Positions 1 through 64,000 of a stretch of DNA of 64,000 nt are shown here, piece after piece. Below the pieces are notes generated by a model. It saw only the letters and a program-made list of their open reading frames with translations. It had not been told where the DNA came from and did not search any database. Origin of the DNA: Nitrospiraceae bacterium (GTDB taxonomy: Bacteria; Nitrospirota; Thermodesulfovibrionia; UBA6902); NCBI GenBank assembly GCA_020356065.1, contig CP070632.1, positions 265,284 to 329,283 of the forward strand, read 5' to 3'. A program made the translations under genes and the position numbers. Each line of letters opens with the position of its first letter. The stretch's first letter is position 1.

Positions 1-555
1 AAGAGAAAAATAAAAGTCATCCCTGAGATCATGATCCCTCTCGTAGGTCATGTCAGGGAACTTGAGGCCATGAGGGAGGTCGTTGTTAACGTAGCTGATG
101 GAGTTCAGAAGAAAGCCAAGGTTAAAGTTCCTTATTCAGTCGGAACCATGATTGAGCTGCCGCGCGCGTGCGTCACCGCTGACGAGATCGCTCATGTTGC
201 AGACTTCTATTCTTTCGGCACGAACGATCTTACCCAGACAACGTACGGCTTATCCAGAGATGATGCAGGACGGTTTCTGCCCTTCTATGTAGAAGAGGGA
301 ATCTTGCATGATGATCCCTTTGTCTCAATCGATGTTGATGGTGTCGGTCCGTTAATGAAAACAGCAGTTGAGCTCGGCAGAGGCGTGAAAAAAGACCTTA
401 AGCTAGGTATCTGCGGAGAGCACGGAGGTGAGCCGAAGTCTGTTGAGTTCTGTCATAACATCGGACTTGACTATGTAAGCTGCTCGCCTTTCAGGGTGCC
501 GATCGCACGGTTTGCAGCTGCACAGGCACAGTTGAAGAAGAAAAGAAAGAGGTAA
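1..555 (+). CDS. ppdK: Pyruvate phosphate dikinase, C-terminal PEP-utilising domain. 5' partial; the frame is open to window base 1.
   Basis: Translation contains ...[18 protein letters not shown]...ICGEHGG..., the conserved C-terminal PEP-utilising enzyme signature. Frame 1 reads [16 protein letters not shown] from the window edge without an upstream stop. Confidence 0.85.
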
Positions 556-604
556 TCAAATTGTAATAAATTTAATTCTAGCATTATCACTTCAAGTGAC
601 AGAA

Positions 605-637
605 AAGGCACAGATATTTTAATCTGTGCCTTTTCTA
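605..637 (+). terminator. Rho-independent terminator after ppdK.
   Basis: GGCACAGAT-attttaa-TCTGTGCC stem-loop followed by TTTTCT, about 50 nt after the ppdK stop. Confidence 0.5.
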
Positions 638-736
638 TTACCATGGTACCGAATGATAAGTTACATTTAATAATTGTCTCCAAGGTATCTTATGAATAAG
701 TTTTTATGCATACCTGCCTTTTTTTAAGTTACATAT

Positions 737-1324
737 CTAAAGCACATACTTGATCAATAAGAATCCCCCAATAAGCAAAATCATAAATATGATACTTAAG
801 AGGTTAAAGTACTTGTCAATAAAATTCCTGATGGGGGATCCGAATTTCCAGATCAAGGCAGCTACAACAAAAAACCTGGTGCTTCTCCCAATAATAGAAG
901 CCAGTGTAAAAAGCCAGAAGTCGAAATTGAAAACTCCGGATGCAATAGTAAAAACCTTGTACGGTATCGGAGTAATCGCAGCAATCAGAATGCCCAGAAA
1001 GCCGTGCTGGTCATATTTGGTTTTGATCAGATCCATGACTTCCTGTCCATGATAAAATTCGACAATCGGTCTGCCAATTGTTTCATATCCGTACAAACCT
1101 ATGCCATAACCTATTATTCCGCCAAGAACAGAACCTATCATGCAAATCATAGCGTATTTAAATGCTTTTTTCGGAATAGAAATAGCAAGTGTAATCAGAA
1201 GAACGTCAGGCGGTACAGGGAAAAAGGATGATTCAGCAAATGCAAGTAAAAAAAGTGCAGGCACCGCGTATGGAGTTTCAGCCCAATGTAAGACCCAATC
1301 GTACAGCTTCTTAATAAATTTCAA
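737..1324 (-). CDS. DedA/YqaA-family inner-membrane protein.
   Basis: 195 aa, multi-TM. N-terminal AETPYAVPALFLLAFAESSFFPVPPDVLLI motif typical of the DedA (SNARE-associated) family. Confidence 0.65.
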   Translation of the reverse strand: MKFIKKLYDWVLHWAETPYAVPALFLLAFAESSFFPVPPDVLLITLAISIPKKAFKYAMICMIGSVLGGIIGYGIGLYGYETIGRPIVEFYHGQEVMDLIKTKYDQHGFLGILIAAITPIPYKVFTIASGVFNFDFWLFTLASIIGRSTRFFVVAALIWKFGSPIRNFIDKYFNLLSIIFMILLIGGFLLIKYVL

Positions 1325-1410
1325 TTTCCTGTTTCCTCCTGTTTATCGTCTCATTTATAAACATGTAATTCATATTTATTTCAGTATTATGCTAAATCGA
1401 CAGAAAGGAC

Positions 1411-1446
1411 AAAAAAAAGGCGGGGTCAAACGCTCCGCCTTTTTTC
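1411..1446 (-). terminator. Bidirectional intrinsic terminator, most plausibly terminating nfo on the minus strand.
   Basis: A8-GGCGGGG-tcaaacg-CTCCGCC-T6. The A-run on one side and T-run on the other mean it reads as stem plus U-tract on both strands. Confidence 0.5.
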
Positions 1447-1769
1447 GTACGACCGTTAGGTCAACTTGTTGGGGGCTTTAACCGCCGCCGCTGCAATCAG
1501 ATTAAGATACAGATTGATTATAAATCTCCTGATGTAATGGATGCGTATATTCTATAAAAAACATACTGCTCTTGGCAATAAAAAAACAGGGCGGTTTGAC
1601 TATTTTATTTTATGTCAATATTTCAAATACTTAAATATATTATTTGAATGTTATACATTAGCATTTTCATGGCCTCGGATGATGCGTACCACCAATTTGC
1701 GGCTCTTAACAAAATGATGCGTGTAGCTTTCCGCAGATAAGTTGTAACCATATCCCATACTCAATAAAA

Positions 1770-2648
1770 TCAGTTCATCCTTTTATTAATTAGAGAAAAT
1801 ACTGTCTCGAGGTTGTTCCTGTCATCATTATCATTCTCCTTGGGAGTTTCCAGAATGATCGGTACTTTTGTGATTCTTCTGTCAGATAAAATGTTTCTGA
1901 ATCCGTCAATACCTATCGATCCTCTTCCGATATGTTCATGTCGATCAACACCGGAACCCAGAGACTTCTTTGAGTCATTAAGATGAATGAGCTTAAGCTT
2001 GTCGACACCGATATATTCAGATATTTCATTTACCAGTCTGTTCAATCCTTTAACGGATGTAATATCATATCCGGATGCAAATGCATGACACGTGTCAATG
2101 CATATGCCCGCTATTCGGTCACAACTGCACAGATCCATAATGTCTGCCAATGCCTGTATGGACGAAGTTATATCTCCTCGCTGACCTGCCGTGTTTTCAA
2201 GAATTATTGTCGTGTTGCCCTGCCTGCTATCAATGCTTTCCCTGAGCGCCATTGCCGCCTTCTCTCGTGCTGCCTTTCCATCCTTACCGCTTGCACTTCC
2301 CGTATGTAGAACAACGTATTCAGCCCCTATCAGGTCGGCATTTGCCATCTCATACGAAAGGAGATCTATTGATTTTCTGACAATATCAGGAGAATGGGAT
2401 GCAAGGTTAATTAAATACGAGGCGTGAACAAATACAGGATTGATATCATTTTTCTGTCTCAGGACTGAAAAACGTTGTACTTCGGTTTTTCTTATTCCGG
2501 TTTTTCTCCACTGTCTTGGGCTGTGAGTAAAAATCTGAACCGTATTGCATTTCAGCTGGGCCGACCTCTCTAATGATCTTGAAATGCCTCCTGCAATTGA
2601 GGCATGCACGCCAATCCTGACAAGTGGTAATTTTATTTTATTTTTCAA
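1770..2648 (-). CDS. nfo: Endonuclease IV (AP endonuclease family 2).
   Basis: 292 aa. HASYLINLAS, LHTGS, ILENTAGQ, CIDTCHAFASGYD and HLNDSK...DRHE motifs of the Nfo metal-binding TIM barrel. Confidence 0.85.
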   Translation of the reverse strand: MKNKIKLPLVRIGVHASIAGGISRSLERSAQLKCNTVQIFTHSPRQWRKTGIRKTEVQRFSVLRQKNDINPVFVHASYLINLASHSPDIVRKSIDLLSYEMANADLIGAEYVVLHTGSASGKDGKAAREKAAMALRESIDSRQGNTTIILENTAGQRGDITSSIQALADIMDLCSCDRIAGICIDTCHAFASGYDITSVKGLNRLVNEISEYIGVDKLKLIHLNDSKKSLGSGVDRHEHIGRGSIGIDGFRNILSDRRITKVPIILETPKENDNDDRNNLETVFSLINKRMN

Positions 2649-2706
2649 TTAATTGGCAAGCAATATGTGATGTTATTTCTTATAATACTCAGAGAGCCAT
2701 CCGGCT

Positions 2707-2964
2707 TCATATAAGAGAGAACTTTTCCAGCTCCCTGACCATCTGATCATACTCATCAGGACTGTGCCTCCATAAGGCTATAATAGCATCATACGGCTCC
2801 ATTGAGCCTGCCGGGTCAACAGGAAGCAGAAACCGGTCAAAGATAGCCCCGAATACTTTTCTCTTAGATGTGTCTCCGAACAGATCTTCGTAGGCAAAGC
2901 TAATTTTCTGTGCTGTCTGTAGTGCCATTTCATATGCCTCAATATCCATGGTTATACACCCCAC
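2707..2964 (-). CDS. Small hypothetical protein (85 aa).
   Basis: Intact ORF with no recognisable motif, in the gap between nfo and rnhA. Confidence 0.3.
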   Translation of the reverse strand: MGCITMDIEAYEMALQTAQKISFAYEDLFGDTSKRKVFGAIFDRFLLPVDPAGSMEPYDAIIALWRHSPDEYDQMVRELEKFSLI

Positions 2965-3034
2965 TCTCTTTTTCTTCCCTTGAATAATCTATTACAATAA
3001 ACTATTAATTTACTTTGTGACAAACCTGCCCGGA

Positions 3035-3535
3035 TCAATGACCCTTTTTCACGGCCTGCCTTGCCAGTAAGTCAGCTTCTGTATTCAGTTCCCTACTCAC
3101 ATGAGTGATGGTACACCTGTTAAAATCATTTAAAAGTTCTTTTGCCCGGGTCCAGAGTCTATACAGATTTTTATTCTTTACTTTATAGACACCATTCATC
3201 TGCTTTACAAGAAGCTCGGAATCAAGATAGATATCAATAACCTTAACTCCCAGTGACCGTGCCTTTTCAAGCCCTCTGATAAGAGCGGAATATTCAGCAA
3301 CATTGTTTGTGGCAATACCAATATATTCGGATATCCTGCAGTTCCTTCTCTCATCGAACATCCCTGCATGATCAAAGCTGATTAATACCCCTATACCTGA
3401 TTTTCCAGGATTTCCGCTTGAAGCACCATCGCAGAACATTGTCGCGGAAAGCATATACCGGTCTTTTTCAGAATTTATTTCTCCTGTTTCAAACAGGTCT
3501 GGCTGAGACATATTATTGTTGATGTGGCTCGTCAT
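3035..3535 (-). CDS. rnhA: Ribonuclease HI.
   Basis: 166 aa. FCDGASSGNPG...NNVAEYSALIRGLE...DSELLVKQMNG...ELNTEADLLAR, the RNase H type-1 DEDD core. Confidence 0.8.
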   Translation of the reverse strand: MTSHINNNMSQPDLFETGEINSEKDRYMLSATMFCDGASSGNPGKSGIGVLISFDHAGMFDERRNCRISEYIGIATNNVAEYSALIRGLEKARSLGVKVIDIYLDSELLVKQMNGVYKVKNKNLYRLWTRAKELLNDFNRCTITHVSRELNTEADLLARQAVKKGH

Positions 3536-4284
3536 TAAGAAGATGGAGGAGTTGACGGCGGGTTTTCATCAGCAGGCGGAGGTTCCTTGTAATATAAAAA
3601 CCTTTTGCAGTAGTAGCAGGTGTAGGTTTTGCCTGTTTCCTTTATGTCATTGTACAGCTGCGGCGGGATATTTGTGTTGCATCCTAAACATATTTCATTC
3701 CTGACCTGGACCACAGCAAGTCCGCCGAGCCTGTCAAATTTTTTCATATACTGATCATAGAGTTCTTTATTTACCCTGGTAACAAAATCATTTCTTTTTG
3801 CCTTGTACATATCTATTTCTGCAGTGAGCCTGGTTTTTTCCTCTTGTATTAATTTTTCCTGCTTTTTAAAATCCTCTTCAGCCTTCCTGACCGTCTCCTC
3901 TTCTTTTTGTATCTGAGCGGTAAAAGCTTCAATCTCTTCCATTAAAGCAAGGATCTCGTCTTCAATCTTATAAATATTATTTTCGAACACCCCTATCTCC
4001 TTACGATGGGCTTCATATTCCTTGTTAGTTTTTATGTCACTGCTTCTGGCCTTTAGCTTGTCAATCTTGTCCTGAACCTCATCCAGCTCTAAATCTTTAT
4101 CGTGTTTCTTCCTGTTAAGAACTTCCGCCTTTTTCTTGATTGATTCAAATGACTTACGAGCTTCCCTGAGGGGAACTTCAAATTGAGATAACCTGCGGGG
4201 CAACACATCAATTTCATCAGCTATGGACAAAATAGCAGTATCAAGTTCCTGCAGTTCAATCAGAAGTTTCAGTTGTTCATCCAA
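3535..4284 (-). CDS. COG1579-type coiled-coil plus C4 zinc-ribbon protein with a Pro-rich tail. Its stop overlaps the rnhA start.
   Basis: 249 aa. Long heptad/coiled-coil region, then CLGCNTNI...CYYCKRFLY zinc ribbon. Its stop and the rnhA start fall at the same coordinate (3535), suggesting a conserved gene pair. Confidence 0.65.
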   Translation of the reverse strand: MDEQLKLLIELQELDTAILSIADEIDVLPRRLSQFEVPLREARKSFESIKKKAEVLNRKKHDKDLELDEVQDKIDKLKARSSDIKTNKEYEAHRKEIGVFENNIYKIEDEILALMEEIEAFTAQIQKEEETVRKAEEDFKKQEKLIQEEKTRLTAEIDMYKAKRNDFVTRVNKELYDQYMKKFDRLGGLAVVQVRNEICLGCNTNIPPQLYNDIKETGKTYTCYYCKRFLYYKEPPPADENPPSTPPSS

Positions 4285-4346
4285 GTTATAAGCAATCCTT
4301 TATCAACAATTCAGCAAGAACAGGCTGACAATATCCATACAGATGC

Positions 4347-4423
4347 TGGTGGGCCCACCAGGACTCGAACCTGGGACCAACCGGTTATGAGCCGGTGGCT
4401 CTAGCCAACTGAGCTATGGGCCC
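4347..4423 (-). tRNA. tRNA with CAU anticodon (Met, or Ile2 if lysidine-modified). CCA is encoded.
   Basis: The reverse complement reads GGGCCCATAGCTCAGTTGGCTAGAGC-ACCGG-CTCATAA-CCGGT-TGGTCCCAGGTTCGAGTCCTGGTGGGCCCACCA. It has a 7-bp acceptor stem, D-loop, CAT anticodon loop and T-arm GGTTCGAGTCC. Confidence 0.85.
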
Positions 4424-4573
4424 GAATCAGTTAATATCTGACTAGACATTCTATGATAAAACACTTAAAATTGCAAACCTTGAGCACTCTGTTATGCATG
4501 CAGCATGCATGCTTTTGGATGAATAATTAAATGACGGCCAGAGTTATTTTACAACAAGGATGAAATGAACATT

Positions 4574-6097
4574 TTAAATATCTTTCATTAATGCGACTCT
4601 CTTATAAAAGCCGCACTTTCTGCAGTCTCCAATTTTTTGTGCTACAGCTCCGCTCACCTTTTTACCACAAAAAGTACCTGCAACAGCCCAGCACATGCGT
4701 CCGAAGTGAGGATAAGCAGGACACCTCATATTAACCGCACCTTCGGCTTTTTCAACGCCGCACCTGGTAAATTCCCAGCATTTGGTTTTTGACCCGTTCT
4801 CGCCGCTCTGATGAGGAAAGCACATTTTAAATGTTGTGCCGTGGCCAGGCTCACTGTCAACAAAAATCAATCCGTTATGCTCATCCATTATTTTCTTGCA
4901 TATTGACAGACCGAGCCCGGTACCTACACCTATCTCTTTCGTTGTATAAAAAGGTTCAAACATCATTTTTGTCGCATCAGCAGTCAGCCCCGATCCCGTG
5001 TCCTTCACCTCGACAACAATGTATTCAGCATAATACATCTCTTCCCTGTATGTTTTGATAGTGAGACTCCCCCCTTCCGGCATTACATCGATTGCATTTG
5101 AAATCAGGTTATTAACAGCCTGTCGAACATGATCTCTGTCAATGAGAATGTCAGGAAGAGGTTCTGAGAGATCGGTTATAATCGTAATGGACTGCTCATC
5201 ACACAACGTTCTGAAAGTACTGACAACATCATCGACAGAATCGTTTATCTGATGATTTTCCAAGTCAAACTTTGCTTCTCTCGAAAACATAAGGACATCT
5301 CTCAGGATGCGCTCCAGCCTGTCAACCTCAGACATCACAATCTCAGCGTATTCTTTCTCCCTTGTACCAGCGACTAATTTATTATTCAGCCTTCTTGCAA
5401 ATCCCCCTATTGATGTAAGAGGATTCCGGATTTCATGGGCCACATCCGCGGTCAGCCTTCCCAGGGCAGACAGTTTCTCTCCCTGTATAAGTTTCCCCTG
5501 CATACTCTGAAGTTCATCAATGTATCTTTCCAGTTCCTTATTAAGGTCCTCGATCTTGTCCTTATCACTTTTCAGTTTTTGTGAAAGCATTCCTAATGGA
5601 ATCGCAAGCAGGAACAGGAACGCAATCCTTACGAAAAAATCCGCCCAGTGAAGATTACCAAATTCACACCCACAGCTGATAAAGTAAAGAACAGACGCAA
5701 CCGCAGCTATAATCGTGCCGGGTATAAGCCCGAAATAAAACGAATAGAGCGCAGTCATCAAATAAAATCCATTAAAAAAAGAACTCTCGAATCCGCCAGT
5801 TACCCTGACAAGCAATGTTGTATACACAAGATCAAAAACGAGAGCCATCCCGTAAATACTCTTTTTCTTTTCAGGAGAGATAAAAAGCCATGCATAAATA
5901 GCGATACAATAGAACAGGAAATAAATATATATACTTCGTACGCTTCGAAAAGTATCCGGGGAGATATCAGCGAGGACCAGCCAGGATATGCCCCCAATAA
6001 AAATAACTACGCGCAGATAAATAAAAGCGCGGTCAGCTATCTCAATTCTGGGCTTGGTCTTTTCCCACAGCTTATTCAGTCTTTGACAGAGATTCAT
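4574..6097 (-). CDS. Orphan membrane sensor histidine kinase with a C-terminal Cys-rich 'two Cys-Trp' sensor domain.
   Basis: 507 aa. N-terminal polytopic membrane region, coiled coil, HisKA H-box ADVAHEIRNPLTSI and HATPase_c (G-boxes DTGSGL, GTGLGLSI). C-terminal 70 aa reads CWEFTRCG...CP...CWAVAGTFCG...CRKCGF. No response regulator is adjacent. Confidence 0.8.
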   Translation of the reverse strand: MNLCQRLNKLWEKTKPRIEIADRAFIYLRVVIFIGGISWLVLADISPDTFRSVRSIYIYFLFYCIAIYAWLFISPEKKKSIYGMALVFDLVYTTLLVRVTGGFESSFFNGFYLMTALYSFYFGLIPGTIIAAVASVLYFISCGCEFGNLHWADFFVRIAFLFLLAIPLGMLSQKLKSDKDKIEDLNKELERYIDELQSMQGKLIQGEKLSALGRLTADVAHEIRNPLTSIGGFARRLNNKLVAGTREKEYAEIVMSEVDRLERILRDVLMFSREAKFDLENHQINDSVDDVVSTFRTLCDEQSITIITDLSEPLPDILIDRDHVRQAVNNLISNAIDVMPEGGSLTIKTYREEMYYAEYIVVEVKDTGSGLTADATKMMFEPFYTTKEIGVGTGLGLSICKKIMDEHNGLIFVDSEPGHGTTFKMCFPHQSGENGSKTKCWEFTRCGVEKAEGAVNMRCPAYPHFGRMCWAVAGTFCGKKVSGAVAQKIGDCRKCGFYKRVALMKDI

Positions 6098-6333
6098 TAA
6101 ACAGACTTTATATGTTGCAGTGTTACCATCAGCTGAATGATGTTACGACTTTCTAACCACGTTTGTTTCCAGCTTAATCATGCCCATATCTAATAACAGC
6201 ATGTGTGTATAAAAATAATCAAGTAATGCTGTTTTAAATTTCGGTTAATACTGTTTTATTCTTTACTTAAGCGCATTTTTCTGACTAAGAGAACAAGTTG
6301 ATGTTTTGAGCAGGTATCATACATAATACTTTA

Positions 6334-7479
6334 ATGAATTCCACGTTTACAAAGGTCCATGCAGAGATTTTGCGGGGAATGAAGCTGTCGAAATGTCGAA
6401 AATGCGGCTGTATGAGAGGCACGCTTGAGAATCTGAAGGCATCTCTCCCTTTACTGAAGCTCAAGGATGCAAAAGAGCTGCTTCGGAATGTTAATGATTG
6501 GTATGATAAGCTCGATCCTCAGGAATATCCGTGTTTTGGCTGCAAATATTGCATTCCGCCGGAAGCAATGACCATGCTCACAGCCAGGTATCCGAAACTT
6601 GCATCAGCCACATTGTCAAGTTGTGAGATTCGGGTAGATACAGGCTCATGGCCGCCCGTAGAAGGAGAGTATACGGTAGTGGACAGGTCAGCCCCGATTG
6701 CGGTTACTACCCTTGCAAGTGTAAAGCTCGAAGATAAGCTTGTCAAAGCAAATCCATCAGGATTATGTATTGTTGGAAAAACAGAAACAGAAAATATCGG
6801 CATTGACAAAATAGTAAAAAATATTATCTCCAATCCCTCCATTTCGCATCTGATAGTGGCCGGAAAAGACACAGCAGGCCACCAGAGCGGCAAGACGCTT
6901 CTTGCTCTCTGGGAAAACGGTGTTGACAAAAACATGCGTATTATCGGCTCTGACGGCAGACGTCCAATTTTGAAAAATGTCTCATCTGCCGATGTAGATA
7001 ATTTTCGCAAGCAAATTACAGTGGATGATCAAATAGGCTGTGAAAATACTAAGACTTTAGTAAAGAGAGTGAACGTCCTTGCTGAGCAGGCACTTTCAGC
7101 AAAAAGTACAACAGGCTGCGGATGTCAGGGTAACTGCAGTGACCAGATACCCGTTGCATCACCGATCTCATTTATCGGTACAACCGTTTCTACTGTCAAG
7201 GCAAAAAAATTTGCAAAAACTTCCATAAAACTGGATACATCAGGTTATTTTGTAATCGTCCCTTCGAAAAAAAACGGCACCCTGCTGGTCGAGCATTATT
7301 CATATGACAATAAGCTGTTGCGAAAGATAGAGGGCAAGAGCAGCCGGGATATTTATCTGACCATTGTTGAAAATAAATGGGTATCAGATCTTGGTCATGC
7401 GGCATACCTGGGAAAAGAACTTGCCCGAGCAGAACTGTCCATAAAAAAGGGATTTAAATTTGTACAGGACGGGGCCTGA
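6334..7479 (+). CDS. Hypothetical protein with an N-terminal Cys-rich segment and a possible MtrA-like central domain.
   Basis: 381 aa. CRKCGC...CFGCKYC N-terminal cysteines. The stretch EGEYTVVDRSAPIAVTTLAS ... TENIGIDKIVKNIISNPSISHLIVAGKDTAGHQSGKTLLALWENGVD recalls tetrahydromethanopterin methyltransferase subunit A-like proteins, assigned from memory. Divergent from the histidine kinase. Confidence 0.4.
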   Translation: MNSTFTKVHAEILRGMKLSKCRKCGCMRGTLENLKASLPLLKLKDAKELLRNVNDWYDKLDPQEYPCFGCKYCIPPEAMTMLTARYPKLASATLSSCEIRVDTGSWPPVEGEYTVVDRSAPIAVTTLASVKLEDKLVKANPSGLCIVGKTETENIGIDKIVKNIISNPSISHLIVAGKDTAGHQSGKTLLALWENGVDKNMRIIGSDGRRPILKNVSSADVDNFRKQITVDDQIGCENTKTLVKRVNVLAEQALSAKSTTGCGCQGNCSDQIPVASPISFIGTTVSTVKAKKFAKTSIKLDTSGYFVIVPSKKNGTLLVEHYSYDNKLLRKIEGKSSRDIYLTIVENKWVSDLGHAAYLGKELARAELSIKKGFKFVQDGA

Positions 7480-7582
7480 TCAAACCTGATATAATGTTCT
7501 GAGTTAGAAATCCTGTATTGCCGAAAGCAATATATTTCAAAATTATCCGTGTAATATCGGAATTATATTTTACTCTTTTATA

Positions 7583-8356
7583 ATGGGAAAAATAACAGCA
7601 GTAGCCAATCAGAAGGGTGGTGTCGGAAAAACCACTACCGCAATCAATATAGCAGCTTCCCTTGCAGCTGCTGAAAAAAAGGTACTGCTCATCGATACCG
7701 ATCCCCAGGGCAATTCTACAAGCGGTCTTGGTCTGGATAAAAACTCCACGGACGGAAGCCTGTATGACCTGTATATAGAAAAAAAGAGACTGGATGATAT
7801 TATCCAGTCAACCAGCCTGGAAAATCTGAAAATAATACCATCTAATATTGAACTGATAGGAGCAGAACTGGAGCTTTCAACAAAAGATCTCAGGGAGACC
7901 ATTTTGAGAAACGCCCTCGATCCCATTAAGGGTCAATATCATTACATATTCATCGATTGCCCGCCCTCTCTCAGCCTCCTGACTCTGAATGCCCTTGTTG
8001 CAGCAGACAGCCTGCTTATTCCCATGCAATGCGAATATTATGCCCTGGAGGGAATCAGTATGCTGCTCCATACATATAACCTTATTAGAGAATCTTTCAA
8101 TCCTTCTCTGGAAATAGAAGGTATACTGCTAACCATGTTTGACGGAAGAAATACCTTGGCCAACCAGGTCACGGATGAACTAAAAAAACATTTCGGTGAC
8201 AAGGTGTACAGGACGGTCATTCCCAGAAATGTAACTCTCGCTGAAGCGCCAAGTCATGGGAAGCCTGTCATGCTTTATGATATTCGTTCAAAAGGTGCCC
8301 AGAGCTATATAGAACTTGCAAAGGAGATCATTGGCAATGAAACCAGCGCTTGGTAA
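7583..8356 (+). CDS. parA: Chromosome-partitioning ATPase ParA/Soj.
   Basis: 257 aa. Deviant Walker A KGGVGKTTT, DTDPQGN and ParA family signatures. Confidence 0.9.
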   Translation: MGKITAVANQKGGVGKTTTAINIAASLAAAEKKVLLIDTDPQGNSTSGLGLDKNSTDGSLYDLYIEKKRLDDIIQSTSLENLKIIPSNIELIGAELELSTKDLRETILRNALDPIKGQYHYIFIDCPPSLSLLTLNALVAADSLLIPMQCEYYALEGISMLLHTYNLIRESFNPSLEIEGILLTMFDGRNTLANQVTDELKKHFGDKVYRTVIPRNVTLAEAPSHGKPVMLYDIRSKGAQSYIELAKEIIGNETSAW

Positions 8357-9176
8357 GGGACTATCAGCCTTAATTCCTGAGAAGAAAGTCGACACAAAAG
8401 ATGTACGTGAGCTGAAAATAGATGCCATAGTACCTAATGAATATCAGCCCAGAAGAATTTTCAACGATAAAACCCTGAATGAATTAGTAGCATCGATAAA
8501 AGAAAAAGGCGTTATTCAGCCTGTTATTGTCCGGAAAACCGCAGGCAGTGTTTATCAGCTGATCGCAGGAGAACGACGTTGGAGATCCGCCAAACTGGCA
8601 GGGCTTAACCATATACCTGTCATAGTAAAAGATGCCGCTCCGGTTGAGGCTCTGGAACTGGCTCTTATAGAAAATATCCAGAGAGAAGATCTTAACCCGC
8701 TGGAAACGGCCGAGGCATTTCAGAGACTCATTAAAGATTTCAACCTTACGCATGATGACCTGTCCAGAAAAGTCGGCAAGGACAGGGCAACCGTAACAAA
8801 TTACATCAGGATATTAAAACTGCCCGCGAACATCCGGAAATGGATAGCAGAGGGTTCATTAACTATTGGACATGCAAAAGCACTGCTTCAGGTCAATGAT
8901 CAGAGACAACAGATTGAAATAGCAACAAGGATCATACGAAAGGGTCTCAGTGTGCGGGAAGCAGAAGCGCTATGCAAGAAAGGATCATCCGGCACAAAGC
9001 ACCCCGTAACAAAGGCGGCTGTAGACCCCCAGATTGCATCTCTGGAAGAAAAGATGATGCACAGCCTGGGCACAAAGGTTCGTTTGATCCATAAGTCAAA
9101 CAAGAAAGGGAGAATAGAAATTGAATATTATTCCCTTGATGATCTTGACAGGCTCCTGGACATCCTCACTTCCTGA
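8337..9176 (+). CDS. parB: Chromosome-partitioning protein ParB/Spo0J. The start is probably MKPALGKGL rather than the upstream ATG at 8316.
   Basis: GKGLSALI N-terminus, ParB box GERRWRAAKLAG and HTH region. Overlaps the parA 3' end. Confidence 0.85.
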   Translation: MKPALGKGLSALIPEKKVDTKDVRELKIDAIVPNEYQPRRIFNDKTLNELVASIKEKGVIQPVIVRKTAGSVYQLIAGERRWRSAKLAGLNHIPVIVKDAAPVEALELALIENIQREDLNPLETAEAFQRLIKDFNLTHDDLSRKVGKDRATVTNYIRILKLPANIRKWIAEGSLTIGHAKALLQVNDQRQQIEIATRIIRKGLSVREAEALCKKGSSGTKHPVTKAAVDPQIASLEEKMMHSLGTKVRLIHKSNKKGRIEIEYYSLDDLDRLLDILTS

Positions 9177-9272
9177 TTAAATGTTCTTTTTATTGTATTA
9201 AAAGGCCTGACAATCGGATTTGGTGATTCAGATCACATCTTAAATTTTCGAGCTGATTTATTTTATTAAGTG

Positions 9273-9359
9273 AGGATGTTGAAACTGATATAAAGGGCTC
9301 CTCCCCTAAATTTGTCCTTTTATATCTCCCCTCTCTAGTTTCGACATCCTTTTTTTTTA
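9273..9359 (+). terminator. Long-stem intrinsic terminator after parB.
   Basis: AGGATGTTGAAACT ... AGTTTCGACATCCT (14-bp inverted repeat, 1 mismatch) enclosing about 50 nt, followed immediately by T9. Confidence 0.5.
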
Positions 9360-9366
9360 CGCTTAC

Positions 9367-9795
9367 TCATTCTCCCTTTTGAGGCGGACGGATTTGAGCC
9401 AGAATCTCACTTTTTTCGCCACGCGTTACCGTAAGCATTTCATTTCTTGCCACTTGTCTTTCAAGACCATTTTCCATTAAGAAGATGAGAAGATCATCAA
9501 ACTTCTCTCTCCTTACATTACCGGTACTGGACTGGTCCCTTCTGTCATTAAAAAAGTCCATCAATGTAGAACCGCATGGGCAATTTCTGAAGGCCTCCAC
9601 TATGATTGAGCCGTCCTCCTTCCTGCTCTGTTTGAGCCCTGTAACTGACGCCCTGATATTCTCGGTCTCCCGAAGAAACTGTTCTGCAGATTCAAAAATT
9701 CGTCCACATGTCTCACATTTTATTGGAAATGCAGATTCAGCCAGGGAATGTAAACCACCAAACAATATGTCGTAGAATGTATCTTTCTCCTTCAT
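9367..9795 (-). CDS. Hypothetical CxxC...CPC protein. Start trimmed to MKEKD.
   Basis: The called ORF extends to 9897, but its first 34 codons overlap the intrinsic terminator of the upstream gene. An internal Met gives a 142-aa product. Confidence 0.4.
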   Translation of the reverse strand: MKEKDTFYDILFGGLHSLAESAFPIKCETCGRIFESAEQFLRETENIRASVTGLKQSRKEDGSIIVEAFRNCPCGSTLMDFFNDRRDQSSTGNVRREKFDDLLIFLMENGLERQVARNEMLTVTRGEKSEILAQIRPPQKGE

Positions 9796-9852
9796 CGCAA
9801 TCTGACACAGAGCCGCCTGGATTATGTGTGCCAGGGAGTCTTCTAAATATAT

Positions 9853-9888
9853 AAAAAAAAAGAGGCCGGGAACAATTCCCCGGCCTCC
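9853..9888 (-). terminator. Intrinsic terminator of the DsbA-like gene.
   Basis: On the minus strand: GGAGGCCGGG-gaattgtt-CCCGGCCTC followed by T9. Confidence 0.55.
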
Positions 9889-9915
9889 TGCTTGCATTTG
9901 AGTCTATCTGTTTCT

Positions 9916-10635
9916 TTACTTCTTTTTCAAGATTTCATCAATTGCTGCTTTGAAATCTTCGAATGACCTTCTCTGCATTCTCTTGCCATTCAGGAATAAC
10001 GAAGGAGTTCCTGTTACCCCGGCTGTCCTTCCAAGGTTAATGTCCTGCTCGATCAGGTTGTCATATTTGGTGCTGTTGAAATCTGCCTGGAACTTGTTCA
10101 TATCAAGATTCAGTTTCTCAGCAAATTCTTTCATCATCGCTTCATTTACGGTAGAAAATTTCTCAAATATCAGATCATGCATTTCCCAGTATTTACCCTG
10201 CTCCCCTGCTGCACGAGCGGCCTTGGCAGCATTTTTTGCCTGTTTATGAAATGAAAGTGGAAAATCCTTGAATACAAGCTTCACATCATTTGGATAGGCC
10301 TCCAGGACCTGCTTTAACGTCGGCTGCAAACGTGCACAGTAAGGACACTGGAAATCTGAAAATTCAACAATTGTCACAGGTGCTTTTTTATTACCCTTTA
10401 TTGGTGAAGTTCCAATAGGCAGGTTATAGACTTTATTGTAATCGATGGTAGGTCTCGAAGGCTGTGCTGCCGCTTTGGGAAGATTGCCTATTTTTCCTTC
10501 TATGCTCTTTAGTGTGGCCAGCATCTCCTTCTGGGTCTCAGCAATCTCATCAATCTTCTTCTTATCTACACATCCCGTAATCAATAGCGAGATACACAGT
10601 AAAACAAGCACGAACAGATTCGTTCTCTTTGTCAT
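9916..10635 (-). CDS. DsbA-family thiol:disulfide oxidoreductase lipoprotein.
   Basis: 239 aa. Signal peptide with lipobox LITGC, thioredoxin-fold CPYC active site (FSDFQCPYCARL) and DsbA/BdbD-like downstream helices. Confidence 0.75.
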   Translation of the reverse strand: MTKRTNLFVLVLLCISLLITGCVDKKKIDEIAETQKEMLATLKSIEGKIGNLPKAAAQPSRPTIDYNKVYNLPIGTSPIKGNKKAPVTIVEFSDFQCPYCARLQPTLKQVLEAYPNDVKLVFKDFPLSFHKQAKNAAKAARAAGEQGKYWEMHDLIFEKFSTVNEAMMKEFAEKLNLDMNKFQADFNSTKYDNLIEQDINLGRTAGVTGTPSLFLNGKRMQRRSFEDFKAAIDEILKKK

Positions 10636-10914
10636 ACTTCCTCCTTGGATTTATGTGATAAATTTAGTCCTGAATACAACCACCATTTTATCACAATGAC
10701 CTATTAACTTAAAAGACGAGCTAATATCCCGGTGCATAATAAAGGTGATCATATAAAAATTAACGTGAATGTATAAATTTTCTATGAAGAAATTATGAAC
10801 TGCCTGCAAAACCCTTTCCTGTCATACTGATACAATCATTTCTGACTGTCAAATCAATTATGGCTACATATTTTTTGCCAAAGATACAAGAACAGGAAGT
10901 AAAAGCGAAAATAT

Positions 10915-11286
10915 TTATGGAGATAAAACCCTATGTATGATCCTGCTCTCATATTCAGGAAACAGAGCTAAATGCAGAGGCCTGTGTCTTATGTTGTCGA
11001 GACATATTATCTTATAATTAAGTTCACGCAGCTTCCTTAATCTCTCTCTGTCGTTATCAATTATCTGTATAAGAGAGCTCAGATTCATAATCTCTTTTCT
11101 CAACTCAAGCTCCGGAGGTATATAACCGGAGTTTTTCAGTATTCTGTATGAGGCCCTCAGATCATCAGGTATCCAGGACTCATCTTCAAGTTTCAGGGGT
11201 TTGCCTTTGCCCCGAAGATTATCAAGCTCGCCCTTTTCCATGGCCTCACTGATTTTTCTTTCAACTATTGTGCTGAATATGTTCAA
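10915..11286 (-). CDS. DUF1992 (DnaJ-C28-like) domain protein.
   Basis: 123 aa. ...EAMEKGELDNLRGKGKPL...IPPELELRKE..., matching the DUF1992 pattern as recalled. Confidence 0.55.
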   Translation of the reverse strand: MNIFSTIVERKISEAMEKGELDNLRGKGKPLKLEDESWIPDDLRASYRILKNSGYIPPELELRKEIMNLSSLIQIIDNDRERLRKLRELNYKIICLDNIRHRPLHLALFPEYESRIIHRVLSP

Positions 11287-11330
11287 CGGATCCGGCTCCT
11301 GAAATATCGGTTAAAAAATGAAATATCAGA

Positions 11331-11561
11331 TTAATTATACGTATGTTTGATTATTACAACATCCTGCGCCTGAAGCCCACGGCTGCCCTGCACTACAGTA
11401 AATGTTACTGAATCGCCCTCTCTTATTGTACAATCACTTTCATGACACAGTACAGAACTGTAATGTACGTAAAGATCATCTTTACCTTTGCGGGCTATTA
11501 ACCCGTAGCCTTCAATTTCATCATACCACTTAATTACCCCTATTTCACGACCTATTATCAC
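11331..11561 (-). CDS. Cold-shock domain protein with a probable GTG start.
   Basis: GVIKWYDEIEGYGLI...DLYVHYSSV... matches the CspA RNP1/RNP2 pattern. The called ATG start adds about 27 non-homologous residues. An in-frame GTG lies 8 nt after an AGGA. Confidence 0.6.
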   Translation of the reverse strand: MIIGREIGVIKWYDEIEGYGLIARKGKDDLYVHYSSVLCHESDCTIREGDSVTFTVVQGSRGLQAQDVVIIKHTYN

Positions 11562-12004
11562 CAGATATTTCCTGTATATGCATACATTCCTGTTTGAATA
11601 AACATATATGACACGTTCCCTTTTATTAATAATATTCGGCATTTACCCTCTTATACTTTAAATATTTACGTAATTCATTTTACCGTTACACTTTATCATA
11701 CATGGTGAGTTCTGTTCCCATGGTTGCATTGCAAGGAGTCGAGGATTCAAGGGGTCCATGGATCAAGTTTTAAGTGATGGAATAATTTTTTTATAATTTC
11801 ACTCATATCCTTAGAATACTTTGTTTCCTATCTTAAATAACTTTTAAGATCTTTGAATATTGTTAACATTAAATGAGACATTCGTGGAGTAAATATGCAT
11901 TCATAATCCATGGCTTAATCGTGATATACATATTAAACATTTCTGGAAAGATATAAAGAAAGGCATTTCCCCTAAACAGTTCAGAAACTACATATTTTAA
12001 ACAC

Positions 12005-12514
12005 TTATTTCATCTCAACCTTCTTTGCCTTTCTGACAACTTCAGCTGCCATTTTTTTCCTGTATTCTTTCAGGGCATTTGCAAGTCTGGTATCAGTAAG
12101 TCCAAGAATTTGAGCAGCAAAAATCCCGGCATTTTTTGCTCCTCCCTTTCCGACTGCCATTGTAGCAACAGGAATACCCGGGGGCATCTGTACGGTAGAG
12201 TACAGGGCGTCAATCCCATTTAAAGGAGAAGAATCTATGGGAACGCCAATGACAGGGAGAGTTGTATGTGAAGCAACAACACCGGCGAGATGAGCAGCAG
12301 CGCCTGCCCCGGCTATTATGACCCGGATGCCTTCTTTTTCAGAACTCTGTATAAGCTTTAATGTCCTGTCAGGCGTCCTGTGGGCAGAAGATACGGTCAT
12401 TTTGTAAGGTATATTAAATTCCTCTAAAACTGCGGAAGCACCTTCCATTACAGATACATCAGAATCACTCCCCATCAATATAAGCACCATTGCTTTCATA
12501 ATATTATTCTCCAA
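12005..12514 (-). CDS. purE: N5-carboxyaminoimidazole ribonucleotide mutase.
   Basis: [16 protein letters not shown]...RTPDR...[15 protein letters not shown] PurE signature. Confidence 0.85.
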
Positions 12515-12593
12515 TATAACTGATCTTATAAATGTTGCAAATAGTAGTTAGTAGTTAAGGAAAAATGACGTAAAGTTAACTCCTGCCTCCTAA

Positions 12594-13868
12594 CTACTTT
12601 TTTTTAATTGCTTTATTCCCTATATCCTTCCTGAACTGCATGCCATTAAATTTAATTTTTTCAATCGCCCTGTATACGCTATCCTGTGCAGATGAAATAC
12701 TGTCACCAAGTGCAGTGACACCCAACACACGACCTCCTGAGGTAATAATTTCTCCGTTGTTATGAGTTGTACCAGCATGGAACACTACGACATCCCTGCT
12801 GCCTTTAAAGTGATCAAGTCCTTTAATGACATCTCCTTTTTTATATGAACCCGGATATCCTTCTGATGCAAGGACTACACAAATCGAGACGCCTTCCTTC
12901 CACGTTACATCTATTTCATTCAGTCTCCCTTCAGCAGTAGCTTTTAACACATCAAAGAGGTCAGAATCCAGCCTGAACAATATTGGCTGGGCTTCAGGAT
13001 CACCAAAACGCACATTATATTCAAGCACATATGGCTTTCCTTCACAGATCATCAATCCGACATATATAACCCCCCTGTAATTAATCCTCTCCCTTTCAAG
13101 GCCCTTCATCATCGGATCTATAATTGTCTTCATGACCTCGTTGCTCATTTTGTCTGTTAAAATAGGAGCGGGACTGTACGCACCCATTCCGCCTGTGTTG
13201 GGCCCCTTGTCTCCATCAAATATCTGTTTATGGTCCTGGGACGTTGCCAGCGGAACAACTGTTTTACCATCAGTGAGTATCATGAAGGACGCTTCTTCAC
13301 CTTTGAGACACTGCTCAACAATCACCTTACTGCCTGCCTTGCCAAAGGCCTTATCCTTCATTATTAATTTCAGGGCATCAATAGCTTCATCAACAGTTTC
13401 AGCGACAATCACTCCTTTGCCCGCTGCCAGTCCATCGGCCTTCACAACAATAGGAGCACCCTTAAGTCTTACATATTCTTCTGCCTGGATATAAGAAGAA
13501 AATGTCTTATACTCTGCAGTGGGAATACCGTATTTCTGCATAAAGTCCTTTGCAAACTGTTTACTGCCCTCAAGCCGTGCACCGGCCTTGACAGGCCCGA
13601 AAATTATTCTCTCTTCCTTAATAAAAGCATCGGCTATTCCTTCAGAGAGAGGTGCTTCAGGTCCGACTACCGTAAGGTCGATCCAGTTATATTTCACAAA
13701 ATCAATTAATCCCTCAAAATCGTCAATCCTGATATTTATACATTCGGCAATCTCTGATATCCCGGCGTTTCCCGGTGCACAGTACACCTTATCAACCCTC
13801 GGGCTCTGACTGAGCTTCCATACAAGGGCATGCTCTCTGCCTCCTCCCCCAATGACAAGAACCTTCAT
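12594..13868 (-). CDS. purD: Phosphoribosylamine-glycine ligase.
   Basis: MKVLVIGGGGREHAL N-terminus and ATP-grasp core, 424 aa. Confidence 0.9.
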   Translation of the reverse strand: MKVLVIGGGGREHALVWKLSQSPRVDKVYCAPGNAGISEIAECINIRIDDFEGLIDFVKYNWIDLTVVGPEAPLSEGIADAFIKEERIIFGPVKAGARLEGSKQFAKDFMQKYGIPTAEYKTFSSYIQAEEYVRLKGAPIVVKADGLAAGKGVIVAETVDEAIDALKLIMKDKAFGKAGSKVIVEQCLKGEEASFMILTDGKTVVPLATSQDHKQIFDGDKGPNTGGMGAYSPAPILTDKMSNEVMKTIIDPMMKGLERERINYRGVIYVGLMICEGKPYVLEYNVRFGDPEAQPILFRLDSDLFDVLKATAEGRLNEIDVTWKEGVSICVVLASEGYPGSYKKGDVIKGLDHFKGSRDVVVFHAGTTHNNGEIITSGGRVLGVTALGDSISSAQDSVYRAIEKIKFNGMQFRKDIGNKAIKKK

Positions 13869-13953
13869 TTGATACCTCCCATTAATAAGTGTGAAGTAGA
13901 AAGTAAGATGTGAGAAGTAACTATATATATTTCATTTTCTTACTTCCTACTTG

Positions 13954-13973
13954 ATACTTCTTACTTCGCACTT
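13954..13973. repeat. Purine/pyrimidine-biased 20-mer ATACTTCTTACTTCGCACTT, copy 1, upstream of purD.
   Basis: Identical to 39959-39978 apart from one mismatch. Each copy is followed about 18 nt later by AGTTCT(C/G)AC. It lies in the 5' region of a minus-strand gene. Confidence 0.5.
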
Positions 13974-14013
13974 CCAACTTCTTCGTTCCCAGTTCTCACT
14001 TCTTACTTATTTT

Positions 14014-15588
14014 TTAATGTCTGAAATGTCTCATACCAGTAAATATCATGGCCACATTATGTTCATCGCAGGCAGCGATGGTCTCCTTGTCCTTGATCGA
14101 TCCCCCCGGCTGGATAATCGCAGTTGCACCCGCCTCCGCAACCACATCAATGCCGTCCCGCGCAGGGAAAAATGCATCTGACGCTACAGCCGATCCTTTC
14201 AGAGATATGTTGTAATTGGCGGCCTTCAGGGCAGCCAGTCTTGCAGAGTCGACCCTGCTGGTTTGACCGCATCCAATTCCAAGTGTCCTGTCCCTTGCCG
14301 CATAAATGATAGCATTGGATTTCATATGTTTGCATACTCTCCAGGCATAAGCCATTGCCTCATATTCTTCATCACCCGGCGGTCTCTTTGTAACTACTTC
14401 ACAAGTCTTCAGGTCATGGATCATGCCAAGGTCTCTTTCCTGCAGAAGCAGTCCTCCCTGAATCTTTCGCAATTCAAAACCGGAAACATCTCTCGATATG
14501 TCAAGCTCAAGAAGTCGAATATTTGGTTTTTCGCTGATCAGTTTTAAGGCCCCTTCATCAAAGGAAGGAGCTATTATTATTTCAACAAAGAGGTTCAGGA
14601 TCTCCCGTGCAGTTGCCTCATCAACCGGTCTGTTTAATGAAATTACCCCGCCGAATGCAGAAACAGGGTCTGTCTCAAATGCATGCTTATATGCCTCACT
14701 GATTGTGTCTGCAGAAGCCACACCACAGGGATTATTATGTTTTACAATCACCGCAGTTGGTCTGTCAGTGTATTCTTTAGCCAGGTCAATGACTGCACTG
14801 GAATCGAGGTAATTATTAAAGGACATCTCCTTGCCCTGCAATATCCTTGCATCAACCAGGGAAAGGCCTTCATTCAGGGGCTCCCTGTAAACTGCCGCCT
14901 TCTGGTGAGGGTTTTCTCCATACCTCACATCAGATATTTTTCTATAGCTCTTTGTGAATATCTGCGGGAATGTTTCGTCCTGTCTGCCCTTGGTATTGAG
15001 ATACCCTGATATGAGGGTATCGTACTGGGCTGTATGGGCAAAGACCTTTTTAGCAAGATACAGTTTTGTATCGTAACTGACTTCTCCCCCTCCTGACTTC
15101 ATCTCATCAAGGACCCTTGCATAATCTGAAGGATCAACAACAACCGCAACACTCTTAAAATTCTTTGAGGCAGCCCTTATCATGGTGGGCCCGCCAATAT
15201 CAATGTTCTCTATGGCATCGTCAAAGGACACATCAGGTTTTGATACCGTCTGCTCAAAGGGATAGAGGTTGACAACAACCATATCAATCGATTCAATGCC
15301 GTGTTTTTCTATTTCAGCCCTGTCACTGTCATTGTCTCTCCTCCAGAGAAGACCCCCGTGAATTTTCGGATGAAGTGTTTTAAGTCGCCCATCCATCATT
15401 TCGGGAAAACCTGTATACTCTGATACATCTTTTACATCAATTCCTGCTTCTTTTAACGTCCGTGCAGTTCCGCCTGTCGAGAGTATCTCGACACCAATTC
15501 CATTCAGTTCTTTAGCAAAATCAACTATCCCGCTTTTATCCGAGACGCTGATGAGAGCCCTGTGTACTTTTGACATGTTATCCTCCAA
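14014..15588 (-). CDS. purH: Bifunctional AICAR formyltransferase/IMP cyclohydrolase. The likely start is MSKVH at 15576.
   Basis: [19 protein letters not shown]...STGGTA MGS-like N-domain plus AICARFT C-domain, 520-524 aa. Confidence 0.9.
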
Positions 15589-15829
15589 AAAATAATATGA
15601 TGATTATAATATTATTGGCATTATAGATTGTCGATATGTATTTATAGAACTGTTTTGATTAAAAACCTGAATTTCGTGTTAACCGACAAGAATTAAATGA
15701 TTATTTGAAGGATCGTCACAGACTCTGCGTCTGCCAATCCAGGGTCGGTAAGACATTTTAGACTATTTAGGCAAAAAAATCATGTGACAGGGGGGTATGT
15801 AGAAAAAAATCCGTTTATCACGTATTACC

Positions 15830-16528
15830 TTATTCCTTAATATACCCTTTTTCCATGAGGCTTACATACGTGCCTTCAGAAATGATAATATGGTCCAGCA
15901 CCTTGATACCCACTAACTTTCCTGTTTCAACGAGCCTCCCTGTTATATCAATATCGTCCCTGCTTGGATGTGTGTCTCCGCTTGGATGATTGTGAATAAA
16001 TAGAATTGAAGCTGCGGCCTCTTTAATGGCATACCTGAACACTTCCCGTGGATGAACAAGTGAGGATGTAAGCGTGCCTTCTGAAACCACCATTTCTATA
16101 ACAACTGAATTTTTTGTATTCAGCAATACACAGAGAAATTTTTCCTTTTTCAGCCCGAAAAAACTTGGCCTGTAATAGTCAAACACATCTCTGCTACTGG
16201 TGAATGACTTTTTTTCCTTATTACACACATCGCATTCCTGCATAAGCCTCTTTCCCAACTCAAGTGCTGCCTTGAGCTGGGAGACCTTTGCGCTTCCCAT
16301 TCCCTTAATGTCTGAAAATTCAGCTATTGCGGCGTCATCGATCTCCCTCAGGCTTTGAAAACAGGTAAGTACTTCCCTGGCAAGCTGGATAGCACTCTTT
16401 CCTTTTCCACCGATCCGCAATATGATTGCCAGAAGCTGGGCAGTAGTCAGGGAACCGGCTCCAAACTTGAGCAGCCTTTCCCGCGGCCTTTCATCTTCAG
16501 GCCACATCCTGATTGCCTTGTATTTCAT
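15830..16528 (-). CDS. radC: RadC-family (JAB/MPN) protein.
   Basis: HNHPSGDTHPSRDD JAMM motif and N-terminal HhH region, 232 aa. Confidence 0.8.
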   Translation of the reverse strand: MKYKAIRMWPEDERPRERLLKFGAGSLTTAQLLAIILRIGGKGKSAIQLAREVLTCFQSLREIDDAAIAEFSDIKGMGSAKVSQLKAALELGKRLMQECDVCNKEKKSFTSSRDVFDYYRPSFFGLKKEKFLCVLLNTKNSVVIEMVVSEGTLTSSLVHPREVFRYAIKEAAASILFIHNHPSGDTHPSRDDIDITGRLVETGKLVGIKVLDHIIISEGTYVSLMEKGYIKE

Positions 16529-16850
16529 CCCTCTAATCCGAACAGTGCTTTTTAATTAAGTAATTTGACAGGATACGCCATGTCCCAAATGACAAATATT
16601 AACACAGCTGCAGTATAATTGCATAACAAATGATGAATAAAGTTCAACTTCCGCCATTACAAAAGAGTTTACAAAAAAACTATCCATGACTACTGTAACT
16701 CATCACTTGTACTGATTTTCATAATTGTACTTATGGCATATGAGACCTATTTGTTAATCATTTAAAAAGGTTTGCATTCTGGCCTGATATTTGCTTATTA
16801 CTTCATAGAAATAACGAACAATAGACAAACATAACTTTGAGGAATTTGAT

Positions 16851-17300
16851 ATGAAACTCCAGCATCACACAGCTTCTTCTTTTTTAATATCAGGCATTTT
16901 ATTCATGATATTTAAATCATGGGGATTGGCCATGGCAAGTTTTCTCTCGGGAGTTTTCATAGATCTTGATCATGTAGCTGATTTTTTTCGGGAATATGGA
17001 TGGTCTTTGGATGTAAAAAAATTCTTCCGTGTCTTCAATAACGGCTGCTTTAAAAAGGTCATCCTTTTGTTACATGGATGGGAGTGGATTTTGTTATGGA
17101 CAGCATTGTCATGGTTGACTTCCTGGAATTTGTGGTTTACAGGGATTCTTATAGGAATCACCCAGCATCTGATTCTTGATACATATTACAATGCACCAAC
17201 TCCCCTGACTTACTCGATATTCTGGAGAATGAGAAGAGGATTTGATCTTGTCGCTACATTCCAGGGCAAGCCGTTCAAACACTTACAAACTGTTCAGTAA
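16851..17300 (+). CDS. Hypothetical polytopic membrane protein.
   Basis: 149 aa, 3-4 predicted TM segments. An IDLDHV motif suggests a YdjM-like membrane hydrolase, but this is weak. Confidence 0.35.
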   Translation: MKLQHHTASSFLISGILFMIFKSWGLAMASFLSGVFIDLDHVADFFREYGWSLDVKKFFRVFNNGCFKKVILLLHGWEWILLWTALSWLTSWNLWFTGILIGITQHLILDTYYNAPTPLTYSIFWRMRRGFDLVATFQGKPFKHLQTVQ

Positions 17301-17488
17301 AAAAATGGGATTTAACAGCCTCAGTTAAATGCCACAACCTCTTTTTCCATTTTTTTTAGATCACTACAAAATCATTTTATCAGCAGATTTTGATGTTATC
17401 CATTGTGAATACCCCATATAGATATTCTTGATTTGAAGCAACTATCATATTCAGAATAAATTTAAATTATGGGTAATGTCCTAAACTA

Positions 17489-18870
17489 CCTGTAAAAAGA
17501 AGAAGGCTTCGGTTATTCTTTTAAAACCAAGAAAACCTTAAAAGAAAGGAAGACCGAAGCCCTATGAGAAAGATACCACCAAGTGAGAAGAATCGCAAGC
17601 AGTTAGAGGAGTTATTAAGCGGGGGAATAGAGGGAGAGAATTTATTGACGGCAGTCATTGAAAAAGGGATGCAAATCATCATGCAGGAGCTGCTGGAGTC
17701 AGAGGCCACGGAATTTCTTCAGCGAGGGCATTATGAGCGGAGGGGATCTGAGGAATTTAGGGGATACCGCAATGGATACGAGCAGCGGAAGATCAGGACG
17801 GCTGAGGGGAAGGTCCCGATAGAGCTGCCGCAGATACGAGAGAGCGTGGAGCCGTTTCGGTCAAAGTTAAAGGAGTTTTTTCGTGGGAATACAGAGTGTT
17901 TGGAGAAGTTGGCGGCAGAGATGTATGCCCGAGGGCTGTCGACGAGGGACATTGAGGATGCGATGATAGAGGCCACAGGAGATATGATTCTGTCAAAGAC
18001 GAGCGTATCGAGAGTGACGGATATCTTCTGGGAGGATTTCGAGCGATTTCAGCAGAGGGACCTGTCAGGGTATAGCGTTGAGTATCTGTTTCTGGATGGG
18101 GTATATGAGAGTGTGCGGAGGTTGGCGGGGATCAAAGAGGCGATACTGGTGGCCTGGGGGATACAGCGTGATGGCAGGAAGGTGTTACTGTCGCTGCGGT
18201 TGGGAAATAAGGAGAGTTATGACAGCTGGCTGGAGATGCTGCGGGACATGGTGAAGCGGGGATTGCGGATACCGGTGAGTATCACGAGTGATGGGGCCCC
18301 GGGAGCAATCAAGGCGATAGAGGCACTCTTTCCGCGATCATTGCGGATACGGTGCTGGGTGCACCGGATGAAGAACTTTTCATTAAAGGTGCCTCCCGTG
18401 ATGTGGCCTGAGCTGAAGGCTGAATTGTATCAGATCAGGGATGCATCAAGTTATGACCAGGGCAAAAAGATGGCCGAGAGTTTTATACAGAGATACAAGA
18501 GGACATATCCGACACTGGTCAGTGCCGTCAGTGATGATCTTGAGGCCTTACTGTCACATCTGAGGTTTCCTATTCGACACAGAAAGAGTGTACGGACGAC
18601 GAATCTGATCGAGCGGAGTTTTGTGGAGGAGAGAAGAAGGACGAAGGTGATTCCGGGATTCTGGACAGAACAGAGTTGTTTAAAGCTGGTGTTCTCGATC
18701 CTGATAAGAGCATCAAAACGATGGAATCAGATAACGATGCAGGATATGGAGTTGAAGCAAATCGATTCCTTGAGAAAAGAACTGAAAATTGATATCGAGA
18801 AAAGTGCATCATTAACTTGTAAAAAGAAAAAGGCGGTGAATGCTTGATACCGAGCCTTCACTTTTACAGG
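17489..18870 (+). mobile_element. IS256-family insertion sequence, about 1.38 kb.
   Basis: Imperfect terminal inverted repeats: CCTGTAAAAAGAAGAAGGCTTCGGT (17489-17513) and ACCGAGCCTTCACTTTTACAGG (18849-18870). They bracket a single IS256-type transposase ORF. The size fits the family. Confidence 0.7.
17564..18847 (+). CDS. IS256-family (mutator-type) transposase.
   Basis: 427 aa. ...ATEFLQRGHYER..., YLFLDGVY..., ITSDGAPG...CWVHRMKN conserved DDE blocks of IS256 transposases. Confidence 0.85.
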   Translation: MRKIPPSEKNRKQLEELLSGGIEGENLLTAVIEKGMQIIMQELLESEATEFLQRGHYERRGSEEFRGYRNGYEQRKIRTAEGKVPIELPQIRESVEPFRSKLKEFFRGNTECLEKLAAEMYARGLSTRDIEDAMIEATGDMILSKTSVSRVTDIFWEDFERFQQRDLSGYSVEYLFLDGVYESVRRLAGIKEAILVAWGIQRDGRKVLLSLRLGNKESYDSWLEMLRDMVKRGLRIPVSITSDGAPGAIKAIEALFPRSLRIRCWVHRMKNFSLKVPPVMWPELKAELYQIRDASSYDQGKKMAESFIQRYKRTYPTLVSAVSDDLEALLSHLRFPIRHRKSVRTTNLIERSFVEERRRTKVIPGFWTEQSCLKLVFSILIRASKRWNQITMQDMELKQIDSLRKELKIDIEKSASLTCKKKKAVNA

Positions 18871-19152
18871 GAATTCGGGACTTGACCAAATTATGAATGA
18901 TAAAGTATAAAAATAAAATTGAGAACTTTATCTAAAAGTCTTCTATCCAAGACTGGTCTTAATCACTGAACATATCAATCGATAATCAATACATAAACAT
19001 CATGTATTGTGCATTTTTTCTTGCAATTTGCAGTCGAAGAGATATACTTTTCATTAACAAATCTTATCAAGCTGAGAAGATCCTTAGAGTCTGGTAATAC
19101 AGGAGTTAAGATGCCTAATTATGAACAAATTTCTAATATTTGAGGAGGCGTT

Positions 19153-19863
19153 ATGAAAGTGGAAGAATTAGAAAAATTCGGAGCAAAGCTCGAAATGCCA
19201 AAGGAATCTATGAAAGAACAATCCAGAATAATGCTGAGAGCTTTACGCAGGAAATTCGGTTTATTGGGAATGCCAGCAGTTTTTAAAGATATATACTTTT
19301 TTCAAAGAAAATTGCGAAAAGAACATCCTGAAACACAAAAAAAAGCTGCTGCTATGGGCGATATTATGGAAAAAGAACTCTTCATATTTTCCGGGTTGTA
19401 TCTGGCATTGGCAAAGAGACTTGGAAGGGGAAATGCCTATGAGTTTTTCAAAACTGAAGTTATAAACGAAATTGCCAAAACATCCATGGCATCACTTTAT
19501 CAGCTTGATGATTTAAAAAAGTGCGAAGGCGATGTTTTTGAGAATTTCAAAAAAATGAATATTGCAATATTCGAAAGAACAACAAAAGACGGTACATGGC
19601 TTATGGATGGCTATGAAAACAAGAAGGACAAGCTCACTATTAAAGTTACTACCTGCACCAATGTTGAGTTGTTTAATGAACTGAATGTCCCTGAACTTGG
19701 AAAATTCGGCTGCGATCACGATTTGGTGGGATATCCTCTTATTGAAAAAGATGTGGATTGTGATTTCCGCAGGTTAAGTACAATAGCAAGCGGCGATGAT
19801 TATTGTCTCTTTGAGTTTTACCGTCGCGGGACAGCACCGGATAATGCGCATCTGAATATTTAA
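19153..19863 (+). CDS. Hypothetical Cys-motif protein, possibly ATC-hydrolase-like.
   Basis: 236 aa. C-terminal TCTNVELF...GCDHD...CDFRR cysteine pattern. The family assignment is from memory only. Confidence 0.35.
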   Translation: MKVEELEKFGAKLEMPKESMKEQSRIMLRALRRKFGLLGMPAVFKDIYFFQRKLRKEHPETQKKAAAMGDIMEKELFIFSGLYLALAKRLGRGNAYEFFKTEVINEIAKTSMASLYQLDDLKKCEGDVFENFKKMNIAIFERTTKDGTWLMDGYENKKDKLTIKVTTCTNVELFNELNVPELGKFGCDHDLVGYPLIEKDVDCDFRRLSTIASGDDYCLFEFYRRGTAPDNAHLNI

Positions 19864-19943
19864 GGGGGTAAGCTGAAGGATAAACCTTCTACCCTGAATC
19901 ACCGGAGAATGCCATTGTGGCAAGAAAAGCTTAAGGAGATCGT

Positions 19944-20798
19944 ATGCATAAAAACAGGCCAAGTATGACCGCGCGCAAGGTTGCCCTGAATATCGTGACC
20001 CTAGGCTCAAAAGAGGGAATGGATAAAATTCTTCCTCCCGGGCTCGTTGATAGTACGGCTGAAATGCTCGTTGCCTCCGAAGCTGTTGGCCCGAGAACGA
20101 TCCGGGTGGCCCGTTCCCGTAGAATAGTCTATGTTTATGAATGGTTTGACTGGATACTGCCAGGTCAATTTGTAGCATTTGCACACAGAAAGGCATTTTG
20201 CGAACACCAGGTAAGAAATGGTATTGCCAGTGGCGCTTCGCAGGTCCTTGTTCTCGGTGCCGGTTATGACACTATGGGTTGGCGACTGGCGCCGGAGTTC
20301 CCCGGAGTGAACTTCTTTGAAATCGACCATCCGGCGACGGCCCGTCTCAAGGCGAGAGGAGTTGAGTCAATGGGACGACGAGATAACCTCTATCTGATAG
20401 CGGAAGATCTGGGCAAAAAGAAACTGGTGGATGTTTTAAGAACCTCAGAGTCATGGGACAAGAACGCAAAAACGGTAATCATAGCCGAAGGGCTTGTAAT
20501 GTACCTGTCTGCTGAAGCAGTAAATGGGTTATTTTCTCAATGTGCTCAAATTGCCGGGGCTGGCAGCCTGATAGCCTTTTCCTATATCCCTACTGGTGCG
20601 GATGGCCGGCCTGATGCCGGTCCGTGGACGGGATTGATGCTCTGGCTTCAGAAGATAGTTGGAGAGCCGTGGACATGGAGCATTCGGCCGGAAGAACTCG
20701 GCCTGTTCCTGGATGAATCAGGCTGGATACATGCCCCGGAGCTGGCGGGCACGGGTGATATGCATGGTGTGGAATTCTATGCTGTGGCTAAAAAATGA
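19944..20798 (+). CDS. Leucine-carboxyl-methyltransferase-family SAM-dependent O-methyltransferase.
   Basis: 284 aa. VLVLGAGYDTMGWRL...EIDHPAT...IIAEGLVMYL, the TIGR00027/LCM-type Rossmann methyltransferase motifs. Confidence 0.65.
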   Translation: MHKNRPSMTARKVALNIVTLGSKEGMDKILPPGLVDSTAEMLVASEAVGPRTIRVARSRRIVYVYEWFDWILPGQFVAFAHRKAFCEHQVRNGIASGASQVLVLGAGYDTMGWRLAPEFPGVNFFEIDHPATARLKARGVESMGRRDNLYLIAEDLGKKKLVDVLRTSESWDKNAKTVIIAEGLVMYLSAEAVNGLFSQCAQIAGAGSLIAFSYIPTGADGRPDAGPWTGLMLWLQKIVGEPWTWSIRPEELGLFLDESGWIHAPELAGTGDMHGVEFYAVAKK

Positions 20799-21325
20799 AA
20801 AAGAGAAGAATTATTATCACAATATCCGCATTCATTATCTTACTTATAGTCTTTACAGTATTTGCTGATACATTTCTCCACAATGTTTTTAGCGGACGAG
20901 TTGATTTTCCTAAAGAACATCTAGGTGAAAACTTAGTAATGGAAGATGGCCAGGAATTTATTGTATTTCGCCGGTTGAAAATTAATAATCAAAATAGTGG
21001 TAATGATAGTGCCGCAGTTTCTAAGGTTAGGTTTAAATTTAAAAGTTTCAATTCAGGAACAAATAAAAATCTCTCAATGATACCGGCTCCTTTTCTCATA
21101 GGAATGAAAGAATTTCATGAAAAATACTGGACGTTTAATGAGAATTCCGGCTACTTTCAGGGAATATATCAGTGGGAATCAAATGAATCAGCTGAAAATT
21201 ACCCAGACTCCTTTATTTATAAGTTAATGACAAAGCGAGCTGATCCGGGAACTTTATCATACGAGATCATACCAGATACTAATATATCTGAATATATTGA
21301 GAAACTTACATCAGATACAGCATGA
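20795..21325 (+). CDS. Hypothetical membrane-anchored protein.
   Basis: 176 aa. One N-terminal TM helix and a Ser/Asn-rich extracytoplasmic domain. The start overlaps the methyltransferase stop (ATGA). Confidence 0.4.
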   Translation: MKKRRIIITISAFIILLIVFTVFADTFLHNVFSGRVDFPKEHLGENLVMEDGQEFIVFRRLKINNQNSGNDSAAVSKVRFKFKSFNSGTNKNLSMIPAPFLIGMKEFHEKYWTFNENSGYFQGIYQWESNESAENYPDSFIYKLMTKRADPGTLSYEIIPDTNISEYIEKLTSDTA

Positions 21326-21523
21326 TCACGTCTGCAGCGATGCGTTATGGGGAATTTATCCTATCTCAGCAACCAATATACTCACGATATATATCGGAAA
21401 TCTTCAATATCTTTGGCTCACCAAATACTTCATATGATAATCATATAGCGGGCACCTCCCTGAGCATAACGTTTTGCGGTATGCTCAAGATAAGGAACTA
21501 AATCTTAATGTAGGAGGTGCCAT

Positions 21524-22543
21524 ATGGGATTATACGCAGGATTTGATCTCCATTCAAGCAATACATATGTGGGGATTATCGATGGGGAAGGCAAGAGGGT
21601 ATGGAAAAGGAAGCTCCGGAACGATCCAGACCTAATCTCAGAGTCACTCAGACAGTACAAGAAAGATATTGTGGGGATAGTGGTGGAGTCCACTTATAAC
21701 TGGTATTGGTTGGTAGATCGTATGATGACGGAGGGTTACGCGATGCATTTAGCTAATCCATCTAGGATACAACAGTATTCAGGACTAAAACATGGAGATG
21801 ACGAACATGATGCATTCTGGCTTGCCGAGATGCTGAGGTTAAAGATATTGCCTGAGGGATATATCTACCCAAAGGAGCAAAGGCCTTTGCGTGACCTGTT
21901 AAGGAAACGGGGACATCTGGTAAAGCTACGGACATCTCTGATAGTGAGTCTTCAAAGTATTCTCGCCAGGAATGTTGGTGCAAAGATGAATGCAAACCAT
22001 ATGAAGGCATTGAAAAAAGACCATGTAACGCCGCTGTTGGCAGGCAATGATGATCTTACGCTTGCTGGGAGGGTAAGCAAGGAAGCAATTGACTCTCTCA
22101 CTAAGCAGATTAAGTCAATCGAAGTGGTTGTAGAAAGAAAGATGCATTTGAAGAAGCCTTACGATATTCTGTTAAGTTTGCCTGGTGTAGGAAGGGTTTT
22201 GGGATTAACCATCATGATGGAGACGGGCTCGATTGATCGTTTTCCTGAGGTAGGCAATTATGTATCGTATTGCAGGAAGGTACCTGCTGTAAGATTCAGC
22301 AATGACAAGAAGAAAGGGACAAGCAACAGGAAGAACGGCAATAAGTATCTTTCATGGGCATACGCTGAAGCGGCAGAGCATGCACGACGACTTGATCCTG
22401 ATGCGAGGGACTATTATGTTCGGAAGCGGAAAAAGACAAATGACCCAATCGCACACAGTGCGCTTGCACACAAGCTGGCGAGGGCTTCATATTATATGAT
22501 GAGGGACGGGGTTCCGTTCAAACCTGAGAAGGCATTTGCATAA
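21524..22543 (+). mobile_element. IS110-family element. Only the transposase ORF is given. The family lacks terminal IRs, so the ends are not delimited and probably lie within about 21330-22750.
   Basis: 339 aa. N-terminal DEDD RuvC-like domain (GFDLHSSNTYVGI...VVESTYNWYW) and C-terminal LPGVGRVLGLTIMMETGSIDRF HhH region, diagnostic of IS110/IS492 transposases. Confidence 0.8.
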
Positions 22544-23025
22544 AAGACTGGGTATGGCAGTGAATCCAAATACCGACTGGAATTTAGCCAATGATATGAT
22601 TGGAACACTGCTGCACCCAGCAACATAAAAGTTACTGACATCTTTACTGCCCGGGCTGAGAGCCATCAAGTGACTGGGGTAACAGCCATAGAAATGTAAT
22701 AAACCAAATGGACTTGGCACGGAGCCGAAGGTTTTCTGGTCCGCCATGAGCGGAAGGAGCCCTCTTTGGGGAGTAAACTCTGGGAGTGGCTTTGATCCTG
22801 ATGGGTGTCTGGAACAGTGAAGACTGTATCCATTATTAAAGGGAAAAACGGTATTGGTAGGATTGTTGGTTTCTCATACTCATAAAAAGACGTTAGACCA
22901 CTTCTTGGTAAAATATATTTTTGATTGACAGGTGCCCACTATATGGGTGTTATAAATTTGACAATTGGTTATAAACGATTAAAAGGAAGCAGATAAGGGA
23001 GCCTTAACATAACCTAATAATTATT

Positions 23026-24044
23026 TGTGTGATTCACATAGATCGTTTCAATTTTCTCAGCCTTAAATCCATGTTGTAATTTTGTTCTTGGAACCTCTCA
23101 TTTAAGGGATCATACATATCGTCAACATCTTCGCCATATGGAATCACATCCTTCAACTCACAAACTACATCCATAGGAGATTTACCCTTCAAGGAACCAT
23201 GAGGACGAAGTCGGTTGTAGTAAAATTGCCATTCCTCAAGGAGATTCGATATTTCTGGATTTTTCATATCGATGGTAGAGTAAAATTCGTAGAGAACTGT
23301 TTTCTGGGCTCGCTCGACCTTGCCATTTAAGTGAGGAGATGCTGGTTTTATTGGCCTGAACTTTATCCCCCAATCCATAAATCGCTTCTGGACCTTCATG
23401 GCAAAAAACTCTGTGCCACGATCAGTCTGAATACGCTGAATAGGAAATGGCATCATTTCACATGCCTGCTCTATAAACTCCAAAGTGTTGGATGCGTTGC
23501 GACGATTGTAAAGAGCCAAAATCATGAACCTACTACAGTCATCAATAGCTGTATACTGGTAAAGTCCTGGGCCGATCTTGCAAGTGTCCATCTGGACTCT
23601 GTCGCCAGGTACAGGGCGAGAATACCGATTGTAATCTTTTTTCCTGCGTGGTTTTTGGAGCTGTTTGCATCCGTTAACGGTAAGAACCTTATGGATAGTC
23701 GCAAGGGATAAATTGAAGCTATGGAGCCGTTTTAGTTCGCTCTGGATTCTTCGAGCACCGAGCTTGCGATTATTACGAAGTGTGAGTATCCATTCAGTTT
23801 CTTTTTGTCCGACTTTAGCGGCTGGAGACTTTTTAGGTGCCCTGCTCTGGCTCTGCAGGCCCTTAATACTATCTTTCTGATAGCGCCTCCACCATTTGCG
23901 AAGCGTCGGACGGGAAACGCCACATCTTCGACAAACGAAGCCAGCGTCACCTGTTTCTTCATAAAGTTTTATCCATGTAAAACGCGCCCTGATTGCTTTC
24001 TCCATAGACGATATTATAATTGAAATGATGTTTATGAATCACAC
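23026..24044 (-). mobile_element. IS481-family insertion sequence, about 1.02 kb.
   Basis: Terminal inverted repeats TGTGTGATTCACA (23026-23038) and TGAATCACACA (24034-24044) with TGT...ACA ends. They enclose one DDE transposase ORF. Confidence 0.7.
23034..24005 (-). CDS. IS481-family DDE transposase (HTH plus rve integrase core).
   Basis: 323 aa. N-terminal HTH (RPTLRKWWRRY), then DTCKIG...TAIDDCSRF...QTDRGTEF...NGKVER DDE triad blocks. Confidence 0.85.
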   Translation of the reverse strand: MEKAIRARFTWIKLYEETGDAGFVCRRCGVSRPTLRKWWRRYQKDSIKGLQSQSRAPKKSPAAKVGQKETEWILTLRNNRKLGARRIQSELKRLHSFNLSLATIHKVLTVNGCKQLQKPRRKKDYNRYSRPVPGDRVQMDTCKIGPGLYQYTAIDDCSRFMILALYNRRNASNTLEFIEQACEMMPFPIQRIQTDRGTEFFAMKVQKRFMDWGIKFRPIKPASPHLNGKVERAQKTVLYEFYSTIDMKNPEISNLLEEWQFYYNRLRPHGSLKGKSPMDVVCELKDVIPYGEDVDDMYDPLNERFQEQNYNMDLRLRKLKRSM

Positions 24045-24074
24045 ATGTAGTGTTACTTTTTATTTTATTTAAAG

Positions 24075-24554
24075 CTAATGAATCAGCATATTGAGAAATT
24101 TGTCAGAGACTACACAATCTGATCTTTCCTCTTTAAGCACTGCTTTTTTGAAATCACAGAGATTGCATGCCATGAACTTTGGGATCAATGACCTTTTGAT
24201 CCTTCCACCACATAACGTGCCTGGCACAACCCAGCAAGCTCTTCCTCCGTTTTCCCCTCCATGGATACCATTGAGTTTTGTTTCCTTAAAGACTGGGCAG
24301 ACGACTATATGATTTCCTTGCTCACCACCGGCATGTTTATCACACTTCTGAAACTCCCAGCAATTTACTTTCATTATCTGGGTACTCTTTCGTCTCTGAG
24401 CTATTATAAGTGACCACTGCCTTATGTCATCAAGGAAAGGTTTTACATTTTGACCCATTTCCTTGATCATTAACTCTGACCATGAATCCTTATCATAGTT
24501 GCCGATCTCTATAAAATATGCTCCACACCCAGCCATTTCCTTAAATATTCCCAT
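24075..24554 (-). CDS. Stand-alone Cys-rich 'two Cys-Trp' domain protein.
   Basis: 159 aa. The C-terminal half reads CWEFQKC...CP...CWVVPGTLCGG...CNLCDF, which aligns residue-for-residue with the C-terminus of the histidine kinase at 4574-4800. Confidence 0.6.
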   Translation of the reverse strand: MGIFKEMAGCGAYFIEIGNYDKDSWSELMIKEMGQNVKPFLDDIRQWSLIIAQRRKSTQIMKVNCWEFQKCDKHAGGEQGNHIVVCPVFKETKLNGIHGGENGGRACWVVPGTLCGGRIKRSLIPKFMACNLCDFKKAVLKEERSDCVVSDKFLNMLIH

Positions 24555-24628
24555 GACTAGAAATCACCTTGTGATATTAAAAAATATGTTAAGCCAAATT
24601 AAATGATATGAAAAATCCACTGATACAT

Positions 24629-24958
24629 TTAACCAGCAACAATTGCGTGATCTTCCTCTAATAATTCATGAATTTCGTGTAATGGATATGTTTCTAAAAT
24701 CCAATCATTACCAAGATCTTTTGCAAGCAGGTTTATAGCATCAGGCTCATTCGTATCAATCATGATTATGAGCTTTTGATGACAGCTGTCCATTGGTTCA
24801 TAACATTTAATCATTCTGCATTTCTTATGAAGAAGATCATCCTTACTTACGTTTTCCCATTCTTCCAAATCTTCTATTTTTGCCATATGTGGAATTTTCT
24901 TTTTGGTATTGCAAATTGACAAGTACATCATTTGTCTTCCCCTCCTTTTTGCCGACAT
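24629..24958 (-). CDS. Small hypothetical protein. The start is either here or at MAKIEDLEE, 24886.
   Basis: 85-109 aa. Has KCRMIKCYEPMDSCH cysteines. Lies directly upstream of the two-CW gene on the same strand. Confidence 0.4.
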   Translation of the reverse strand: MSAKRRGRQMMYLSICNTKKKIPHMAKIEDLEEWENVSKDDLLHKKCRMIKCYEPMDSCHQKLIIMIDTNEPDAINLLAKDLGNDWILETYPLHEIHELLEEDHAIVAG

Positions 24959-25294
24959 TAAAAAAGCCGGGCATACCGTTGGTTAAACCTTCGGCAGCTC
25001 GGCTATCTTCAACTTCGGAGACCCGCCACTTTCCGCCCCCTTCTCACGGAGGGTTTGGCTTTGTCGGGTATATATACTTTTATTTACTTCTTTAATAAAT
25101 AATTGTCAATTTAATACTATTTATGACTTATTATTAATTCTTATATAATTGTGATTAAACAGTATGACTATAAAGCACTGAATCATGGTATCAATTATTT
25201 AATAAAACAACAGTCCTTACTTTCTTCATATTTTAAAAGTTCCTTATTGAGAATACGTATCAATTCTACTTTTGAAACCAGCTTTCTCTTCATT

Positions 25295-25456
25295 TCAATT
25301 TACACCTCTTTGATATTTGTCATTTTTAATTTTCCTTATGGCACCAGCTTTCCCTTGTTTACAGACAATATCCTCCTCCAATGCCTCAGCTTTGCAAAGA
25401 TATTTATCGTTATGCATACAGTTGCCATTTGAACATTTAGGATATTTCATTTTCAT
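25295..25456 (-). CDS. Unannotated 53-aa Cys-rich mini-protein (MKMKYPKCSNGNCMHNDKYLCKAEALEEDIVCKQGKAGAIRKIKNDKYQRGVN).
   Basis: Hand-translated from the minus strand. It falls below the 60-aa ORF-track cutoff. It shares a KC-x4/5-C-x1/2-NDK-x3-C motif with the adjacent 88-aa protein. Confidence 0.4.
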   Translation of the reverse strand: MKMKYPKCSNGNCMHNDKYLCKAEALEEDIVCKQGKAGAIRKIKNDKYQRGVN

Positions 25457-25525
25457 TTCGTTAATACCGCTTTAATCTAAAAAATTACAATTCCATCATG
25501 TTATCTGCAGTATAAATACAATTAA

Positions 25526-25792
25526 CTAAATGTTATAACGCTCATAAATTTCATATCTCACAGGGCAATTACATATTATTTGATTATCTGCAAAAGGGAT
25601 ATTGTAAATACAAGAGATGTCATGATTGAAATTAACAAAGACCATGCCATCACCAATCTTACTTTCAACTGGACACATAGCTAACCTGTCAGAACACCTG
25701 GGGGTATCTTTATCATTTAAACAAGATAAATTGGCGTGACATTTTGTTGCTCTATCAATAATTATATTACTTATATCAATTTTCACTGGCAT
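25526..25792 (-). CDS. 88-aa Cys-rich small protein, paralogous to the 53-aa ORF.
   Basis: TKCHANLSCLNDKDTPRC...MCP...C..C.C: 7 Cys. Sits in an AT-rich islet, divergent from the LuxR-type regulator. Confidence 0.45.
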   Translation of the reverse strand: MPVKIDISNIIIDRATKCHANLSCLNDKDTPRCSDRLAMCPVESKIGDGMVFVNFNHDISCIYNIPFADNQIICNCPVRYEIYERYNI

Positions 25793-25854
25793 GTACCTTC
25801 ATGACTAAATAATATAAGTACTTTTTGATAAAACAAGTAGGCTTACCGATTAGT

Positions 25855-25886
25855 TAACAAAAAGTGTTGTAAGAAACACTTTTAAC
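25855..25886. promoter_or_regulatory. Candidate operator: 9-bp perfect inverted repeat AAAAGTGTT-N7-AACACTTTT in the divergent promoter region.
   Basis: Lies between the start of the Cys-rich operon (25792) and the LuxR-type gene (26039). A second dyad ATTGCC-N11-GGCAAT sits at 25971-25993. Confidence 0.35.
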
Positions 25887-26038
25887 TGCCTACAGACTTA
25901 TCTTGAAAATATTTTTGTTTTAATTTACCATGTTGATATATAATATACAGTACTATAATTTAACCTATATATTGCCTATAAAATATTGGCAATATAATTC
26001 CGCTAAACAGAAAATCATTGTAAGGCAGACCTATCCCC

Positions 26039-26986
26039 ATGAAATATAAGAACATATCAGATAAAAGCAGGACATCTCTTAATAAAGAAATAAACAGGTT
26101 AAAAAAACGTATTTTAGCGTTAAATGATATTGAACGAGAAAAGAAAGAGATTGAATGTTTATTGAGAGAGCGAAGTAAGGAACTAAATTGCTTGTATGGA
26201 TTGTCAGAATTAATAGAGCGATATGACCCTTCAATTGATAAAATTTTAAAGGGATTAACTCATCTCATACCCGTGTCGTGGCAATATCCTGAAATTACAC
26301 GAGTAAGAATATTATTTTATGAATCGGAGTTTAGAAGTAAGAACTTCAGAGAGTCACAATGGAGACAGGATACTGATATTAAAGTAGCGGGTCAGATAAT
26401 TGGGAAAATCGAGGTCTACTATATTAAAAAAATGGCTGAAAATTACGAAGGTCCATTTTTAAAAGAAGAAAGGATACTTATTGATCATCTATCTTACAGG
26501 ATTAGTCGCCTTACCGAACGTATCCATGCAAAGAAACAACTTCACGTAGAGCAATTAACACTAAAAAATATGAATATAACACTTCGTGAAGTTCTATCAA
26601 AAGTCCAAATTGAAAAAAAAGAAATAGGATATTCAATACATACAAATTGCGAAAAAATAATACTGCCAATTATTCATGCATTAGAAGCTGACGCAAACTT
26701 TAAACAAAAAAAATATATTTCTCTACTTAAATCCAATCTTAATGATATTATTTCTCCTTTCATAAATCAATTGTCAAGAGATTTTATGAGATTAACTCCA
26801 TCAGAAATTCAAATTTGTAATATGATTAAAAACGGTCTATCTACAAAAGAGATTGCAAATTTACGCGGCTTATCAGATTCAACTATACACAGACACCGTG
26901 AAAATATTAGGAAGAAACTGAATCTAATCAATAAGGATATAAATTTAATTACATACCTAAACACCTACATGGAAACTGCCCCATAG
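26039..26986 (+). CDS. LuxR-family transcriptional regulator with an uncharacterised N-terminal sensory domain.
   Basis: 315 aa. C-terminal GerE/LuxR HTH (LTPSEIQICNMIKNGLSTKEIANLRGLSDSTIHRHRENIRKKL). The N-terminal 245 aa includes a coiled coil and has no recognisable domain. Confidence 0.7.
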   Translation: MKYKNISDKSRTSLNKEINRLKKRILALNDIEREKKEIECLLRERSKELNCLYGLSELIERYDPSIDKILKGLTHLIPVSWQYPEITRVRILFYESEFRSKNFRESQWRQDTDIKVAGQIIGKIEVYYIKKMAENYEGPFLKEERILIDHLSYRISRLTERIHAKKQLHVEQLTLKNMNITLREVLSKVQIEKKEIGYSIHTNCEKIILPIIHALEADANFKQKKYISLLKSNLNDIISPFINQLSRDFMRLTPSEIQICNMIKNGLSTKEIANLRGLSDSTIHRHRENIRKKLNLINKDINLITYLNTYMETAP

Positions 26987-27340
26987 TAAATCAGGATAGA
27001 AAAAATTAATTATAATATCCAATTGATATCTAAGGACTCTTTTTATCCATAAGAAATTATTGATAATAGTCTGAAATCTTCGCAATCCAGGTTAAATCTA
27101 CATTATAGACAACTTCAACAAAGCGTTAATATCCATACAGACTCCATTTCATTGATAATACAGATGAAGGTTCAAAAATAATGGGAAAATCAGGTCTGAA
27201 CTTGTGTGAAGTATCAAAATCTGAAGATTACATTATATAATCAACGATTCACTTAGATAATGAAATTACTGGTAACAGGTTTAAATCAATAAAAAGATAG
27301 AGCCATTGCTGACTCTACCTTATTAAGAATCCCCCCCTGA

Positions 27341-27826
27341 CAAATAAAAACTTATTTCTTATATTTCTTTCTGAATCTCCTAAAACCTAATGTTGCTCCA
27401 CCTACTATAAAAAGAGTCGAGCTTATTGGTTCAGGTACAACAGGTGATAAGAGCATTGATTTCATAAAGGATCTCAAGGCTGTACAGAAAGACATCAGGC
27501 TCAAGCTCTATCGGGATATACCCCTGTACAAACTGGCTATTTTCGGCGATTATCTCAGTGTAAGGCACTATCACCCTGGCATGGATGTAGGGAATAAGCC
27601 GGAATATGTGTTTGAGCATACCTCGGATCATGGTGGTCTGTACAGCACATTCTATCAGTATTTCTTATCACGCTGGAATGATCCCAATATTTTCGAATAT
27701 GACCTGGAAACGGACGAGATCATTTACAGGGAAAGAACCGGCAAAGAGCTCAGCAGGGAGACATTGAAAATCCCTCTGGTCCATCCTGAGCAACAGAGGG
27801 AGTTCGCCGGCGGCGAGACGTTATGA
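27341..27826 (+). pseudogene. Start-codon-less 161-codon open frame, a probable 3' remnant of a disrupted gene.
   Basis: The frame is open from the stop at 27338 to 27826. It encodes ...IGSGTTGDKSIDFIKDLKAVQKDIRLKLYRDIPLYKLAIFGDYLSVRHYHPGMDVGNKPEYVFEHTSDHGGLYSTFYQYFLSRWNDP.... The only ATG is late, at 27581. It lies at the boundary of the AT-rich islet. Confidence 0.4.
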
Positions 27827-27837
27827 CTTGAGAGACT

Positions 27838-28314
27838 TTAGTGAGTTTCCTCGATGTACTTCTCATTTATTCTCCCTGCATTCCAGAAAAGCGCAGGCAC
27901 TGCCACAGCCCAGGCAACCGCCAGGATGAGCATATCAGATGTCCCGGGTATTGCCGTTGTAGCTCCGAGTTTTGCCCCGCTGTAATACGCAGCAGGTCCC
28001 CCGACGGAACCAAGAACTGCTGACAGAAGATAATGTCCATGGAGTTTCTGCAGAGAGACATTAATCGCAGTAGAAAAAATCATCCACAACAGGACCATCC
28101 ATGGAGGACTGAAAGGATATGGGAACAGATACACAATTGGAGTGAAAATCCCTGCAACAATGAGGCCCGTATCGATAACGAAACCCAGCGCACCCGCTGA
28201 CAGGATAAGCATCACCTCAGCTTTCCTGTCTGGTGATAAAGCTACATGGACCACGAGTACGATAGGCACAACAATCATACCCAGCCAAGGCATCCCTTGA
28301 GCGGCTCCGAGCAC
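27838..28314 (-). CDS. Small polytopic membrane protein, of the DUF-type that accompanies cfa/amine-oxidase lipid-modification clusters.
   Basis: 158 aa, 4-5 TM. First gene of a minus-strand run with the CFA-synthase-like, DUF1365 and FAD-oxidoreductase genes. Confidence 0.5.
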   Translation of the reverse strand: MLGAAQGMPWLGMIVVPIVLVVHVALSPDRKAEVMLILSAGALGFVIDTGLIVAGIFTPIVYLFPYPFSPPWMVLLWMIFSTAINVSLQKLHGHYLLSAVLGSVGGPAAYYSGAKLGATTAIPGTSDMLILAVAWAVAVPALFWNAGRINEKYIEETH

Positions 28315-28364
28315 TGCCGCAAACCAGCCAGCCTGAAATCCAATGACATTTACGAGAGTTCGGA

Positions 28365-29672
28365 TCAGTTCTGATCGCCTCCTTGCAGGGGCGGCAGAAG
28401 TGAAGGTCTCCGCGAGAGCGGCTTTGTAAAAAGCATCTGCACGTCACCAATATATCGCTCCCTGAATCCGGCCTCACAGTAGCAGAGGTAATACTCCCAC
28501 ATCCGTATGAATTCATCAGAATACCCCTGTCTCCGGATATCAGCTATTCGGGAAAAGAACCTGTCCCTCCATTCCCTTAGCGTCCGGGCATAATGAGGCG
28601 TGATGTCTTCAAGATGAAATAGACGCATGTCTGTTCCGTGCGCTGCCGCCTGTGAGAGTGCGGTGACCGACGGGATACAGCTCCCTGGGAAGATATACCG
28701 TTTGATAAAATCAACCTCATGTTTATGTCTTTCATATTCCTGGTCACGTATCGTAATGGCCTGAAGCAGCATCATGCCATCGTTCTTTATCCTTTTGCTG
28801 CAGCATCGGAAGAACGTTTCGAGATAGTGATGTCCCACTGCCTCGATCATTTCGATAGAAACGAGCTTGTCATATGTGCCCTGCAGGTCCCGGTAATCCT
28901 TCTGGAGAATTTCAATACGGTCATCCATCCCTTCCTTACGAATCAGCTGTTGTGCAAATTCATACTGCTGATCTGATATCGTTGTTGTGGTAATGCGACA
29001 TCCATAATTTTTTGCAGCATGCAATGCAAATCCACCCCAGCCTCCACCGATTTCAAGGATATGGTCGTCAGGGTTAAGAAGCAGTTTCCTGCAGATCCGG
29101 TCGTATTTTTCAATTGATGCATCATAAAGTGAACATGACGATGATGTAAAGATCCCGCAGGAATAGGTCATGGTATCATCAAGAAAAAGTTGATAAAAAT
29201 CATTTCCGAGATCATAATGGGCCTCTATGTTCCTCCGGCTCCCCTCTTTTGTATTTTTCCGCAGGAAATGTGAGACCCTGTGGAGCGGGCCTGAGAGCCG
29301 GGCTGCTCCACCCTCCAGCCCTGTCAGGAGGTGTCTGTTCCGTACAATGATCCTGAAGAGGCTGGTCAGATCATCGGCTGTCCAGAAACCGGCCATATAT
29401 GCCTCACCCGCACCAATACTCCCGCCAAATGAAATGTCAGTATAAAAGCGAGGATCATGAACAAACAGAGTGGCCCTGAGTTCTTCATTGTCTCGCCTCG
29501 TTCCGAAGACAGTCCGGTTATCTCCTTCTTTGAGCACCAGTTGTCCGGTGCTGAGTTTATGAAGGCGGAATACTAGTGCTCTTCTTGCAACATGTGAAAG
29601 CATTCCTGAAATACCGCCCGGGATTATCCGTATGCCGGGTCTCTGACTTACTGGAACGATCGTTTCTTTCAT
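28365..29672 (-). CDS. Cyclopropane-fatty-acyl-phospholipid synthase-like SAM methyltransferase (UfaM-like). Start MKETIV.
   Basis: ILEIGGGWGGFALHAA SAM motif I, ...LLLQAITI... and CFA-synthase C-terminal blocks. The called longer ORF is an in-frame read-through into the upstream gene. Confidence 0.8.
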   Translation of the reverse strand: MKETIVPVSQRPGIRIIPGGISGMLSHVARRALVFRLHKLSTGQLVLKEGDNRTVFGTRRDNEELRATLFVHDPRFYTDISFGGSIGAGEAYMAGFWTADDLTSLFRIIVRNRHLLTGLEGGAARLSGPLHRVSHFLRKNTKEGSRRNIEAHYDLGNDFYQLFLDDTMTYSCGIFTSSSCSLYDASIEKYDRICRKLLLNPDDHILEIGGGWGGFALHAAKNYGCRITTTTISDQQYEFAQQLIRKEGMDDRIEILQKDYRDLQGTYDKLVSIEMIEAVGHHYLETFFRCCSKRIKNDGMMLLQAITIRDQEYERHKHEVDFIKRYIFPGSCIPSVTALSQAAAHGTDMRLFHLEDITPHYARTLREWRDRFFSRIADIRRQGYSDEFIRMWEYYLCYCEAGFRERYIGDVQMLFTKPLSRRPSLLPPLQGGDQN

Positions 29673-30445
29673 GACACCTTTGACTCCCCGGCATAATTGC
29701 GCTTTGACGGATGGGGATAAAATGTCGCGCCCTTGAGCTTGAGGCGGAGGGCCTGCCAATAGATGGCGCCGGTTATTTTCATATTCATAAAAGGATATTT
29801 CATGAGCATACGGGACAGTTCATGACTCGAAATTTCATGACGGTTCATGGACAGTTCCGCATCAAAGATTTTTCCCCCCTTTTTATAGCTTGTCATGAGG
29901 ACATGGACCGAATCTGAAGGCTCGCTGAATTCCCATTCATACCTGATGTCCATATCCATGAAGGGAGAAATATGGAATTCCTTGGATATCCGGAACTTTT
30001 TCACTTCATCAACTCCCTCGTTCTGTTCCTCGCCAAGCACATAACAGAACAGCTCCCCCCATGGAGTATTGTGAATCTCTACAATAATTGTCTCAACCCG
30101 CCTGCCCTCTTTATCAAAGCAATAATAAAAGCTCACGGGATTGAAATAATAACCAAAATACCTCATCTGTGTAAGCATTCTTATCGCCCCCTCCGGCCGA
30201 GCGCCGAGTCTCTCTTCGACTATACCCCTAACCGCATGATCAAGGGGGACAGAGGGGTCTCCGAGATGGTACGTCCTGTCGAAAGAGGCAATATTGAAAT
30301 GGTCTGCAGACCAGAGCCAACGTCCCCTGAATACATCCTCCAGTTCTTTCAGGTCAAGGTACATCATAAAAAGTGAGTATCGGAACGTGTTAGATGGTTT
30401 TTTCCTTCCATGCCGTACAACACCCTCATATATGCAGCTCTCCAT
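29669..30445 (-). CDS. DUF1365 protein (UfaO-like).
   Basis: 258 aa. MESCIYEGVVRHGRKKPSNTFRYSLFMMYLDLKEL N-terminus characteristic of DUF1365. There is a 4-nt ATGA overlap with the downstream methyltransferase. Confidence 0.7.
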   Translation of the reverse strand: MESCIYEGVVRHGRKKPSNTFRYSLFMMYLDLKELEDVFRGRWLWSADHFNIASFDRTYHLGDPSVPLDHAVRGIVEERLGARPEGAIRMLTQMRYFGYYFNPVSFYYCFDKEGRRVETIIVEIHNTPWGELFCYVLGEEQNEGVDEVKKFRISKEFHISPFMDMDIRYEWEFSEPSDSVHVLMTSYKKGGKIFDAELSMNRHEISSHELSRMLMKYPFMNMKITGAIYWQALRLKLKGATFYPHPSKRNYAGESKVS

Positions 30446-30446
30446 A

Positions 30447-31688
30447 TCAGAGTCCTTTCCCGAAATATGTGCATGCTGCCAGTGCGCTCTTTACCCCGTC
30501 CTCATGAAAACCATAGCCCCAATAGGCCCCGCAAAAATGAGTACGATTTCGGCCGCTTATTTCTGAGTGTCTTTTCTGTGCTGCTATAGCATCTTTGGTA
30601 AAAACAGGATGATGGTAGAGATACTGTCCGATTTTTTTATCTGCTTCAATATATTCCTCTCTGTTAAGGGTAACACAGAACTCCTCGAAAGACGTGATAG
30701 ATTGAAGTATATTCATATCATAGGTAAGACATGCACGGCCCGAATCCTCTTTTGGTATAAGATAATTCCAGCTTGACCAGATATTGCGTAAAGTGGGAAG
30801 CACTGACGAATCCGTGTGGAGGACCGCAAGATTCTCCTGGTAAGGTATTGAACCAAGGATCTCTTTCTCTGCTCCGGATGCATCAGACAGCAAGGCAAGG
30901 GCCTGATCACTGTGCGTAGCCATCACCACATGATCAAACCGTTCGGTGTTCCCTGATGCAAGACTGAGTTCAACTCCATCAACCTTTCGGATTATTTTCT
31001 TGACAGCACAGTTGAGACGGATCTTGTCAGAGTACGCTGCTGTTAACTTTTCAACATATCGCTCTGATCCACCCTTAATAACAAGCCATTTAAAAGGATT
31101 GATGATATTCAGAAATCCATGATTTTTAAAAAACCGTATGAATGTTCTTAACGGAAATTCCTTGAATGTCTGTGGATCGGTTGACCAAAGGGAAGATCCA
31201 AGCGGAACAACAAAGTGATCATGAAACTTTTTGGAATAGCCTTCTCTTTTCAGATATTGACCTATTTCAATCTCTTCTTTACCATGCATTATACTGTTTA
31301 GTTCACGCCGGAGTCTCAAAATATCATATATCATTCGATAAAAGTTCGGAGAGAGGAGGTTTCTCCTCTGGGCAAAAAACGTATTTAATGTATGGGGACT
31401 GTACTCAAGACCGGTCATTTCATCTTTCACACTGAATGTCATTTTTGTAGATTGAGATTCTACCCCCAACCGGTCCATCATCTTGCAGAAATTGGGATAC
31501 GTCCTCCTGTTAAAGACAATAAATCCAGTGTCTACCGCAAAATGCTGATTGTTCCGCTCCACATCGATGGTATGTGTATGCCCCCCGACATAATCACCGG
31601 CTTCAAAAACGTCGATATCATGTTCACCATGCAGGAGATACGCTGCTGTCATACCTGATATACCACTGCCGACGATGGCGATCTTCAT
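30447..31688 (-). CDS. NAD/FAD-dependent oxidoreductase, amine-oxidase-like (UfaD-like desaturase candidate).
   Basis: 413 aa. N-terminal dinucleotide fold MKIAIVGSGISGMTAAYLL...DVFEAGDYVGGHTHT. Confidence 0.75.
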   Translation of the reverse strand: MKIAIVGSGISGMTAAYLLHGEHDIDVFEAGDYVGGHTHTIDVERNNQHFAVDTGFIVFNRRTYPNFCKMMDRLGVESQSTKMTFSVKDEMTGLEYSPHTLNTFFAQRRNLLSPNFYRMIYDILRLRRELNSIMHGKEEIEIGQYLKREGYSKKFHDHFVVPLGSSLWSTDPQTFKEFPLRTFIRFFKNHGFLNIINPFKWLVIKGGSERYVEKLTAAYSDKIRLNCAVKKIIRKVDGVELSLASGNTERFDHVVMATHSDQALALLSDASGAEKEILGSIPYQENLAVLHTDSSVLPTLRNIWSSWNYLIPKEDSGRACLTYDMNILQSITSFEEFCVTLNREEYIEADKKIGQYLYHHPVFTKDAIAAQKRHSEISGRNRTHFCGAYWGYGFHEDGVKSALAACTYFGKGL

Positions 31689-32105
31689 TTATGCAATCCA
31701 CCTGTTTAAAATCGCAGCAACATACGTCACGATCGCATTAATCGTTCCCCCCCATAATATGTCCACAATGGACATGCGAAGGGACCATTTACTTACCAGT
31801 GAGTAATTCGTCATGTCGTAGACACCGTAAAGGACAATACCATAGACGAATCCCCAGAACAGTGCCGAGGATGCCATATTATCCGGGGACACCTTTGGCA
31901 GGGCAAAGAGGACAATACCAAGGGGAATGAGGACATAAACAATGCCTGCTGCCCAGATTACAGGTGTGAGCGCCCCGTTGGATATTCGGGCAAGCACTCC
32001 CAGCTCATCCTTGTAAAATTTTGACATAATGACCCCAAGCCAGAGAAAGTCGATAATCAGAAATACCGGGAGAACGGCTGCGTATACTTTTAACGTATGC
32101 ATCAT
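31689..32105 (-). CDS. DUF2177-like small membrane protein.
   Basis: 138 aa, 4 TM. Part of the same conserved run. Confidence 0.45.
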   Translation of the reverse strand: MMHTLKVYAAVLPVFLIIDFLWLGVIMSKFYKDELGVLARISNGALTPVIWAAGIVYVLIPLGIVLFALPKVSPDNMASSALFWGFVYGIVLYGVYDMTNYSLVSKWSLRMSIVDILWGGTINAIVTYVAAILNRWIA

Positions 32106-32881
32106 TATGCTTCCTTTCTCGGCGGAAGAGGGAAAAAAGCGCTCGTCCGCCGCTTATATGACTGAAATTCCGGATTGTCCTTATACTTTTCTTCAAGAAG
32201 AGGTATGCCAGAAACTTTTAGGATAAGAAACGTAATGGTGAGAGGGCCCGGGAAGGTTGTCCATCCCTGGGGCACAGAAAGAGCGATGATAAACATCCCC
32301 CACCAGAGGATTACTTCACCGAAATAGTTTGGATGTCTCGTATAAGTCCAGAGTCCCTTTGTCATGATTTTTCCCTTGCTGGCAGGTTCCCTTTTATATT
32401 TCATCAGCTGGCAATCCCCCACTGCCTCAAAGGTAAATCCTGCACCCCATAATAATATACCTAGTATATCAAGAACGCCAATGGGATTCTGTCCAAAGGT
32501 AATTATATATGTCACCGGCAGAGAGATAATAATCATGAGAAGCCCCTGAAAAAGAAAGACCTGAAAAAAAGCCCTGATGACAGCATGTCTGCCCCACTCC
32601 TCTTTCCACTGTCTGTATCGGCGATCTTCAGGCTTTCCCCTGTTTCTTATATAGATGTGGAAGGCAAGGCGAACACCCCATATGACTACAAGACTCGTAA
32701 CAAGAAAACCGCGTGGAGTATTGCTCCCGCTGATAATGAGAGCAGTTATCGCAGTCACAATAAAACCGGTACCCCACAGGATATCAGCAATATCATTGCG
32801 ACTCAATACCTGCGCTATAAAAAACCACAGGGTCATATAGATCATGATGACGACTGTTTGTGTGATGAGTACCTCAAACAT
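32105..32881 (-). CDS. DUF1295 (steroid-5-alpha-reductase/ICMT-like) membrane protein.
   Basis: 258 aa. C-terminal WTYTRHPNYFGEVILWWG motif of the DUF1295/ICMT fold. Confidence 0.65.
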   Translation of the reverse strand: MFEVLITQTVVIMIYMTLWFFIAQVLSRNDIADILWGTGFIVTAITALIISGSNTPRGFLVTSLVVIWGVRLAFHIYIRNRGKPEDRRYRQWKEEWGRHAVIRAFFQVFLFQGLLMIIISLPVTYIITFGQNPIGVLDILGILLWGAGFTFEAVGDCQLMKYKREPASKGKIMTKGLWTYTRHPNYFGEVILWWGMFIIALSVPQGWTTFPGPLTITFLILKVSGIPLLEEKYKDNPEFQSYKRRTSAFFPLPPRKEA

Positions 32882-33017
32882 AGCTTTAAGTGGTTACCTG
32901 AGCCTTTTGAAATGTTTCCTTTTCAACTATTTGCATTGTAAAAGAGGCCTCTCTTTCCCCGGCTGCAGGTAAACAGGCTGCTGGAATGACGTTACGATGG
33001 ACATTTTAATTCAGTAC

Positions 33018-33620
33018 TTAATACTCCATTCCCTCGCCCTCCCACTTTTCCCCCTTATTAAGCAATGCATACTTAAGGTTCTCACTGACAGGGTTTTCTC
33101 CAAGCCATATCCGGTAATAAATGGAAGCAAAATCGTATCCCTCTATTACCCCAAGTACTTCATCGTTCAAAGCAAGTTCGGTCCCCTTATCAGGGAAATA
33201 TGTCAAGGAATACCGTCCGCCTTTTTTCACATCACGATACATGTTATGGATCTTTTCAAGTTTTCCTTTGATTTGAAACAGCTCATCCTGAGATGCATTT
33301 TTTTCAAGAAGTTTCTCCCCGGACTCTGCAAACTGCTCTGAAGTCATATCAGTAAGATAATGAAAAACCATTTTTTTTGGTTTATCTTCAAGGACATTTC
33401 CATTTGATACATCCTCCGGTACATACAGAGCTGCCACATATACCTTGAAGAAAAGCCATTTCAGAAGACCTGCTCCCCTCAACCTCAGAACTTCATTGCC
33501 TTCAGTTATCATGTCTTCAAAGTAGACACCATTGATCTCTGCCCCGGATAGTTCACCCGAATTCCAAAGAAGGATCATCGGAATCATTATGTAAAGGATA
33601 ACTTTTCTCATATTACTCAA
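33018..33620 (-). CDS. Secreted chalcone-isomerase-like (fatty-acid-binding fold) protein.
   Basis: 200 aa. Signal peptide, then LRLRGAGLLKWLFFKVYVAALYVPE, the diagnostic CHI-like/FAP motif. Confidence 0.65.
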   Translation of the reverse strand: MSNMRKVILYIMIPMILLWNSGELSGAEINGVYFEDMITEGNEVLRLRGAGLLKWLFFKVYVAALYVPEDVSNGNVLEDKPKKMVFHYLTDMTSEQFAESGEKLLEKNASQDELFQIKGKLEKIHNMYRDVKKGGRYSLTYFPDKGTELALNDEVLGVIEGYDFASIYYRIWLGENPVSENLKYALLNKGEKWEGEGMEY

Positions 33621-33660
33621 CGCACTTCCTCATAGATAATCATATCAGACATTTGATTTT

Positions 33661-34632
33661 ATGCAAAGGATGATGTTCCCTACCGAATCTGATATATTAA
33701 TCGTATTGCCGCTTCTTCTCATCTGCATTTGTTATAAAATGAGAGAGCCCGAGCACTCTACGATAATGTTTAAAAACGAAGCTGAAAATTTTTACAATTA
33801 TCTCAGAATAAACGGATTATCCAGGTCGGCCCGAAAATTCAGGACTCTGGTATACCGCTTCTACAGGGACAATGCCCGTGAAAATTTACCCTGGCGCAAC
33901 ACTGATGATCCTTATCACATACTCGTTTCGGAAATCATGCTGCAGCAGACGCAAATTGAAAGGGTCATGAACAAATATCCTTTATTTTTATCAAAATTCC
34001 CTGACTTCCGATCACTTGCCCGCGCAAGGCTTCGCTCCCTGTATAAAGTCTGGCAGGGCATGGGATATAACCGCCGTGCACTTGCCTTAAAAAACATTGC
34101 CCGAGTGGTTGTAACATCCCCCTATGAAGGAAATCTGCCTTCGGATGTGGATGAGCTCATGGCTATGCCCTTTATCGGTCAGTCAACAGCTGGAGCAGTT
34201 GCTGCATTTGCATTTCACAAGCCTTCAATATTTATTGAAACGAATATACGCAGGGTATTTATTCATTTTTTCTTCAGGGAACAGGGACGGGTAGCGGACC
34301 GGCACATTTTGCCATTGATAGAAAAAACGCTCGACAGAAAAGATCCACGAAACTGGTACTACGCACTCATGGATTACGGGGCGGCACTGAGATATCTTAA
34401 AGACAATCCAAATTTAAAAAGCACCCTATATAAAAAACAGAGTACTTTTGCAGGCTCAAAACGTCAGATGAGGGGGAAGATCCTGCGTCTCATCAGTGAA
34501 AAGCAGAGTATACCTTTGAAGGATTTACAAGGACAATTGAATATGTCCTGTGATAAGATTGAAAAAATTATCGATGAGCTCTGTGATGAAGGCTTTATTA
34601 AAAAGAAGGGATGTTATATCAGAATGGGTTAG
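33661..34632 (+). CDS. HhH-GPD superfamily DNA glycosylase with no Fe-S loop. The true start is probably an internal Met (MREPE/MFKNE).
   Basis: PWRNTDDPYHILVSEIMLQQTQ...MAMPFIGQSTAGAV helix-hairpin-helix/Gly-rich loop. No Cys cluster follows the HhH. IETNIRRV occupies the position of the usual VDTN/VDGN catalytic Asp motif. Confidence 0.6.
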   Translation: MQRMMFPTESDILIVLPLLLICICYKMREPEHSTIMFKNEAENFYNYLRINGLSRSARKFRTLVYRFYRDNARENLPWRNTDDPYHILVSEIMLQQTQIERVMNKYPLFLSKFPDFRSLARARLRSLYKVWQGMGYNRRALALKNIARVVVTSPYEGNLPSDVDELMAMPFIGQSTAGAVAAFAFHKPSIFIETNIRRVFIHFFFREQGRVADRHILPLIEKTLDRKDPRNWYYALMDYGAALRYLKDNPNLKSTLYKKQSTFAGSKRQMRGKILRLISEKQSIPLKDLQGQLNMSCDKIEKIIDELCDEGFIKKKGCYIRMG

Positions 34633-34751
34633 AGTTAATGACCGATGTCAAAACTCACATGCCAAATGAATGTCAACTGACTTTAAGCAGTAAATAAATC
34701 GTTCAAATTTACCAGTGAAGTCTCTTTTGACTTTTGCCATTGGAACTTGAA

Positions 34752-34781
34752 TTGACATTTGGATTTTATCATTTGACATTT
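34752..34781. promoter_or_regulatory. Direct-repeat motif TTGACATTT-N12-TTGACATTT just upstream of the photolyase start.
   Basis: A 27-nt block ACATTTGGATTTTATCATTTGACATTT is repeated with 23/27 identity upstream of the GATase gene (51286-51312). Confidence 0.45.
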
Positions 34782-34808
34782 AACTACCTCCATACCCTAT
34801 AGTTTCTG

Positions 34809-36167
34809 ATGCAAATTATGATTGATACACGTGTAAGAATCATTAAGCAAGGGAAAATAGTCAGAGGGCCAGTGGTCTACTGGATGAGCAGGGACCAAAG
34901 GATCGCTGATAACTGGGCACTCCTTTATGCCCAGCGTATTGCCTTACAACAGAAATCCCCGCTTGTTGTGGCATTCTGCCTTGTCCCGCATTTCCTTGAG
35001 GCAACGATCAGGCAATACGGATTTATGCTCAGGGGGCTTCAGGAGCTGGAAGCAGGTCTGCATGAGAAGAACATCTCATTTGTTCTGACAGCAGGCTCAC
35101 CCGAAGAGCAGATACCGCGACTGGTGAAAAAGCTCAAGGTCGCCTGCCTGATTACTGACTTTGATCCTTTGCGGATCAAGAGGAAGTGGAAGGCAGAGGT
35201 GGGAAAGAAAATTGATATCCCATTTCATGAAGTTGATGCCCACAATATCATCCCCTGCTGGATTGCTTCTCCTAAGCAGGAATATGCTGCATATACGATC
35301 CGTCCGAAGATTAGCAGGCTGTTGCCAAAATACCTTGATTCATTTCCTTCCCTTAAAAGGCATCCCTCTGAATTAAAGGAGAAACAGGCCCTCACTAAAT
35401 GGGAAGATGTATATTCATCCCTCAGGATTAACCATAAAGTTGGGGAAGTAACATGGCTGAAGCCGGGAGAAAAGGCAGCAAAAAAAGCCCTGAAACATTT
35501 CGCAGAAAAGAAATTGCGGCTTTATGATTCACAGCGAAATGACCCGACTATTGATGGACAGTCAAATCTTTCGCCCTATCTGCATTTCGGTCATATCTCA
35601 GGGCAGCGGGTGACCCTTGAAGTTCAGTCACGTAAGGCGCCAAATAAGGACAGAGAGGCCTTTCTTGAAGAGCTTATTGTGCGACGTGAATTGTCAGACA
35701 ATTTCTGTTATTACAATGACCATTATGATTCATTTGAGGGCTTTCCTTCCTGGGCAAAGGAATCACTTAATAAATACAGGAAGAAACCCCGCGAATATAT
35801 ATACACTCTGAAGCAGTTCGAACATGCAGAAACTCATGACAGGTTATGGAATGCAGCCCAGCTGGAAATGACATCCCGTGGAAAGATGCACGGTTACATG
35901 AGGATGTACTGGGCTAAAAAAATTCTGGAGTGGTCGGAATCCCCGGAGCGGGCAATGGAAATCGCCATATTTCTGAATGACAGATATGAGCTTGACGGGA
36001 GAGATCCCAACGGATACGTCGGAATCGCATGGAGTATTGGGGGTGTGCATGACAGGGCATGGAATGAAAGACGCGTCTTCGGTAAGGTGCGATACATGAG
36101 TTATAATGGATGCAAGGGTAAATTTGATGTAATAAAATATATTGAGGAAAATGGCGGGAATGACTGA
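34809..36167 (+). CDS. phr: Class II CPD photolyase.
   Basis: 452 aa. [17 protein letters not shown]-terminus, [13 protein letters not shown] and C-terminal FAD-binding W/R-rich blocks typical of class II deoxyribodipyrimidine photolyases. Confidence 0.8.
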
Positions 36168-36633
36168 GATCCCATTCAACAAATCTCAGGGTGAGGTCAA
36201 TGTCACAGAGAGACTTCAATTCCTGGATAGAAAACAGAGGCATGCCGTACTGGCAACTGTATCAAACGGTCGACCTTATACTTCGCTTGTGGCCTTTGCC
36301 CTTACTCCTGATGCCACGGGGCTTCTGTTTGCAACACCGAAAAAGACTACGAAATACACTAATATGCTTAAGAACAGCAATGTTTCTATTCTTATTGACA
36401 GTCGGAAAAACACGGCAAAAGGATATATGGAGTCCGAAGCCGTCACCATAACAGGAACTGCAACAGCTATCAGGAAGGGAAGAAGGAGGGATATGCTGGC
36501 CGGAATTTTCAGGGAAAAACATCCCGAATTGGGCGGGTTTGTCAATGCTGCCTCTACCGCGCTTGTTCTGGTTGCGTTCGATAAGATTATTCATGCAGGC
36601 AAATTTCAAATAATTTCCAAATGGCAAAAATAA
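36142..36633 (+). CDS. Pyridoxamine-5'-phosphate-oxidase-like FMN-binding split-barrel protein.
   Basis: 163 aa. [27 protein letters not shown] pattern of the PNPOx-like/general stress protein 26 fold. Confidence 0.55.
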
Positions 36634-36643
36634 ATGAGGTAAT

Positions 36644-37612
36644 ATGGATGATCTGAAACTGACATCAGAAGACAGAGTATTGATACTCGGAGCAACCGGC
36701 TTTATCGGAAAGCGGCTTGTAAGGGAGCTTGCAGAAGAAAACATAAAAATGCGTATCCTTGCCCGTACGCCGTCCAGGGCAAAAGACATAGCTCCCAAAG
36801 GTACAGATGCAGAGATTGTACAGGGAGATGTTACAAAAAAGGAAACGTTGGAAAAAGCCCTTGAAGGAATCCATTCGGCATATTACCTTGTTCATTCAAT
36901 GGGGGGCAAAAGTCTTCTGAAAAATACGGAATTTGCAGAAAAAGACAAAAAAGCAGCAAAAAACTTTATTTCTTCCGCTGACAAAACAGGACTGAAGAGA
37001 GTCATATATCTCGGCGGGCTGGGAGAAAAAGGCGAAGGCCTCTCTGAACATCTGCAAAGCCGTGCCGAGGTAGGGAACATTCTCTCTTCAGGAAAGGCAT
37101 CAGCAACAATTCTTCGGGCCGCTGTTATCATAGGCGCCGGCGGAGCATCCTATGAAATGTTGCGTTATCTTGTGGAAAGGCTTCCGGTCATGACCTGTCC
37201 AAAATGGATCAGGACAAGAATACAGCCTATCGCCTTACGGGACGTTGTCCTGTACCTTGTTGGATGCCTGAAGAATCCGGAAACAGCCGGACAGACCTTT
37301 GATATCGGGGGACCTGACATCATGACCTACAAGTCAATGATGGTACAGTATGCCGATGCAAGGGGACTAGCGAAAAGAATAATTATTGACCTGCCGTTTA
37401 TTACTCCTTCCCTATCTGCTTACTGGGTAGACCTCGTCACTCCCATACCATCGGGAATAGCACATCCCCTTATTGAGGGAATGAAAAATGAGGTCATCTG
37501 TAAAGACAACCGTATTGATGAATTTGTTCATATTCAAAAAACCCCTTTCAGGGAAGCGGTGCAGGCCGCTTTTGCTGAAGAGACAAGCGGGCCGGGCGTG
37601 ACAGGATTCTGA
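36644..37612 (+). CDS. NAD(P)H-binding NmrA/SDR-like oxidoreductase.
   Basis: 322 aa. VLILGATGFIGKRLVREL Rossmann motif. Confidence 0.65.
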   Translation: MDDLKLTSEDRVLILGATGFIGKRLVRELAEENIKMRILARTPSRAKDIAPKGTDAEIVQGDVTKKETLEKALEGIHSAYYLVHSMGGKSLLKNTEFAEKDKKAAKNFISSADKTGLKRVIYLGGLGEKGEGLSEHLQSRAEVGNILSSGKASATILRAAVIIGAGGASYEMLRYLVERLPVMTCPKWIRTRIQPIALRDVVLYLVGCLKNPETAGQTFDIGGPDIMTYKSMMVQYADARGLAKRIIIDLPFITPSLSAYWVDLVTPIPSGIAHPLIEGMKNEVICKDNRIDEFVHIQKTPFREAVQAAFAEETSGPGVTGF

Positions 37613-38041
37613 ATGGAAATAGAACACTCAGTCACAATACATGCTGATATCACTACCGTCTGGGACATCTTTACTGATCTCACATGCTGGAGAGAGTGGA
37701 GCACTGTTCTGGGAGACAGCTCATCAGAACAAGACAGGCTGACAAAAGGAAAACGCTTCAAATTCTGCATTCGCCCATTTACTTTCCCTGTTCATGTTGA
37801 ACCTGTTGTGGAAGAAGTTGTTCCGGGAGAGCGTATTATATGGTCAGGGGAAAAGTACGGAATACAGGCGCGCCACGAGTTCATCTTCAGTGAATTACAC
37901 AACAGCGTCCAGGTACTGAGCAGGGAAATTTTCACTGCCCGCGCTATCAACAAGCTGCTATTTCATATACCTAAAAAAAAGCTTCATGAGCTTTCAATAA
38001 AAATGCTTAATGAGCTGAAAGAGGCCTCGGAAAGAGCTTAA
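37613..38041 (+). CDS. SRPBCC (polyketide cyclase/START-like) protein.
   Basis: 142 aa. HSVTIHADITTVWDIFTDLTCWREW typical SRPBCC N-terminus. Start codon abuts the previous stop. Confidence 0.55.
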   Translation: MEIEHSVTIHADITTVWDIFTDLTCWREWSTVLGDSSSEQDRLTKGKRFKFCIRPFTFPVHVEPVVEEVVPGERIIWSGEKYGIQARHEFIFSELHNSVQVLSREIFTARAINKLLFHIPKKKLHELSIKMLNELKEASERA

Positions 38042-38053
38042 GAGGGAGAGTCT

Positions 38054-39004
38054 GTGAAAGAAAAAATAAAACTGGGAATCAGCACCTGTCTCCTTGGAGA
38101 AAATGTCCGTTATGACGGAGGACATCAGCATGACCGTTATTTAACCGGCACCCTAGGCAAGTATGTCAGTTGGTACCCGGTCTGCCCCGAGGTTGAATGC
38201 GGCCTGCCTGTGCCAAGGGAAGCTATGCGCCTTGTCGGTGAACCGGACTCACCCCGCTTGATGACGAGAAAGACAGGGATTGATCATACAGAAAAGATGC
38301 AGAGCTGGATCCGGGGGAAGTTAAAGAAGCTGGAAGAGCAAGACCTTTGCGGATTCATTTTTAAAAGCAAATCGCCAAGTTCCGGGTACAGCGGGGTAAA
38401 AGTATACTCATCATCAGGGACCCCCGGGAAAAAGGGGATGGGTATATTTGCTGCTGCATTTATTGATCACTTCCCCCTTGTCCCGGTTGAAGATGACGGC
38501 AGGCTTCATGATCCTCTGATTAGAGAGAATTTTATAGAAAGAGTGTTTGTGTTCAGACACTGGAAAAAAACGCTTCAGAAAAATACAGGAGTGAAAGGAC
38601 TGATAGCGTTTCATACAGCCCACAAACTCCTTCTTATGGCGCACAGCCAGAAAGACTACTCTCTTCTCGGCAAAATGGTCGCCGGAGCAGGGAAAAAGGC
38701 GGACAAGAATTTCTTTCATGAATATATCACCACCTTCATGGATGCGGTTAAACTGCAGGCAACGTCGAAAAAGAACACCAATGTCCTTATGCACCTTGCC
38801 GGTTATTTCAAAAAAAATCTTACAAAAGATGAAAAAGCCGAGCTTCTTGAAGTCATTGAAAACTACCACATGGGAATCATTCCCCTTATCGTTCCCATTA
38901 CCTTAATCAATCACTATGTTCGCAAGTACGATGAACCGTACCTGAAAAAACAGTACTATCTAAATCCTCACCCTGCAGAGCTCATGCTGAGAAATCATGT
39001 GTAA
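38054..39004 (+). CDS. Fused DUF523 (TudS-like)-DUF1722 (YbgA-like) protein.
   Basis: 316 aa. LGISTCLLGENVRYDGGH...CPEVECGLPVPR DUF523 Cys motif plus a C-terminal DUF1722 helical domain. E. coli ybgA, which sits next to phr, is DUF1722. Confidence 0.6.
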   Translation: MKEKIKLGISTCLLGENVRYDGGHQHDRYLTGTLGKYVSWYPVCPEVECGLPVPREAMRLVGEPDSPRLMTRKTGIDHTEKMQSWIRGKLKKLEEQDLCGFIFKSKSPSSGYSGVKVYSSSGTPGKKGMGIFAAAFIDHFPLVPVEDDGRLHDPLIRENFIERVFVFRHWKKTLQKNTGVKGLIAFHTAHKLLLMAHSQKDYSLLGKMVAGAGKKADKNFFHEYITTFMDAVKLQATSKKNTNVLMHLAGYFKKNLTKDEKAELLEVIENYHMGIIPLIVPITLINHYVRKYDEPYLKKQYYLNPHPAELMLRNHV

Positions 39005-39016
39005 GGGTCATTAAGA

Positions 39017-39910
39017 TCAGACAATTCTTCTGCTAATCACCGGTTCAAGAGATGATATGATGCGGCCATTATCAAATATCGTTACCCTGCCGGTGCTCTC
39101 TGAAACAACAACCGCAACCGCCTCTGTCTTCCGGGTCATTCCTGCAGCAGCCCTGTGACGGGATCCCAGTCCCCTGAGCTGCCTGGTAACTGCGCCTGCA
39201 GCGTCAAGGTGCCTTCCGGCAGCCTCGATCACCCCGGTGTCCGAAATTATAATCGCCCCGTCAAGCTGTGCAAACTCCTTTATGCTCTCAACGACTTCGG
39301 AACGAGTGATGATTCTTTCTTTTTTTGGATAACCCTTAAATGGATTAAATACAGCCTGGTGAGATGACTTAAGCACCTCTTCGGTATCCCCTATAATAAA
39401 TGTAGTTCCTATTGACTTCCCTTCTCTGCCCAGTGCACCTATATCAAGGGCAATATCTACCACAGCCATGACCGCATTCAGTGCCCGCTTTGATATGAGA
39501 AGACGCGGATCAAAAGGAAACTCTTCACTCCACGAAAGTGCGAGGTCATGGACCGTGACGGTATCGAGATGCCCCTTCCCCCATGGGCCCAGCACACATA
39601 CAACCCTGCTGTCAGGTTTTATCAGTCCCTGCATCACACCATGGAAAAAAGCATACTTTATCTGAGAGAACCTCGTCTGATTGCCTGACCAGCTTCTGAT
39701 TGCAGTAACTCCCGCTTTCTTAAGTTCAATGTCCCTTATACCTAATGTATGGGGGATTACAATGATAACGTTGTCATCTTTATACATGCCCGATTTTAAA
39801 AACCACCGGCATATCCGGGTGGTATTAAGAAAAAGAAAAATGCAGTTACTCTCTGTTTTCTCTGAAATATCAAGGGCGGATTCTATTATTACGCTTTTCT
39901 GATCTTTCAT
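39017..39910 (-). CDS. Diadenylate cyclase (DAC domain) with a roughly 130-aa non-membrane N-terminal domain.
   Basis: C-terminal half LDGAIIIS...GLGSRHRAAAGMTRKTEAVAVVVSESTGRVTIF, the DAC/DisA_N signature. No TM segments (unlike CdaA), and the DAC domain is C-terminal (unlike DisA). Confidence 0.65.
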   Translation of the reverse strand: MKDQKSVIIESALDISEKTESNCIFLFLNTTRICRWFLKSGMYKDDNVIIVIPHTLGIRDIELKKAGVTAIRSWSGNQTRFSQIKYAFFHGVMQGLIKPDSRVVCVLGPWGKGHLDTVTVHDLALSWSEEFPFDPRLLISKRALNAVMAVVDIALDIGALGREGKSIGTTFIIGDTEEVLKSSHQAVFNPFKGYPKKERIITRSEVVESIKEFAQLDGAIIISDTGVIEAAGRHLDAAGAVTRQLRGLGSRHRAAAGMTRKTEAVAVVVSESTGRVTIFDNGRIISSLEPVISRRIV

Positions 39911-39958
39911 ATATTAGCCAAAACGATTCTCGTTACCATCATTCATTATTTTTATTTC

Positions 39959-39978
39959 ATACTTCTTACTTCTCACTT
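39959..39978. repeat. Copy 2 of the 20-mer ATACTTCTTACTTCTCACTT, upstream of the DAC gene.
   Basis: See 13954-13973. It has the same orientation relative to a downstream minus-strand gene. Confidence 0.5.
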
Positions 39979-40418
39979 TTGAGTTCTGACTTATCTTTTA
40001 CCCATGGAACATGCTAAATACATACAGTGAAACCAGATAAACAACAAATACCAGAACAAGCACAGCAGGAATTGATGCTAATGCCAGTTTCAGCATGAAT
40101 GACATCATGGCGCCAACCGGCATTCGAATGTCTGTCACAATAACTTCTTTACTTACCTCGTTTTCCATTATTCCCCCTCCCGATACAATTTGAATGCATA
40201 TTACAAATATTAATTGCATTCGATTTTAAGTCGGAAAATAAGTATATCAGAAAAGAAATGAAACTACTGATTATTGATTAATTGAGCGTGCATTCCCCAT
40301 GTTAACACTTAAATTATCTTCCTTTAAATGGCAACATACATTCATCACGTGCTTTCCTCTTTTCCATGAGGAGGAAAGCGGCTGTACTACTTTTATACTC
40401 TTCATATCATATACACTC

Positions 40419-40775
40419 CTAACGCCGGTATCCCCGTCTCGGTGAACTCCTGTAGCCTCTTCCATAGAACGTGCTGGTGTTTCTGTATCCATACCTGTGT
40501 GGTCTCGTATACTTGTATCCCCTGTACTCACCGGAATAGGGTTTAATATATCCGTATCCGTAATAGGGTTTACTATAACCGTAGTAGCCGCCAAAGCCAT
40601 TTAGATAGAATCCAAATCCTGAATAGCCATTACCAATTACTACATTGAATACTGGAGGGCCGTAGAATCCGGCATACACTGAGTAGCCAGTGTTTCGATA
40701 ATAGTCACCGGCATAAGATACGGATGTAAGCGCCAGGTTCGATATGACTGCTAATCCAATAAGAATTTTCTTCAT
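40419..40775 (-). CDS. Secreted Gly/Tyr-rich low-complexity protein.
   Basis: 118 aa. Signal peptide MKKILIGLAVISNLALTSVSYA, then GY/YGY repeats (GYSGFGFYLNGFGGYYGYSKPYYGYGYIKPY...). Confidence 0.45.
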   Translation of the reverse strand: MKKILIGLAVISNLALTSVSYAGDYYRNTGYSVYAGFYGPPVFNVVIGNGYSGFGFYLNGFGGYYGYSKPYYGYGYIKPYSGEYRGYKYTRPHRYGYRNTSTFYGRGYRSSPRRGYRR

Positions 40776-41183
40776 ATCGCTCCTCCTCTCTTCTGACTAT
40801 ATTTTTCTCCTAAAATGTGAACATAATATGAATGTTTCAGGCCTGAGAACAGATTGAAGCCACTTGTATCATAAGATAGACATATGTACTAATAATAACG
40901 GTAAATTGATAATATGGCACATGACAGTCACACTTCTGGGGAATTTGATACCGTGGTAAAATCGGTTACATATCTGATATTGTATATACTCCCGGCTGTT
41001 GTATTGATGCTGGGATGCGGGAATCTGTACCTTGCTCCTGAACCGGGTAACAGAATTGGCCTCACTCTATTTGACGTGTTTCAGAACTGGCAGGACAGGC
41101 CTGATATCACTCAGCAATATTCTCATTCATACCTTACGGTATAAAGCGGATTGCAAATGCCTTCAGGCAGTTAGGCATCCCTC

Positions 41184-41930
41184 TTAATAAAACCTCTTCT
41201 GTCTTGATATTTTGCCGACTATCCACCCCACAAAAAATACACCTCCGCCGGCACCGAACCACCATATCATCTGTGAATGCTTAAGCTCATCATTCTCTTT
41301 CTGGAGTTGTTCAGTCTTAGTCTGTAATTCGATGTTTGACGCCTTAATATTGTCACGCTCATTCACAAGAAGAACAACATCTTTCGCACTATTAAGCAAA
41401 GCGTTATATTTTTCGCTCACATCTTTAAGATCTCTGGAAGTCTGTTCCGCCTTTCCCTGGCTTTCGGACGCGTTCTGCTGGAGATCCCGAATTTTACTGT
41501 TATGGTCTGATCTGGCTGTTTTGAGTTCATCTTGAAGTGATTCCTTATCTTTTTTGTACTGTTCGATCTTTGTGTTCAACCGGGCAATCTCTTTTTCCAG
41601 GCCCGCTATTATTACAGGTTTTGGTGTTTCCCGGGTTATATATTGTTTAAGTACCCAACCCTCGCTTCCACTTTCGGTTCTTACTTTCAGGTAATGTTCG
41701 CTTTCTTCGATAATCTCAAGAGGGGTACCTGCCTTAAGCGTTTTAATAATCTTGTATTCATTGCCCTTGCCTTCCCGCAACGTAATAATCAGTTGATCAG
41801 ACACATATTGTGTATCGGCGCAGACAATGCCAATTGAGACTGTAATAGGAAGAATCATCAATGAAAAGATGATTTCTTTAAACCGTATGATCCGATTGAT
41901 TCTCATATCAACCCTCCAATAAAAATGCAA
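41184..41930 (-). CDS. SH3b-coiled-coil-C-terminal-TM protein (TIGR04211-like).
   Basis: 248 aa. Signal/TM, bacterial SH3 region (YVSDQLIITLREGKGNEYKIIKTLKAGTPLEII...GWVLKQYI), long coiled coil and a terminal TM helix. Confidence 0.55.
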   Translation of the reverse strand: MHFYWRVDMRINRIIRFKEIIFSLMILPITVSIGIVCADTQYVSDQLIITLREGKGNEYKIIKTLKAGTPLEIIEESEHYLKVRTESGSEGWVLKQYITRETPKPVIIAGLEKEIARLNTKIEQYKKDKESLQDELKTARSDHNSKIRDLQQNASESQGKAEQTSRDLKDVSEKYNALLNSAKDVVLLVNERDNIKASNIELQTKTEQLQKENDELKHSQMIWWFGAGGGVFFVGWIVGKISRQKRFY

Positions 41931-42086
41931 CGCAAGACTGCTATAAAGCAGAAAAAATGATGATATTGATTATATATGATATTTCATAAATATCTCTGGT
42001 GTCATCCATGACAACTGTAGGAAAGCGGTAATATATGTGATACCATGTGATATATAATCGTTCAATATGCTTCTATAGGGTAAGAC

Positions 42087-42779
42087 ATGTCACACGGGAA
42101 CAAAGAAACGCATTACAGACATATATCAAAAAGCAGGCAATGGGCAAAAAATCAGCAGCTCTCTCATTCTGAACCATCAAAACCAAAACTCGAAATAGTC
42201 CTCAAATGCGATTCAGCAGGCAGTCTTGAGGCGGTTACACAAAGCATCCTGAAGATCGATCAGCCCGCAGTTGATATATCGATTATTCACGGAGAAATCG
42301 GCAATATCCATAAGTCAGACATTCTCATGGCCGACACCGGCAGTGGACTGATCATCGGCTTTCAGGTCGGAATGGAGCCCGGCTTCAGAAGTGAACTGAA
42401 GGCAGCAGGTATAGACGTTCGGCTTTATGATGTGATCTATAATCTAACGGAAGACATAAAAAACCTGGCTGAGAACATGGTCCCCCATTTTGTTGAAGAA
42501 AATATCATTGGCTCAGCCGTAGTGATAGCCCTTTTTAAAAGCGGCCGGAAAGATATAATTGCCGGATGTAAGATTACAAGCGGCTCTCTGGCACTCCACC
42601 AGCGTTACAGAATTATTTCCGCCATGGGCCCTGTTCATTCCGGGACCATAGAGTCAATGCACATTGAAGATCATACAGTGCAAAAAGCGATTAAGGGACA
42701 GGAAGTCGGTATAAAAATAAGAAATTTCAAGAATGTTAAGGTGGGTGATCTTCTGGAAACTTTCAAACCAGGAAAATAA
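42087..42779 (+). CDS. Stand-alone paralog of the translation initiation factor IF-2 C-terminal region (C1 plus C2 beta-barrel), with no G domain.
   Basis: 230 aa. LEIVLKCDSAGSLEAV...IIHGEIGNIHKSDILMADTGSGLIIGFQV...YDVIYNL.ED...IIGSAVV...AGCKITSGSL...VGDLLETF parallels the IF2 domain order block for block. Confidence 0.55.
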   Translation: MSHGNKETHYRHISKSRQWAKNQQLSHSEPSKPKLEIVLKCDSAGSLEAVTQSILKIDQPAVDISIIHGEIGNIHKSDILMADTGSGLIIGFQVGMEPGFRSELKAAGIDVRLYDVIYNLTEDIKNLAENMVPHFVEENIIGSAVVIALFKSGRKDIIAGCKITSGSLALHQRYRIISAMGPVHSGTIESMHIEDHTVQKAIKGQEVGIKIRNFKNVKVGDLLETFKPGK

Positions 42780-42827
42780 TCATATCGTCGGGGTATGTTT
42801 CAACATGCCCCGACTTCTGCAAATCCC

Positions 42828-42866
42828 TTACAAAATTGTATGAAAATTTTGTTACTTATCATACCT
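42828..42866. promoter_or_regulatory. Dyad/UAS-like motif TTACAAAATTGTA...CTTATCATAC.
   Basis: The TACA-N4-TGTA dyad recurs at 44683, 47740/47752 and 49428/49446. Here it is about 55-90 bp upstream of a sigma-54-type promoter. Confidence 0.5.
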
Positions 42867-42918
42867 TAGCGTCTCTCCTGATAAATACTGATACCTTAAA
42901 AACCAGCTGCTTATAACA

Positions 42919-42934
42919 TGGCAACGTTTTCGCT
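42919..42934 (+). promoter_or_regulatory. Sigma-54-type promoter (TGGCAA-N5-TCGCT) for the 43008 gene.
   Basis: The GG and GC dinucleotides are exactly 12 nt apart, as in the -24/-12 consensus TGGCAC-N5-TTGCW. Confidence 0.5.
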
Positions 42935-43007
42935 AAGAAGTACAGTATAATTAAACGTTCAACATGAAATTAACCTAATACGTCATTTCAATAAACTGAA
43001 ACTTCAG

Positions 43008-44501
43008 ATGAAAAAGACACATTCACATCAGGAACTTTACCATGAGATTTTCGGGTCCATCCTCGACCGGACTGAAATGAATCCATATCTTTTACTCCAC
43101 ATCAGCAATTACAGGTCGGCACTTAAACAGGCAACTAAAATGATGGGCAACAGAGGATTTGACATGTACGGAGGCGAGGAGCTTGTGGAACGGGAAAAAA
43201 AGCGGGCCGCGAAATATATTGACAATGCTTATCGATACTGCTTTGTTCATATGTTTCCTTTTTTAAAGGAACAGCTTGCCAGACTCATGGACATTAAATC
43301 AACAAAATACAGCCAATATGAGCAGTGTCTTAGGGCAATAAAGACTATAGAGAAAATATTACATGATGAGAACTTTAAGAGAATCATGGAAGCAGATCCT
43401 CGTCACCTTCTTCTTCTTGCTTCATCAAAAAAATATCCGTACGTCTTTTCTGGTTATAAAGATGAGGGATTGACTGTCCCGGCGGAATGGCAGCAAATGG
43501 CATGCGCACTTCTCAAGGTAGCATATCTCATTAAATCAATCGAGGAAGACAGCCAGGACATTAATGATTATGCCCAGCTGGGACTGTTTCTGGAACTTGA
43601 GGGGCAGAGCCTTCATGATCTGTATAACTATGACTGGGCCAACCCGGCACACGTACCTGACAGTGATGCTGCAAAAAGGGCCTTTGTGAAGATCGCAACA
43701 TTCTTTCTTAAGCTCAAGGAATCTGTCAGATCAGTTGCAAATGGGAACTTTTTTATTTTTGACAGTGGTGACGGTGTTGAGATAGATATAATGGAAATTA
43801 AGTCCAGGTTAAAAAGCCCCGCTAGTATGTCGACAAAACTAGGCAAAGACGTTGAAGGTGAAGCCCATAATATACGCGATATTCTGGCTATAACTTTTAT
43901 AATAAGAAATATTGATGATACACTAAAGCTCATTCATGCCCTTCAGAAAAGAGGAGTAATACTGCAGGAAAACACCCTTTCGTCATCTCTGACCCAGACG
44001 CTTTTCGCCAACCCGGAAAGCATGTCACGGGCAGTAAAAAACCTTATCATTAGCCTATCGAAAAGCGAAGGAATGGACCATCCAGTTACTGACAGGGACT
44101 TACAGTTCAATACGCATGCATTTTATAAAGCCCTCAGCATGAATGCTGCTAAAAACCCGTATACAGCTGCAGGACATAAAAAATTACAGTGCAAAATCAA
44201 CTTTTCCGTTCCCATTCATCGTTCTTCTGTTACAAATGAAATTATGATTCCAGGCACCGCGGCTTATAAAGAAAGGGGCTTCCGGAAGATCATGACCGAA
44301 CAGCATTCACTTGCACTGGAGCTTCGCATATCAGATGAACAGAGCTGGATGGATTCAGAATATAAGCAGGACTCTCACCATGATGCATATAAATTCCGGC
44401 AGATGGTTTCGGTCATGAACAGGGTATTCAAGAAGAACTTCCAGTTCCCGGAATCAGATTTTAATGCTTTGAGAGAAGATCAGAAGAAACTCTTTTCATA
44501 A
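43008..44501 (+). CDS. Hypothetical 497-aa cytoplasmic protein of unknown function.
   Basis: Intact ORF with no recognisable motif. Embedded in the nitrogen cluster behind a sigma-54-type promoter plus dyad motif. Confidence 0.5.
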   Translation: MKKTHSHQELYHEIFGSILDRTEMNPYLLLHISNYRSALKQATKMMGNRGFDMYGGEELVEREKKRAAKYIDNAYRYCFVHMFPFLKEQLARLMDIKSTKYSQYEQCLRAIKTIEKILHDENFKRIMEADPRHLLLLASSKKYPYVFSGYKDEGLTVPAEWQQMACALLKVAYLIKSIEEDSQDINDYAQLGLFLELEGQSLHDLYNYDWANPAHVPDSDAAKRAFVKIATFFLKLKESVRSVANGNFFIFDSGDGVEIDIMEIKSRLKSPASMSTKLGKDVEGEAHNIRDILAITFIIRNIDDTLKLIHALQKRGVILQENTLSSSLTQTLFANPESMSRAVKNLIISLSKSEGMDHPVTDRDLQFNTHAFYKALSMNAAKNPYTAAGHKKLQCKINFSVPIHRSSVTNEIMIPGTAAYKERGFRKIMTEQHSLALELRISDEQSWMDSEYKQDSHHDAYKFRQMVSVMNRVFKKNFQFPESDFNALREDQKKLFS

Positions 44502-44682
44502 TATCAGCGTATCGGGTTCCATTATCAGTTAATCCACCCCCCTGTAATAATGAGTTAACGCATGGCGCCGGAGATCGCGTCTTCTGCAGATTGGGCAGAA
44601 TATTATGGAGGTTGGACCTCCATATACGAAGGGCATGGTGCAACTTGTCCCTCCAACCTTCAGTTCACGTTCAATTTCGTAT

Positions 44683-44710
44683 TACAATTTTGTAGCTTAT
44701 CATACTTTAT
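44683..44710. promoter_or_regulatory. Dyad/UAS-like motif TTACAATTTTGTAGCTTATCATAC.
   Basis: Shares TACA-N4-TGTA and the CTTATCATAC tail with the 42828 site. Lies about 50 bp upstream of a sigma-54-type promoter. Confidence 0.5.
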
Positions 44711-44758
44711 TGTATATTAAATAACTCCTGATACATTAAATATCAATTAGTTACGAAT

Positions 44759-44774
44759 TGGCATGCTTTTCGCA
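44759..44774 (+). promoter_or_regulatory. Sigma-54-type promoter (TGGCAT-N5-TCGCA) for the HTH-porin-amt-glnK unit.
   Basis: GG/GC spacing of 12 nt. Lies 40 nt upstream of the HTH mini-ORF. Confidence 0.5.
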
Positions 44775-44815
44775 AATAATCCTCCCATGAGTTCATTGAA
44801 GGAAAAGATAAAGTT

Positions 44816-44971
44816 ATGGAAAAGGAAGAAATAATACTTGCCCTCATGGAATGTGACGGTGTCCAGGCAAGGGCCGCAAGAAAACTTGGTATTACTGAAC
44901 GCATGATCGGCTACAAGATCAGGAAATACAATATTGATTTAAGGGAGGTGGTGAAAGACAGCAAACAGTAG
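44816..44971 (+). CDS. Stand-alone Fis-type (HTH_8) mini-protein, 51 aa.
   Basis: MEKEEIILALMECDGVQARAARKLGITERMIGYKIRKYNIDL, the NtrC/Fis C-terminal HTH pattern AA..LGI.R..L..K. RBS GGAAAAG lies 9 nt upstream. Paralogous to 47879-48049. Confidence 0.5.
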   Translation: MEKEEIILALMECDGVQARAARKLGITERMIGYKIRKYNIDLREVVKDSKQ

Positions 44972-45040
44972 ACAGGAGTTAGCAGTTAGAAGTTACTAAA
45001 CAGAATAACAAACCCAATAAAAAAGGAGATAAGAAAGAAA

Positions 45041-45763
45041 ATGATGATGAAAGCAGGTTTGATACTATGTTTTATGTTTGTCCTGGTGTCGGTTTCAGCA
45101 CTCAATGCAAATGCATCAGAAACTTCGGGTGAGGCATCCATCGGCATATACAACAGTTATATGTGGAGAGGATTCGAACTGCATGAGGATGTAGCCATAC
45201 AGCCTTCAGTCGGGATTACCTATGGCGCATTTGGAGCTAACCTTTGGTCTGATTACAACGCTGATAGCAAAGAAGCTGTAGAAACGGACCTCACATTAAA
45301 CTATACCCACTCAATAGATAAGATAGGGCTTGACATTGGGTATATATATTACGGGCTGGATGGGGCAACTGATACTCAGGAGATTTACTTCGCAGTCAGT
45401 TACGACACACTGTTAAGTCCATCACTGACATTGTACTATGACTTCGATGAGGGAGACGGGGCCTTTATCGTTGCATCGGTTGGACATGATATACCAATCA
45501 ATCAAGATATAGCTGTAAGCCTCGGAGCCTCCATCAGCTATAACGCAGAAAGTAAATATGCTATTGGAGATTACAGTGCACTGCATAATGGTGAAATTTC
45601 AGTTTCTACAAGTATTCCTGTATACAAAGTGATATCGATCTCTCCCATAATTGCATACTCTTTCACATTAAGTGATGATGCCAAGGACGCGGTGCAAAGT
45701 CTCAATGCAGACGGTGACAACAACTTCTTTTACGGGGGCGCCAGCGCATCTGTAAGCTTCTAA
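45041..45763 (+). CDS. Gcw_chp-type predicted outer-membrane beta-barrel protein.
   Basis: 240 aa. Signal peptide, alternating hydrophobic beta-strand pattern and C-terminal ...SVSF aromatic terminus. About 240-aa porin-like proteins are known to accompany amt/glnK. Confidence 0.55.
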   Translation: MMMKAGLILCFMFVLVSVSALNANASETSGEASIGIYNSYMWRGFELHEDVAIQPSVGITYGAFGANLWSDYNADSKEAVETDLTLNYTHSIDKIGLDIGYIYYGLDGATDTQEIYFAVSYDTLLSPSLTLYYDFDEGDGAFIVASVGHDIPINQDIAVSLGASISYNAESKYAIGDYSALHNGEISVSTSIPVYKVISISPIIAYSFTLSDDAKDAVQSLNADGDNNFFYGGASASVSF

Positions 45764-45787
45764 CATCTATGAACAGGAGGAATAAAA

Positions 45788-47119
45788 ATGATACGATTTA
45801 CAGCAATATTAACCTTAATATTTACCCTGTCAGTACCATTTATGGTATTTGCAGAAGAGGCAGCACCTGCAGGTCCATCTCTCGGATTGACGATCAGCAA
45901 TGTCTGGATGATGGTTGCAACCTTTCTGGTGTTTATCATGCACCTTGGATTTGCTTCACTTGAGGCAGGCCTGACACGCTCTAAAAACACCGTAAACATA
46001 CTTTTTAAAAACACGCTGATACCGGCTATCGGCCTTTTGACCTATGCATGGTTCGGGTTTAACCTGATGTATCCCGGAACATTCAACGGAATACTGGGTT
46101 TCGCCGGATTCGGTCTCCCCTTCCCCACAGTTGGAGGGGCACTTGACCTTTCATATAATGAAGGCTATACCTACTGGACAGACTTTCTGTTTCAGGGGAT
46201 GTTTGCTGCAACCGCTGCTACCATAGTATCCGGTGCAGTTGCAGAGAGGATCAAGCTTAATTCCTTTCTGGTTTTTTCAGCCGTGTTTGTAGGCCTTGTC
46301 TATCCCATTCTCGGTTCCTGGAAATGGGGCGGTGGATGGCTTGACAGCATGGGATTCTATGATTTTGCTGGCTCAACCCTTGTCCACTCAGTAGGTGGCT
46401 GGGGAGCTCTCATCGGCGCCATTATGCTGGGTGCAAGAAAAGGCAAATATGTTGACGGCAAGATCAAACCCATACCAGGTCACAGTATGCCGCTTGCAAC
46501 AATCGGTGTATTCCTTCTCTGGCTGGGCTGGTTCGGATTTAACGGTGGTTCAGTATTAAGCGCTGATCCTGCACTTGTCTCACTAACGCTGGTGACAACC
46601 TGTATTGCTGCAGCAGCCGGCATAATAGGTGCCATGCTGACTACGTGGACTATATCCAAAAAACCTGATCTCTCAATGGTACTTAACGGCTGCCTTGCCG
46701 GACTGGTCGGGATAACTGCAGGTGCTGATCAGATGGGACTGGGTTCGTCATTCTGGATCGGCCTGATTGCCGGTGGTCTGGTTGTTGTGTCGGTCATGAT
46801 GATTGACAAAATGAAAGTTGATGATCCTGTCGGAGCTGTGCCTGTCCACCTTGTCTGCGGCATATGGGGCACCCTTGCAGTAGGTATATTCGGTGCAATG
46901 GCAGGCATGAAGCAGTTCGGTATTCAGCTGCTGGGAGTTGGAGTTTACGGAATTACCACAGCACTTGCAACACTGATCATCTTCTCAATGGTCAAGGCAA
47001 CAATGGGTCTGCGTGTATCAGAAGAAGAGGAAGTGGAAGGTCTTGACCTTGGTGAGCACGGCCTGGAGGCATATCCTGATCTTGCATTACAGCCTGGTGC
47101 CAAGAGCAGTGCTTTATAA
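45788..47119 (+). CDS. amt: Ammonium transporter (copy 1).
   Basis: 443 aa. Signal peptide, 11 TM, Amt signatures DFAGSTLVH, GAIMLGAR, WFGFNGGS. Confidence 0.9.
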   Translation: MIRFTAILTLIFTLSVPFMVFAEEAAPAGPSLGLTISNVWMMVATFLVFIMHLGFASLEAGLTRSKNTVNILFKNTLIPAIGLLTYAWFGFNLMYPGTFNGILGFAGFGLPFPTVGGALDLSYNEGYTYWTDFLFQGMFAATAATIVSGAVAERIKLNSFLVFSAVFVGLVYPILGSWKWGGGWLDSMGFYDFAGSTLVHSVGGWGALIGAIMLGARKGKYVDGKIKPIPGHSMPLATIGVFLLWLGWFGFNGGSVLSADPALVSLTLVTTCIAAAAGIIGAMLTTWTISKKPDLSMVLNGCLAGLVGITAGADQMGLGSSFWIGLIAGGLVVVSVMMIDKMKVDDPVGAVPVHLVCGIWGTLAVGIFGAMAGMKQFGIQLLGVGVYGITTALATLIIFSMVKATMGLRVSEEEEVEGLDLGEHGLEAYPDLALQPGAKSSAL

Positions 47120-47161
47120 ACTTAAGTCCCCGAACGAATTGGACGGGATATCTAACTAATC

Positions 47162-47273
47162 CTCCCCCTTGACGGGGGAGGTCGGAATCGACTCGTACCG
47201 AGAATAAGGTGGGGGGTGAATGATTGATTTGCCCCCCTCACCCTCACCCTCTCCCGATTGGGGAGAGGGGATA
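47162..47273 (+). other. Two GC-rich hairpins in the amt1-glnK1 spacer.
   Basis: CCTCCCCC-ttgac-GGGGGAGG and CCCTCTCCC-gattg-GGGAGAGGG plus a (CCCTCA)2 tract. Neither is followed by a U-tract. Confidence 0.45.
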
Positions 47274-47276
47274 TAA

Positions 47277-47630
<354 letters not shown>

Positions 47631-47737
47631 TCACAGGAGAGTAATGCACACCGTTAACCTTGTATCCATGCTGGACCCCTGCGGCTTAGTAAGGGTCCAG
47701 CATGAATCTTGATACATTGATTAAAAAACAGATCGCA

Positions 47738-47785
47738 ATACAAAAATGTATTACATTTATGTAGCACAAAGCAACATAAATGTAA
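47738..47785. promoter_or_regulatory. Cluster of TACA-N4/5-TGTA-type dyads (ATACAAAAATGTAT, TTACATTTATGTAG, ACATAAATGTAA).
   Basis: Same dyad family as 42828, 44683 and 49428. Lies 45-90 bp upstream of the sigma-54-type promoter at 47829. Confidence 0.45.
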
Positions 47786-47828
47786 TTCTTTCAAGCTTCA
47801 TCTTCATAACTTTCATAATTTTATAAGC

Positions 47829-47844
47829 TGGCACGGTTTTAGCG
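47829..47844 (+). promoter_or_regulatory. Sigma-54-type promoter (TGGCAC-N5-TAGCG) for the HTH-amt2 unit.
   Basis: TGGCACGGTTTTAGCG, with GG/GC spacing of 12 nt. Confidence 0.5.
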
Positions 47845-47878
47845 TTGTCTTTGTATAAATAAGATGGTTTCATTGAAA

Positions 47879-48049
47879 ATGAGAGTAGAGACATACGAAA
47901 AAGACATCATCACAAAAACGCTCAAAGAATGTAATCATGTAAAGGCGCAGGCCGCCAAGAAACTGGGCATTACCGAAAGAATGATCGGTTACAAAATAAA
48001 AAAAAACATTAAAGTCCTGAAAGGAGATATTGAAAGTAATGATTATTAA
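47879..48049 (+). CDS. Stand-alone Fis-type HTH mini-protein, copy 2 (start MRVETYEK; the called ORF starts at 47864).
   Basis: ...LKECNHVKAQAAKKLGITERMIGYKIKKNIKVL, about 60% identical to the 44816 mini-protein over the HTH. Its stop overlaps the amt2 start. Confidence 0.5.
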   Translation: MRVETYEKDIITKTLKECNHVKAQAAKKLGITERMIGYKIKKNIKVLKGDIESNDY

Positions 48050-49364
48050 AAAAATTTTTACAGCATTCATGTTATTGGTCCTGGGGCTGCCGCTTAAAGC
48101 GCTCGCGGAGGAGACAGCATCAATAAACAGCGGTGATACCGCCTGGATGATAGTGGCAACCGCACTGGTCCTGTTCATGACCATACCGGGACTGTCACTT
48201 TTTTATGGCGGCCTCGTGAGATCAAAGAATGTACTCTCTATCTTTGTCCAGTGTTTTGCCATTACTTGCCTTATGTCAGTTTTATGGGTCATATATGGTT
48301 ATAGCGTAGCGTTTGACGGAACAGGCATGGAGGCGGGAGCATTTAATTTCCACTCGCTCTTTGGAGGACTGAACAAAATGTTCCTGTCCGAAGTTGGAGT
48401 TGACAGTGTATCAGGAACAATCCCCGAGACAGTATTTCTTATTTTCCAGATGACCTTTGCAATCATTACCCCTGCATTAATGGTAGGGGCTTTTGCTGAA
48501 AGGATGAAGTTCAGCGCAGTCATGCTTTTTGTAACAATATGGTTTACGTTTTCTTATCTTCCCATATGCCATATGGCATGGGGTGGTGACGGGGCACTGT
48601 TTGCCAATTGGGGTGTACTTGATTTTGCAGGAGGTACCGTTGTCCATGTGAATGCTGGTATTGCTGCTCTTGTGGCCTGTCTCATGGTAGGCAAGCGAAA
48701 AGGGTTCGGTGAAGTAGCAATGCTTCCGCATAATGTCCCATTCGTCATCATCGGAACAGGCATGCTCTGGGTCGGATGGTTTGGGTTTAATGCCGGAAGT
48801 GAGCTGGCAGCTGACGGTACTGCCGGTATGGCCATGCTTGTCACCCAGATTGCAACAGCAACTGCGGCACTCAGCTGGATGTTTGTTGAGTGGATCCGTT
48901 CAGGAAAACCGACCGCTGTCGGTATTGCGACGGGCGCTGTTGCAGGGCTGGTAGCTATTACCCCTGCCTCAGGAACAGCCGGCCCCATGGGAGCTTTGCT
49001 GATCGGAGCAACATCGGGAACACTCTGTTATTTTGCTGCCACATCCATGAAGAGGGCACTAGGATATGATGACAGCCTGGATGTTTTCGGTGTTCACGGC
49101 GTGGGTGGCATGATTGGTGCAACGTTAACCGGTCTGTGTGCAGCAGAATTTATGGGAGGTGCTGGAATCGAAGCAGCAAGCATTGGTGCACAGATATGGG
49201 CACAGATCAAGAGCATTATTGTAACGCTCGTATGGAGCGGTATTGTAGCACTCATTGCTCTTAAGGTTATCGATGCTGTAATAGGTATCAGGGCTGAAGA
49301 CAGTAACGAGGTTCAAGGGCTGGACATCAGTGACCATGAGGAAGCAGGGTATAATATTTCGTAA
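48030..49364 (+). CDS. amt: Ammonium transporter (copy 2). The start is either 48030 or 48039.
   Basis: 444 aa. Signal peptide and Amt signatures DFAGGTVVH, WFGFNAGS. Confidence 0.9.
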   Translation: MKVMIIKKIFTAFMLLVLGLPLKALAEETASINSGDTAWMIVATALVLFMTIPGLSLFYGGLVRSKNVLSIFVQCFAITCLMSVLWVIYGYSVAFDGTGMEAGAFNFHSLFGGLNKMFLSEVGVDSVSGTIPETVFLIFQMTFAIITPALMVGAFAERMKFSAVMLFVTIWFTFSYLPICHMAWGGDGALFANWGVLDFAGGTVVHVNAGIAALVACLMVGKRKGFGEVAMLPHNVPFVIIGTGMLWVGWFGFNAGSELAADGTAGMAMLVTQIATATAALSWMFVEWIRSGKPTAVGIATGAVAGLVAITPASGTAGPMGALLIGATSGTLCYFAATSMKRALGYDDSLDVFGVHGVGGMIGATLTGLCAAEFMGGAGIEAASIGAQIWAQIKSIIVTLVWSGIVALIALKVIDAVIGIRAEDSNEVQGLDISDHEEAGYNIS

Positions 49365-49425
49365 CAGAGGCTTTTGAAATTATATTTGAATGTATACGTT
49401 TTTATTGTTCTTTGACAACTTAATA

Positions 49426-49463
49426 TCCCTACAAAATTGTAGGGATTACAATTTTGTAGGGAT
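49426..49463. promoter_or_regulatory. Tandem dyads ATCCCTACAAAATTGTAGGGAT and TTACAATTTTGTAGGGAT upstream of glnK2.
   Basis: A 22-bp near-perfect palindrome immediately followed by a second copy. TACA-N4-TGTA core. A weak sigma-54-like TGGTAC-N5-TTGAT lies 40 bp downstream. Confidence 0.5.
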
Positions 49464-49559
49464 AAGTGTGCCCTTACACCATGTAAATTAAAGGTTTTTA
49501 TGTGGTACGCTTCTTGATGTCTCACTCCCGTATGAAAATTAAACACCGGGAGGAAAGCA

Positions 49560-49898
49560 ATGAAAATGGTTGCAGCTGTCATCAAGCACTTTAAGCTGGA
49601 TGATCTAAGAAAGGCCCTGACAGAGATAGATGTCCAGGGGATGACCGCTATCGAGGTCAAGGGATTTGGAAGACAGAAGGGACACATGGAAGTATACCGC
49701 GGCGTAGAGTACGAAGTGCAGTTTCTGCCAAAGATCAAGATCGAGGTAGCAGTCTCAGAGGAAAAGCTCGATGATGTGCTGAAGGTGATCATGGAAAGTG
49801 CAAAAACAGGAGAGATAGGTGACGGCAAAATTTTCGTATACAGTCTGCAGGAAGTCATCAGAATCAGAACCGGGGAAAGAGGTGAGGGAGCACTATGA
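49560..49898 (+). CDS. glnK: PII nitrogen regulatory protein (copy 2).
   Basis: 112 aa, with the same T-loop and B-loop signatures. Its stop overlaps the amt3 start (ATGA). Confidence 0.9.
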   Translation: MKMVAAVIKHFKLDDLRKALTEIDVQGMTAIEVKGFGRQKGHMEVYRGVEYEVQFLPKIKIEVAVSEEKLDDVLKVIMESAKTGEIGDGKIFVYSLQEVIRIRTGERGEGAL

Positions 49899-51220
49899 TA
49901 AAAAATTACACATTACAGATTGGAAATTTCAAATTTTTCATTCTCACATTGTGCATGCTGGCCAATTCAAGCCCTGCATTTGCTTCTGAAACTGCGACTC
50001 TGGACTCAGGTGATACAGCTTGGATACTTGTTGCAACAGCGCTTGTGCTGTTTATGACCCTTCCCGGTCTGGCACTGTTTTACGGTGGATTGGTAAGAAC
50101 AAAAAACGTTCTTTCTGTATTGCTGCAATGTTTTGCCATATCCGGTATAGTGACCATACTCTGGCTTGCCGGAGGATACAGCATCGCGTTTTCAGAGGGA
50201 ACTGCTTTTGCCGGCGGACTGTCAAAGGCCTTCTTTGCAGGGATGCTTGAAGATACCCTGAGCGGGACCATTCCTGAATCACTGTTTGCGCTGTTTCAGA
50301 TGACATTTGCCATTATCACACCAGCCCTTATTATAGGCGGCTTTGCCGAGAGAATGAAGTTTTCATCTATTCTGCTCTTCTCATCACTATGGCTGATCGT
50401 GGTATACTGCCCGATTACCCACTGGGTTTGGGGAGGCGGCTGGCTGCAGGAAATGGGCCTTCTCGATTTTGCCGGTGGTACGGTCGTGCATATCACGGCC
50501 GGGGTAGCTTCACTGGTAGCAGCACTTGTACTGGGCCAGCGAGACGGGTTTCCGCACACATCGATGCCCCCGCATAACATGACCATGACTGTCAAAGGCG
50601 CTGGCATGCTATGGGTCGGCTGGTTCGGTTTTAACGGCGGAAGCGCACTCGCAGCAAATGGTGATGCTGCCATGGCAATGCTTGTTACGCATATATCTGC
50701 AGCTGCAGGCGCCATGACATGGATGTTTTATGAGTGGAAAAAATTCGGTAAACCTACCGCCCTTGGCACAGTAACCGGTATGGTAGCAGGACTCGGCACC
50801 ATTACTCCAGCGTCTGGATTCGTAGGACCGGCTGGAGCACTTATAATTGGTGTTACAGCAGGAATTATCTGTTTCAATGCAGTATTATTTATGAAGTCAG
50901 TGCTTAAAGTTGACGATTCTCTCGACGTATTTCCAGTACACGGAGTGGGAGGGATAACAGGCACATTGCTGGCAGGCATCTTTGCATCAACCGGCCTCGG
51001 CATATTCAGTGGACAGGGATTTGCAAGCGGTATCAACAGTGTGTCTGAGCAGCTCTATGTACAGTCCATAGGAATTGCTGCCACAGTCGGATACACGGCA
51101 ATTGCTACGTTTGTAATTCTTAAGGCCGTCAACGCAGTCACAGCCCTGCGGGTATGCAAGGAATGCGAGGTTGAAGGGCTTGACGTTTATGGCCATGGTG
51201 AGCAAGGATATATTCTCTGA
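49895..51220 (+). CDS. amt: Ammonium transporter (copy 3).
   Basis: 441 aa. Signal peptide and Amt signatures DFAGGTVVH, WFGFNGGS. Confidence 0.9.
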   Translation: MIKNYTLQIGNFKFFILTLCMLANSSPAFASETATLDSGDTAWILVATALVLFMTLPGLALFYGGLVRTKNVLSVLLQCFAISGIVTILWLAGGYSIAFSEGTAFAGGLSKAFFAGMLEDTLSGTIPESLFALFQMTFAIITPALIIGGFAERMKFSSILLFSSLWLIVVYCPITHWVWGGGWLQEMGLLDFAGGTVVHITAGVASLVAALVLGQRDGFPHTSMPPHNMTMTVKGAGMLWVGWFGFNGGSALAANGDAAMAMLVTHISAAAGAMTWMFYEWKKFGKPTALGTVTGMVAGLGTITPASGFVGPAGALIIGVTAGIICFNAVLFMKSVLKVDDSLDVFPVHGVGGITGTLLAGIFASTGLGIFSGQGFASGINSVSEQLYVQSIGIAATVGYTAIATFVILKAVNAVTALRVCKECEVEGLDVYGHGEQGYIL

Positions 51221-51285
51221 AAAATGACAAATATCAAATCTCAAATTTACAAATTTTAGTCATTGAGTCAATTGGCATTTATTTG

Positions 51286-51312
51286 GAATTTGGATTTTGT
51301 AATTTGACATTT
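51286..51312. promoter_or_regulatory. 27-nt motif GAATTTGGATTTTGTAATTTGACATTT, the same block as upstream of the photolyase gene.
   Basis: 23/27 identical to 34755-34781. It overlaps the called ATG of the GATase ORF, which is therefore probably mis-started. Confidence 0.45.
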
Positions 51313-51324
51313 CTTTTTAATATT

Positions 51325-52017
51325 ATGTCTGTATTAATTATTAAAAACACAGAAAACGAGGGACCGGGCACCATAGAGGAGTTTCTTAAGGAAAAGGGAT
51401 TGGTTTATGAAATCCTGAATATGAACAGCTGTCATGCTGAAATCCCTGATGTAAGTAAACACTCACACCTGGTGCTCATGGGAGGACCCATGGCAGTCTA
51501 CAACATAGACAACCATCCGTTTCTTCACTTTGAGGCCGCGCTTATCAGGGCGTTCATTAAGAGTAATAAACCGGTTCTCGGCATCTGCCTCGGCGCCCAG
51601 ATGATTGCCTATGCTTTGGGAGTTGATGTATATCAGGGAAAGACACAGGAGATCGGCTGGTACAGGGTTGATCTTACAGAGGAAGGAATGAAGGATGCTG
51701 TCATGGCAAGTCTTGCCATAAATGAAACAAAACAGGCCGATGTCTTTCAATGGCATGGAGATACATTTGATATTCATAAAAATGCCCTCAGATTAGCCAC
51801 TTCTGATACTTTTGAAAATCAGGCGTTCCGGTATAAAGACCATGTCTATGCACTTCAGTTTCATATTGAGGTGACACCTGAAATGATAAGAGAATGGTTC
51901 GAAAACGAGGAGGATCATGATGTAGAGGCCATGATTAATACCACCCTTGATATATTCCCTGAATATAAGAAGAGGGCATATAAATTTTATGAAAATTTTT
52001 TTAAACGTACATGTTAG
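51325..52017 (+). CDS. Class I glutamine amidotransferase-like protein (start MSVLIIKN).
   Basis: PVLGICLGAQMIAYALG catalytic Cys block and QWHGDTF His block. Confidence 0.7.
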   Translation: MSVLIIKNTENEGPGTIEEFLKEKGLVYEILNMNSCHAEIPDVSKHSHLVLMGGPMAVYNIDNHPFLHFEAALIRAFIKSNKPVLGICLGAQMIAYALGVDVYQGKTQEIGWYRVDLTEEGMKDAVMASLAINETKQADVFQWHGDTFDIHKNALRLATSDTFENQAFRYKDHVYALQFHIEVTPEMIREWFENEEDHDVEAMINTTLDIFPEYKKRAYKFYENFFKRTC

Positions 52018-52187
52018 TGATGTCATTTAGCTTTCATGCCGGACTTGATCCGGCATCCAGAGTTTGCTGAAAAGATGGGATTCCGGCTCAAGGACTGCCG
52101 GAATGACATTCAGACAAACCAAGAATCTAAGTAACATTAAGTAAATATGAACCCGTAACAACTAATAAATCTAAAGGAGGTAGCAAA

Positions 52188-53600
52188 ATGATACCCAAAG
52201 ACGTAGTAACATTTGCCCAGGAAAACAGTGTAGTCATGGTGGACTTCAAGTTCATTGATTTTCCCGGGATCTGGCAGAACTTTTCAGTTCCTATCAGTGA
52301 GCTGGAAGAATCAACTTTTGAGGATGGTCTTGGTTTTGACGGCTCATCCATCAGGGGATGGCAGGCGATCAACGCATCGGACATGCTGATTATTCCTGAT
52401 CCTGCAACAGCCATTCTCGATCCCTTCCGGAAGCACCCGACATTGAGCCTGGTCTGCAATATTGTAGACCCTATCACAAAAGAGCCCTATTCAAGGGACC
52501 CGAGGTTTATCGCCCAAAAAGCGATCCAGCATATGAAATCAACCGGCATCGGAGATACAGCCTACTTTGGTCCGGAAGCAGAATTTTTTATTTTTGATGA
52601 CATTCGGTATGACCAGACCGCTAACAGCGGCTTTTACTTCGTTGATTCTGTTGAAGGAATATGGAATACCGGAACTGATGAAGGGCCAAATCTGGGCTAC
52701 AAACCAAGACATAAAGAGGGGTACTTCCCTGTACCGCCAACAGATACCATGGAAGATCTGAGAACAGAGATGGTCACCATCATGCAGAAATGCGGTATCC
52801 ACATCGAGGCCCAGCATCATGAAGTTGCAACCGGAGGACAGGGTGAAATTGACATGAGGTTTGCTCCTCTGGTGGAGCAGGCAGATAAACTGATGCTCTT
52901 TAAATACATTGTGAAAAATATCGCGTACGCTCATGGCAAGACCGCGACTTTTATGCCAAAACCCTTATTCGGTGACAATGGTACAGGAATGCATGTTCAT
53001 CAGAGTATCTGGAAAGACGGAAAGCCGTTATTTGCAGGAAACGGATATGCCGGAGTCAGTGAAATGGCTATTAATTACATCGGCGGTATACTGAAACATG
53101 CCCGCTCATTGGCTGCTTTTACAAACCCGACAACAAATTCATACAAGAGACTGGTGCCCGGGTTTGAGGCCCCTGTAAACCTTGCTTATTCAGCCAGAAA
53201 CAGGTCCGCTTCCATAAGAATTCCCATGTATTCACTGTCTCCGAAGGCCAAGAGAGTTGAGGTCAGGTTCCCTGATCCGTCATGTAATCCGTACCTTGCT
53301 TTTTCAGCCATGCTGATGGCCGGTCTTGACGGAATTGAGAACAAGATCGATCCGGGAGAGGCAATGGATAAGGACCTCTACGAACTACCTCCGGAAGAGC
53401 TTGCCGACATCCCCCAGATGCCGGGAGATCTGGATGAGGCGCTAAATGAGCTTGAAGCGAATCATGAGTTTCTACTGAAGGGCAATGTGTTCACTCAGGA
53501 CGCCATCGCCAAATGGATCCACTACAAGAGAAAAAATGAGGTGGACGCATTGAGACTCAGACCGCATCCATATGAGTTTTTTATGTACTACGACATATAA
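52188..53600 (+). CDS. glnA: Glutamine synthetase type I, with an adenylylation site.
   Basis: 470 aa. GSI beta-grasp and catalytic domains, plus NLYELPPEE adenylylation Tyr motif, consistent with the glnE nearby. Confidence 0.9.
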
Positions 53601-53616
53601 TAGAAAATAACTGAAC

Positions 53617-53658
53617 AAAAAAGGCACGGGCTGCGATAGCAGCCCGTGCCTTTTATTT
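53617..53658 (+). terminator. Intrinsic terminator after glnA.
   Basis: GGCACGGGCTGC-gata-GCAGCCCGTGCC (12-bp perfect stem) followed by TTTTATTT. Confidence 0.7.
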
Positions 53659-53821
53659 AAAATTCAATGTGTTAAATGAAATAGACAGATATGTTCAGTC
53701 ATGCATACTTCTCTGAGACGATGACTTTCACGTATGCTTATAACTGCATACCGGAGATAACTCCTTGACTTTTTGAGCTTATTTTGTCAATATACCGGGG
53801 TCTTGAAGATTTTGTTACTGC

Positions 53822-53862
53822 AAAAGGCCATAAAACTTTAAGCGTTATGGCCTTTTTTTATT
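53822..53862 (+). terminator. Second intrinsic terminator, 160 nt downstream.
   Basis: AGGCCATAA-aactttaagcg-TTATGGCCT followed by T9. No annotated + strand ORF ends here. Confidence 0.5.
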
Positions 53863-53904
53863 ATGGAAGCTATTTACGAATTTGAACAGCAAAAAAGGTA
53901 ACCC

Positions 53905-54321
53905 ATGGCATCAAAACAGAATTATGTAAAGAAGATGGAAGCAAAAAATCAGCAGAGAACTGATGCGGGAGTCATAGCTGACCGCTTTCCGACAGTTGAA
54001 GGCATGGTGATTAACATGACGTACTACCATAATGCAGAGAACCCGATCCTCATGCAGCGCACTGTTAATTTCTTCCCTGAAAGCCATGCTTTTTTTAATC
54101 TGGAATGCATGATAAAAGGCTGTGAAAAAGGGGGATTTGATTTAAAGCGCATCATTTCAAAACAGATCAAGGACAAGAAAAAGGTCATAAGAGGTGAAAT
54201 GAGCTGTAAAGGGAAGAGCGGGGATCTTCCGGCAAACCATTCAACTATAGACTACGAAATAAATATCACATACAGCACAAAGTCCAGAAAGAAAGCAGCT
54301 AAAAAGACCAAAAAGAAATAA
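53905..54321 (+). CDS. Hypothetical protein with a lysine-rich tail.
   Basis: 138 aa, ends KSRKKAAKKTKKK. No recognisable motif. Confidence 0.35.
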   Translation: MASKQNYVKKMEAKNQQRTDAGVIADRFPTVEGMVINMTYYHNAENPILMQRTVNFFPESHAFFNLECMIKGCEKGGFDLKRIISKQIKDKKKVIRGEMSCKGKSGDLPANHSTIDYEINITYSTKSRKKAAKKTKKK

Positions 54322-54333
54322 TCTCCATTTACC

Positions 54334-54528
54334 CTATCTGCTCCGGGAAAATCTGGTAGCCTTCATCTTCTTTTTCCTCGCCTCTATACGCTTTCTTTTC
54401 TCTTTCACCGAAGGCTTCTCATAAAACCTCCGACTCTTCAACTCTTTAAAAATACCTTCTTTATGAAGCTTTATTTTTAAATCTTTAATCGCTTTTTCAA
54501 TATTATTGCCAACTACTTTAATTTCCAA
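54334..54528 (-). CDS. rpsU: 30S ribosomal protein S21.
   Basis: 64 aa. EKAIKDLK...FYEKPSVKEKRKRIEARKKKMK matches the S21 pattern. A 9-bp hairpin ACAATTACC/GGTAATTGT sits in its 5' leader (54562-54591). Confidence 0.8.
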   Translation of the reverse strand: MEIKVVGNNIEKAIKDLKIKLHKEGIFKELKSRRFYEKPSVKEKRKRIEARKKKMKATRFSRSR

Positions 54529-54815
54529 GTTGCTCTACATTCCCTTCTCTCACAATTACCTTAGAAGACAGGTAATTGTCAAATCATTTTCTGTTAAGGA
54601 GTTACCGAAAAAAATAAAGGCCTCTCAGCCTTAAAAAGCGGTGAGGCTATACACTTTAAAAATGCGCTATTACTTTAACATAAATTACAATATTTATTTT
54701 ATGCTCTCTTGCATCCATCAAAAACGGCTCAATATATATTCAATACATTTTTACGGTATACCTGCTATACCTTATAAAATTTATATATAATGCGAGACAG
54801 GATGCATGATCACGG

Positions 54816-55172
<357 letters not shown>

Positions 55173-55253
55173 TTATTATTCTATATGCATGTCTAAAGGG
55201 CTATATTATCAAAAAATAAGCAATATTTCACTAATAAAGCTAATGGTGCTCTT

Positions 55254-58052
55254 ATGACCATTGATAAAGAGTATCTGAAAATAATTACTGATTCGGTTCA
55301 TTTCGTCCCTGATCCTGCAAGGGCCGAAAGAAACCTGATAAGATTTTTCGAGGGAAACACTGTCAGATCAATCTCTCCTGACTACGTGAACATCATGGCA
55401 CATCTGTTCAGCGTAAGCCAGTTCCTTGCCAATTACTGCATGTCACACCCGGTTGAACTGGAACATGCCCTTGATGAAATGACTCATGATATCACTCCCT
55501 CATTCCTGTTGAAGCGATCAGAGAATGAATTGAATTTACATATAATAACTGAAATATCAGACATAATGAAGGCCTTCAGACTGTTTAAAAAAAGGTACCT
55601 TCTCAGGATTACGCTTCGGGACATTTCGGAAAAGACCGACATCCGCTCATCAATGCAGGAGCTTACCGCTCTTGCTGAAACCCTTATTTCGGCAGCACTT
55701 GAATGCTCACTTTATTTGAATAAGAAAAAGTTCGGCTCTCCTTCAGACAGCAGGATTTCGTTAATAGCCCTTGGTAAATTAGGCGGAGAAGAGCTGAATT
55801 ACAGTTCTGATGTTGATCTCATCGCTGTGTACGATAATGATCAGGGACAGACAACCGGCATCCCTAACCCCTCGGGACTCATGTACAACAAAATCAGCAA
55901 CCACGAGTTTTACTGTAAAACTGTTGAGCTGTTCAGCCGGATTCTGTCATCTCAGACAGAAGACGGTATCGCATACAGGACAGATCTCAGGCTTCGTCCG
56001 CAGGGACAGAAAGGTGATATCGCCATGCCGCTGAAATCCTACAGAACGTATTATGAGTCATGGGGACGGACGTGGGAGCGAATGGCGCTGATTAGGGCAA
56101 GGCCTGTTGCAGGGGATTCACGGCTTGGTCAGGAATTTATTGAATCGGTCGATCCCTTTGTATGGAGAAAGACGAGTGACTTTACCGCTATTGAGGAAAT
56201 CAGGATACTGAAGAAACAGATAGACTCAACATTTACAAAGGATGATATAAAGCGCGGCTACGGGGGAATCCGTGAAGCAGAGTTTTTTATCCAGACTTTT
56301 CAGCTGCTGTACGGAGGAGAAAACATCGCCCTGAAATCATCATGTATGTTTGACGCAGTAAACGCCCTCACATTAATGAACATAGTTCCTGAGAGGGAAA
56401 TGGATGTGCTGTGGGAAAACTACCTTTACTACAGGCGGATTGAACATTTTCTGCAGATGACGGAAGATCTCCAGACACACACTCTGCCGTCTGATAAAGA
56501 AGGGATATCCATTCTGGCCCGAAAAATGAAATTTGACAATGCAGAAGAATTTACTGCAAACCTTGGTTTAAGAAGAATGCAGATTAAAAAAATGTATAAC
56601 TCGCTGCTTGGAACGCGGGAGGATGCCTATACTGAAGCCCTGAACCTGCTTGAAGGGAAAATGACAGACCGTGAACTTGGAGAATATCTGAAATTCAGAA
56701 ACGTGACTGATCCCGAAAAGTGTCTTGTCAATCTCAAAAGCATCAGGGAGCATATGGCTGATTTCCGGACCATGCAGGAGAGAAAAATAACCCGGGAAGT
56801 TATGCCCCAGCTTTTTGAGAGCGCCATGGCCGCAGAAAGTCCGGACAGGGCCATGGCAGGGCTGGAGAAACTTCTGACCACATACGGGCTTAAACCTGCC
56901 CATCTGTCAGCCCTGCATGAACACAAAGAACTGATTCAGGGAATTATAAAAATTTTTTCCCTTAGCCCGTATCTGACAAGAATATTTCTGAGCAACCAGC
57001 AGTATCTCAATATACTTATTGAAGAATGGAGCATCCTGAAATCACTTGAGCAAATTGAGGAGCGACTCGGGAGGGCCATTGAAAGGTCAGATGATTTTCC
57101 GAAGACACTTGCTGAATTCAAGAGGTTTGAAGAGTTTCGTCTCGGAATATTGTTTCTGCTAAACATATTGACCCTTGAGGATCTTTTTAAAGGCATGTCT
57201 CATCTGGCCGAGGCAATCATGAGATCAATTCTGCAGAATCTTGACAGTAAAGAGTTGTCCGTTATAGCCCTGGGCAAACTGGGTGGTCAGGAGATGACCT
57301 TTGGTTCAGACCTTGATATCGTCTTTGTTTCCAGTTCTGACAGGGCCATGACTGCAGCTGTCAAAGCAGTGAGAATTCTCACATCATATACTGATGCTGG
57401 ACAGTTTTATAGCGTTGATACCAGACTCAGACCTGATGGATCAAAAGGGGTTCTTGTAAAAAAAATAAACGGATACAGGAATTATTATTTAAAAAAAGCG
57501 CAGAAGTGGGAGATACAGGCCCTTCTCAAGGCAAGACCTGTTGCCGGCGATGAAAACCTGGGAAATACATTTATGAACATGGCCAGGGACGTCATACTGA
57601 CACGTGGTAGTGACATAACAAAAAAAGATATTGCTGATATGCGACTGAGAATAATGAGGGAACTGTCAAATGAATCAGAAGGCCTTGATATCAAGCTCGG
57701 GCCGGGAGGCATAGAAGAGATAGAGTTTTATGTTCAATATCTTGAACTCCATAATGCACGTGAGTTTCCGGAGATTCTGCAGCAAAATACTCTTTCGGCG
57801 ATTGACACATTAACGCAAAAAGGTCTCTTCACAGACAACGAAAAAACAGATCTTGTCAATGCCTACACATATTACAGAAAACTTGAGACCTTCCTTAGGT
57901 TAAATGAGGAACATCTCATTAGCAGACATTCGCCTGTTTCTTTGTTAAGTGAAAAATTCATGGGTCATCTCTCGACTGATGAACTGATCTCGCATATGAG
58001 CATGTTAAGAGAAAATGTCATATCTATCTTTAAACCTGACGTATCAGATTAG
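55254..58052 (+). CDS. glnE: Bifunctional glutamine synthetase adenylyltransferase/adenylyl-removing enzyme.
   Basis: 932 aa. Two nucleotidyltransferase domains, each with a GKLGG.E...SD.D motif (ALGKLGGEELNYSSDVDLI and ALGKLGGQEMTFGSDLDIVFV). Confidence 0.85.
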   Translation: MTIDKEYLKIITDSVHFVPDPARAERNLIRFFEGNTVRSISPDYVNIMAHLFSVSQFLANYCMSHPVELEHALDEMTHDITPSFLLKRSENELNLHIITEISDIMKAFRLFKKRYLLRITLRDISEKTDIRSSMQELTALAETLISAALECSLYLNKKKFGSPSDSRISLIALGKLGGEELNYSSDVDLIAVYDNDQGQTTGIPNPSGLMYNKISNHEFYCKTVELFSRILSSQTEDGIAYRTDLRLRPQGQKGDIAMPLKSYRTYYESWGRTWERMALIRARPVAGDSRLGQEFIESVDPFVWRKTSDFTAIEEIRILKKQIDSTFTKDDIKRGYGGIREAEFFIQTFQLLYGGENIALKSSCMFDAVNALTLMNIVPEREMDVLWENYLYYRRIEHFLQMTEDLQTHTLPSDKEGISILARKMKFDNAEEFTANLGLRRMQIKKMYNSLLGTREDAYTEALNLLEGKMTDRELGEYLKFRNVTDPEKCLVNLKSIREHMADFRTMQERKITREVMPQLFESAMAAESPDRAMAGLEKLLTTYGLKPAHLSALHEHKELIQGIIKIFSLSPYLTRIFLSNQQYLNILIEEWSILKSLEQIEERLGRAIERSDDFPKTLAEFKRFEEFRLGILFLLNILTLEDLFKGMSHLAEAIMRSILQNLDSKELSVIALGKLGGQEMTFGSDLDIVFVSSSDRAMTAAVKAVRILTSYTDAGQFYSVDTRLRPDGSKGVLVKKINGYRNYYLKKAQKWEIQALLKARPVAGDENLGNTFMNMARDVILTRGSDITKKDIADMRLRIMRELSNESEGLDIKLGPGGIEEIEFYVQYLELHNAREFPEILQQNTLSAIDTLTQKGLFTDNEKTDLVNAYTYYRKLETFLRLNEEHLISRHSPVSLLSEKFMGHLSTDELISHMSMLRENVISIFKPDVSD

Positions 58053-58161
58053 ATAACGTAGTCAGGATACCGATGAGTACACATGCCCTGCCTTTTGGAG
58101 AACGCAGCTGTTATAATTATTCAGCAAATTCACAATACGTTATGTTCTCACTTGAATTAAC

Positions 58162-59241
58162 ATGATTATACACAAGTCAATTTTAAAAGAACTCATGAAA
58201 AACATGGCGGTGATCGTTTTTTCACTGTCCATAATACTTTTTATGGAAAAGTTTGTGAGCTTGACAAAAATATTCATGGGTAAGGGCGCGGACTTTAAAG
58301 ATATCATAGAAATATTTCTGTATATTCAGCCCTCCATTCTTATACTTTCAGTTCCCATGTCTATTCTCTTATCGATATTCCTGACTTATGGGAGGATGGC
58401 TTCCGATAATGAGGTTGTGGTTTTAAAAAGTATGGGAATGACGTTCCTCGGCATATCTAGAGCCGCCTGGACACTTGCAGTTATTTCTTTCCTGTTTCTT
58501 CTCTTCATCAGTCTTTATCTTTCACCCCGCAGCACACAGGCTTTCAATCATGTACTGCATGAGACGATTGTTAAAAAAGCATCTATGACTTTGGAAGAGG
58601 AAAGCTTCTCTGATGTATTTAAAGGAACGGTAATTTATGTTAAGAAGATACTTTCAGTAAATACATTCAACGGTATATTCATATACAAGGATGATGAAAA
58701 AGCCGGTGATAATCCGTTTGTAATTGTAGCCGAGAAAGGACATATGAGTTCTAATCCGGAAGCAGGAACCATAAAGTTACGTATGGAAAACGGCATGATT
58801 CATTCCTATGAGGGAAACAGCTCTTCAGAAATCACATTTTCTGAATATGATTTCATACTTACAACAGGCATTAAGGCCTCAAAAGATGCAAAGCCCGAAG
58901 AGATTAAAACCGCAAAACTCTGGACAGGTCGAGGGTCAAATGCTGGCTGGGCAATTGAATTTAACAGAAGACTGGCCATGCCTGTTGCCTGTCTGATATT
59001 TGGACTGCTGGCACCCGCACTGTCGTTTAAGTCAGGAAAAGTCGGCAGGCTCGGGGGATTTTCGATCAGTCTGGGAATCATTATCTTATATTACCTGTTT
59101 CTCATTATGGGAGAAGAGCTGGCAAAATCAGGTGGACTTTCACCTTTTTTTGGTGTCTGGATTCCGAATATTTTTTTCAGTGTTTTGGCTATAATCATTG
59201 CTTATTTCGCTTATCTTGATAAACCGTTAAGGAAGTTTTAA
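58162..59241 (+). CDS. lptF: LptF/LptG-family permease (YjgP/YjgQ).
   Basis: 359 aa. N-terminal 3 TM, periplasmic beta-jellyroll and C-terminal 3 TM. Paired with a second copy downstream. Confidence 0.7.
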   Translation: MIIHKSILKELMKNMAVIVFSLSIILFMEKFVSLTKIFMGKGADFKDIIEIFLYIQPSILILSVPMSILLSIFLTYGRMASDNEVVVLKSMGMTFLGISRAAWTLAVISFLFLLFISLYLSPRSTQAFNHVLHETIVKKASMTLEEESFSDVFKGTVIYVKKILSVNTFNGIFIYKDDEKAGDNPFVIVAEKGHMSSNPEAGTIKLRMENGMIHSYEGNSSSEITFSEYDFILTTGIKASKDAKPEEIKTAKLWTGRGSNAGWAIEFNRRLAMPVACLIFGLLAPALSFKSGKVGRLGGFSISLGIIILYYLFLIMGEELAKSGGLSPFFGVWIPNIFFSVLAIIIAYFAYLDKPLRKF

Positions 59242-59249
59242 ATCAGAGA

Positions 59250-60320
59250 ATGACGACGTTCAGAAGATATTTTATAACCGAATTTTTTAAATACTTTGCT
59301 GTCATCCTCATATGCTTTACTTCCATATCAAATGTAGCTGAATTCCTTCGTCTGGCCGGTGATTTTTATGACGAGAAAGCCCCGATCCATCTAATCATTC
59401 AGTACCTTGCATTACAGTCTCCCAGAGTCATATTATATGCGCTGCCATTTGCTTCATTGTTTTCCATACTCATTACTCTGGGGATTGCTTCAAAGTGGAG
59501 AGAGACGACCGTAATCAAGGCCTCAGGAGGGAGTATTAAAAGATTATTCTCCTGCTTTCTTCTGATCGGTATATTAATGATGCTCTCCGCCCTTATCCTG
59601 GGAGAGACAGTAGTTCCTGAAGCAACCAGGGCTTCCGCCTATATAAGAAAGGTGAAGATTATGGGCCAGTCTCCCAAAATCGTCTATGGGAAGAAACACC
59701 TCTGGATGAGAGGTCTTGACGGAAGCCTGGTCAGGATAGAGGGATTTGTTGAAGATGAAAACAAGGTGCTGAAAACAAGTGTTTTCAGTTTTAATGATGA
59801 TTTTGTTTTTGAGAAAAGAATTGAAGCGAATGAGGCTGAATGGATCAACGACGAGTGGAATCTGAAAGATGTTAAGGTTTATGACTTCAGGAATAACTCA
59901 ACAAAAAAATACAGTTCGCTAAAAACTGAATCTTTGGAAGAACCCGACATTTTCAGGGAAGAGATAAAAAAACCTAATGAAATGAATTTTATGGAGCTAT
60001 ATTCCTATTACTCGAGACTGGAAAAAGCTGGTTTTAAAAACCTTAAATACATCGTAAGACTGTACGATAAACTCGCCTACCCTTCAATCAATTTTGTCAT
60101 GATTCTCTTTGGTGTTGCACTGGCGCTGCATTCAAAATGGGGAGGGGGCATCAGAGCGGCAGGCTTGGGCGTTTTAGTGAGTGTGCTTTACTGGATGCTT
60201 TATTCTTTCAGCCTTTCCCTGGTTAACACAGGTTATTTAAAACCCTGGCTTGCACCATGGGTGAGTCCGGCTGTTTTTTGCCTCGCAGGAAGTATCATGT
60301 ATATGCGGATCAGGGAGTAA
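59250..60320 (+). CDS. lptG: LptF/LptG-family permease, second copy.
   Basis: 356 aa, same topology as its upstream partner. Confidence 0.7.
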   Translation: MTTFRRYFITEFFKYFAVILICFTSISNVAEFLRLAGDFYDEKAPIHLIIQYLALQSPRVILYALPFASLFSILITLGIASKWRETTVIKASGGSIKRLFSCFLLIGILMMLSALILGETVVPEATRASAYIRKVKIMGQSPKIVYGKKHLWMRGLDGSLVRIEGFVEDENKVLKTSVFSFNDDFVFEKRIEANEAEWINDEWNLKDVKVYDFRNNSTKKYSSLKTESLEEPDIFREEIKKPNEMNFMELYSYYSRLEKAGFKNLKYIVRLYDKLAYPSINFVMILFGVALALHSKWGGGIRAAGLGVLVSVLYWMLYSFSLSLVNTGYLKPWLAPWVSPAVFCLAGSIMYMRIRE

Positions 60321-60511
60321 TCAGGGCCTCTTATGCCTTTTTCGATCTGATACCACAAATCTTGTGTTCAAAATAGTTCAAAAATAGTTCAATAATATTT
60401 AGTTATTCTCCTGCAACCTTAAACTACTGTTGAACTATTAAGGAACCGGGAGGGAGCAACAACACGGGGAAGATATGAGTGGATGTGTATATCTTCCCCG
60501 TGATTCATAAT

Positions 60512-61513
60512 TTAATAGACTGCAACTCCCCAGGGTGAACCTGAATATGTGCTCTCAGTAGCAGGAGTTAATTTTATCGTGTCTACGATCTTATCGCTTG
60601 CCGTATCAATGATAGAAAGGGAAACATCCTCATGGTTTACGACATAAGCCCGTCCTGTCTCTGAATCTACGGCAATCCCTATCGGACCTTTCCCCCCTTC
60701 AATATTTCCTATGACTTTGTCTACCTTCATGTCAATTACGGTAACCGCGTTTTCTTCCCTCTTTGTTACATAGGCCTTGTTTTTTGAGGTATCAACGCCA
60801 ATGTACCATGCGGTGTTACCTACCTTGACCGTGGAGAGTTCCTTGAGATCACCGGAATCAAATACCTGGACAGAACCTTTGCCATGAATGGCCACGTATA
60901 CTTTCTTTTTGTCGGGACTTATCGCAAGTCCCAGCGGTGTATCAATAACCGGAACCTTTTGTATAACCTTCCGGTCCTTCAGACTGACCGCCGCAAGTTT
61001 CCACTCACCTGAGTTACTTGTAAAGAGTTTGTCATTTACGATCTTTATGTCAAATGGTCCTGCGCCAACATCTATTTTTTCCGTGACTTCATGTGTCTTT
61101 AAATCAACGACAGAAACAGTATGGCTGAGATTCTTTCCGTCAACCATGTGCTCCGTGTCTGCGACATACCCTGTCCCTGTGCCTGCATCAACTGTCATGG
61201 CCATCGGGCCGATTCCGACTTTAAACCTGGCAACTTCGGAGCTGCTGTCAAGGTCGATAACTGTTACCGTACTGTCTGCCTCACTCGAATTAACCACATA
61301 CAGCTTTTTGTTGGTTACATCACAGGCCAGTCCTGCGGGCCAGACCCCTACCCTGAAAGTATTAATTATTTCCTTTTTTTCAGGATCGATTACAGAAACG
61401 GTGTTATTACCTGAATTAGCAACATACACACGTTTGGCCGCGTATGCATCAACCCCGTACATGAGAATAACTGCAACTGCAAAAACGAGAATCATGAGTA
61501 TTAATTTCTTCAC
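60512..61513 (-). CDS. Secreted YVTN-family beta-propeller repeat protein.
   Basis: 333 aa. Signal peptide, and about 40-residue repeats each with YV.N...TVSVID-type strands. Confidence 0.7.
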   Translation of the reverse strand: MKKLILMILVFAVAVILMYGVDAYAAKRVYVANSGNNTVSVIDPEKKEIINTFRVGVWPAGLACDVTNKKLYVVNSSEADSTVTVIDLDSSSEVARFKVGIGPMAMTVDAGTGTGYVADTEHMVDGKNLSHTVSVVDLKTHEVTEKIDVGAGPFDIKIVNDKLFTSNSGEWKLAAVSLKDRKVIQKVPVIDTPLGLAISPDKKKVYVAIHGKGSVQVFDSGDLKELSTVKVGNTAWYIGVDTSKNKAYVTKREENAVTVIDMKVDKVIGNIEGGKGPIGIAVDSETGRAYVVNHEDVSLSIIDTASDKIVDTIKLTPATESTYSGSPWGVAVY

Positions 61514-61616
61514 TGTGATGCTCCTCCTTTACATGATTAAAAATGTAGTGTGGGATATGATTATATAACTATTTTGGTTGTCAAATGTCAAACAATAATT
61601 CGATTATATAAATTTC

Positions 61617-62477
61617 TTATGATGCGAGATAACTTATTAAGGTAAATACAAAAACGGTTACGCTTATATACCCATTCATGTTAAAAAATGCGATATCAAG
61701 TTTACTCAGATCATCGGCCTTTACAAGTGAATGCTCATATAACAGGAGACCTGAAGCTATGAGCACCCCGATAATATAAAAAAATGACAGATTAAAGACG
61801 TAAACAAGACTAAATAATAATATAATTGTAATAAGATGAAAGATTCTGGCTATCCAGAGTGATGATCTGATGCCAAATATACTGGGAATGGAATAAAGGC
61901 CGTGCTCCTTATCAAAGTCCATGTCCTGTAATCCATAAATAATATCAAATCCTGCTACCCAGAACATTACCGCCAGACTGAGCATGAGAATTTCTGACTC
62001 AAACGTGCCCCGTACAGCCACCCAGGCCCCCAGAGGAGCCAGTGCCAGGGCAATACCCAGTACCATATGGCATAGCCAAGTAAATCTTTTTGTATAAGAA
62101 TACGTAATAAGAACTGCAAGTACCAGGGGAGACAGTTTCAGGCACAGTGGATTAAGCTCATATGCGGCCAGGACCAGAAGCGCAAAAGCCCCAGCTGTAA
62201 AAAAGATGGCTTCCGACGTTTTTATCACCCCCCTTGGGAGTTCCCTGTTTTTTGTCCTGGGATTAAGGGCATCAAACTCCCGGTCGATAATCCTGTTCAT
62301 TCCCATGGCACCCGAGCGTCCTCCGACCATTGCGACAGTTATCCAGAATATCTGATAAAGAGTCGGGATGCCCTCTGCAGCTATGAGTGCTGCGGTAAAA
62401 GCAAAGGGCAATGCAAAGATTGAATGTGAAAATTTAATCAGCCTCAGATATTCTACGCTCTTTTTAATCAATTTCAT
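61617..62477 (-). CDS. UbiA-family aromatic prenyltransferase.
   Basis: 286 aa, 8-9 TM. NRIIDREFD Asp-rich motif 1 and a second DxxxD-like block. Could be quinone or related prenylation. No substrate assignment is possible. Confidence 0.65.
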   Translation of the reverse strand: MKLIKKSVEYLRLIKFSHSIFALPFAFTAALIAAEGIPTLYQIFWITVAMVGGRSGAMGMNRIIDREFDALNPRTKNRELPRGVIKTSEAIFFTAGAFALLVLAAYELNPLCLKLSPLVLAVLITYSYTKRFTWLCHMVLGIALALAPLGAWVAVRGTFESEILMLSLAVMFWVAGFDIIYGLQDMDFDKEHGLYSIPSIFGIRSSLWIARIFHLITIILLFSLVYVFNLSFFYIIGVLIASGLLLYEHSLVKADDLSKLDIAFFNMNGYISVTVFVFTLISYLAS

Positions 62478-62687
62478 GACGGTCCTATTTTAGATTCACC
62501 GTAGATGAAAAGCAACGATAATATAAATAAATTCAGATCACATCCTAAAAAGTAACTAGAATCCCTGCAACCAATGGAACAGTGTTCCCTATGCATAATG
62601 TGTTAAATCACCTATGGACAGATCATAAATTCATTTGATATTTGCACATACTCAATGTTAAGATAATTCTCCGCAGGATCTATTAAT

Positions 62688-63953
62688 ATGGCAGTTATTC
62701 CATTCAACGGCATTTTATATAACCCGCAAAAAGTGGATGCCTCGCTTACGATGGCACCTCCATATGATATTGTGTCTCCTGATCTTAAAGAAGACCTGTA
62801 CAGAAAAAGTCCTCATAACATTATCCGGATTGATTTCGGAAAAGATAAAGACGGCGATAATGAAGAGGAAAACCGTTATACGAGGGCAGCTTCGTATTTC
62901 AATGAATGGCTCCATCAGGGTATTCTCACCAGAGATGATGCGCAGTGTTTTTACTCTTATGAGATACAGTATGAAATAAATGGAGCAGCGAAAATAACCA
63001 GAGGGTTTCTGGGTGCCGTAAAAATAGAGGAACTTGGTAAAGGCAAGGTCCATCCCCATGAAATGACCTATTCCAAGCCGAAATCAGACAGGTTAAATAT
63101 CCTGCGATACTGCAGGGCAAACACGAGCCCCATTTTTTCCCTTTATTCCAGTAAAGAAAAAGCCGCATCATCCATCCTTGAGAACATTTCTGATCAGCCT
63201 CCTTATATCGAATTTGTGTATGACGACGGTTTTACCCATCGACTCTGGAAGATCAGTGACAGGAGCAAAATAGATGTAATTGTCAGGGAGATGTCTCACA
63301 GAGACGTTTTTATTGCCGACGGGCATCACCGCTATGAAACAGCGCTGGCTTTTAAAAAGGAGATGGAAGTTAAAGGCATGAGACGGAACGGGAAAGAACC
63401 GTTCAATTACGTGCTTATGTTCCTGGCAAACATGGAGGATGAAGGATTGACGCTGCTTCCGACACACCGCATTATAGAGGTGGATTCTGAAATCAGAATC
63501 CGGGATATATTAAAACAGCATTTCGAGCTGAAGAAGATATCGACAGGTAATATGTCAGGAAAACAGGCAATAGCGGCAATGCTGGAATCCATGAGCAGCA
63601 AAGCACATTCTTTTGGAATGTACCTTACAAACACGGGGAATTATTATGCATTATCATTTAACGGTGCATCCATTGATGTTGACCTTCCCGACTGTCTGAA
63701 AAAGCTTGATGTTTCTGTTCTTCACAAGTTTATTTTTGAGAACTTACTGAATGTTGATCATTATGAATATGAAATGGACCCTGCTGTTGCAGTGGAAAGA
63801 GCAATGAAAGGTTCCTTTGAAGCAGTCTTTTTCCTCAATCCCACACTGATCAGCGAGTTAAAGGAAGTAGCTCTTGAGGGGCATCGAATGCCCCCGAAAT
63901 CAACGTATTTTTATCCCAAGCTTCTTACGGGAATGGCAATTTACAAATTTTAA
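62688..63953 (+). CDS. DUF1015 family protein.
   Basis: 421 aa. MAVIPFNGILYNP...APPYDIVS N-terminus and ADGHHRYETA block characteristic of DUF1015. Confidence 0.6.
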   Translation: MAVIPFNGILYNPQKVDASLTMAPPYDIVSPDLKEDLYRKSPHNIIRIDFGKDKDGDNEEENRYTRAASYFNEWLHQGILTRDDAQCFYSYEIQYEINGAAKITRGFLGAVKIEELGKGKVHPHEMTYSKPKSDRLNILRYCRANTSPIFSLYSSKEKAASSILENISDQPPYIEFVYDDGFTHRLWKISDRSKIDVIVREMSHRDVFIADGHHRYETALAFKKEMEVKGMRRNGKEPFNYVLMFLANMEDEGLTLLPTHRIIEVDSEIRIRDILKQHFELKKISTGNMSGKQAIAAMLESMSSKAHSFGMYLTNTGNYYALSFNGASIDVDLPDCLKKLDVSVLHKFIFENLLNVDHYEYEMDPAVAVERAMKGSFEAVFFLNPTLISELKEVALEGHRMPPKSTYFYPKLLTGMAIYKF

Positions 63954-64000
63954 CTTCTATGAGCAGTAAGTTGTACAGACACCGGACCTGATAATGTCTT

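Follow-up and report, generated by a model that had tools for sequence, protein, structure and literature searches.

A conserved AT-rich gene cassette of uncultured Nitrospirota with a LuxR-type regulator and a predicted c-di-GMP riboswitch

The c-di-GMP-I (GEMM-I) riboswitches, typified by Vc2 of Vibrio cholerae (RF01051), recognise the two guanines of c-di-GMP through G20 and C92 (PMC6140456), and in c-GAMP riboswitches A replaces G20 (PMC6140456). An aptamer of the same covariance-model clan (CL00126) lies in an AT-rich islet within the 64-kb stretch of Nitrospiraceae DNA analysed here (the window). Like Vc2-type aptamers, it has two arms, the first capped by a GNRA loop (GUGA), carries the equivalents of G20, A47 and C92, and is located in a 5'-UTR with a terminator-type expression platform; unlike them, it has a C-G instead of a G-C pair at 21-46, is nearest to the RF03167 seed and precedes putative targets that are cysteine-rich cytoplasmic proteins and not motility, pilus or exported proteins. 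Its fold is common to the c-GAMP (GEMM-Ib) riboswitches of Geobacter, from which it differs by the G at the G20-equivalent position. LuxR-type proteins linked to c-di-GMP include VpsT and CsgD. The regulator of the islet shares with sensor-LuxR/GerE one-component regulators (EL222 LOV-HTH, GAF- or PAS-LuxR) the C-terminal GerE helix-turn-helix, an N-terminal sensor fold for small molecules and a helical linker, but its sensor is a compact GAF following a 60-residue coiled coil; it lacks the receiver domain of NarL/FixJ response regulators and the acyl-HSL-binding domain of quorum-sensing LuxR proteins. Both the RNA and the regulator are of known classes. Two-CW proteins (NF045718), for which our literature search found no paper, are mostly stand-alone, 100-130 aa long and set among heterogeneous neighbours. 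The islet protein p159 shares both CW dipeptides and all conserved cysteines with them, but also has an N-domain of three helices, specific to its own family and limited to ~20 full-length homologues (identity 47-96%), and its gene lies behind a predicted riboswitch.

The islet is a real gene cassette of ~3 kb, conserved in a few uncultured Nitrospirota (Table 1), and we propose with moderate confidence that it is a conserved signalling cassette with two regulatory inputs, a LuxR unit (unit 1) and a c-di-GMP ON riboswitch unit (unit 2). The elements, their conservation and their linkage were observed directly; for the proteins, we infer biochemical roles. Three or more further lineages of Nitrospirota have the block, with the LuxR, p88, p100 and p159 genes together in the window, at locus L088 (the closest relative) and at L005-7, the LuxR, p100 and p159 genes together at L011, and a distant version at L113. 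Neighbourhood comparison across related genomes, a check suggested by the first-pass annotation of this DNA, thus found the genes co-occurring as a cassette and not scattered. L002, L008 and L160 lack both LuxR and p88, and units 1 and 2 can therefore function apart. The same annotation had described an operon of four small genes; the minus-strand ORFs are indeed co-directional, but they are split by a terminator and by the aptamer, the key element, which that annotation had overlooked.

Table 1. Features of the cassette and its borders (positions in the 64-kb window)
Feature	Position	Strand	Remarks
IS481-family right terminal inverted repeat	24018..24045	.	left cassette boundary
p159, 159 aa, UCH81267.1 (GenBank 'hypothetical')	24075..24554	-	NF045718
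p100, 100 aa, rare family	24629..24931	-	ORF; AGGAGG; homologue lengths
Intrinsic terminator, expression platform	24959..25004 (about)	-	hairpin GCCGAGCUGCCG...CGGUAUGCCCGGC, then U6
GEMM-I (c-di-GMP-I clan) riboswitch aptamer	24989..25068	-	Rfam RF03167
Candidate sigma-70-type promoter, riboswitch unit	25081..25109	-	TTGACA, 17 nt, TAAATA; read from sequence
p53, 53 aa, 4 Cys	25295..25456	-	possible small gene; absent from GenBank annotation
p88, 88 aa, six-Cys family	25526..25792	-	absent from GenBank annotation; divergent from LuxR gene
23-bp palindrome ATTGCCTAT-N5-ATTGGCAAT	25971..25993	.	candidate LuxR operator; 13-nt pair spans 25968-25996
One-component GerE/LuxR regulator, UCH81269.1	26039..26986	+	ORF
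PEP-CTERM sorting-domain tail, remnant	27352..27504	-	TIGR02595, 18.7 bits, cutoff 16; outside cassette

Homology to the related cassettes extends from 24064-24075 to 27006-27022. The cassette proper (24.07-27.02 kb) has 32% GC against 43% elsewhere in the window, and 24050-27340 is the lowest-GC 3.3-kb stretch of the 64 kb (0.322 vs 0.428 in the rest; ~4 sd under the mean), so that the contrast initially put at roughly 30% against 45% is borne out by windowed GC. The GC3 of the LuxR, p88, p53 and p100 genes is 0.25-0.30, and that of flanking genes 0.41-0.60. On the left, the IS481 element, whose end had been placed at 24044, terminates with its right inverted repeat at 24045; its transposase (23034-24005, minus strand) matches NF033577 with 247 bits, and its 28-nt inverted repeats (23026-23053 and 24018-24045) are 86% complementary. 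Besides IS481, the surroundings of the islet contain IS110 and gene remnants, and the degraded right flank consists of the PEP-CTERM tail remnant and a truncated plus-strand ORF reaching 27826. What had been called a start-less remnant (27341-27826) is in part this truncated ORF, but its 5' part (27352-27504) is the PEP-CTERM tail on the minus strand.

Flanks made of insertion sequences (IS481, IS110) and gene remnants, and varying from genome to genome, might together with the AT-richness and the absence of p88 and p53 from the GenBank annotation suggest a mobile or selfish element that arrived recently (defence, toxin-antitoxin or phage remnant) whose small ORFs are accessory or non-genes. 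We consider this highly improbable, as integrase, tRNA and direct repeats were looked for at the islet and not found, comparison of the cassette with plasmid and phage sequences gave zero matches, PADLOC and PHROG returned only generic HTH similarity, and none of the Pfam, NCBIfam, PADLOC or PHROG families for enzymes, transporters, toxins, defence or phages matched the cassette, which agrees with the earlier reading that enzyme, transporter and toxin domains are missing. In addition, p159 has a dN/dS of 0.20 against L005 and is therefore under purifying selection, the p88 family comprises 257 cluster representatives (E < 1e-3, among 1.84 billion), and the cassette is kept over 50-85% protein identity inside one phylum. 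Its composition differs from that of the flanks in every genome examined, and because it is equally AT-rich in the relatives, low GC belongs to the cassette itself; with neither integrase, tRNA, direct repeats nor plasmid or phage match, the horizontal acquisition first proposed is, as a recent event, not supported.

In unit 1, the regulator comprises a coiled coil (4-62), a GAF-fold sensor (~66-140), a long helical linker (142-242) and a GerE/LuxR helix-turn-helix (251-299). Its N-terminal domain, once thought to match nothing, adopts the GAF fold and has >1000 homologues in its family, of which those at L090, L214 and L215 have unrelated neighbours. As originally described, the gene faces the minus-strand genes across a 246-bp region with perfect inverted repeats, the ORFs and the repeats (a perfect 9-nt pair at 25860-25883 and the 13-nt pair of Table 1) being confirmed; mean column identity of this region is 82% across three lineages. 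The 23-bp palindrome occurs once in the 64-kb window, where 46 bp separate it from the downstream LuxR start codon, and is found at the equivalent site in L005-7 and L088-89. On the other side of the divergent region, p88, a member of a widespread family, carries cysteines at C18, C24, C40, C61 and in C74-x-C76-P, five of them invariant and one near-invariant among 40 aligned members, and has zero matches in Pfam, NCBIfam and PDB. Its orthologues at L005-7 and L088 are 72-75% identical, and a 31% relative at L113 shares one operon with a two-CW gene. The smaller p53 had been taken for a paralog of p88, but similarity is undetectable (BLASTP E = 7); L088 alone has a homologue, a 49-aa ORF sharing 84% identity across 43 aa, the in-frame dN/dS of 0.24 comes from only 14 differences, p53 is absent from L005-7, and it is possibly a lineage-restricted small gene. 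Judging from this arrangement of sequence elements, the cytoplasmic coiled coil-GAF-LuxR regulator, transcribed divergently from p88 (and the lineage-specific p53), would respond to a small ligand via its GAF sensor and bind the palindrome as a dimer, thereby controlling p88 and its own gene.

The aptamer of unit 2 lies between the 53-aa ORF and the p100 gene, directly upstream of the p100 and p159 genes. Its best-scoring Rfam model is the c-di-GMP-I-GGC variant RF03167 (67.9 bits, gathering 59, E 6e-14), as it is for the relatives (59-72 bits). An equivalent aptamer is located 5' of orthologous p100/p159 or p159-only operons at 10 further loci (aptamer-bearing loci: L002, L004, L005, L007, L008, L088, L160, L012, L113, L184 and L083). 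Covariation supports the structure: across the 110 aligned members of the class, 92.7% of cells are paired and 13 pairs show double changes, with all controls (slide, shuffle) below these values. The window aptamer has the canonical c-di-GMP pocket nucleotides, directly read as G20, A47 and C92; within the class, the G20-equivalent is G in 97/110, and the A47- and C92-equivalents are A and C in 110/110. The predicted ligand is c-di-GMP. Another cyclic dinucleotide or related compound (3'3'-cGAMP, or the ligand of the Rfam 'GGC' variant), and hence another second-messenger regulon, is a doubtful alternative, which would fit the result of clan competition (RF03167, not RF01051), the flip of the 21-46 pair beside the pocket to C-G in 104/110 members, and the A at the G20-equivalent in the aptamers 5' of distant p159 homologues (L012, L113 and L184), as in c-GAMP riboswitches (PMC6140456). 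However, the window aptamer and its close relatives have the c-di-GMP configuration, and related copies also exceed the RF01051 threshold (48-50 bits vs 35). The A47-to-G change that defines the GGC variant (G at position 37 of the RF03167 consensus) is absent from the window and all 110 sequences, and the RF03167 label of the window aptamer thus reflects overall sequence similarity. Furthermore, the corresponding operon at L113 ends in a gene for a PilZ domain, which is a c-di-GMP receptor fold.

With c-di-GMP as the favoured ligand, the function is less opaque than the first-pass annotation, which held it not deducible, had suggested: the GEMM-I riboswitch 5' of p100 and p159 places both genes in a predicted c-di-GMP regulon, and they are most likely gated by it. 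At locus L011 the terminator persists along with LuxR, p100 and p159, whereas a recognisable aptamer has been lost, and c-di-GMP control is therefore not obligatory. Two folds compete in the leader, as the terminator hairpin takes its 5' arm from the aptamer, namely the 3' strand of helices P2/P1, and in the fold of the 121-nt leader the terminator (minimum free energy -22 kcal/mol, z = -4.5) replaces the aptamer's P2. The hairpin is kept in 12 related leaders with double changes in 3/15 pairs, and a T-run lies 15-70 nt downstream in 110/120 aptamers of the class. These thermodynamic folds suggest an ON switch, in which the 3' strand of the ligand-free leader would pair downstream and form the intrinsic terminator, whereas binding of c-di-GMP would hold this strand in the aptamer and allow read-through, so that p100 and p159 would be made. 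Transcription might start ~6 nt ahead of the aptamer from the candidate promoter, which the automatic scan omitted because its -10 ends in A. This promoter is not conserved at L005, where only 56 nt lie between the end of p88 and the aptamer; in such an arrangement the terminator could act as an additional internal attenuator, and p100 and p159 would need both inputs.

Of the two proteins under this predicted control, p100 has zero sequence matches in Pfam, NCBIfam and PDB, and its relatives (five database homologues and orthologues at L002, L005, L011, L088 and L160) are all encoded directly upstream of a p159 gene. Its ORF spans 24629-24958, hence the 109 aa given previously, and the GenBank form has 85 aa (UCH81268.1); the start is most likely Met10, since an AGGAGG lies ~8 nt ahead of the ATGATG at 24931, homologues are 100 or 85 aa long, and the first nine codons overlap the terminator. 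Conserved are an HKKC-x4-CYE motif, its C-x4-C having been misread as CxxxC, and a C-terminal EEDHxIVAG. In p159, a conserved helical N-domain (1-57; three helices by AF2, pLDDT 79-93) precedes the two-CW domain (64-141; pLDDT <50), whose match to NCBIfam two_CW_domain (E 2e-24, 85.6 bits, cutoff 35) confirms the two Cys-Trp domain already noted. With seven invariant cysteines and two CW dipeptides (invariant residues C65, W66, C71, C86, C107, W108, C115, C130 and C133), it is probably a module binding a metal or cofactor, a guess from the cysteine pattern.

The conserved cysteine arrays of p88 (six), p159 (seven) and p53 (four) could also belong to a metal- or redox-handling module, in which the proteins would serve as metallochaperones, metal buffers or Fe-S carriers while metal or redox state would be sensed by the LuxR regulator. 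No other function is recognisable in profile searches, which returned zero ferredoxin or zinc-finger housekeeping matches, and at L005 an ABC/FtsX cluster that includes a YHS domain lies a few genes downstream, as does a MerR regulator. We nevertheless regard such a module as unlikely: the cassette has neither a transporter nor a metal-type regulator, the genes next to it at L005 are not shared by L088, L011 or the window, the dedicated RNA sensor is of a cyclic-dinucleotide and not a metal class, and a metal as cofactor would be equally compatible with a signalling cassette. Two-CW fusions include PP2C, STAS, cNMP-binding/Ser-Thr kinase and MCP modules but none with metal-trafficking domains. 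The metal-handling function first suggested thus finds no specific support, and two-CW, given these fusion partners, is a signalling domain, although no particular neighbour recurs beside stand-alone two-CW genes. As the domain is joined to signalling modules in other organisms, we propose that p159 of the signalling cassette might be a small sensor or adaptor, which would be present only at high c-di-GMP.

A Rfam scan of the whole window returned two matches, a tRNA and an aptamer of the GEMM-I clan (CL00126; RF03167, 67.9 bits against a gathering threshold of 59, E 6e-14), which lies between the 53-aa ORF (p53) and the ORF given as 109 aa in the first-pass annotation (here p100), an account from which the aptamer was absent. 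It is sense-oriented in the 5' leader of p100, 57 nt upstream of the start codon. All ORFs listed in the first-pass annotation are present (see the table), but its co-directional run of four is not a single run, as the riboswitch and its terminator divide it into two units, the first consisting of p88 with or without p53 and the second running from the riboswitch through p100 to p159. The latter two genes are spaced by 74 bp, with an AAGGTGA ribosome-binding site ahead of p159, and a promoter-like site (TTGACA-17-TAAATA, read by eye) is located just upstream of the aptamer. A 32-codon ORF (MKRKLVSKVELIRILNKELLKYEESKDCCFIK) that follows p53, and whose counterpart in the related locus L088 is partly deleted, is probably not a gene.

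Features of the cassette, its surroundings and related loci (window coordinates unless another locus is named)
Feature	Locus	Position	Strand	GenBank entry or remark
Low-GC patch	window	18800-19600		GC 0.33-0.35
Low-GC patch	window	20800-21400		GC 0.33-0.35
IS110-family transposase	window	21524-22543	+	
IS481-type ORF	window	23034-24005	-	323 aa
Lowest-GC stretch	window	24050-27340		GC 0.322
Left limit of homology	window	24064-24075		
p159	window	24075-24554	-	UCH81267.1 (JSW20_01315, 'hypothetical')
p100	window	24629-24931	-	UCH81268.1, called as 85-aa form
Aptamer	window	24989-25068	-	RF03167
Promoter-like site	window	25109-25081	-	
32-codon ORF	window	~25190-25291	-	
p53	window	25295-25456	-	no annotation
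p88	window	25526-25792	-	no annotation
Palindrome	window	25971-25993		23 bp
LuxR protein	window	26039-26986	+	UCH81269.1
Right limit of homology	window	27006-27022		
PEP-CTERM fragment	window	27352-27504	-	
IS481-type ORF	window	33661-34632	+	323 aa
PilZ-domain gene	L113	4170-4520	-	
p100/p159 leader	L011	7498-7630		CP070788.1, Nitrospiraceae bin1476
Weak GEMM-like match	L088	4496-4569	-	
GEMM-I aptamers	L088	11090-11176 and 11481-11566	-	

At every related locus that was readable, L011 excepted, the same aptamer stands ahead of the orthologous genes, and related copies score 48-50 bits with RF01051 (threshold 35). It also stands before distant p159 homologues (35-36% identity) at L012, L113 and L184, and is present at L083. 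A pattern scan of metagenome contigs added more than 120 copies of this subtype, which precede genes of widely differing kinds, a T-run following 15-70 nt downstream in 110 of the 120 aptamers listed and about half of the first ORFs downstream having hydrophobic N-termini. In an alignment of 110 copies, which was fitted to the model and is hence biased toward the modelled structure, 92.7% of cells are paired and double changes occur at 13 of 21 pairs; none of 500 shuffles was equally high, and slid controls were 29-58% paired. L088 has a weak GEMM-like match between p100 and p159 (37 bits on a model built by us, under the Rfam thresholds), as well as two more GEMM-I aptamers, separated by about 300 nt, in front of a different gene 6 kb away.

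At the columns equivalent to G20, A47 and C92 of the Vibrio cholerae c-di-GMP-I riboswitch (Vc2), the window aptamer has G, A and C; from the Vc2 structures we take A47 to be a ligand-contact nucleotide. The A47 and C92 equivalents are invariant (A and C, 110/110 each), and the G20 equivalent is G in 97 of the 110 copies and A in 12. G20 and C92 recognise the two guanines of c-di-GMP, and an A replaces G20 in c-GAMP riboswitches (PMC6140456). This c-GAMP (GEMM-Ib) signature is missing from the window aptamer, which shares its G with L002, L005, L008, L088 and L160, and the ligand predicted from the pocket nucleotides is c-di-GMP. An alternative ligand is a minor rival; for L012, L113 and L184, the only cassette-related loci with an A at the G20 equivalent, c-GAMP or dual specificity is possible. 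The same rival could draw on the name of the matched model, c-di-GMP-I-GGC, which we read from the model consensus as positions 20/47/92 and whose consensus has a G at model position 37, the A47 equivalent; no G stands there in the window or in any of the 110 related aptamers, and the papers found to mention c-di-GMP-I-GGC gave no information on its ligand. Since the class keeps A47, the 'GGC' label comes from clan competition on overall sequence. In comparison with Vc2-type aptamers, this class has a flipped pair beside the pocket (C-G in 104 copies, G-C in 2). The RF03167 label therefore covers a large environmental aptamer class (more than 120 contigs) with a canonical pocket, a caveat relevant to anyone mining 'c-di-GMP-I-GGC' for altered ligand specificity.

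A hairpin with a trailing run of six U residues (GCCGAGCUGCCG...CGGUAUGCCCGGC; -22 kcal/mol, z = -4.5) directly adjoins the aptamer on its 3' side and overlaps it; the 5' arm of the hairpin is the 3' strand of aptamer helices P2/P1. When the 121-nt leader is folded to its minimum free energy, the terminator hairpin takes the place of P2. Because this strand is common to both structures, the ligand-stabilised aptamer and the terminator should be mutually exclusive, and we infer from the predicted folds that the riboswitch is an ON switch. The hairpin persists in 12 leaders, where its free 3' arm shows wobble changes and a small number of compensatory ones. In L005 p88 ends just 56 nt short of the aptamer, no obvious terminator intervenes, and there the riboswitch may internally attenuate a p88-p100-p159 transcript. 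L011 is a complete Nitrospiraceae chromosome (CP070788); its p100/p159 leader retains the terminator together with the 5' end CCCCGACA and the 3' strand AGCCGGGCGACCGAUG, and has about 65 nt in place of the aptamer core. This leader matched no Rfam family at E <= 1, and is either a decayed riboswitch or another sensor on the same expression platform.

The gene behind the terminator is shorter than first annotated. Codons 1-9 of the 109-aa version fall in the terminator, AGGAGG and then ATGATG stand at 24931, and homologues are 100 or 85 aa long, so that the product is almost certainly 100 aa, as read from the sequence. p100 is a rare family (five database matches plus the orthologues in fetched loci) and its gene is always directly upstream of p159. 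It had no family match, and a PDB profile search with its alignment was not significant; it may resemble DUF3303 or GYD-type alpha/beta-barrel proteins, and Pfam gave no match. Residues 64-141 of p159 match the NCBIfam two-CW domain over positions 2-79 of the 80 in the profile (NF045718, 85.6 bits, cutoff 35), and C65-W66 and C107-W108 are invariant together with five more Cys, giving seven in total. A p159-specific N-domain, common to about 20 full-length homologues, is modelled by AF2 as three helices (pLDDT 79-93), the two-CW part having a pLDDT below 50; a PDB profile search with the p159 alignment returned nothing significant.

The two-CW domain has a wide distribution among anaerobic Nitrospirota, Desulfobacterota, Myxococcota, Actinomycetota and other groups. 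In 77 genome loci it mostly forms a protein by itself (100-130 aa), in some cases in tandem, and the larger proteins are fusions to PP2C (three cases), STAS, NIT-HAMP-MCP, or a cNMP-binding domain with or without a Ser/Thr kinase. Judged from the sequences, this distribution is what a signalling input or interaction domain would show. Around 75 stand-alone two-CW genes no same-strand neighbour family recurred, the best being NUDIX with 5 of 123 ORFs, and our literature search found no paper on the 'two-CW domain'.

With 257 cluster representatives (E < 1e-3), the p88 family is likewise widespread; its members are 78-88 aa long and share six conserved Cys, some of them in a C-x-C-P motif, and the one member that was looked up occurred on contigs of 2 kb or less only. 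These cysteines, like those of p159, could be read as metal handling, a minor rival to a signalling role. Assignment of the small ORFs to housekeeping ferredoxin or zinc-finger families, which the first-pass annotation named as refuting its reading, was not found: their matches in this search were all below threshold (Zn_ribbon_Com E 0.05, DUF1540 E 0.12, EGF E 0.43); none of the curated Fe-S or Zn-finger families matched across 40 p88-family members, p88 had no Pfam or NCBIfam match, and a PDB profile search with its alignment was not significant. p53, taken earlier for a paralog of p88, is not similar to it in sequence. It has a homologue in L088 only (84% identity), is absent from L005, and gives an in-frame dN/dS of 0.24 from only 14 differences. 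Between the window and L005 or L088, the LuxR/p88 half of the cassette (25526-26986) is far less diverged synonymously than the p100/p159 half (24075-24931), with a dS of 0.16-0.30 for p88 versus above 1.2 or saturated. This could result from extreme AT codon bias, or from a more recent exchange of the LuxR/p88 half.

The divergently encoded LuxR protein carries a GerE domain at residues 251-299 (PF00196, 40.6 bits, cutoff 23.5), has PDB matches to LuxR-type HTH domains and has more than 1000 homologues. Its AF2 model (pLDDT 86) comprises a coiled coil (4-62), an alpha/beta domain (66-140), long helices (142-242) and the GerE HTH, and the modelled sensor region has a GAF fold. No Response_reg (receiver) domain matched and the NCBIfam matches were limited to the HTH; thus, unlike NarL/FixJ response regulators, the protein has, in its model, a coiled coil and a GAF domain in place of REC. 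It also differs from quorum-sensing LuxR proteins, as a Pfam search found no autoinducer-binding domain (PF03472) and SdiA and RhlR align over the HTH only. The 246-bp divergent region holds inverted repeats just as first described, and its mean column identity is 82% across three lineages. A palindrome within it (ATTGCCTAT-N5-ATWGGYAAT), unique in the window and found in the corresponding position in L005-7 and L088-89, is the obvious candidate, from its sequence, for the operator of a dimeric GerE-type regulator.

The islet genes were checked for scattering in relatives and, in agreement with the first-pass annotation, were found together. The full set (LuxR gene divergent from p88, aptamer, p100 and p159) is present in the window, L088 and L005-7, with LuxR identities to the window of 85% for L088 and 75% for L005-7. 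L011 has the LuxR gene, p100 and p159; L002-4 and L160 have the aptamer, p100 and p159 only; and L008 has the aptamer and p159 only, the one directly before the other. In the distant version at L113, a PAS-PAS-LuxR gene, an A20 aptamer, a 68-aa ORF, a two-CW gene, a p88-family gene and a PilZ gene lie on one strand. The PilZ-domain protein (PF07238, E 4e-08) is encoded by the last gene of the riboswitch operon and is an independent link to c-di-GMP. p88 relatives were near other two-CW genes in none of 75 genome loci, and p88 and p159 are not adjacent to the LuxR homologues at L090, L214 and L215. The gene combination is specific.

The islet is indeed AT-rich, as first proposed: at a GC of 0.322 versus 0.428 in the remaining window, it is the lowest-GC 3.3-kb stretch of the 64 kb, about 4 sd under the mean, and GC3 is 0.25-0.30 in the LuxR, p88, p53 and p100 genes and 0.41-0.60 in neighbouring genes. 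Low GC relative to the flanks is a trait of the cassette in all relatives (0.347 versus 0.471 in L005, 0.386 versus 0.519 in L011). Two short low-GC patches also lie upstream of IS elements, so that the cassette is the largest nearby AT-rich stretch and not the sole one. On the left it is bounded by an IS481-family element, whose 28-nt terminal inverted repeat ends at 24045, and the surroundings are rich in insertion sequences, the IS110-family transposase and two IS481-type ORFs all falling inside 13 kb; blastn between both IS481-type copies gave the self-match only, with no detectable DNA identity. The homology limits, beyond which the flanking DNA is different in each genome, would suit a selfish element, a further minor rival, and against it the borders show no integrase, tRNA or direct repeat and a plasmid and phage search gave no match to the cassette. 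A phage or defence-system origin was rejected after defence, phage and plasmid searches. On the right, the plus-strand start-less remnant noted earlier is one part of the picture, as the same region holds on the minus strand a fragment of a PEP-CTERM sorting domain, its C-terminal tail (TIGR02595, 18.7 bits, cutoff 16); this flank is degraded DNA on both strands.

Taken as a whole, the first-pass observation of an uncharacterised, conserved Cys-rich module with a dedicated regulator is real, although the module was mis-parsed and its interpretation only partly right. Of the mechanisms considered, a signalling cassette has the best support; in it, the divergent promoter region would be the target of the GAF-LuxR one-component regulator, p100 and p159 would be gated by a c-di-GMP ON-riboswitch, and p159 might serve as a two-CW sensor or adaptor. 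A more elaborate version seems unlikely to us, namely a two-input switch in which the GAF-LuxR promoter and the intra-operon c-di-GMP riboswitch jointly decide the output of Cys-rich proteins, with p88, p100 and p159 interacting in a complex that would sense redox state or a small molecule through metal or Fe-S centres and would connect cyclic-dinucleotide signalling to partner switching or phosphorylation. If true, this would be previously undescribed and would provide the first functional handle on the two-CW and six-Cys p88 families.

As both families stand under a cyclic-dinucleotide riboswitch, with PilZ co-operonic in one lineage, they can be placed in a c-di-GMP regulon, and the two-CW, p88 and p100 proteins are now tied, at the sequence level, to cyclic-dinucleotide signalling. 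Since the RNA and the regulator are of known classes and only a few uncultured lineages carry the cassette, the finding is useful rather than surprising: the cassette gives an inexpensive experimental entry to two uncharacterised protein families.

Follow-up and report, generated by a model that had tools for sequence, protein, structure and literature searches.

Results

A free-standing homologue of the C-terminal half of IF2

The window, by which we mean the whole stretch of 64,000 nucleotides of Nitrospiraceae DNA that was analysed (CP070632.1:265284-329283), carries on its + strand a coding sequence for a protein of 230 aa (42087..42779), with an ATG start and a TAA stop, at the position where a sequence-only reading of the same DNA had placed it. 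That reading had described the product as a stand-alone paralog of the C-terminal half of IF2, with the block order of domains C1 and C2 and with the G domain missing, and this description was correct, Pfam and TIGR00487 being in agreement on the domain content. PF11987 (IF-2) matched residues 27-125 (E 2e-28; 99.1 bits vs. a cut-off of 27), PF14578 matched the C2 barrel just over its cut-off (24.8 vs. 23.8 bits), and the EF-Tu-type barrel models GTP_EFTU_D4 and D2 matched residues 153-223. The IF-2 equivalog model of NCBIfam, TIGR00487, gave 155.6 bits against a cut-off of 424.4, and only its positions 382-578 (of 587) were matched, indicating the domain order C1 followed by C2 without a G domain. 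GTP_EFTU, the Pfam model of the G domain, was absent from the paralog, whereas the resident infB has GTP_EFTU, EF-G_D2 and IF2_N. Of the features by which an InfB is recognised, the C1 domain (PF11987) and the C2 beta-barrel were both found in the paralog; a score above the whole-protein cut-off of TIGR00487 and the G domain/domain II were both lacking. Two strings quoted in the earlier reading were also located, AGCKITSGSL at residues 159-168 and VGDLLETF at residues 219-226.

Three regions can be distinguished in the protein. An N-terminal tail (residues 1-34; 42087..42188, + strand), with a net charge of +5 and 4 His, is predicted to be disordered (pLDDT <50). It is followed by the C1 domain, homologous to IF2 domain III (residues 35-131; 42189..42479, + strand; PF11987, PDB 1z9b), of the alpha/beta type and modelled with pLDDT >90, and by the C2 beta-barrel, homologous to IF2 domain IV (residues 138-228; 42498..42770, + strand; PF14578, PDB 1d1n). 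An AlphaFold2 model built with 37 relatives in the alignment reached a mean pLDDT of 87 and showed the same layout: residues 1-33 were disordered, residues 34-131 formed an alpha/beta domain and residues 138-228 a beta-barrel, the latter having pLDDT >90. The top Foldseek matches of this model in the PDB were IF2 chains from bacterial and mitochondrial initiation complexes. At the sequence level, residues 32-125 matched the C1 domain of Geobacillus IF2 (PDB 1z9b) and residues 137-226 matched C2 (PDB 1d1n, E 1e-11).

Relationship to the resident infB

The genome (3.17 Mb in one contig) contains exactly two matches to the paralog protein, its own ORF and the true infB. The latter encodes a protein of 771 aa in which IF2_N, GTP_EFTU, EF-G_D2, IF-2 and the C2 barrel are all present, and DUF503, rbfA, a DHH/DHHA1 gene and truB lie downstream of it; the infB-rbfA-truB operon is the usual arrangement for infB. 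In genome coordinates, the paralog maps at 307370-308059 and the true infB at about 849-851 kb, so that the paralog lies outside the nusA-infB-rbfA-truB region.

The paralog was compared with residues 568-760 of the resident InfB, giving 34% identity with a single gap of one residue. Among genus-level orthologs with 83% and 78% amino acid identity, dN/dS for the paralog was 0.11-0.12 (dS 0.7-1.2), and for the C1-C2 part of infB, in the same genome pair and at 93% identity, it was 0.029. On these sequence comparisons, the non-synonymous evolution of the paralog is 3-4 times faster than that of the essential infB, yet it is clearly under purifying selection. The sequence-only reading had left room for a recently duplicated fragment, and had named near-identity to infB together with a broken upstream frame as the sign of it; what was found instead was 34% identity, an intact frame, a dN/dS of 0.11-0.12, an intact infB elsewhere in the genome and, in the search for stand-alone copies in relatives which the same reading had proposed, hundreds of intact orthologs. 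A recent duplication or a pseudogene is thus ruled out by the identity to infB and the dN/dS data. Both fmt and def were also found in the genome, and normal formylated initiation is therefore in place; a lack of formylation can be discarded as the rationale for the paralog.

Signals flanking the gene

The region upstream of the gene was aligned with three genus-level ortholog loci (L003, L014 and L015). A conserved block of 29 nt was detected in this genus alignment at 42018..42046 on the + strand (TAGGAAAG..GTAATAT.TGTGATA.CAT), and constitutes a candidate promoter or operator. Closer to the gene, a perfect -10 hexamer, TATAAT, can be read by eye at 42053..42058 (+ strand), 28 nt before the ATG; its position is occupied by TATAGA or TGTAGA in the relatives. 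No -35 element was seen at 16-18 nt from this hexamer, and a consensus sigma-70 scan called zero promoters on the + strand. The sigma-70 signals attributed to the gene in the earlier reading consequently stand as regards the TATAAT, visible by eye, but not as regards a complete promoter, as there is no usable -35 and the scan returned no + strand site. A sigma-54 promoter upstream of the paralog was not seen by eye either, in the window sequence or in the genus alignment.

A purine-rich, Shine-Dalgarno-like sequence (AGGGTAAG; 42077..42084, + strand) ends 2 nt before the ATG. Similar tracts (GGGAG, GGAGG or AGGGT) precede the M-x-H-K-H-K start in most of the 47 orthologous loci.

On the 3' side, a hairpin begins 8 nt past the stop codon, with 42787-42798 paired with 42803-42814 around a TTCA loop (+ strand). 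As RNA, its stem has 12 pairs, one of them G-U, with a folding energy of -22 kcal/mol and a z of -4.2. L003 and L014 also have the hairpin, with one compensatory change (T-A to C-G) and one change from G-U to G-C. The palindrome of 10 bp noticed earlier at this place is therefore real as a 12-pair RNA stem, but imperfect as DNA (9/10). No T-tract/U-tract accompanies the hairpin and the terminator scan made no call there; its probable role is to end or to stabilise the transcript.

A TACA-N4-TGTA dyad is present at 42829-42840, 3' of the hairpin and ahead of the downstream gene for a 497-aa protein. Dyads of this type occur 8 times in the window, against 0.85 expected (at 11451, 15059, 42829, 44683, 47739, 47752, 49430 and 49447).

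Because the hairpin follows the stop codon and is in turn followed by the dyad, the paralog gene is most likely monocistronic.

Genomic neighbourhood

In the window, the paralog is flanked upstream by a divergent gene for a membrane protein with SH3 and coiled-coil regions and downstream by a TIGR04552-like gene, an arrangement that is common to genus-level relatives only. The upstream gene (41184-41930, - strand) encodes 248 aa comprising a bacterial SH3 domain and a long coiled coil, with a hydrophobic segment at the C-terminus. The downstream one (43008-44501, + strand) encodes 497 aa with sub-threshold matches to TIGR04562 and TIGR04552 (64 and 59 bits for cut-offs of 140 and 125, respectively) and a weak match to the RelA_SpoT nucleotidyltransferase model (E 0.002). 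The 3' ends of tRNAs are the target of some RelA/SpoT-like enzymes. This gene was considered as an operon partner of the paralog and rejected, as the pairing is restricted to genus-level relatives and absent in L016, L017, L018 and L020; the hairpin and the TACA-N4-TGTA site that lie between both genes are also against it.

At other loci, the neighbours include restriction-modification and pyruvate:ferredoxin oxidoreductase genes, genes for Usp and MotAB (L017), HrpB with a transposase, and a sigma-54 activator with a PLP enzyme. When all the flanking ORFs of 75 loci were clustered, no conserved neighbour emerged, as every cluster was limited to 15 of them or fewer, and the largest one consisted of generic histidine-kinase/response-regulator proteins. 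Models of defence systems gave no match.

Other features of these regions were recorded. A synteny is shared by loci of a Desulfobulbales clade (L052, L056, L058, L059, L061, L081 and L086), in which an ORF of 126 aa and the genes for TPM-domain and RimK-like ATP-grasp proteins lie upstream of the paralog on the same strand; in an overlapping set of these loci, three ORFs of about 150-160 aa follow downstream, the first of them without a Pfam match. Since ribosomal protein S6 is modified by the RimK family, a link with the ribosome is possible for this synteny. In the window, the gene at 39017-39910 (- strand), which is conserved at the same position in L014 and L015, encodes 297 aa that include a DAC (c-di-AMP synthase) domain and match the DacZ_P sensor domain weakly. 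A predicted secreted protein of 118 aa without a family assignment, extremely rich in Gly and Tyr, with repeats of the GYxGYG type, is encoded at 40419-40775 (- strand), where its ORF overlaps a 109-aa ORF in another frame.

Size, range and phylogeny of the family

Judging from database matches, the paralog is one of a family with over 500 predicted free-standing members, of 220-260 aa. When 5.8 billion proteins were searched, 521 matches with sizes of 126-403 aa were returned; the best 120 of these 521 were all at least 50% identical and, except for one fragment of 160 aa, had 218-300 aa, and their named sources were Nitrospirota MAGs. With HMMER against 1.84 billion representatives, about 17 free-standing cluster representatives (50% identity; 232-281 aa) scored 145-203 bits, and full-length IF2 proteins appeared in the same search at 145 bits or below, a clear step under the free-standing ones. 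A profile of the family applied to 401 Nitrospirota genomes produced a similar separation, with at least 315 bits for intact members (348 bits for the window protein), 209 for one truncated copy and at most 196 for any IF2. In databases, the members are named only as "hypothetical protein" or "translation initiation factor IF-2", and a full-text search of the literature consulted found no paper describing such a family.

The paralog was carried by 10 of the 401 Nitrospirota genomes, all of the window's own class and distributed over four families; in the window's own taxonomic family, it was present in 3 of 10 genomes. Given this patchy occurrence, the gene is dispensable and could serve a niche function outside translation. 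A pattern scan over one genome per GTDB species located 71 species-level loci, a lower bound given that two peptide patterns were used. About half of them belong to Thermodesulfovibrionia, including Dissulfurispiraceae and Ca. Sulfobium, and the remaining carriers are Desulfobacterota (Desulfobulbaceae, Desulfurivibrio, Desulfobacteraceae and Syntrophobacteraceae); every source genome of these loci is a MAG or a SAG.

A tree was built from 35 diverse members together with 67 IF2 C-termini, the resident one included. The family occupied in it a single branch with an SH-aLRT support of 100, whose combined length of some 2.1 changes per site separated it from IF2, and it was not nested within the sampled Nitrospirota IF2s. 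In the tree of the family, the 35 Nitrospirota copies formed one clan (support 95) and the Desulfobacterota copies fell in several deep groups, the base being a polytomy when IF2 was used as the outgroup. This clan pattern fits a single transfer between Nitrospirota and Desulfobacterota, in either direction. As far as these trees and genome surveys indicate, the family is old, monophyletic and confined to anaerobic Thermodesulfovibrionia (Nitrospirota) and Desulfobacterota.

Three IF2-like proteins from metagenomes (P0136, P0155 and P0192) contained the C1 or C1-C2 module twice in tandem in nearly identical copies, which may be real internal duplications or assembly artefacts.

Remodelling of the fMet pocket

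IF2 occurs universally, and textbooks describe its C2 domain as the part that reads the formyl-methionyl end of the initiator tRNA; this domain reportedly carries the whole fMet-tRNA site. In the E. coli factor, the pocket for fMet-A76 is made up of S844, R846, R847, F848 and K849 in the beta4-beta5 loop, F804, F809, I812 and C815 in the beta1-beta2 loop, and E860, C861 and G862 in beta5, and fMet is cradled by R847 and F848 in the model of Sprink et al. (PMC4783127). The single change R847G strongly lowered the affinity for fMet-tRNA in gel shift and RNase protection assays (PMC8709274). In the 70S initiation complex, domain IV of IF2 also touches uL16, H89 and H71 (PMC4783127).

These positions were transferred to the paralog through a HMMER alignment that runs without gaps from query residue 20 to 227, E. 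coli numbers being 654 higher than those of the query, and 135 family members were compared with 97 IF2 C-termini column by column. Six of the 12 pocket residues are kept in the window protein (S844, F804, I812, C815, E860 and G862), the changes being R846 to H, R847 to I, F848 to E, K849 to D, F809 to K and C861 to V. Across the family, S190 (99%), F150 (99%), I158 (100%), C161 (99%) and G208 (99%) are kept. The replacements are largely shared as well: R846 is H in 88% of the family, R847 is I in 83% and F809 is K in 89%; F848 is replaced by E (68%) or G (23%) and C861 by V (57%) or A (37%); E860, retained in the window protein as E206, is Q (63%) or K (23%) in the family; and the position of K849 is variable. 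The resident infB retains K-R-F-K and E-C-G. Away from the pocket, query position 178 is R in 100% of IF2 and S in 90% of the family, and position 170 is R in IF2 and V or L in the family. The motifs FKSxRK(G), (F)RIISAMGP(VY), ES(L/M)HIE and GQEVGIKI/GQQVGIKI are invariant in the family, and SAMGP, S(M/L)HIE and FKSxRK are carried by the window protein. As the substituted positions are strongly conserved in the family, the pocket has been remodelled and has not decayed. The suggestion made earlier that such a module could bind initiator tRNA is weakened as far as an IF2-like mode is concerned, with H, I, E and V in place of R846, R847, F848 and C861.

The mean net charge of C2 was +4.4 in the family vs. 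-0.1 in IF2, and that of C1 was -6.6 vs. -4.2.

N- and C-terminal tails

The N-tail of the window protein begins MSHGNKETHYRHISKSRQW, with the M-x-H-x-x-K start that characterises the family, and has the charge and His content given above. In the family, this tail has a median length of 34 aa, a mean charge of +5.1 and about 3 His, and follows the motif M-[ST]-H-x-x-K...SKSR[EQ]W, frequently as M-[ST]-H-[KR]-H-K...SKSREW. According to the column comparison, residues 8-22 have no counterpart in IF2.

At the C-terminus, 125 of 135 relatives have a further tail of about 20 aa, in which a Trp is invariant and a Pro nearly so (W-x-P-x-G). It is missing only in the window's genus-level clade (10/135), whose members end in ...ETFKPG(K/R), the window protein in ...ETFKPGK, and no remnant of it was found on reading past the stop codon in the window. 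Comparison of these C-termini indicates that the W-x-P-x-G tail was lost in the window's genus. In the AlphaFold model of a tail-bearing relative (P0013), the tail (residues 241-252) has a pLDDT of about 94 and includes a short strand, and the pTM was 0.63 for this relative vs. 0.51 for the window protein; the models hint that the tail may fix the arrangement of C1 and C2. The window's genus also has a long branch in the family tree (0.43), and this branch together with the loss of the tail suggests that the function in this genus may have drifted from that in the rest of the family.

Discussion

Judged from sequence, the gene at 42087..42779 is a selected, free-standing and G-less C1-C2 paralog of IF2, in which the fMet cradle is rebuilt and both the barrel and the flexible N-tail are basic. 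It shares with bacterial IF2 (InfB) the same two domains in the same order, colinear and with the same fold, at 31-37% identity and with G160, C161, G166, G208, G220 and D221 conserved in both. In contrast to IF2, it has no N-terminal region, G domain, domain II or 30S-anchoring domains, its barrel is basic where that of IF2 is neutral, the residues cradling fMet are replaced and a basic, His-rich N-tail has been added. That this region can fold as an independent and stable unit is illustrated by the C and C-2 fragments of Geobacillus stearothermophilus IF2 (1z9b, 1d1n), although these are laboratory fragments with the full fMet-tRNA site, whereas the paralog is a natural gene in which the site is altered.

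Two further systems offer a comparison. Domains III-IV of aIF5B/eIF5B are a homologous but more distant pair (E 1e-8 to 1e-5) that binds non-formylated Met-tRNAi, from which it follows that a C2-type barrel can change its acyl specificity; to our knowledge, these domains are always located inside a GTPase, with domain IV on a rigid helix. The likeness to Pbp11 of Thermococcales (NF041207, PDB 7ANU) is a functional analogy, as this is also a free-standing translation-factor barrel, of the EF-Tu-domain-II type, with a flexible N-tail that is key to its binding of tRNA (PMC9540759). Unlike the paralog, Pbp11 is a single-domain archaeal protein of 11 kDa that binds the proteasome regulator PAN, and the paralog is not a member of its family (15.6 bits against NF041207, with a cut-off of 100).

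The explanation that we favour, with some reserve, is that the paralog is a neofunctionalised, GTP-independent and RNA-binding accessory or modulator of translation, and not a carrier of fMet-tRNA; its RNA-binding component is proposed from charge, homology and analogy. The protein would no longer recognise fMet-tRNAfMet in the way IF2 does, the framework for A76 being kept and the fMet cradle replaced, and its basic C2 barrel and basic, His-rich and flexible N-tail would bind RNA without GTP. The likeliest target would be a tRNA 3' end with a different acyl state, or none, and an alternative one would be the 50S site near H89/H71/uL16, the docking place of IF2 domain IV. The paralog would act in trans, tuning or assisting translation beside intact infB, fmt and def. 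Against this explanation, half of the IF2 pocket residues are kept, so that some residual binding of aminoacyl-A76, even with fMet, may persist; the family is patchy (10/401; 3/10); and the window's genus has no C-tail and a long branch.

It is conceivable, if doubtful, that the rebuilt C2 pocket reads a particular non-fMet tRNA 3' end, either of an aminoacyl-tRNA with a free alpha-amino group or of a deacylated CCA, the protein being then a GTP-independent factor by which sulfur-cycling anaerobes would have that tRNA diverted, protected or delivered at the ribosome; the acidic or small residue at the position of F848, together with the Ile at R847, would reverse the preference for the formyl group. 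A free module for fMet-tRNA or Met-tRNAi, similar to isolated IF2 C, whose role would be to hold initiator tRNA back, to protect it or to compete with IF2 in regulating initiation, seems unlikely. The protein is homologous to the domain that bears the entire fMet-tRNA site of IF2, keeps F150, I158, C161, S190 and G208 at 99-100% in the family and has E206 (= E860) in the window protein, but the cradle loop, SLKRFKDD in IF2, reads S(M/L)HIE in the family, whose members have Ile in place of R847 in 83% of cases, Val or Ala in place of C861 and Gln or Lys in place of E860 in 86%, and R847G is by itself enough to cut binding strongly (PMC8709274). Little probability is also given to a GTP-independent docking at the 50S site of IF2 domain IV, without any tRNA, by which the paralog would block or tune subunit joining or idle stressed ribosomes. 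The contacts described for IF2 domain IV (PMC4783127) and a barrel markedly more basic in the family than in IF2 would suit such a role, as would the stress and signalling genes in the neighbourhood (Usp in L017, two-component/sigma-54 activator genes in about 9-15 of 75 loci), but this neighbour signal is weak and comes from very common gene families, and the docking overlaps with the favoured role as an RNA-binding accessory rather than excluding it.

The chances are slim that the C1-C2 scaffold was recruited outside translation, as a protein-protein adaptor or as a metal-responsive factor using the His-rich tail, Cys41 and Cys161. About 3 His per tail, the gain of Cys41 by 84% of the family at a position that is Ala in IF2, and the confinement of the family to sulfur- and metal-cycling anaerobes would be in line with it; against it, there is no conserved partner gene and no match to defence models, and all the detectable homology is to translation factors. 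As to a decaying or dead remnant of a duplicated infB, or an ORF called in error, the missing G domain and the patchy distribution might be taken in its favour, but the dN/dS of 0.11-0.12, the intact frames in 71 of 71 species-level loci and in the genome matches, the invariant residues specific to the family, the confidently predicted fold and the conservation of the start context and of the hairpin leave it with hardly any credibility.

The pair of domains C1 and C2 is well known from IF2, and what is new here is its free-standing and re-specified architecture: a conserved protein made of C1 and C2 only shows that the module can be released from its GTPase and re-specified. The family provides a natural mutant series for how C2 discriminates between acyl groups. 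Its hosts are uncultured sulfate reducers and sulfur disproportionators, with no cultured carrier known. Should tRNA or the 50S subunit prove to be its target, the paralog would represent a new kind of trans-acting accessory of translation in these organisms, and if the reading of an altered acyl state were true, the family would be a natural case of an initiation-factor domain that has been re-specified and freed from its GTPase.

Follow-up and report, generated by a model that had tools for sequence, protein, structure and literature searches.

A conserved palindromic dyad upstream of sigma-54-type promoters marks a putative NifA-type nitrogen regulon in Thermodesulfovibrionia

Gene organisation of the dyad-bearing regions

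The 64-kb window, i.e. the whole stretch of DNA analysed here, contains seven copies of a palindromic dyad in four intergenic regions (42780-43007, 44502-44815, 47631-47863 and 49365-49559), all at the positions given in an initial annotation. With its flanks the local dyad reads ccTACAwwwwTGTAgg, the core being invariant and the outer flanks C/G-rich. A PWM derived from other genomes alone ranked the seven dyads as the seven best-scoring sites of the window, and the bit scores given below refer to this matrix. In all four regions a sigma-54-type -24/-12 element lies 56-90 bp downstream of the dyads, and promoters P1 to P3 are of the GG-N10-GC type. Those three elements, at 42919, 44759 and 47829, had been recognised before; the fourth region, annotated without one, also carries such an element at 49503. 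All promoters, hairpins and genes located in this section are on the plus strand, and distances of dyads are given to the TGG of the respective -24 element.

In the first region, a GC-rich hairpin read from the sequence (42787-42814), which is kept in the nearest relative (L001), follows an IF-2-C-like gene and is likely the terminator that parts this gene from transcription unit 1. The distal site of P1 is the dyad TACAAAATTGTA (42829-42840, 17.9 bits), 90 bp upstream. A degenerate dyad, GAAAATTTTGTT (42842-42853, 4.2 bits, 77 bp upstream), is a weak candidate site whose position fits the 75-77 bp distance peak of the relatives. P1 itself (TGGCAACGTTTTCGCT, 42919-42934; TGGCATGTTATTGGCA in L001) has an unusual -24 element, TGGCAA, and precedes the gene of a 497-aa protein (43008-44501) of an uncharacterised TIGR04562/TIGR04552-like family, which bears RelA/SpoT-synthetase-like motifs. 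The annotated membership of this gene in the regulon holds for the source genome and L001; in L006, L025 and L043 the gene has neither dyad nor promoter, and its membership is therefore lineage-specific.

The second region carries the dyad TACAATTTTGTA as distal site of P2 (44683-44694, 19.9 bits, 76 bp upstream) and the degenerate proximal dyad TACTTTATTGTA (44703-44714, 8.1 bits, 56 bp upstream). The tail CTTATCATAC, correctly described as common to the first two regions, was found at 42855-42864 and 44696-44705, 64 and 63 bp from the respective -24 TGG; it is made up of the spacer and, from a degenerate dyad close to the promoter such as the one at 44703, the left half-site (TAC). P2 (TGGCATGCTTTTCGCA, 44759-44774), also kept in L001, is followed by the gene of mini-HTH 1 (44816-44971), a 51-aa stand-alone HTH_8 protein that comprises a NifA-type DNA-binding domain only; the N-terminus conserved in the mini-HTH family lies out of frame at 44787-44815. 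Between this gene and amtB, in a conserved placement, a 240-aa protein is encoded (45041-45763). Its hydrophobic N-terminus, by eye a signal peptide, and its C-terminal Phe are features of a putative porin-like outer-membrane barrel. The genes of the ammonium transporter AmtB-1 (45788-47119) and the PII protein GlnK-1 (47292-47630) follow, and a hairpin read from the sequence 3' of the latter (47668-47704) is likely the terminator of unit 2.

Three dyads precede P3 (TGGCACGGTTTTAGCG, 47829-47844) in the third region: TACAAAAATGTA (47739-47750), TACATTTATGTA (47752-47763) and AACATAAATGTA (47773-47784, 13.2 bits), located 90, 77 and 56 bp upstream, respectively. The first gene of this unit (47864-48049) encodes mini-HTH 2, likewise a stand-alone HTH_8 protein, of 61 aa, and overlaps with its stop codon the start of the gene of ammonium transporter AmtB-2 (48039-49364). 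By eye, the likely start of AmtB-2 is the ATG at 48039, while the ORF list has a TTG at 48030.

In the fourth region, the annotated 22-bp palindrome at 49428 (TCCCTACAAAATTGTAGGGA) is present and includes the dyad TACAAAATTGTA (49430-49441, 21.0 bits, 73 bp upstream); a second dyad, TACAATTTTGTA (49447-49458), lies 56 bp upstream of P4. The sigma-54-like P4 (TGGTACGCTTCTTGAT, 49503-49518) reads TGGTAC-N5-TTGAT, with GA in the -12 element in place of the near-invariant GC. It is kept in L001, L019 and L043, and in L001 and L019 both the dyads and the TGGYAC-N5-TTGAT element are conserved. Downstream lie the genes of the PII protein GlnK-2 (49560-49898) and the ammonium transporter AmtB-3 (49895-51220).

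Distribution, spacing and conservation of the dyad

The exact motif TACAWWWWTGTA matches the window six times (42829, 44683, 47739, 47752, 49430 and 49447) compared to a shuffle expectation of 0.09, and no shuffled sequence attained six matches. The relaxed core ACAWWWWTGT adds a seventh copy, with its core at 47774 in the dyad AACATAAATGTA, compared to 2.2 matches expected in the window. All seven core matches fall within the four regions, which total 970 bp and for which 0.056 matches are expected, whereas none occurs in the approximately 10.2 kb of remaining intergenic DNA. Within the window, the dyad is therefore not equally frequent in other intergenic DNA; equal frequency had been named in the initial annotation as refuting its proposal.

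We compared the window with 79 related loci from other Thermodesulfovibrionia genomes, across which the dyad, the sigma-54 promoter and their spacing are all conserved. For 99 sigma-54-like sites with a dyad, from these loci and the window together, the distances to the -24 TGG peak sharply at 56-58, 67-69, 75-77 and 86-90 bp. The intergenic DNA has an A+T content of about 64%, in which short W-rich palindromes are frequent, and incidental repeats devoid of sequence-specific function might have been suspected. Such an origin by chance is extremely improbable in view of the match counts, the promoter distance fixed across the 79 loci and the conservation of the sites where their flanks diverge. 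The architecture of an enhancer-binding-protein regulon, which had been proposed for the window, is supported by these fixed and conserved distances.

The genes found behind dyad and promoter in the relatives are mini-HTH operons, amtB, PII (glnK) and glnA, as well as nifB-like, nifH, nrfH-like and modA-like genes, the latter four identified by eye from the N-termini of their products. A mini-HTH gene is the commonest first gene of such units (75 of 117), and in most of the 79 loci the operon headed by it contains amtB. Upstream of mini-HTH genes the enrichment of exact dyads is 20-fold, and 75 of 86 of these genes have a dyad.

Known nitrogen regulators and the candidate activator

As annotated, the dyad differs from the textbook sites of NtrC (TGCACC-N5-GGTGCA) and NifA (TGT-N10-ACA), both of which are absent. 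NtrC has the role of a global nitrogen regulator in Proteobacteria, where it activates glnK-amtB and glnA under nitrogen limitation from dyads arranged in tandem upstream of a sigma-54 promoter. The promoters described here are similar in that the same arrangement drives amtB and PII genes, but they lack the NtrC site, and their likely activator would be a one-component protein with a GAF domain rather than a phosphorylated receiver-domain protein.

The core of the dyad is identical to that of the motif computationally predicted for the DVU1949 nitrogen regulon of Desulfovibrionales (Kazakov et al. 2015, BMC Genomics 16:919, PMC4641369), for which the 101 published predicted sites gave the consensus TTTACAATATTGTAAA. 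On a PWM of these sites the window dyads scored 10.7-12.7 bits versus a training median of 12.6, although this matrix is degenerate and matches unrelated positions of the AT-rich window too. As in the window, the DVU1949 dyad (core TTACA-W4-TGTAA) lies upstream of sigma-54 promoters, and its predicted targets are amtB-glnB, glnA and related nitrogen genes (PMC4641369). The two systems differ in phylum (Desulfobacterota versus Nitrospirota) and in the motif, TTTACA...TGTAAA as opposed to the stricter ccTACAwwwwTGTAgg; moreover, the regulon described here has tightly fixed site-promoter distances and includes genes of stand-alone DNA-binding domains. A further resemblance, in site position and targets, is to GnfM of Geobacter (Ueki and Lovley 2010, PMC2995071). 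This sigma-54 activator, a master regulator of nitrogen fixation, binds upstream at two or more sites located about -90 to -130, and nif, glnB, glnK and amtB genes are under its control. GnfM, however, belongs to the two-component response regulators (PMC2995071).

The window contains no AAA+ activator gene: a tblastn search with a full-length activator matched the two mini-HTH genes only. The annotated absence of a bEBP thus stands for full-length proteins, while two genes of activator-type DNA-binding domains are present. In L041, L051 and L052, a 508-aa GAF-AAA+-HTH_8 protein is encoded next to a mini-HTH gene or dyad-controlled operon. It scores 592.6 bits on the NifA model TIGR01817, above the equivalog cut-off of 528.85, and has a TPRQxxY recognition helix. 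Of the 36 activator DNA-binding domains of D. vulgaris, that of DVU1949, likewise a one-component regulator, is nearest to the domain of this protein (115 versus 94 for the second). The protein is at least 79% identical across at least 120 protein clusters of the class, and as it is near-universal there, we infer its presence in the source genome. This NifA-type activator, encoded outside the window, is likely the protein that binds the dyads. It would do so at ACA-N6-TGT rather than at the canonical TGT-N10-ACA, and the assignment of protein to site therefore rests on similarity of the DNA-binding domain and on context. nifB and nifH bear the dyad in relatives, in agreement with a NifA, but ammonium uptake and assimilation, and not nif genes only, form the centre of the regulon, so that the activator may be more like a global nitrogen regulator.

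It is improbable that the dyads are bound by another activator, e.g. an NtrC-type two-component response regulator, and that the similarity to NifA is coincidental. From the source genome itself no activator gene was recovered, the canonical NifA site is absent, the D. vulgaris response regulator DVU3220 likewise targets the amtB operon, and a histidine kinase gene is located at 4574-6097 of the window. On the other hand, the NifA-type protein finds its best match among the D. vulgaris domains in the motif-linked DVU1949, has its gene next to the dyad-controlled operon in L041, L051 and L052, and has its DNA-binding domain copied in the mini-proteins of the regulon; the NtrC-type GCAC...GTGC site is absent.

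Stand-alone HTH_8 proteins and proposed mechanism

The mini-HTH proteins match Pfam HTH_8 (E=5e-11). Among NCBIfam models they match the C-terminus of NifA best, and NifA C-termini from the same lineage are also their closest relatives. The family is under strong purifying selection (dN/dS ~0.075). Its recognition helix, LGITERMIGYKI, is invariant and departs from that of the activator, LGITPRQIGYKI, by two substitutions (E for P, M for Q), and mini-proteins and activator might thus favour different DNA; for the domain of mini-HTH 2, DVU1949 is not the nearest of the 36 D. vulgaris activator domains.

With an invariant helix, a likewise invariant dyad core and mini-HTH genes so often in first position, one can ask whether only the mini-HTH proteins, as auto-repressors or Fis-like architectural proteins, use the dyads as operators, with the activator binding elsewhere or working from solution. 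We consider this unlikely: nifB, nifH, amtB, PII and glnA genes without a mini-HTH gene are preceded by dyads in identical geometry, DVU1949 is predicted to recognise the same core, and the activator bears a near-identical helix. Furthermore, sigma-54 promoters depend on an activator, and at the distance typical of a UAS no conserved element other than the dyads occurs.

We rather consider it probable that the dyads are NifA-type upstream activating sequences of a sigma-54 nitrogen regulon on whose activation the mini-proteins feed back. According to this model, dimers of the one-component activator would occupy between one and three dyads, with centres some 75-110 bp ahead of the start site, and contact sigma-54 RNA polymerase at TGGCAY-N5-TNGC promoters. 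Under a shortage of fixed nitrogen, ATP hydrolysis by the activator would then open these promoters. The GAF domain probably senses 2-oxoglutarate or PII status, by analogy with other NifA proteins. Four units would be wired in this way: the 497-aa gene, mini-HTH1-porin-like-amtB1-glnK1, mini-HTH2-amtB2 and glnK2-amtB3, the last possibly extending downstream. The mini-proteins would modulate dyad occupancy, either by binding the same dyads or by forming mixed dimers with the DNA-binding domain of the activator, and thereby exert feedback on the activation of ammonium-uptake operons.

A dyad regulon of this kind has already been predicted in Desulfovibrio; the novel part of the one described here is the mini-proteins. 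Fis is reportedly also a stand-alone HTH_8 protein, thought by Morett and Bork in 1998 to derive from the C-terminal domain of NtrC. Similarly, the mini-proteins are a small activator-type HTH_8 domain without the AAA+ module. Fis, however, has 98 aa including an N-terminal arm, for which proteins of 51-61 aa would have no room by length; a nucleoid-wide role is not indicated for the mini-proteins, which are encoded inside the regulon of their parent activator.

Dyads and sigma-54-type promoters of the nitrogen cluster

The nitrogen cluster encodes, in this order, an IF-2-C-like protein, a 497-aa protein, a 51-aa HTH_8 protein, a 240-aa protein, AmtB, PII, a 61-aa HTH_8 protein, AmtB, PII, a further AmtB, a class-I glutamine amidotransferase, GlnA, two small ORFs and GlnE. 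The palindrome TACAWWWWTGTA is present in six copies in the 64-kb window (42829, 44683, 47739, 47752, 49430 and 49447), while 0.09 copies are expected from shuffled sequences, which never reached six. Relaxing the core to ACAWWWWTGT brings the total to exactly seven, with the additional copy at 47773/47774. All seven lie inside four intergenic regions of 970 bp in total, for which base composition predicts 0.056 copies. The seven copies reported in the initial annotation were thus all recovered at their positions, and its caveat that the dyad might be equally frequent in other intergenic DNA does not apply within the window, because not a single copy occurs in the remaining intergenic DNA of about 10.2 kb. 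A position weight matrix (PWM) built solely from the dyads of other genomes (consensus ccTACAwwwwTGTAgg) ranked the same seven dyads as the top seven of the whole window, with 13.2–21.0 bits as compared to 9.9 bits for the next best site.

Three sigma-54-like promoters, P1 (42919), P2 (44759) and P3 (47829), were found at the coordinates proposed before. They fit TGGCAN-N6-THGCD and carry GG and GC exactly 10 nt apart, the spacing demanded within TGGCAC-N5-TTGCW. The pattern has five matches in the whole window versus 1.1 expected; the other two (16416 and 52943), both antisense within coding regions and devoid of dyads, are compatible with the roughly one match expected by chance. For the fourth region no promoter had been reported, and this part of the initial annotation needs revision: a conserved element, P4, with the sequence TGGTACGCTTCTTGAT is located at 49503, and its two dyads lie 73 and 56 bp upstream. 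P4 carries GA instead of GC at −12, and this variant is kept in the related loci L001, L019 and L043 as TGGTAC or TGGCAC, N5, TTGAT at an unchanged dyad distance. By its sequence, P4 appears sigma-54-like but non-canonical. The sigma factor gene rpoN is not located in the window, and neither sigma-70-like promoters nor intrinsic terminators are enriched in the region.

The CTTATCATAC tail noted in the initial annotation, which lies at 64 and 63 bp from the −24 element of its two regions, is made up of the spacer and the left half-site of a proximal dyad. Degenerate dyads occupy the absent positions at 42842 and 44703, at distances of 77 and 56 bp from the −24 TGG, respectively. The four regions contain neither the canonical NifA upstream activating sequence (UAS) TGT-N10-ACA nor NtrC-type or TnrA/GlnR sites, in agreement with the earlier statement that the dyad is not a textbook NtrC or NifA site. 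A single NtcA-type GTA-N8-TAC in the P2 region was rejected as a by-product of two neighbouring dyads.

Conserved geometry and a candidate NifA-type activator

Scanning species-representative genomes with an alignment of the small HTH_8 proteins (mini-HTHs) yielded 79 loci (L001–L079) from Thermodesulfovibrionia, most of which show the order mini-HTH gene, porin-like gene (in many loci), amtB and PII gene. Exact dyads are 20-fold denser within 400 bp upstream of the mini-HTH genes than in the rest of the same loci, and at least one relaxed dyad precedes 75 of the 86 mini-HTH genes, often two at a distance of 18 or 13 bp. Distances were counted from the dyad start to the −24 TGG for promoters with GG-N10-GC spacing. 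The 99 sigma-54-like sites with an upstream dyad (consensus TGGCAYG-N-TTTT-N-GCW) revealed sharp peaks at 56–58, 67–69, 75–77 and 86–90 bp, and the window distances fall on these peaks (P1, 90 bp; P2, 76 bp; P3, 90, 77 and 56 bp). UASs of enhancer-binding proteins were taken to be inverted repeats, usually at least two, about 70–150 bp upstream of the promoter; the dyads are inverted repeats at conserved distances 56–90 bp upstream of the −24 TGG.

Regulon units, counted in the related loci as a dyad 50–100 bp upstream of a sigma-54-like promoter, start with mini-HTH operons (75), amtB (11), PII genes (5), glnA (1) or about 10 nifB-like radical-SAM genes. The latter were assigned by visual inspection of the N-terminal sequences, as were nifH, an nrfH-like cytochrome gene, a modA-like binding protein gene and a gene for a small membrane protein, which also head such units. 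The dyad-controlled set is a general nitrogen regulon. Together with this gene content, the fixed distances across the 79 loci support the interpretation, put forward in the initial annotation, that an enhancer-binding protein governs the regulon.

Which protein binds the dyads is suggested by three loci (L041, L051 and L052), in which a GAF-AAA+-HTH_8 protein of 507–510 aa is encoded directly upstream of the mini-HTH gene. The L051 activator scored 592.6 bits on the NifA equivalog model TIGR01817 (cut-off 528.85), and the activator C-terminal domain reads …GGIQAKAARLLGITPRQIGYKIKKY. Proteins at least 79% identical, named NifA at NCBI, are present in at least 120 clusters of Thermodesulfovibrionia; none of the best 120 protein matches was labelled as originating from the source MAG. 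In the isolate Dissulfurispira thermophila the NifA-type gene, on AP022873.1, is located away from the nitrogen genes, so the absence of such a gene from the window is unremarkable. A tblastn search of the window with the full-length activator matched only the two mini-HTH genes, and Pfam analysis of large ORFs likewise detected no AAA+ activator. The claim that the window lacks an enhancer-binding protein gene accordingly holds for a complete activator, but overlooks two genes for activator-type HTH_8 domains. The predicted site, ACA-N6-TGT, differs from the TGT-N10-ACA of NifA. Our best reading, in which we infer the assignment of protein to site, is that a NifA-family activator acts on ACA-N6-TGT sites as a general nitrogen regulator. 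Hence, a protein annotated as NifA could use a site unlike TGT-N10-ACA and serve a broader role in nitrogen control.

A comparable regulon of the one-component activator DVU1949 was predicted in Desulfovibrionales (Kazakov et al. 2015; PMC4641369), with amtB-glnB-glnD, two glnA genes, gltBD-type operons and others as predicted targets and a computationally derived motif. The consensus of the 101 predicted sites, transcribed from Additional file 4 of that study (e.g. GTTACATTTTTGTAAT and ATTACAAAATTGTAAT), is TTTACAATATTGTAAA. It has the TACA-W4-TGTA core in common with the window dyads, which also conform to the 16-bp DVU1949 motif with its TTACA-W4-TGTAA core and, taken together with the dyads of the related loci, precede amtB-PII, glnA and other nitrogen genes. 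The window dyads scored 10.7–12.7 bits with the Desulfovibrionales PWM, a degenerate matrix with a training range of 7.3–17.9 and a median of 12.6. Used alone, this PWM was rejected as a discriminator, as it is degenerate, the genome is AT-rich and the window sites were not singled out. Comparison of the proteins was limited to the 42-aa DNA-binding domain and included 36 D. vulgaris activator domains (Additional file 2). DVU1949 is the closest of these to the L051 and L052 activators (115 and 106; next domain 94 and 87) and also the best for the 51-aa mini-HTH1 (85 versus 73), though not for the 61-aa mini-HTH2. These results support the existence in Nitrospirota of a regulon of the kind already predicted in Desulfovibrionales, here with a very regular geometry; a motif predicted only for Desulfovibrio is thereby extended to a second phylum, which lends support to the prediction.

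Thermodesulfovibrionia are widespread, mostly uncultured bacteria that include sulfate-reducing and magnetotactic Nitrospirota. Our search for work on nitrogen regulation in Thermodesulfovibrio returned nothing relevant, and no published account of nitrogen control in Thermodesulfovibrionia was found in the literature searched. The results offer a testable map for this group: a single dyad and a single type of promoter at fixed distances from each other, together with a probable master regulator of the NifA type that has amtB, glnK, glnA, nif and nrf genes as putative targets.

Stand-alone HTH_8 proteins heading amtB operons

The promoters at 44759 and 47829 are followed first by the genes for mini-HTH1 (51 aa) and mini-HTH2 (61 aa), respectively. 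Both proteins match HTH_8 above the Pfam gathering score (42.6 and 42.8 bits; cut-off 22) and are devoid of an AAA+ domain; their best NCBIfam match is to the last 43 positions of NifA. A mini-HTH profile retrieved from the PDB the NtrC-family DNA-binding domain 2m8g (E = 4e-13) and NifA (9qq6; E = 1e-9). Among 793 relatives in the database, the best 120 are all 48–87 aa long. Mini-HTH1 is identical to the product of JSW20_01440 (Nitrospiraceae bacterium), and its close relatives all belong to Thermodesulfovibrionia or other Nitrospirota. The mini-HTH recognition helix LGITERMIGYKI is invariant and differs at two positions from LGITPRQIGYKI of the activator; its unusual GY pair is also found in DVU1949. 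As the dyad bases are invariant as well, there was no variation from which covariation of helix and dyad could be scored. A median dN/dS of 0.075 for the 38-codon core indicates strong purifying selection (window versus L001: dN 0.011, dS 0.32). The AlphaFold model of mini-HTH2, of moderate confidence (pLDDT 66), consists of a long N-terminal helix followed by the helix-turn-helix, and a Foldseek search with it was uninformative. The family (51–87 aa) shows neither the length of Fis (~98 aa) with its N-terminal arm nor Fis orthology, and its closest entries in the PDB and NCBIfam are DNA-binding domains of NifA and the NtrC family rather than Fis.

In most loci (L001–L079; window 47844–47866) the mini-HTH start codon lies 13–31 nt past the −12 GC, so that the mRNAs would have at most a very short leader, an uncommon situation for a gene that opens an operon. 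The amtB2 gene (48039–49364) probably starts with the ATG at 48039, which was assigned by eye, and the stop codon of mini-HTH2 (48047–48049) overlaps this start; the arrangement suggests translational coupling of a regulator-like protein and a transporter. For mini-HTH1, the N-terminus typical of its family (MSSLKEKIK...; 44787–44818) is out of frame with the HTH, and an A-run near 44810 has one base fewer than its counterpart for the near-identical metagenome protein P0004. The short A-run was also present in three independent public-run assemblies (Logan; L080–L082). Since these agree, the frame break looks like a real strain variant with a 51-aa product presumably starting from the internal ATG 44816.

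Without an AAA+ module the mini-HTHs cannot activate transcription. In our reading they would sit on the dyads or pair with the DNA-binding domain of the activator, and so feed back on activation; as an alternative, they might serve as DNA-bending helpers. It is conceivable, if somewhat doubtful, that the mini-HTHs represent an undescribed class of enhancer-site decoys, that is, NifA DNA-binding domains split off as separate, almost or fully leaderless first cistrons of the operons which the activator switches on. As its level rises, such a decoy would contend with the activator for the TACA-W4-TGTA dyads, share these dyads with it, or else poison activator dimers, and expression of the ammonium transporter would become self-limiting. 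If true, the decoy reading would imply that a small DNA-binding protein arose independently from a sigma-54 activator, in the manner of Fis. Action on the same sites would constitute a simple built-in feedback device, none of which was found for sigma-54 systems in the literature searched; a search for stand-alone activator DNA-binding domains likewise yielded nothing relevant. For specialists, the interest lies in a conserved family that consists only of the NifA DNA-binding domain and heads amtB operons.

The 497-aa protein and neighbouring features

The 497-aa protein (43008–44501) belongs to a conserved Thermodesulfovibrionia family of about this length with 675 matches. It is akin to TIGR04562/TIGR04552 with scores below both cut-offs, and an exact-sequence look-up returned no record. 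With its reasonably confident structural model (pLDDT 79.7), the top Foldseek hits were the small alarmone synthetases RelP and RelQ, weak matches with E-values of 0.07–0.4, and Pfam RelA_SpoT gave a sub-threshold match to residues 266–316. Residues invariant in the family (R267-x-K269…S273…K277, D291, E438-x-R440-I441 and H458-x-x-Y461, next to the nearly invariant K462) presumably correspond to synthetase motifs. We regard a putative alarmone synthetase identity as a lead and not as an assignment. The initial annotation counted this protein among the regulon members, which is true of the window, and of L001 with a degenerate dyad and promoter; the orthologues in L006, L025 and L043 lack both, which makes regulon membership of this protein a recent, lineage-specific trait. 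If the alarmone-type reading is correct, such an enzyme would be under nitrogen control in this strain; as a parallel, E. coli relA is reportedly activated by NtrC.

Adjoining the cluster at 42087–42779, a stand-alone 230-aa protein consists solely of IF-2 C-terminal and EF-Tu domain-2/4-like domains; it adjoins the cluster in L001 too (82% identity). In many loci the gene for the 240-aa protein (45041–45763) keeps its position, with the mini-HTH gene on one side and amtB on the other. The protein has no Pfam match; its N-terminus is hydrophobic and was judged by eye to be a signal peptide, and its C-terminal residue is Phe. It may form a channel in the outer membrane that serves ammonium uptake specifically. 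The otherwise AT-rich amtB1-glnK1 spacer (47160–47275) contains three strong GC-rich hairpins (MFE −72.7 kcal/mol, z = −3.6). An Rfam search matched neither these hairpins nor any other part of the nitrogen cluster. The hairpins might act in the processing or stability of RNA, or represent a REP-like element.

In seven related loci (L015, L018, L024, L026, L030, L062 and L073), divergent pairs of PII-like genes are located ~2–6 kb upstream of the mini-HTH gene. Their products share 29–42% identity with the GlnK of the window, and we take the pairs to be nifI1/nifI2-like, in which case the mini-HTH operon would adjoin nif clusters in several genomes. Elsewhere in the window, we detected an insertion sequence with a Mutator-family transposase gene (Pfam Transposase_mut; 17564–18847) and, on the minus strand at 24989–25068, a c-di-GMP-I-GGC riboswitch aptamer (RF03167; 67.9 bits versus a gathering score of 59).
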